The notes below the pieces were generated by a model. It ran no database searches, had not been told where the DNA came from, and saw only the letters and a list, made by a program, of their open reading frames with translations. The position numbers and the translations under genes were made by a program. Positions 1 to 20,141 of a stretch of 20,141 nucleotides of DNA are shown piece by piece. The first letter of the stretch is position 1; every line of letters starts with the position of its first letter. This stretch comes from Neoechinorhynchus agilis. Taxonomy: Eukaryota > Animalia > Acanthocephala. The stretch is from positions 1 through 20,141 of the forward strand of contig JBMGUZ010000052.1 in NCBI GenBank assembly GCA_051530055.1, written 5' to 3'.

Positions 1-520
1 ATTCCCGTGAGTTCCAAATGTCGTTTGAGGTTCCAAAGAACGCAATCGCCGGTCGTATGAGGAGTTTCGTGACCGGTGGAGGCGTTCTTGTTGTGGAGAT
101 TCCTCTGAAAATCGAAGAGCGCGACGTAAAATCGTCCGTCGGCCATGGACAAGTTGGCCTCTTTGATTTTGACGAATTCTTTAAAGGCAATTTCTTCCCA
201 AAAGTCGTGGATACTCCAGACGGGAAAAAGAAGATTGAAATGAACGTGGACGTGAGTTCATTTAAACCAAATGACGTCCAAGTGTCTCTTAAAGATAATG
301 AGTTGGTTGTGAAAGAAGGATTCCTCGTTGTCTTAATATTACAAACAAGTCACTCTTCCACCTGGAACGGATGTTGAACATCTCACATCTCATTTCAGTG
401 GAGGAAAGTTCGTCCTTGAGGCTCCTTATGTCGCTCAGCTTAAAGAAGACGAAGGGCACAAGACGATCGAAGGTTCAAAAGGGTTATCCCTGATATCGTT
501 CTTATATTTTAGTTACGTGA
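1..520 (+). pseudogene. Multi-domain small heat shock protein (tandem alpha-crystallin domains, p40/major-egg-antigen-like), 5'-truncated by the window edge, with a frameshift and premature stop
   Basis: Frame from 3 reads SREFQMSFEVPKNAIAGRMRSFVTGGGVLVVEIPL (end of one ACD), then KIEMNVDVSSFKPNDVQVSLKDNELVVK (start of a second ACD). The rest of ACD2 (YYKQVTLPPGTDVEHLTSHFSGGKFVLEAPY) is in the +1 frame from 337, after a shift near 313-318 and TAA at 334-336. A putative 40-nt intron 473-512 gives C-terminal KTIEVT* (IxV motif), stop 518-520. Confidence 0.8.
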
Positions 521-938
521 AAATCAATGGATTCCTCTTTTTGTGTCAATCCAATTATGAACGTTTTAAAATTCTTTTATCTTCATTCATTGATTTCATT
601 ACCTAGTTAATAAACCAAAGAACGATTTTAAGGACTGTTCACTGAAAAAGTAGTACATTTTCACCGACGGTTAAGTTGTAGAAATGCATTTTTCTTGAAA
701 AAGAAAACTTTAATTAAAATCAAAATAGAGGATTGATTCAAATGTTTGTAGCTTTAACACCATTTTTGAAATGAAAGATTTTTTTCATTTATGGTTGGAT
801 AAATGCAAAATGCTTTATTTTACCGCCCGTGGGTTGGTTAAGAGACTTATTTCGCTTTTTTAAAACGCAATCGTGTCAAAATATTCTAGATTTTACTTTT
901 AATTGGGAAAAAAATCAGTAAAATTTGACGCCTGCGAA

Positions 939-2462
939 CTATTCCCGAATTTGCGATGGTGCAGTTGTTGTGAACTGGTTCGGATTGATTTGTTCTCGTT
1001 TCGTATAAAATTGAATTATATCATAGCTGGTCAACTTCTCCGTGGACTCTAAAAATGTTCAATTATAATACCAAATGCTTTTCAATACAAATACCGGATA
1101 TTTTAACTTTTCCAGGCGGAATGATCGCAACATTGTCCGGTAAAACAACATTGAACTGGCGCTCCAAAGTCGTAGTTATCTTATTTAAACATTTTGTGCA
1201 GAGATTATCGATGAATATACTCAAACGCATCGTAAGTTCGCTTCCATTTGTCCTATTAGCAGCTCCTATTCGATCTGTGTGAATATGAGAAGTGCGAAAC
1301 GGTCTCACCGAATCCTTCGTATTCAACGTATACGGGATCTTTTTCGTTTGAAAACTTGGAATCACTCGTGAACGCAAGGGTAAGTGCGTCGTTAGTGTAT
1401 TTATTTTCATCCAAAATCATTAAAATGAATTAGAGATTCTCGATGTTCTCTGACACGACCATAATCGAGAGTCTTTAATGTATCCTCTAGATTACCATTA
1501 TCCGTGTAAGTTACGATCGCATCGTATACTAAATTAGAAATTTCACGCGAATATCTTTATTATCGACATTTATTCTTACCCTTTCCATAGTCCTGTTCCC
1601 ATGGAAAAGAATTGCTTAAAATTTTGTCAAACTTATCGTCGGTTATAAACGAGTCTTTTATTCACGTTTGCAATGAAAAAAATATTTCAGAATTTAATCT
1701 TCTTTACCTTCAATGTTGACCAATTTTATCAGTAATAATGACATTCTCGATCCATCGGAATTGATCACAATTATTTTTTTTATAATTTTATTGAGAGCGT
1801 TAAATCGGTTCTGGGAACAAGAGCAAGATACTTTGTAAAGGGAATAGAAGATGACTTCGTAACGGTTTCTTTAATGAGCATCATCTTGTTAGTATCTTAA
1901 CGAAAAGTTCACTTACGTTGACAAGACTTTGACGGATTCCACTTGGATTGCATGTGGCTTATAAATTGGGAGAATGCTCAAAGCCATTTCTTCGATTCGA
2001 CCATTCATCTGCACGTTTGGGAGAAGTTATAATGCAAAATTAAGAACATTCTTACAGCAGTTTGAAATATTTGATTAATGTCACGTTTGCGTGCGAGACT
2101 AATTTTGCTTCCACCGAACACTTTGGCTTCCCGGCTCATTTCAAAAATAGCGCTTTCCTTCATGACTTCAACGAACGAAAAAGTATACGAAAACGACTTC
2201 ACTAAATACACTTACATTGACCTAAACGTAAGTTATTTTTTTAACATTCGATTTTTCGTGAGTCTATTACCTCTGGTTTGTGTTTCTGGCTGTAAAGTAG
2301 TAACTTCAGGACTTTCTTTGAGTGTAACGGCAAGTGTGACTATCAAAGAAACGATTAACGTTAATCCGATAAGACCAATTGCTCCGATCATTAGTGCTTT
2401 TAGTGCGCTATTCGTCGATGATCACTAAAAGATTACATGTACAAGCTAACTCACATTTTCAT
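939..2462 (-). CDS. Unrecognised 11-exon gene, ~346-aa type II membrane/signal-anchor protein with two loosely similar Cys-pair regions
   Basis: Manual splicing gives exons 2462-2455, 2407-2271, 2221-2216, 2165-2056, 2008-1917, 1868-1708, 1654-1580, 1528-1460, 1410-1309, 1265-1095, 1048-939 (1041 nt, one open frame). Introns are 43-53 nt, nine GT-AG and one GT-GG. N-terminus MKIALKALMIGAIGLIGLTLIVSLIVTLAVTLKESPEVTT is a single hydrophobic segment. ORF-track entries 2005-2211 and 1063-1410 are pieces of this gene. Confidence 0.72.
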
Positions 2463-2847
2463 TTTGAGTCAAAATGGTTTTTTAAAAGTTGGTGGTTTTG
2501 TGAGCACGAACCGATCTTTTATACCGGCAAAATGAAACGAAGAAACTCGTGATTGTTTTAGACCCATCTTTCGACACTCCTGCACCGTCTCTGAGTCAAT
2601 GATCGTTTTGTCGGATATCCAAGTTCAATGTACGTTCAAATGCATGGTTTGGATTTGAGTTCGGACACGAGGTTCGCGAGACCTTGCAATTAATCTTTTT
2701 TCGATTTTTAGACTAAACACCGTGATTTTTGTTCGGTACTTTTAAAAGGGTTTAGAGTCCATTTTTGTACATTGGCAGCTCTAATCGTTTTCAACAGTGA
2801 ATTCACGCGATCTTCCTTGTCGGTAGAAATTGGTTTTAAACACTATT

Positions 2848-3047
2848 TTTGAAACATTATTTGTCCTACTTTTTTCGGTTGTCGTTATTTCACAAAATTT
2901 ATCCGATTGAAACGAAATGTGTTTATTTTGACCTGAAGAAGGATGTAAACGCCGAAATATTGGTCCAAAGTAAAGAATTTCGTTTCAATCGCGTAAATTT
3001 CTGAAATAAAGACAACCGAAAAGGAAAATCATTAGAAATGTATCAAA
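2848..3047. repeat. Imperfect ~200-bp hairpin (foldback/MITE-like) element
   Basis: ttttcggttgtcgttatttcacaaaatttatccgattgaaacgaaat (~2872-2918) is the near reverse complement of atttcgtttcaatcgcgtaaatttctgaaataaagacaaccgaaaag (~2977-3023). Weaker pairing extends outward (tttgaaacatt / aatgtatcaaa) and inward to a ~28-nt loop. Confidence 0.7.
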
Positions 3048-3356
3048 CATTCACTTTATAGCTGAAGGTTTCGTTTGTAACTTGGTTTTTTATATACGGA
3101 AAAATAGAATCTGAGCTGATTTCAAAGTTTGACGGTTATGAGTGGCAAAAGTCGGTCATGAATCGAAAGCTTTTGAATTCCACTGTTGGCGTTTCCTGTG
3201 GTAATGTTCAAAGTTCTCTATTTTTACTTTTCCAGCAAAAAACGACAACCGTGATATCGGCAATACGCCAAATTGTCAACCGTATTTAACCAAGAGAAAA
3301 TCCTCTTGGAATCCTCACTTGGATATAAAATGTTAAATTAGTGCGGTTGTTGATTT

Positions 3357-3437
3357 AGGAGGGGATGCCGGGTACAGTCGGGTGAGAATATCCGGTCGGG
3401 AGATGCCCGTTGAGGTGGGAATTAGTGGTTATTGTTG
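3357..3437. repeat. GC-rich short-repeat tract, related to 6288-6430
   Basis: Shares gggtgagaat, tccggtcgg and gtgggaattrgtgkttattgtt with the tract at 6288-6430. Confidence 0.45.
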
Positions 3438-3696
3438 TTTTTCCGTCCATTTTGATCAATTCGCCATAAACAATAATGTAGAACCCCAGTTTCCTGTTTC
3501 ACAAAAAACCAATAAAAACTCGATTTATCTTAAACGTTTTCAGGATCAAGTCTATTTTTTGCCATTTCTGCTTCTCAGACAACGAGAAAGCAGCTTCTAC
3601 TTATGTATCTTGTGAGCGCAATAATCTTTTACATTTAAGGCTATAAACTTCGTTGATCTGACCAATATTTAAGCTCCCGCGGAATCATATTTTTGT

Positions 3697-3957
3697 TCTT
3701 TTCCCAACACCCTCATGTTTATTCCAGATTTATTATCGAACGGAAAATGGGTGTTTTATTTCTTGCTTCAAGTTTTCGACGCCTTCGTCAGGAATCTTTT
3801 CTTCGGTTATCTGAAAAGGAATCAGAGGAGACGGACAGCGTTGCCCTCCTCTGATTCCTTTTCAGACAACCGAAGAAAAGCTTCCTGACGAAGGCGTCGA
3901 AAATTTGAAGTAACAAACAAATAAAACACCCATTTTCCGTTCGATAATAAATCTGGA
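3697..3957. mobile_element. Palindromic non-autonomous element (foldback/MITE-like), copy 1
   Basis: 3723-3957 is a ~235-bp near-perfect inverted repeat (tccagatttattatcgaacgg...ccgttcgataataaatctgga) with a ~15-nt loop and a ~26-nt left extension. A second copy lies at 8144-8412. Confidence 0.8.
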
Positions 3958-4142
3958 GTAGTTTTTGATTAGAAAAAAGAACAGCATTGCACCAGCTCCG
4001 TCGTGCGCTCAGTTTAGTCTGCTACTAAAGCAAGGAATCCATTCCTATTATTCGTGTCTATCTTGCCAGCGCTGGCTGCGTAAAAGCAGAAATATATGTG
4101 ACAAGTCGTGATTCCTTCTCCTTAACGCAGGATTAGCAAAAG

Positions 4143-7100
4143 ATGGCTCCTGGCGCTGAAAAGGATAAAAGTGCAAAAAACAATGGTCAACGCGATTTGA
4201 AGGCGACGTGGAACAAACTGGTTTTGTACTTCAACGCACCTCAGAATGCTTCTTCACTCGCAGTGTTCAGAATTTTATTCTGTAAGGAACACACATAAAT
4301 AACTTAGTGACCCAACGAAGCCATTAGATTCCCTCATGGTGCTCGATATACCTTATGAACGGTCATTTGCATACGTTGACTATGCATACGGATCAAAATC
4401 TGACCCTTGCAAATTCCCTTTATTCGACTCGCTTAAACCACTATCCGTGATGGCAGCATCCATGATCTACATTGTCATGCTAACGGGTAAATCCATTTTG
4501 CTCAAAATTTAAAATACTATTAATAAAAATTTAGGTGCTATCGGTTCATTGGCCGGTATCTTGTATGAAGCCAGCACAATCATGTTCGCTGGAGCGTATT
4601 GGCTCATCTTTATTCAAGATAAAACGTCTTGGAATAATCATTCCTATCTTTACGGTCTAATTGGTTCAATGTTTTGCTTATTTGACGCCAACAGCCAATG
4701 GTTAGCAGTGTGTGTGTGTCAATTCTTTAAAACAGTAATTAAAGATTATGTCTTGGATTTTTTCCCGAAAACAAACTCCTTCCTATCTTTACAGTCTAAT
4801 TGGTTCAATGTTCTGCTTATTTGACGCCAACAGCCAATGGTTTTCATAGTGTCGATTCTTTAAAACAGTAATTAAGAATTATGTTTTGGATTTTTTTATT
4901 GAACGTACTTTTAGAAATTTTCAACTAGATTTAGTTCTTGAGTATAAGTCAGAAAATCGGTGACATTTTTTCTTTACAATCTTAGCAAAAGTACGAAATA
5001 GAACTGTTTTATACCATGAAGTGTTATTTCTTTCAATAGGACGTAGTTACTGAAACGATAAAAAATCTTAATTGTATTTGTAAAAAAACCAATTCACTCA
5101 ACCAATAATCTTGTTAAATGCCATCAATAATTGGCACATTAGAAATTTTGCAATCGCTTTAAAATGAGCCGAAGACTCAATGATTTCCGACTTTGTTCGC
5201 TCTAAAGGTCAGTGGACAGTTATTTGAGGAAATACAAGAACAAGAGTGTCCCAAGGTGGAATTACTTTATCCTACGATCTCAGGTCTGATTGCGAGGTTT
5301 AATCACTGCATTACAACAACGATGAACCATCTTAGATATTTTTAGTGTATTTCATTGCTGGATTGAAGAAAACGGAGACTGATTGGCTAAACGGATATTC
5401 ATGTTCGGACATTTTCGGACATTGGGTATTCACACCGTTCAGGTAGGCGAGGAAACATTGGGTTTAAGATTGAGTTCTTTAGATTTTTCCTTTCGGATGA
5501 ATATATTTCATGGTTCGTCGTTCACATCTGTGGGTTCGTGATTGATTTTTTCGTCGGATTTCTACTGCTCTACCGACCAACACGGGTCTTTGCAACCGTG
5601 GTAGTGTCGAGCTTCCATTGTATGAATTCACAAATCTTCAGTATTGGTAATGCAAACACTTAATTTTAATAACTTTTAACTCACTATTGAAAATAGGAAT
5701 GTTTCCTTTTGTAATGTTAGCATCAACTACTGTATTTTACGGTTATTCGTGGCCTCTTCACGTCTTTGGTAAGGATAACGAATACTATCAAGAGGAAGGT
5801 AGTTTAAATATCAATTGCATTTACGAAAAGAAAGATCCGGAGGTATGTAAGCCATTGAAACGCACATATTAAAAAAATAAATATAGACCGATCACTCAAA
5901 GGCCGCCTACACTCCAGTAAGAAGAAGACACCACTATTTTTCAGCTGGAATTATATTCTATCTTTTGCTGCAATTCACGCTGCCATATTCACATTTTATT
6001 ACGAAGGTTAGTCGCAAGTCTAAGAACTTCTCACTCCGTAGATTGAGCCTTATTTGAATTATCTTTTTTAAGCTCAAATGTGCGATTTCCGTCCCCATGG
6101 AATACCCATAATCACTCATATTTGTCAAGATCACTTGTCATAGCTCTCAAAAATTGATAGTAGTTGTCAGCATCTTGGTCTTCAATCACAAATTCTCAGA
6201 TAATAATACTTAGCAAAGCTATAAGAATAGCACGTTTATTGGTAATAGCACTCGAGTTCACAGTTGTTCAAAAAATGCGAATCCGTTAGGGTGGTAAAAT
6301 CCGGTCGGAGGGATGTCCATTCGGGTGGGACTATCCAGTCGAGGGAGGTTTGTTCGGGTGAGAATGTGTCCGTTCGTTTGAGAATATCCAATTGGAAGGT
6401 CCATTCTCGTGGGAATTGGTGTTTATTGTTTGCAGGAACGCTTTCAAGGTTGGTCTTTCCTCAGGGTTTCAAATCGCAAACGTTATCAATAATGTCAGTA
6501 ATTTGGTGATATCCCCAATAGAAGATTATTTATTTTCATCCAAATCGAAAATGATTGGCGTTATTGTTGGTGAAAGTAATTCGGTGATATCCCCAATAGA
6601 AGATTATTTATTTTATCGAAAATGTTTGGCGTTATTGTTGGTGTCAATAATTCGGTGATATCCCCAATAGAAGATTATTGATTTTCATCGAAATCGAAAA
6701 TGATTGGCGTTATTGTTGGTGAAAGTAATTCGGTGATATCCCCAATAGTAGATTATTGATTTTATCGAAAATGTTTGGCGTTATTGTTGGTGTCAATAAT
6801 TCGGTGATATCCCCAATAGAAGATTATTGATTTTCATCGAAATCGAAAATGATTGGCGTTATTGTTGGTGAAAGTAATTCGGTGATATCCCCAATAGAAG
6901 ATTATTGATTTTCATCGAAATCGAAAATGATTGGCGTTATTGTTGGTGAAAGTAATTCGGTGATATCCCCAATAGAAGATTATTGATTTTCATCGAAATC
7001 GAAAATGATTGGCGTTATTGTTGGTGCCGCATTTTGCCTTGAGGTGTTCCATTTTCGAGCATTTGTACACTTTACCATTTTAGAGGAAATATTTTAGGAA

Positions 7101-9502
7101 CTATACGAAGAAAGTTTTTTATTTAAAAAATAGCTGTTTGACCCTTCAAAAGAACCCCTACGATATCACGTTAAATTTAAAATAGGGATATAATAGTTGG
7201 ACAAACGGTCTATATGGTTACTCTTGGGATATGATGGTGCACAGTTGGCACACTCAACATATAAAGATAACCTGCTTAGACAAGAAAACAAACAAGACGT
7301 TCTTTATTAAAAAAGACAGTTACACGAGCACTTCTCGATGGAGTTCTCATGCTGACATGATAAAGCAACATGCTGTTTGCATTGCTAGACAGCTAGAGAA
7401 AGATAACGATAAAAAGAATGGACGATATGCAATCTATATGGATATTTGGCGATCAATGAATCACCGATTTGAACAAAGACAAGTCAATCCTCATGTGGAC
7501 ATCTCAACTGCTCCATGGAGTCCCTTTCATCCAAGTGAATGGATAATCCCATTATATCGGAATCTGTCCCATTGGAGACATAAGATTGAATTTATCAGAA
7601 AAGAAGTGGAAAACATGGATAACGGGATTCAAACTACGTTTGTTGCCGATGCTCCTGGTATGCATCAATGTTCGCATTTTAAGCTTCTACTTGTGTTGTT
7701 CAATAGGTCTCACTCTAACCAACTTTATAGAAAATGAAATATCCGCATTATTGGTAGTGCTTGATGGTGAAGTTACAGTTGAAATAATTCAAGATGAAAC
7801 GAATATTACGCTCAACCCGAGGACACATCCATTCAAAATTCCATCAGGACAATTCCATAATGTGCATGTAACTTCCGACTACCCAGCCTGCTATTACTAT
7901 GCGTTTCGAAACACAACTTTTGATATGGTTCAAAAACTTCATGACGGTTTATTTAACTATTCACTGGAAATCTTGAATCATACTAACCACGAAGAAAATA
8001 GCGGTAATGTAACTCTTTGTTTTTTCTTGCTATCTATTTTTTACTTCTAAACAGCGTTTGAAGTGCTCGCCTTAAAATTATGGACCTGTCTTTAATTGGA
8101 TTTTTCTCTCCTTTGAATCTAAATGTCCAATATAGTTCCATAACAGATTTATTATCGAACGGAAAATGGGTGTTTTTTTTATTTCTTGCTTCAAATTTTC
8201 GACGCCTTGCGTCTTCGTCAGGAAGCTTTTTCGGTTATCTAAAAGGGAATCAGAGGAGGGCAACGCTGTCCATGTCCTCTGATTCCTTTTCAGATAACCG
8301 AAGAAAAGCTTCCTGACGAAGGCGTCGAAAATTTGAAGTAACAAATAAATAAAACACCCATTTTCCGTTCGATAATAAATCTGGAATAAAACATGAGGGT
8401 GTTGGGAAAAGAGGCTTTCCATAATTTTATGTCCAATATAGTTTTACAGTTACTTTTATCACTTTAACTCAGTAGTCGTTCTTATCGCTGTGATCTCTGT
8501 GATTGATACAAACTGCAACTTTCTGAGAAACTCATAATAGGAAATATTATTTAAATCATTGAGAGAAAATCGTTCGGGATGATAATCGATCACATCGTAG
8601 AAAACTTTCAAGCAATGGCCGATGTAATAGTTCAATAAAATACTTTTTTGCCGGGGGATTATCGTAGGTGCCACGCTACCGGGGAATGTGCAAAGGAATT
8701 ATCGTTTAGAAGTCTACACCCGCGGTAAATGATTTCTTTTATTAAAGACGTTCTGCGAACTTAGTCGGGTCCATCATCAGTTCTAAAATACAACAACCCG
8801 ACGAGGTTCGAAACGTTTTTTATCCAAATAATCATTTACCGGGCGTAGACTTAAACAATAAATTCCACTTAGAAAAGGATTCTTGGGCGCTGTTTTATCA
8901 ACTGTAGCATATTCTCAATCCATCATCCTTTAATGTTACGTTGTTTCTTGGCAATCTCGTAAAAATTAAAGCATAAGATGATCTCTATCTACTCTTAATC
9001 ATTTTTACGATTTTGTTGAAATCCTTTTGCTTTCATAGAGTCCATCGTTCATGAGTTATTTTTTGTTAAAACCCGTATAGGACAATCAAGGGCCGAAATA
9101 TGGCGCAATATTTTGCCAGCACTTAGTGAAATCCCATTGAGTGATTTTCTGAATGAAGATGAAAATGAACTATTGGAAGTAATCACAGATAATGGAACTG
9201 ACGCCAGTCTCGATAATGAAATAATGGTCATGCTGAACGAGACAATAAATGCAAAATTAGAAGATGAGGAACTAAATGTTTTAAATTTTTTGGAAAACGT
9301 GATGGAAAACGTGGTGGATTTCTTTAAAAATAAGCTTCTAATTTACAAAAGATGGTAAGATCGTACGTTATAAGAGCATCCACAATCTCAAACTGATTTG
9401 TTTAGCATGTATGTGATCTATTACACTATACAATGTATTTTTACCGGAGATTCTTTGGAGAATAAACTTTTCGAAAACTATGATATGCTCCTTAGTGGAT
9501 AG
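4143..9502 (+). CDS. GGCX: Vitamin K-dependent gamma-glutamyl carboxylase, 12 exons, ~752 aa
   Basis: Exons 4143-4281, 4328-4486, 4535-4700, 5208-5283, 5336-5442, 5483-5646, 5697-5842, 5887-6006, 7186-7657, 7707-8003, 9039-9354, 9406-9502 (all GT-AG, 2259 nt, in frame). Motifs match vertebrate GGCX: SLAVFRILF, DKTSWNNHSYLYGL, YFIAGLKK (catalytic Lys pair), [44 protein letters not shown], WSPF, and both Cys of the known disulfide (DPCKFP, HAVCIA). The C-terminal DFFKNKLLIYKRC...GDSLE resembles human RFLLRKLYVFRRS...GRPSLE. AATAAA at 9531-9536. The 8003-9039 junction is the least certain. Confidence 0.92.
4641..4897 (+). repeat. 139-bp-period tandem duplication of the GGCX exon 3 end plus intron start
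   Basis: ttcctatctttacrgtctaattggttcaatgttytgcttatttgacgccaacagccaatggtt...ttctttaaaacagtaatta...ttatgtyttggatttttt occurs at 4641 and again at 4780. Confidence 0.9.
6288..6430. repeat. GC-rich short-repeat tract in GGCX intron 8, related to 3357-3437
   Basis: Degenerate repeats of cgggtgagaat/tccggtcgg ending in gtgggaattggtgtttattgtt. Confidence 0.45.
6497..7026. repeat. Minisatellite of about 7 units (78-bp and 71-bp variants) in GGCX intron 8
   Basis: Unit core ggtgatatccccaatag starts at 6505, 6583, 6654, 6732, 6803, 6881, 6959 (spacings 78, 71, 78, 71, 78, 78, then a partial unit). Confidence 0.95.
8144..8416. mobile_element. Palindromic non-autonomous element, copy 2, inside the GGCX 3' intron
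   Basis: Arms are nearly identical to 3723-3957. The loop and outer extension (aataaaacatgagggtgttgggaaaaga) are reverse-complemented relative to copy 1. Flanked by ttccataa (8136-8143, 8417-8424) and atgtccaatatagtt (8123-8137, 8429-8443) direct repeats. Confidence 0.8.
8695..8866. repeat. Diverged ~170-bp hairpin element
   Basis: ggaattatcgtttagaagtctacacccgcggtaaatgatt pairs with aatcatttaccgggcgtagacttaaacaataaattcc; inner cgaacttagtcgggt pairs with acccgacgaggttcg; ~25-nt loop. Confidence 0.7.
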
Positions 9503-10394
9503 ATGTATGCGTAGTTGAACAGTGTGAGAAAATAAAACATCTTCTTAAATGGATTGATGAAGTTTTTAAGACAATTAAAAGACTTTTTCAATGAATAGGA
9601 ATTAATTTAGGAATTTTAACGCTATTGGTGGGATTAGGTCAACAAATAACTCTGGTTAATCATATTCGTCCTTCTTGGTCTGGGAGAGCTCAATGAAAAA
9701 TGTACAATCAGTATTCTATAATTGAAACATTATCAAAATATGCGAAAATTTATTATTATGCGATCTTTGATTTTATTTGATTAGATACCAATATTCTGCA
9801 GGTAGCCACTATTAGTTCGCTAGCGGCGCGTGCGGAATCTTTCTAACTCAATGGAGCCCCCATATTTTCGTTTCCTCTGTTATATGGAACGCAATTATTT
9901 TGTAGGTCCATCAATCTATCCTGCAAAAATTATGAAGTTTCATTTTCATCGTTGAAACCTAGGGATTTAACGGACTAGTGCAAAGGAAAAGGTAATCCGT
10001 TGGAGAATGCAGATTAGCGAAAGCTATGAACGTGCTACGTTATCAAAATTCAAATTGCTAATGTTTACATTCAATAAAATGCAATAAAGTTTAGAATCGA
10101 TAAATTTTGATTACAGTGCAGAACTCATGTTTTGGATAGGAATTGAGGATTCGCGATTTAAATAATGACGAAAAGGAAATTTCACGCATTCAGATTTCGC
10201 AATTCAAAAATACATGGATTGGGTTGCAAACAAAAAAGACTTGAACTATTTATTGGTCTTCTAAATAACGCAAATTTAATTCGTAATCTTGTAATTATTT
10301 TTTTATTTTCATTAGCAAACCTGTTTGTTATTTGGATGACTACTGAGCATCAATCTAAGCCTTAGGATCTGAAGTATTCACAATTCAAAATACA

Positions 10395-12632
10395 ATGAAT
10401 GAATCTGGATATCAAGGAACATTTACACTAAAGATCTCAGAGTTCTTCGAAAACGAAAGCGTATTACCCAAATGGAAGTTCAATTTTGCTCAAAAAGCCG
10501 TTGCCAGCACCATAAAGATCATCAACATTACATTCCTCGTCCTCTTAATCTTCTTCAGCAATTTATGGATATTTAAATCCACCAGCGAAAAAATAGATTT
10601 CGCCATTCGGATTCGCTCAAACGAAGATGCATTTAAGTTTATTGACAATATTCAAAGCCAAAAAGGAACAACTTTGTGTTGGCTTGGGCGAATCGACGTC
10701 TTGAGCGAATTCTACAGTATCCAATTGAACAAAATCACCCTATCAATATTCATCGTCTCAATTATCTGGACGTTTTTACTCGCAATTCGTAAGCGAAGAT
10801 GTCAAACAAAAGAGTCGGTTCTTTTCAATCCATTCAGCAAAACAAATAGACTTGAATCAGCTTGCGTATATGGAATCCTGGCAATAGAAATCCTGCACTC
10901 CTTTGAGAAGATTTTGATCGTGACAACAAGAACGCCACAAAGCGGTCCATTACTGGATCTTTTTCGACAAATAGGAATCGTTATTCTGATTGGAACAAGA
11001 TATTTGCCGATTATTATGACATTGGAACTAAATCCAAATGATGTCGTGTGTTCCGGTTCATCGGCTTTGTTCATGTGGACGGAAATGTTCTTTCAAACAG
11101 CACGAGATGCTCAATGTGGTCCCACGGAGCAATCAATAATCCAAATTAAGAAACGAATAGCCGCAATTTCTTCAAACGTGACGCTTAGTCCAGAAAACGT
11201 TAATGGGTTATTTGGCGATTCCGTTCCTCTATCATCAAGTGCCGTAAAGTTCAGAATTCTCAGACAACTTCCTTATTACATATTCGCGTCCCTGCTCGCA
11301 AAAAATCTCTCAACACTCTTCGTGTTCAATATTCTCAGGCTTCGAAGAACCCAGCTATCGCAAATAAGCAATTTTACATTTGTGAAATGGTTTGTGAAAC
11401 GAAACAATGAAGAAAATGAGATAAATTACGTTCAGTGCCTGTTCAAAAAGAAAGATCGCAATAGGAAACAATCTGGGTTTAAGTTCTCAAAGCAGATAAT
11501 TAACCTATGGGCCATTGGATTCGCTTCAATCCACTACTTTACATTCTGGACCATTCAGAATGTAGAAATGCTGACGGATGGAATTTTTCATTTTGTGCAT
11601 TCCTTGATGCTTCCTCTGGTTAATTTTCTTAGTTTTGAGGCCAAGGCAAGAAAGGAAAGTCTTATGGATGAAGTTGTCCGAATTAAACTTCACCGGGATT
11701 TCCGAATTCTGGCAATAATTTGCAGTATTGCTTGTACCATTCAATCGATAGAAGCGATGAGAAGTTATAAAAGACACATGATATCCGCTTTTAAAGGACG
11801 TTTTGAGGAAATCCCAAAACGAAAGCGGTCCGTAAACGCCAACACAATCATAAAAGCTGTTCATTTTCCCGGTTTCATGATTGGATACTTGATATGGGGA
11901 TATTTGATCCTCGTGATGAGTGCGTTTATCCTTTGGCTTCTTATCAGAAGTCTCATCGAGGCACCGATTCCGATCGAAATTGTTCTAAGATGGATCCTTC
12001 CAGTGCTGATCCTCTTCATTCTGAAACTGGTACTCGTTAAACTAATGAGTCGATCAATATTCACAACCAACGAAAATGGAAATCCGTCAATCGAGAACAT
12101 ACAACTCCTTTATGCGTTCAATTTCTTCAATTTCTTCTTTGATTGTTTCATTGGGATGGTTGTTTGTGTTTGGAGAGTCGCTCAGACTACCATTGCGGCT
12201 CTCGTGTTCATGACGAGAATTGATCGAAGTTCGCTAGGACGCGGCCTTGAATGCTACGATAAAGGATTTGCGGCTTATGCCAGTTGGATTCATCTTGAAT
12301 CTCAGCAAACGAATCCGGTGATGCTGGTCTTCTGCCAAATCGTCTCCGGCAAAATCAAAGAACGGCGTTCAATGAGGAACTTTTCTAATGAAAAACTCGC
12401 TCCAAAGCATGGAGCAAATACAAAACTCATTGTCGAGCAAGCAATGGAAAATGTTTCAAGGCGACGACGAGCTCAATTCAGATTTTGTTTGTTGAAAACA
12501 TTAACAAATAATCCTTGGATGGCGCAGTTGAGGAAGCAAAGAAGTCTTGGGGCTCCATCAATATACAAAGAAGATTACAGTCTTCTTTATCAATCAACCA
12601 GTGATAGTGCTGAAATATCAAATTGTAGTTAG
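10395..12632 (+). CDS. STRA6L: STRA6 / STRA6-like (RBPR2) family multipass membrane protein, intronless, 745 aa
   Basis: Single 745-aa ORF with many hydrophobic segments. Family-like motifs: HFPGFMIGYLIWGY, DRSSLGRGLECYDKGFAAYASWIHLESQQTNPVMLVFC (cf. STRA6 DPGY..Y...L..E...SHP.M..FC), and a C-terminal RRRAQFRFCLLKTLTNNPWMAQLRK helix (cf. STRA6 [23 protein letters not shown]). Confidence 0.85.
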   Translation: MNESGYQGTFTLKISEFFENESVLPKWKFNFAQKAVASTIKIINITFLVLLIFFSNLWIFKSTSEKIDFAIRIRSNEDAFKFIDNIQSQKGTTLCWLGRIDVLSEFYSIQLNKITLSIFIVSIIWTFLLAIRKRRCQTKESVLFNPFSKTNRLESACVYGILAIEILHSFEKILIVTTRTPQSGPLLDLFRQIGIVILIGTRYLPIIMTLELNPNDVVCSGSSALFMWTEMFFQTARDAQCGPTEQSIIQIKKRIAAISSNVTLSPENVNGLFGDSVPLSSSAVKFRILRQLPYYIFASLLAKNLSTLFVFNILRLRRTQLSQISNFTFVKWFVKRNNEENEINYVQCLFKKKDRNRKQSGFKFSKQIINLWAIGFASIHYFTFWTIQNVEMLTDGIFHFVHSLMLPLVNFLSFEAKARKESLMDEVVRIKLHRDFRILAIICSIACTIQSIEAMRSYKRHMISAFKGRFEEIPKRKRSVNANTIIKAVHFPGFMIGYLIWGYLILVMSAFILWLLIRSLIEAPIPIEIVLRWILPVLILFILKLVLVKLMSRSIFTTNENGNPSIENIQLLYAFNFFNFFFDCFIGMVVCVWRVAQTTIAALVFMTRIDRSSLGRGLECYDKGFAAYASWIHLESQQTNPVMLVFCQIVSGKIKERRSMRNFSNEKLAPKHGANTKLIVEQAMENVSRRRRAQFRFCLLKTLTNNPWMAQLRKQRSLGAPSIYKEDYSLLYQSTSDSAEISNCS

Positions 12633-12963
12633 ATTTATTTATGCCAATTATTATATCCATTAGTTTAGTATATAATATATTTATCAGTTTATTTTTGAAT
12701 CGGTTAAATTGTTTTCGAATTTGTGTTATCTTTTTAAGTAAAACTTCAAGGATAGGTCTCTGTCTCCGATCGGTCCTCATCTCATGGCGCCCATGTTGTT
12801 TTAATCCATTAATAATTTGGTCACAAAAAGGAGTAACTTATTTGTTTCGAGTAAAGAAATGCTATATAAAAATTACGATGGGAAAAATCCAGCAAATATT
12901 ATCAAAAAGAGAACTCTAAAACTTCATTTAATTACTTATAAAACTAAAATCGCACTCTCGCAA

Positions 12964-13036
12964 GCCCGCGTGGCCTAATGGTTAAGGCGTCGGTCTCCTA
13001 AACCGAAGATTCTGGGTTCAAGTCCCAGCGCGGGTG
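12964..13036 (+). tRNA. trnR: tRNA-Arg, anticodon CCT
   Basis: Cloverleaf: acceptor GCCCGCG/CGCGGGT, D-arm GCCT-AATGGTTA-AGGC, anticodon stem TCGGT/ACCGA with loop CT-CCT-AA, T-arm CTGGG-TTCAAGT-CCCAG; 73 nt, no intron. Confidence 0.95.
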
Positions 13037-13260
13037 TCGGCGGATGCTCTCCGTTTCAGAGAAAACACTTCCATTTCGTCGCTGAGCGGAAAACATTTAT
13101 TTTCCCATTGAACAAAATTCTCCAGGGTCTCCTTTTGTTGGGTTCAAGTCCCAGCGAGCTGTTGGCTGGTATTTGTCTATCAAAAAACACGTTTATTTTG
13201 TCATTAAACGAAAAATATTTATTTCCCCGTTGAACCAAATCCTCCTGAACCTCTTTTCGT
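13013..13260. repeat. Diverged 126-bp-period tandem duplication joining the tRNA T-arm, spacer and dUTPase 3' end
   Basis: tgggttcaagtcccagcg occurs at 13013 and 13139. atttattttcccattgaacaaaattctccagg (~13095) parallels atttatttccccgttgaaccaaatcctcctga (~13217, dUTPase stop region). Confidence 0.7.
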
Positions 13261-13662
13261 CGAGTCTAACTCATAAACTTGAATAGGATCAAATATTCCA
13301 ATCTTTTCTATAATGAGCTGGGCGATTCGGTCTTTTATTCTGACTTTGAAATCTTCTTTACCAAAATTGAACAATAGGACACCGAGTTCCCCTCTATAGT
13401 CAGAATCTACGACGCCGGCACCTACGTCGATTCCGAATTTAAGAGCAAGTCCTGAACGCGGTGCCAAACGGCCGTAGTAGCCGTCCGGAATGCAGACAAC
13501 GAGATCCGTTTTTATTAAAAGACGCCCACCGACTTCAATTGTCGCATCTTCAGCTGAGTAAATATCCAAACCCGCAGAATCGGGACTACCTCGAGTTGGA
13601 AGAGTCGCATTGTCTGATTTTAGGAAAAATCCAAGTCCACGATCATTAGCCTTGTGATTCAT
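13219..13662 (-). CDS. DUT: Trimeric dUTP pyrophosphatase (dUTPase), intronless, 147 aa
   Basis: All five dUTPase motifs are present: AGLDI, GRLAPRSG, GVVDSDYRGE, DRIAQLI, RGSGGFGSTG. Confidence 0.95.
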   Translation of the reverse strand: MNHKANDRGLGFFLKSDNATLPTRGSPDSAGLDIYSAEDATIEVGGRLLIKTDLVVCIPDGYYGRLAPRSGLALKFGIDVGAGVVDSDYRGELGVLLFNFGKEDFKVRIKDRIAQLIIEKIGIFDPIQVYELDSTKRGSGGFGSTGK

Positions 13663-14129
13663 CCAAATTCAGCTCTTAAACGCGATCATTTCCAAAAATC
13701 AATCGTTAATCTTCAAGCGCGCGGTATTTTCGATGTAATAAATCATAAAAATGGTTTAAAATTGTCGAATTTTATCAATATAATCACTCATCGATTCAGT
13801 TCTTATTCGGCGATCTTGAGACGCTACTCTGAGCGGCGATATACCTTTAACGGTAGCATTCTCATCAATAGCATCGAAAATTTATTCAGAACGATCTAAA
13901 ATTTTTGTTTCTTCAATTCCAAACATCTACCAATCGCCAAAATGTACATTTTTTTAAGCTATAAAACTTTTCTGAAATCTATCGCAGTAAAGAATATTTT
14001 CTTCTAAGAAAAATTCATCTTTAGCATCAACTTTTTAGCACAGAACTAATTTTAAAAGTTTATTTTCATATATTTCGAAAAATTAAAAAGAAATGAAAAT
14101 GGATAATTATATTCGATTCATTTTCTATT

Positions 14130-16207
14130 GCACAAAAGCCCTCGGAAGTGCTTCGCTTAAAATAGTTGATATTTTCATCGAGGGCTCCATTGGCAATTTG
14201 GTTACACATCTTTTCATCGGCGCCTCTTTGTGTGTTTTGTCCAAGAAAAATGGTGGGATTCGTCCCATCGCCATTGGCTGCACTTTGCGTAGGTTAGCCG
14301 CGAAAGTTTTATGCAGGAGAATCTCCGATGAAACGGGAGAATTTTTAGGATTCTGTCAGTTAGGTTGCTGCACTCCTTGTGGAGTTGAAGCGGTCGTGCA
14401 TGCTCTGCGAAAATTTATCCCCCAAAGAACAAAGAAAACAGCAATTCTGAAAGTAGATTTTAAAAATACTTTCAATACTTTGAAAAGGGAAACAATGTTA
14501 AAAGCGATTGAGGATGTCGTCCCAAAGGCTTACCCCTATTTCTGGAGAGCAAATGCTAAACATACGCCACTGCTGTACAACGACAAAATAATTTGGTTGC
14601 AGAGTGGTGTACAACAGGGAGATCCACTCGGCCCCATAGGCTTCTCCGTCGCAGTAAATGATCTTGCCCATTCAATGTTTTCTCCTTTCAACGCTTGGTA
14701 CTTGGACGATGGCACACTCGGTGGCGATCCAAGTGTTGTTTTGAGCGGCCTTCAAAGGATCGTGAATGAAGCTGACCGCTTGGGGATAGAAATAAATCCC
14801 CAAAAATGCGAACTTCTCATCCTGAACGCAACTGAAAACGAGCGCTCTCAAATCTCTAGCGATTTTGAATCAGTTGCTCCTGGTCTAGGTTTGATCACCC
14901 TTGACCAGCTCACACTCCTCGGGAGCTGGGTTCTTGCTGAGAATGTTGCGAAGGACCTGCGCGCACAAATCCCGAAAATGGAATTGCTCTGCGGCCGAAC
15001 TTCTGAGCTTTCGGCACATTAGGGTCTCTTCTTGATCAAGAATTGCCTCTATATGCCAAAATTGCTTCATAAGAGCAGCTCCATGTTTCGGAGAAGACAA
15101 ATTGTTAGGAGAGCTCGACGGGGTAATTCGTAAGCAGCTGGAACATATATTGAATGTCAAATTTTCTGACACAGGTTGGCGACAGGCTACTTTTCCCACG
15201 ACTTATGGTGGTTTGGAAGTTCGCACCACTTCAGACGTCGCTTTACCTGCCTTTCTCTCCTCTTGCCGGGCAAGTAAAGTCTATGTCGATGCCACTTTAG
15301 GCATACCAGTGAAGGATTTGATCTTTGCCACGGGATTATCTCAATGGCATCAATTGACAGGCATCAACCAGCTCCCCGCAAATGAATGCAAACAGTCGTC
15401 TTGGGACATTCCTCTTGTTTAGAAGATTCACAACTCTTTCAAAGATCTTCTGGATGAGGTGTCTCAGGTCCGGCTGTTAGCCTGTTCCACGAAGGAGTCG
15501 GGAGCGTGGTTGAATGCTCTCCCTGTAGGGAAACTTGGAACTCTCCTTGCTGACTCAGTCGTCAGGATCGCCGTATCCTTGAGATTAGGCCTGCCGATTT
15601 GCACCCCGCATCGCTGCCGCTGAGGCACTATAGTGGACTCTTCGGGGAGACACGGTCTCATATGCAAGACGTCAGCTATTTCCAAGGCATGCTGAAATCA
15701 ATGCCATTCTGAGAAGGACTCTAAAAACGCTTTCCCTCCCAAACATTCTAGAACCCACTAATCTTTGTAGATTAGATGATGGCGTGACCGTCTTTCCTTA
15801 TCGGGAGGGAAAATGTTTGTTGTGGGATGCAACTCGTGTGGACACGTTGGCAAACTCCAACATCAGCCACTCGAAAAAAGGTCCAGGAGGAGAGGCGACG
15901 GCTGCAGAGGATCAGAAATGCTCAAAATACAGGGAGCTAATCCGAAATTACCATTTTGTCCCCTTCGGTGTGGAAACGTACCTTGGGAGGGTCGGCACTA
16001 GCCCTCCTCGTGAAGGACTTGGGGAAACGAATTCACGCGGCGACTGGAGAGCCAAGATCGACGTCGTTCTTGACGCAAAAAATAAGCATTGCGGTGCAGC
16101 GGGGCATTGCGGCTAGCATTTTGGTCAGCGCCGATGAATAGGAGCGGAGAGGTTGTAAACAATGCATAGATAAATTGTATACAACTAAATTTATGATAGA
16201 AAAAAAA
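14130..16207 (+). mobile_element. 5'-truncated, decayed non-LTR retrotransposon, CRE-like clade (RT, CCHC knuckle, restriction-like endonuclease)
   Basis: RT motifs GGIRPIAIG, KVDFKNTFN, GVQQGDPLGP, WYLDDG (14699-14710), GIEINPQKC. Downstream GGL, SGAWL, LRLG, C-x-[stop]-...H...C knuckle (TGA at 15621), FPRHAEIN, LLWDAT, K.SKY, FVPFGVET and SIAVQRG follow the CRE-type layout. Stops at 15020, 15420 and 15621, several frameshifts, and an A-run at 16200-16207. The 5' boundary is approximate. Confidence 0.85.
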
Positions 16208-16382
16208 TATTTCTTTTATTTTTACAAGAGGTAATTTTTTTATGTTAACACAATCACTTGGAATTTGCTTTTCGATTTCTATGAATTAATTTTAATGCAT
16301 GTTTTTTTTATTAAGACACCCAAATTTCACTAATTATAAAACGAGCACATTTATTTCTTAAGCTTAAAACTAACCAAAGCGT

Positions 16383-16907
16383 TCAATTGAGACCAGTACA
16401 CACCACCATTCCAGTTTCGTCAAACTTTCCAGTCAGTTGTTTGTTTGCAATGAGTTCTTCTATGAGGCTTTTTGTTTCCTCTACGGACGTCTGCATTGCG
16501 TTGGCGACGATTTCAATTGACACTTTGTGATGTATTCTAAAGTATCTTTCCAAAAAAACTCTTTTTGCATTGTCCACGAAATCTTTCAGTTTTGGTTCCA
16601 GCGTTTCGTCCGACTTTATGAATTCGACTGATTCTGCTAAATATTTACCAGCTTCTTTAAAATCGAATTGAACAAATATACAAATGAAAAAATGATGGAT
16701 GGGATCGTTTCTAAATGCGATCCTTCGTTGCTGATGGTGATAAAAGTCTGCTATCGTGTTGATAAGATCAAAATTCTGACCACATTGAATCATTGCATCG
16801 ATTGCGTATTCGACAGTCATTTTTGGACAGAACTGATAGTGATTGAGAGTAAAAGTTTGAACCGAGAGTTGACTTATATACTGGGTTTCGTTAGTCTTCG
16901 CAGCCAA
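16383..16907 (-). CDS. Divergent truncated eIF3e/Int6-like PCI-domain protein, left-arm copy (first ATG at 16820, 145 aa)
   Basis: DPIHHFFICIFVQFDFKEAGKYLAES...DFVDNAKRVFLERYFRIHHKVSI..VAN aligns with eIF3e [23 protein letters not shown]...[27 protein letters not shown]. Intronless. AATAAA (minus strand) 28 nt past the stop, 16350-16355. The ORF-track start is TTG. Confidence 0.72.
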   Translation of the reverse strand: MAAKTNETQYISQLSVQTFTLNHYQFCPKMTVEYAIDAMIQCGQNFDLINTIADFYHHQQRRIAFRNDPIHHFFICIFVQFDFKEAGKYLAESVEFIKSDETLEPKLKDFVDNAKRVFLERYFRIHHKVSIEIVANAMQTSVEETKSLIEELIANKQLTGKFDETGMVVCTGLN

Positions 16908-17076
16908 TCAGAGTTCAGGATTTCCCTTGTTGGGTTGCACATTGCCAAAAACCGGAAATTCCCACCAATACCCGCAGCGATGCCATGCCTGCAAATTCAA
17001 AAATTCGCTGCGGGTATTGGTGGGAATTTCCGGTTTTTGGCAATGTGCACCCAACAAGGGAAATCCTGAACTCTGA

Positions 17077-17601
17077 TTGGCTGCGAAGACTAACGAAACC
17101 CAGTATATAAGTCAACTCTCGGTTCAAACTTTTACTCTCAATCACTATCAGTTCTGTCCAAAAATGACTGTCGAATACGCAATCGATGCAATGATTCAAT
17201 GTGGTCAGAATTTTGATCTTATCAACACGATAGCAGACTTTTATCACCACAAGCAACGAAGGATCGCATCCAATAACGATCCCATCCATCATTTCTTTAT
17301 TTGTATATTCGTTCAATTCGATTTTAAAGAAGCTGGTAAATATTTAGCAGAATCTGTCGAATTCATAAAGTCGGACGAAACGCTGGAACCAAAACTCAAA
17401 GATTTCGTGGACAATGCAAAAAGAGTATTTTTGGAAAGATACTTTAGAATACATCACAAAGTGTCAATTGAAATCGTCGCTAACGCAATGCAGACGTCCG
17501 TAGAGGAAACAAAAAGTCTCATAGAAGAACTCATTGCAAACAAACAACTGACTGGAAAGTTTGACGAAACTAGAATGGTGGTGTGTACTGGTCTCAATTG
17601 A
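17077..17601 (+). CDS. Divergent truncated eIF3e/Int6-like PCI-domain protein, right-arm copy (first ATG at 17164, 145 aa)
   Basis: Mirror of 16383-16907 with four amino-acid differences (Q/K, F/S, R/N, G/R). AATAAA at 17629-17634. Confidence 0.72.
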   Translation: MAAKTNETQYISQLSVQTFTLNHYQFCPKMTVEYAIDAMIQCGQNFDLINTIADFYHHKQRRIASNNDPIHHFFICIFVQFDFKEAGKYLAESVEFIKSDETLEPKLKDFVDNAKRVFLERYFRIHHKVSIEIVANAMQTSVEETKSLIEELIANKQLTGKFDETRMVVCTGLN

Positions 17602-17667
17602 ACGCTTTGGTTAATTTTAAGCTTAAGAAATAAATGTGCCTCGTTTTATGATTAGTGGAATTCGGGT

Positions 17668-17855
17668 GCCGTCCGGAATGCAGACAACGATATCCGCTTT
17701 TATTTAAAGACGCCCACCGGCTTCAATTGTCGCATCTTCAGCTGAGTAAATATCCAAACCCACAGAATCGCGACTACCTCGAGTTGGAGGAGTCGCATTG
17801 TCTGATTTTAGGAAATATCCAAGTCCACGATCATTAGCCTTGTGATTCATCCAAA
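17668..17855 (-). pseudogene. dUTPase pseudogene fragment (N-terminal ~61 codons)
   Basis: Copy of 13480-13667 with 8 substitutions in the coding part, including TTA>TAA at 17704-17706. Its 3' part is missing where it abuts the palindrome arm. Confidence 0.92.
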
Positions 17856-17944
17856 ATCACATACATAAGATTCATTCGAAGGAAGACATTGGATAATTAA
17901 CCGACATAATTTATGTGTAGGAATAATTATAATTCGAAAGTAAT

Positions 17945-18580
17945 AAAGTTATATCACCGCTGTCCGTTTAAGCGCTTCTTTCCAGGAGTAAGGGAGTTTG
18001 CTCAATCTCTTGAAAAGTGCTAATGTACTTTAATCGTTATTCGGGGGTCATCCTATAGAGTAAAAAACTAGGCCCGAGATTGCTCAAGAGTTCCAAATGT
18101 TTCTGGTATCATGAGAGCCGAGTCCAAGTTAAAATGCTCTTCTGGATTTAAGCTTAGCGACAGGTAAGAGTTTTTTGAATTTGCGGAGGTCGTAGGGTGT
18201 ATCCCAAGATTGTGATCTTATTAGAAACTGACGACGAGGTCAGATTAAGAAATTGTTTATAAAATTCGCGAGCACGTTGTTTATCAAAAATCGACTAAGG
18301 TTTTGAAATAAATTTCGTCCTTAAAGGGTTGAGTGACAGACCCATCTGAAAGAGAATAGAATTAAGACATGACAGTAAATCTGAGAGTTTCTTTATAGCT
18401 GCCAGGTAGTTCGTTTCCTTGATCACCGCATTGAAATCGTCTGCATATAGGGTCAATTCATTGCAGACTGCCGTTCTTAAGCAGAAACTGGGAAGCCAAT
18501 CAGAAGAGGATGAGTGAGAGTGGGGACACTTGCGGAACTCCTTTTGTTTGATGATAAATCTTGTGAGATGTGTCATCTTG
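17945..18580 (-). mobile_element. Decayed LINE-type reverse transcriptase fragment (distinct from the CRE element)
   Basis: GVPQ-SPLSLILF (~18500-18541, frameshifted), LYADD (18436-18447), GLSLNPLRTKFI, then ITILGYTL. Multiple stops and frameshifts. Confidence 0.8.
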
Positions 18581-18789
18581 ATAAAAAAATTGCTTAGACT
18601 TCATAGTGTTGTGCACTCGTGCAACTAGTTTATTAGGGAAGTGAAAATAACGAAGGATCTATATTATAAAAGCGATATCAATATTATCAAAAGCCTTAGA
18701 GATATCGAAGGAAATTAAAATGTTCATTGACTTCTGATTCGAATTAAAATTAGTGATAATTTCAGACAAAGCCGTCTGAACGGATTTAT

Positions 18790-19830
18790 GGGGTAAAAAA
18801 TGATGGCATCTGCGCTCAATGCAGTCATTATTTGAGGCAAAAAGTAAAAAACGCTTTAGCTAGTGATCGTTCGAAGTTTGAACCAGCGAGTTCTGAGTGG
18901 ATATGGGACGAACATCTCCACCGGCTACAACCTTTTCTCCTTCGTTTTTGCTGAGAAAAATACGCTTCGAGAGGTTCATATGAGCAATATGACCATAACT
19001 TTAGCGGTGTCGGCCACATTGACCTTGTCGAGTACATTCGTGGATTTCGAGCATATTGATGAGCACTTATCGGAAATTTTATCTCTTGATCTCTCCCATT
19101 GAACAATATCAGAGGCTTAAAGATCATGGCGTCTTGGTTTGACAGGTAAGAAAACTGCATATAATGCGGGTAAGCATTCTTCAGAATGAAAGCCACAAAG
19201 AGTTTTCCCCACTTTGTTGAGGCCTCAGGTTTTAATCCATGATTCAGCCGCTTGCTGCCAATTTTATGGACAACGCGCCACCGTTGAGAAGATTTTTGAA
19301 GGAATGATTTGATCCTACCTCTATCCTCGTTCAGTTGGAAACGAGCTCTACAAGGCCACTATAATGCTGACCAGAATTTAATTCCTCCCGTAAAGGCAAA
19401 GAGCACGCGGGGTTTCATCGAAGCAATTAATTTGCTTTAGTTTGGAAGTCACTAATGGCAGAAATTAAAAATTGTTTATCTCACAAAGTGTAGCATTCCT
19501 GTTGCTGGTAAAAAATAATTTTAAAGCCGTATTAAAAAAGATGAACGTTTGGGAATAATAGTTTAGGAGATTTTAATCAAAACTCCACACGATACCATCG
19601 TGGCCAGCTCTTCGGAAAAGGGATCTCTGGGAGACATCGAGTGGTCTAATTGCACATCTCCTCCTCCATAAGCATAGTTCCAAATAGGACAAAAAGAATG
19701 GCGACTGAAAGGTGAGGAAATAATGTCAATGGAATCGGTTGCCCTTATTACTGCACGCAGCCATTTCTGGATCATAAAAGTTTCCGAAGATAAAATCTAT
19801 CTCGGAAATGCAGCAAACAAAAATAGCCGA
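18790..19830 (+). other. Possible decayed coding relic of unknown family
   Basis: Protein-like stretches in plus frames are interrupted by stops and 1-nt shifts (DGICAQCSHY..., GVGHIDLVEYIRGFRAY / LMSTYRKFYLLISPIEQYQRLKDHGVL..., ITARSHFWIIKVSEDKIYLGN). No family recognised. Confidence 0.25.
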
Positions 19831-20141
19831 GACCTGTAGCTGGATTGAAAAAGTAAAAAATTAAAAAAGGGGAAACCAAAAAGGCCGCAAACAATTCAAA
19901 ACGTGAGAGTACCGCTTGCGTAACTTACAAGCAGAAAGCCATTGGACGGACGTTCATTGATCGCAGTTGAAAAAACTTGCAAATAACGAAAGACAATAAA
20001 CTGAATTGTCAACCCCGAAAGCAAAACTTACAAGCAATTATTCAACCCAAAACAATCCATAGGACACACACAAACTCACTAACGCTCGTACTGGAGAATG
20101 TCTTTTTGCGAACCTACTTCTTCCGGCATCGATGCTACGTC

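Follow-up and report, generated by a model that had tools for sequence, protein, structure and literature searches.

Gene-bearing palindromes are known mainly as huge structures of sex chromosomes, with kb-scale spacers and with arms which stay near-identical through conversion. At a smaller scale, the hsp-16 inverted duplications of C. elegans and the hsp70 87A pair of Drosophila are kb-scale inversions of small genes with divergent transcription and concerted evolution. They share a central promoter and comprise stress genes in one or two pairs. The window examined here, i.e., the whole stretch of DNA that was analysed (20,141 nucleotides), is the unplaced scaffold JBMGUZ010000052.1 of Neoechinorhynchus agilis (Acanthocephala). 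It contains a palindrome which, unlike hsp-16 and hsp70 87A, is amplified at least 6-fold and which carries a truncated translation-factor paralogue, here called mini-eIF3e.

A preliminary description had likened the locus to sex-chromosome palindromes, the large ones of primates and mouse (human Y P1-P8 and the X palindromes) being the closest counterparts. The likeness extends to inverted arms with paired copies of a multi-copy gene family, to arm-to-arm exchange with an occasional inversion of the centre (PMC3723533) and to genes preserved by selection (PMC8327919). Beyond this it fails. The arms of sex-chromosome palindromes exceed 10 kb (PMC5997626), whereas those of N. agilis measure 0.66-1.1 kb around a spacer of 24 nt. 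Arm identity is >99-99.9% in the former (PMC3723533, PMC8981503), yet only 90-97% in N. agilis, where the partner of an arm is usually less similar to it than some arm in another palindrome. Further, the N. agilis genes abut the centre and have a predicted mirrored promoter in common. The text and supplement of the genome paper contain neither a sex-chromosome statement nor an expression table (PMC12690905).

Two other systems bear comparison. Drosophila hpRNA loci (Nmy/Tmy) are likewise inverted duplications of gene-derived sequence in multi-copy, fast-evolving families (PMC10292708, PMC10317233). In them transcription runs across both arms and coding capacity is not required, whereas in N. 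agilis the ORFs are conserved, the predicted promoters point outward and no RNA-run contig runs across the palindrome centre (although contigs cannot prove absence). Head-to-head structures of Penelope-like elements in rotifers, the sister lineage in that comparison, also have inverted junctions with TATA motifs, and Penelope can amplify host genes (PMC3846280). In contrast, pLTR direct repeats, target-site duplications, a hammerhead motif and an element ORF are all absent from the N. agilis palindrome. We consider it probable that the locus is one copy of an amplified palindromic cassette of independent, outward-transcribed and selected mini-eIF3e genes, a cassette which originated once, was duplicated and underwent inter-copy exchange.

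Architecture of the palindrome in the window

The gene-bearing palindrome initially claimed at 16315-17670 is real. The left arm (16317-16980, minus strand) and the right arm (17005-17668, plus strand) are inverted repeats with 96.8% identity in a single gapped alignment, which contains 19 mismatches and 2 one-base indels. Illumina reads reject both indels, 17048 by 16 of 18 reads and 17639 by 12 of 12. The centre of symmetry is an asymmetric 24-nt spacer (16981-17004) common to all six palindromes, and in either arm the gene reads outward. A repeat search returned 16345-16935 and 17049-17639 (591 nt, 97%) and an inner pair, 16922-16980 and 17005-17063, which lie 24 nt apart. The inner ~250 bp of the window arms are identical to each other.

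Ancestrally, the arms were longer than first described, i.e., 1057-1115 bp in palindromes E and C. The left arm of the window runs on to 16206 and then, past a 2069-bp retrotransposon fragment, to about 13857. Its outer extension (16206-16316, minus strand), the 3' flank of the cassette, is found in other copies and is missing from the right arm of the window. Positions 13857-14136 (minus strand), a distal portion of the long left arm of the ancestral form, match both flanks of palindrome E, the left one with 99.2% identity and the right one, inverted, with 93.6%. At 17668 a 5' fragment of a dUTPase pseudogene with an in-frame stop (17668-17859, minus strand) truncates the right arm; this fragment adjoins the arm and is a direct repeat of 13480-13671. 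This arm/dUTPase junction recurs beside arms B_L and D. An exact sequence look-up found the dUTPase product not on record.

The retrotransposon fragment (14137-16205, plus strand) is a 5'-truncated non-LTR element (RVT_1, E=4e-16; A-tail at 16199-16206), the insertion of which interrupted the outer portion of the ancestral left arm. In arm A_R the same retrotransposon 3' end is present at the same site. The uninterrupted form 14136/TC/16206 is present in 38 WGS reads and in one contig from an RNA run. It was considered as an empty-site allele of the window locus and rejected, because the junction equals that of chromosomal locus E; therefore it shows only that the element is an insertion.

Copies, exchange and the status of the scaffold

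A search for other copies found five further palindromes (A, B, C, E and F) and one solo arm (D) on CM121341.1 at 4.2-4.33 Mb. The window spacer recurs in all five with 1-2 variant bases, and its orientation relative to the flanks varies. The copies are embedded in segmental duplications of 2.8 to at least 14 kb, the outer boundaries of which differ. Because the same asymmetric 24-nt spacer is present in all copies, the comparison indicates that the palindrome arose once and was then copied within segmental duplications. As a unit it would have been amplified to at least 6 palindromes plus the solo arm within ~130 kb.

In the five other palindromes arm-to-arm identity is 90.5-96.8%; four are at 90-94%, and E is at 96.8%. 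In the nearest-neighbour table the partner arm is the nearest relative for E_L only. The left arm of the window, W_L, is nearest to B_R and the right arm, W_R, to C_L with 98.6% each, versus 97.1% between W_L and W_R. The spacer is inverted between the collinear duplicates A and F, and the inner 225-250 bp are identical between the arms of E and between those of the window. The four-gamete test is failed by 62% of the informative site pairs (PHI-like permutation, p<0.0005). Because such a recombination signal makes a single tree meaningless, the arms were compared pairwise and block-wise. Judged by these comparisons, with their recombination signal and flipped spacers, the copies are mosaics of one another. 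Exchange among them is probably continuing, through gene conversion between copies and through crossover between arms, the latter flipping the centre.

The earlier proposal of a divergent gene pair kept by arm conversion survives in part. The genes are coding and under purifying selection (omega 0.12), the predicted central promoters are mirrored and highly conserved (pi 0.013) and arm-to-arm exchange does occur, as seen in the A/F spacer flip and in the identical inner ~250 bp. Conversion does not, however, keep the arms alike: W_L and W_R have their nearest relatives in B_R and C_L, and four palindromes reach no more than 90-94%.

The scaffold itself is a patchwork, the pieces of which match segments of the chromosome with 99.2-99.96% identity; it may represent an alternative haplotype, or its assembly may be wrong in part. 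This leads to the most serious alternative, which we regard as rather unlikely though deserving of attention: the window copy would not be an independent locus but an uncollapsed structural haplotype (e.g., from a B x E recombination) or a partly chimeric assembly of paralogues. Positions 17669-20141 share 99.92% identity with the sequence that flanks arm B_L; nevertheless, W_R, which adjoins them, has ~30 differences from B_L. Positions 13662-14136 match the left flank of E with 99.2% and 10208-12697 match the chromosome at 4.35 Mb with 99.96% identity. All variants of the window arms are found in other copies, save the two indels which the reads reject. WGS depth is ~25 on the shared right flank and ~14 on 13000-13599, versus at most ~33 expected genome-wide on the basis of a genome size of 46.2 Mb (PMC12690905). 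The assembly was generated in MaSuRCA hybrid mode from a pool of ~50 worms and several females (PMC12690905). Against this reading, WGS reads run without a break from 16200 to 17700 and show no joint in the middle, and four or more template switches in 1.5 kb are atypical of a long-read mis-join. Further, purge_dups was applied to the assembly (PMC12690905), and five chromosomal palindromes display the same architecture. If the reading were true, the 97% arm identity and the exact mosaic would not be fixed features of the genome; the cassette itself would still be real.

The mini-eIF3e genes, their predicted promoter and their product

Each arm holds a complete ORF with its own AATAAA diverging from the centre, as first described; in both arms it is an intronless 145-aa ATG ORF. 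The left gene (16383-16820 including the stop codon, minus strand; PCI E=8e-8) is the annotated protein P0004, the exact sequence of which is on record for scaffold JBMGUZ010000052.1. The right gene occupies 17164-17601 including the stop codon (plus strand; PCI E=1e-7). The poly(A) signals, at 16350-16355 (minus strand) and 17629-17634 (plus strand), are each located 28 nt past the stop codon. TATA, CCAAT and AATAAA signals are present separately for the gene of each arm. Each arm would constitute a compact intronless gene consisting of a TATA and CCAAT promoter, a leader of about 30 nt, a 438-nt ORF and AATAAA.

The estimate of ~15 coding differences between the window arms was accurate. There are exactly 15 differing nucleotides, 10 synonymous and 5 nonsynonymous (P=1e-4), which result in 4 amino-acid changes; omega (dN/dS) of this pair is 0.12. 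Family-wide, synonymous and nonsynonymous differences number 33 versus 35 (P=1e-7), and the means are 0.033 for dN, 0.178 for dS and 0.18 for omega. The ORF is kept in 11 of the 13 arms of the palindrome family and broken in A_R and C_R. An older subfamily with the same truncated architecture forms tandem repeats at 0.85 Mb (121-145 aa, 38-42% identical). Judged by these substitution patterns the mini-eIF3e genes are protein-coding and under purifying selection.

The region between the two start codons (16821-17163) is predicted to be a mirrored bidirectional promoter on account of motif positions and low diversity. It contains TATATAAG once per arm (16873-16880, minus strand; 17104-17111, plus strand), four CCAAT/ATTGG boxes (16904-16908, 16965-16969, 17016-17020 and 17076-17080) and a GGGAATTTCC-type decamer at 16954-16963 and 17022-17031. 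Across the copies, diversity (pi) is 0.013 in this central region versus 0.057 in the ORF and a dS of 0.18. We infer a promoter function from these features; conversion, instead of promoter constraint, could account for how alike the centres of the copies are. On the preferred reading, selection keeps the protein and, more strongly still, the central promoter. 'miRNA' matches at 16946-17039 were rejected; with 38 bits versus a gathering score of 100 they reflect only the hairpin shape of the centre.

The designation 'eIF3e-like' has been borne out: besides the Pfam PCI match, the closest solved-structure sequences and the closest folds are all eIF3e. The PCI domain (PF01399) is matched with 32.4-32.8 bits versus a cut-off of 22 (E about 1e-7), and the match spans residues 96-169 of the 174-aa ORF translation from a TTG start, i.e., 67-140 of the 145-aa protein. 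The closest solved-structure sequences (HMMER, about 35% identity) correspond to eIF3e residues 281-388 of the ~445-aa human chain, and alignment puts the 145-aa product on residues ~255-396. An AlphaFold2 model (pLDDT 93.9, pTM 0.89) presents helices followed by a helix-strand winged-helix pattern. Its fold matches in the PDB are all PCI subunits, headed by eIF3e chains (TMq 0.65-0.76); for the top PDB sequences and folds, which are eIF3e, identity is 30-35%, for CSN and proteasome-lid subunits ~14%. In a search of 1.84 billion representatives the named or checked full-length matches are eIF3e or proteins of eIF3e length.

Like eIF3e/INT6, eIF3k and CSN8, the N. agilis protein has a PCI fold with a winged helix, and both in sequence (30-38% identity) and in fold it is closest to eIF3e. 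Unlike eIF3e/INT6, it covers residues ~255-396 only, with neither the helical repeats of the N-terminus nor the helix of the C-terminus. The full-length architecture of ~400-450 aa (N-terminal eIF3e domain, PCI, C-terminal helix) is absent from the 145-aa product, in which the N-terminal two-thirds are missing. The partner gene lies immediately upstream of each mini-eIF3e gene; therefore, no further exons are possible. According to the model the genes encode a stand-alone PCI module of the eIF3e type, which comprises the last helical hairpins and the winged helix. None of the known small PCI subunits is its orthologue. Sixteen non-family matches were looked up, i.e., the six best beyond the subfamily of the window and ten others, seven of these short. 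Two of the six best are further N. agilis mini-genes; the matches from other sources all proved to be eIF3e, either full-length or partial, or else entries without a name, several of them located on short contigs. A canonical N. agilis eIF3e was not located in the protein searches, in which matches are ranked by score and a divergent orthologue could be buried.

Transcription, remaining alternatives and implications

The predicted promoters face outward; therefore, both mRNAs would be of the same sense and hence not complementary. On the left arm, contigs of three RNA runs extend over 16206-16865 at a depth of 4-18. On the right arm RNA-run contig coverage is thin, and depth is ~0 at the centre (16900-17200). 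These are fragmentary Logan contigs from runs presumed to be RNA, in which strand, start site and full-length transcripts are not visible. No contig crosses 16900-17200, bearing in mind that contigs show presence and cannot prove absence. At the 3' end of the upstream retrotransposon RNA-run depth falls from 26-102 (3.9 in X2) to 0-8.

These data bear on the second reading of the preliminary description, a hairpin-RNA/endo-siRNA locus. In the present case a transcript crossing the two arms would form ~650 bp of dsRNA, to be diced into siRNAs that silence mini-eIF3e paralogues. A read-through RNA of 16315-17670 would indeed be able to fold in this way (-1162 kcal/mol with 648 mirror pairs, versus about -315 for shuffles), and the mini-eIF3e family is multi-copy, as targets of hpRNAs often are (PMC10292708, PMC10317233). 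Small-RNA libraries of N. agilis were used in a previous study (PMC12256650). The reading is nevertheless disfavoured, to the point of being very improbable: both ORFs are under purifying selection with 11 of 13 arms intact, the predicted promoters are central and outward-facing, AATAAA ends each arm, and RNA-run depth is ~0 at 16900-17200 and collapses at the end of the retrotransposon, with the proviso that contigs attest presence and not absence.

We give equally little credence to a mobile cassette, i.e., a foldback-type element with long inverted termini or Penelope-like self-priming carrying host genes. The head-to-head inverted copies with a TATA-bearing junction are indeed reminiscent of Penelope structures, through which families of host genes can expand in rotifers (PMC3846280), and retrotransposon debris flanks the palindrome locus. 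However, the outer boundaries vary among the copies, which sit inside collinear duplications of 2.8 to at least 14 kb, and the palindrome unit contains neither reverse transcriptase nor transposase. Constant termini, target-site duplications, direct terminal repeats of the promoter downstream of the gene and, within the window, a hammerhead ribozyme were all looked for and none was found, and a transposon or Penelope origin was rejected. A decaying pseudogene array, with ORFs intact merely through recent duplication and with A_R and C_R as the broken examples, is the least credible reading of all and strongly disfavoured by dN/dS, as dS between arms is 0.13-0.30 at an omega of 0.11-0.18, synonymous changes are in excess (P=1e-7) and the 38-42% identical subfamily retains the same length and fold.

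The amplified cassette of selected genes, which we prefer, raises the question of what the protein does. Its winged-helix edge would dock it into a PCI assembly, of which eIF3 is the likeliest, where it would act as an extra subunit, a substitute subunit or a competitor; the multi-copy status may serve dosage. Acanthocephalans and their seisonid relatives have been reported to be without the PCI subunits eIF3k, eIF3l and eIF3m, and without eIF3g (PMC12256650). The text and supplement of the genome paper mention neither eIF3 nor PCI (PMC12690905). That the PCI-only eIF3e paralogues are lineage-specific replacements, filling the winged-helix positions left empty in the PCI arc of eIF3, is a conjecture which we consider improbable as it stands. 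If it were true, the core of translation initiation would have been rebuilt, with palindromic amplification providing dosage and copy-to-copy amino-acid variation providing subunit diversity.

Here, a kb-scale and almost spacerless palindrome has persisted until its arms diverged by up to 10% (dS up to 0.3), and it was copied at least five times while still bearing selected genes and a predicted mirrored axial promoter. Such a locus offers a compact natural system in which to study how short palindromes avoid the instability known from model organisms, and it opens the interplay of conversion, crossover and selection to study at a small scale. The cargo is unusual as well, a docking domain of eIF3e alone, of which two old subfamilies have been retained. 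As several PCI subunits have reportedly been lost from the eIF3 of this parasite, the cargo provides a testable lead on the remodelling of translation initiation.

The palindrome and its gene pair

A repeat search of the window returned an inverted arm pair of 591 nt at 97% and an inner 59-nt pair with 24 nt between. In a single gapped alignment the arms (16317-16980 versus 17005-17668) are 96.8% identical, with 19 mismatches and two 1-base indels; the spacer occupies 16981-17004. The indels are probably residual assembly errors because Illumina reads contradict both (at 17048 in 16 of 18 reads, at 17639 in all 12). Each arm carries an intronless, ATG-initiated ORF of 145 aa, on the minus strand at 16383-16820 in the left arm and on the plus strand at 17164-17601 in the right arm. 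AATAAA follows 28 nt past each stop codon, the TATA motif TATATAAG lies about 55 nt 5' of each ATG, and CCAAT/ATTGG boxes are present in both arms. There are exactly 15 nucleotide differences between the ORFs, of which 10 are synonymous and 5 nonsynonymous; they result in 4 amino-acid changes. Thus, the preliminary description of a palindrome around a 24-bp spacer, with a complete ORF and its own AATAAA in each arm and about 15 coding differences, was accurate.

The designation eIF3e-like holds as well. The encoded protein, mini-eIF3e, passes the Pfam PCI threshold in a profile search, and residues 281-388 of mammalian eIF3e align with it at about 35% identity. An AlphaFold2 model from a 13-sequence alignment is confident (pLDDT 93.9, pTM 0.89); eIF3e chains lead its PDB fold matches (TMq 0.65-0.76 at 30-35% identity), followed by PCI subunits of the COP9 signalosome and the proteasome lid (about 14% identity). 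The protein covers approximately residues 255-396 of eIF3e, i.e., the final helical hairpins together with the winged helix, and is devoid of the N-terminal two-thirds and the C-terminal helix. Judged as an eIF3e orthologue it is eIF3e-like in sequence and fold, but not in full-length architecture. The promoter of the partner gene lies directly upstream, which rules out that the ORF is one exon of a longer gene. The protein may dock into a PCI assembly by way of its winged helix. The eIF3 subunits K, L, G, and M are reported to be missing in pararotatorians (PMC12256650). That the present PCI-only paralogues substitute for lost eIF3 PCI subunits is the most interesting open possibility, and an unlikely one.

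Amplification, exchange and selection in the palindrome family

Annotated relatives pointed to chromosome CM121341.1. A BLAST search with the unit over 72 kb of retrieved chromosome sequence uncovered five further palindromes, F (4.211 Mb), A (4.295 Mb), B (4.310 Mb), C (4.318 Mb), and E (4.327 Mb), plus a solo arm, D; W denotes the window palindrome, and _L and _R the left and right arms. All six palindromes have the asymmetric 24-nt spacer (1-2 variant bases) and the junctions in common; the inverted duplication therefore occurred once, and later copying took in the palindrome as a whole. Collinear duplications larger than the palindrome surround the copies, at least 14 kb at 96.5-97.4% for F/A, 2.8 kb for B/C, and 2.9 kb for A/C. 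The outer boundaries vary: W and B have 665-bp arms, A and F arms of about 775 bp, and E and C the longest at 1057-1115 bp. This is as segmental duplication predicts and unlike a transposon with fixed ends. A transposon origin was rejected; no hammerhead ribozyme turned up in the window, and the unit carries no element ORF. Amplification took place inside segmental duplications.

Exchange among the copies is reticulate. A block-wise comparison shows mosaics: W_L resembles B_R over its outer 400 bp and E at the centre; in W_R the outermost sites resemble B_L, and the sequence after them resembles C_L. Among 49 informative sites 62% of the pairs fail the four-gamete test, and a PHI-type permutation test for recombination yields p<0.0005. 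The flank adjoining W_R is 99.92% identical to that of B_L (2 mismatches in 2473 bp); W_R and B_L themselves differ at about 30 sites, and every variant is also present in other copies. If the scaffold is real, templated conversion would be far faster than mutation here.

The preliminary description had proposed a gene pair maintained by arm-to-arm conversion in the manner of sex-chromosome palindromes. This stands as far as a selected coding pair and arm-to-arm exchange are concerned. The collinear duplicates A and F share one spacer variant, yet the spacer runs in opposite directions relative to their flanks, and within E and within the window palindrome the innermost 225-250 bp of the two arms match exactly; by these comparisons exchange between arms occurs too. 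Maintenance of the arms by conversion fares less well. The window arms are not nearest relatives (W_L is closest to B_R and W_R to C_L, each at 98.6%, versus 97.1% for W_L against W_R), and in the whole family only E_L has its partner arm as nearest relative. Arm identity, 96.8% in E and 90.5-93.8% in the other chromosomal palindromes, falls well short of the >99% which defines conversion-maintained sex-chromosome palindromes (PMC3723533, PMC8981503).

The ORF is uninterrupted in 11 of 13 arms and broken in A_R and C_R. Intact family copies have a mean dN of 0.033 and dS of 0.178 (dN/dS 0.18), the window's two arms a dN of 0.0145 and dS of 0.126 (dN/dS 0.12). Synonymous versus nonsynonymous changes number 33 versus 35 among intact copies (P=1e-7 against neutrality) and 10 versus 5 in the window pair (P=1e-4). 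An exhaustive representative search identified two stand-alone relatives in this genome that are far more divergent, at 38-41% identity (121 and 144 aa). They belong to an older subfamily at about 0.856-0.860 Mb of CM121341.1 (fetched piece L007, 7896-11710), where three 1271-bp units in tandem, 93-100% identical to one another, each hold a 144-145-aa gene; the diverged 121-aa gene is head-to-head with the first unit, and the DNA palindrome is absent from this locus. The truncated architecture is thus old and kept in two subfamilies, which argues strongly for a functional protein.

Nucleotide diversity across copies is lowest in the 5' leader/promoter/centre (0.013) compared with the ORF (0.057) and the 3' flank (0.038). 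This fits constraint on a putative shared bidirectional promoter; conversion may contribute. Within the most conserved part of the central promoter lies a mirrored decamer, GGGAATTTCC/GGAAATTCCC, at 16954-16963 and 17022-17031, which adjoins a CCGGAA ETS-like core, is kept in nearly all copies, and fits the Rel/NF-kappaB consensus.

The scaffold and its neighbouring sequences

The protein of the left arm has a database record under scaffold JBMGUZ010000052.1 (20,141 bp); the window is this entire unplaced scaffold of GCA_051530055.1. The N. agilis genome (46.2 Mb) was built with a hybrid assembler from a pool of about 50 worms and single females (PMC12690905). By its matches the scaffold is a patchwork of chromosome segments: 10208-12697 corresponds to 4.3517 Mb (99.96%), 13662-14136 to the left flank of palindrome E (99.2%), and 17669-20141, reversed, to the flank of arm B_L (99.92%). 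The junction 14136/TC/16206, carried by 38 WGS reads, represents locus E without the retrotransposon fragment. WGS depth is about 25 in the shared right flank and about 14 in the dUTPase region, i.e., at or below the genome mean of at most about 33-fold (1523 Mb read/46.2 Mb), which suggests that the scaffold and its chromosomal counterpart do not represent two fixed loci. The flank combination is that expected from recombination between inverted arms of B and E, so the scaffold may plausibly be an alternative structural haplotype derived from the pooled DNA. The hybrid assembler may also have partially mis-tiled the scaffold. The cassette architecture is independent of the scaffold; the exact 97% figure might depend on it.

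The 2.5-kb segment 10208-12697 (piece L008, 9814-12303) holds an entire 745-aa RBP_receptor (STRA6-like) gene, and flanking sequences on scaffold and chromosome are unrelated on both sides; it reflects either duplication in the very recent past, an alternative haplotype or a join made during assembly. Between it and the dUTPase gene lies a tRNA gene (12964-13036, plus strand, Rfam 71.5 bits). The dUTPase gene (13219-13662, minus strand) is intact, intronless, 147 aa long (Pfam E=1e-40), and without annotation in the assembly. A 192-bp 5' fragment of it (13480-13671) is repeated directly to the right of the palindrome at 17668-17859, 95% identical and with an in-frame stop; the fragment also recurs beside the chromosomal arms B_L and D. 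One RNA-run contig links 13628 to 17817 via this repeat and looks like an undisrupted dUTPase allele or paralogue. The outer left arm contains a 5'-truncated, A-tailed non-LTR retrotransposon fragment (RVT_1; 14137-16205, plus strand) of a multi-copy family abundant in RNA runs. Arm A_R (piece L001, about 9027-9065) has its last ~38 bp and A-tail at exactly the same site, which means either that an old shared insertion later lost its interior or that the site is a hot spot of insertion. Another reverse-transcriptase remnant is suggested by a YADD-like motif in a 93-aa ORF (18295-18576, minus strand); 17721-18759 is covered by 0.85-1.0-kb RNA-run contigs. Further away are two copies, 88-90% identical, of a ~250-bp self-complementary element (MITE or foldback-like; 3697-3960 and 8144-8412) with sub-threshold miRNA-like Rfam matches, and a tandem array (6493-7026, unit ~75-150 bp, copies 89-95% identical) within an intron-rich VKGC gene region.

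Transcription and the hairpin-RNA question

Coverage of 13000-18999 was drawn from one Illumina WGS run and, as Logan contigs, from three further runs presumed to be RNA. These three act like RNA: depth is 15-39 over the intact dUTPase CDS (13219-13662) and about 0 in neighbouring bins. The left arm from just inside the TATA motif to past the poly(A) signal (16206-16865) has a depth of 4-18, zero in run X4 over 16200-16599. The centre (16900-17200) is at about 0 and the right arm thin at 0-9, where contigs fitting both arms may be placed on one. Depth over the retrotransposon (16000-16199) is 26-102, 3.9 in run X2, and just past its 3' end (16200-16399) 0-8; across 13000-18999 nothing in the RNA-run contigs pointed to transcription running on into the palindrome. 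WGS reads span the palindrome centre, no joint being reported. Both genes would be transcribed outward from a mirrored central promoter.

The second earlier proposal, a hairpin-RNA/endo-siRNA locus in which read-through RNA of both arms folds to dsRNA, is highly improbable. Such an RNA would form a near-perfect 650-bp stem (-1162 kcal/mol versus about -315 for shuffles), yet both ORFs are conserved, the putative promoters face outward so that the two mRNAs share one sense and cannot pair, a separate poly(A) signal serves each gene, and RNA was not seen across the centre in the RNA-run contigs. Small-RNA data for N. agilis exist (PMC12256650). On present evidence this is not a hairpin-RNA locus; Drosophila hpRNA loci are alike in DNA shape and different in use.

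We conclude that this is a palindromic pair of selected, promoter-bearing genes with a single palindrome origin. Large sex-chromosome palindromes follow the same logic, but scale, identity and gene position are very different here. Alongside these and the hpRNA loci, small inverted gene pairs with a central promoter are the closest known systems. The finding is real: a gene-bearing palindrome that is small, has been amplified and carries an unusual cargo, an eIF3e-like PCI module.
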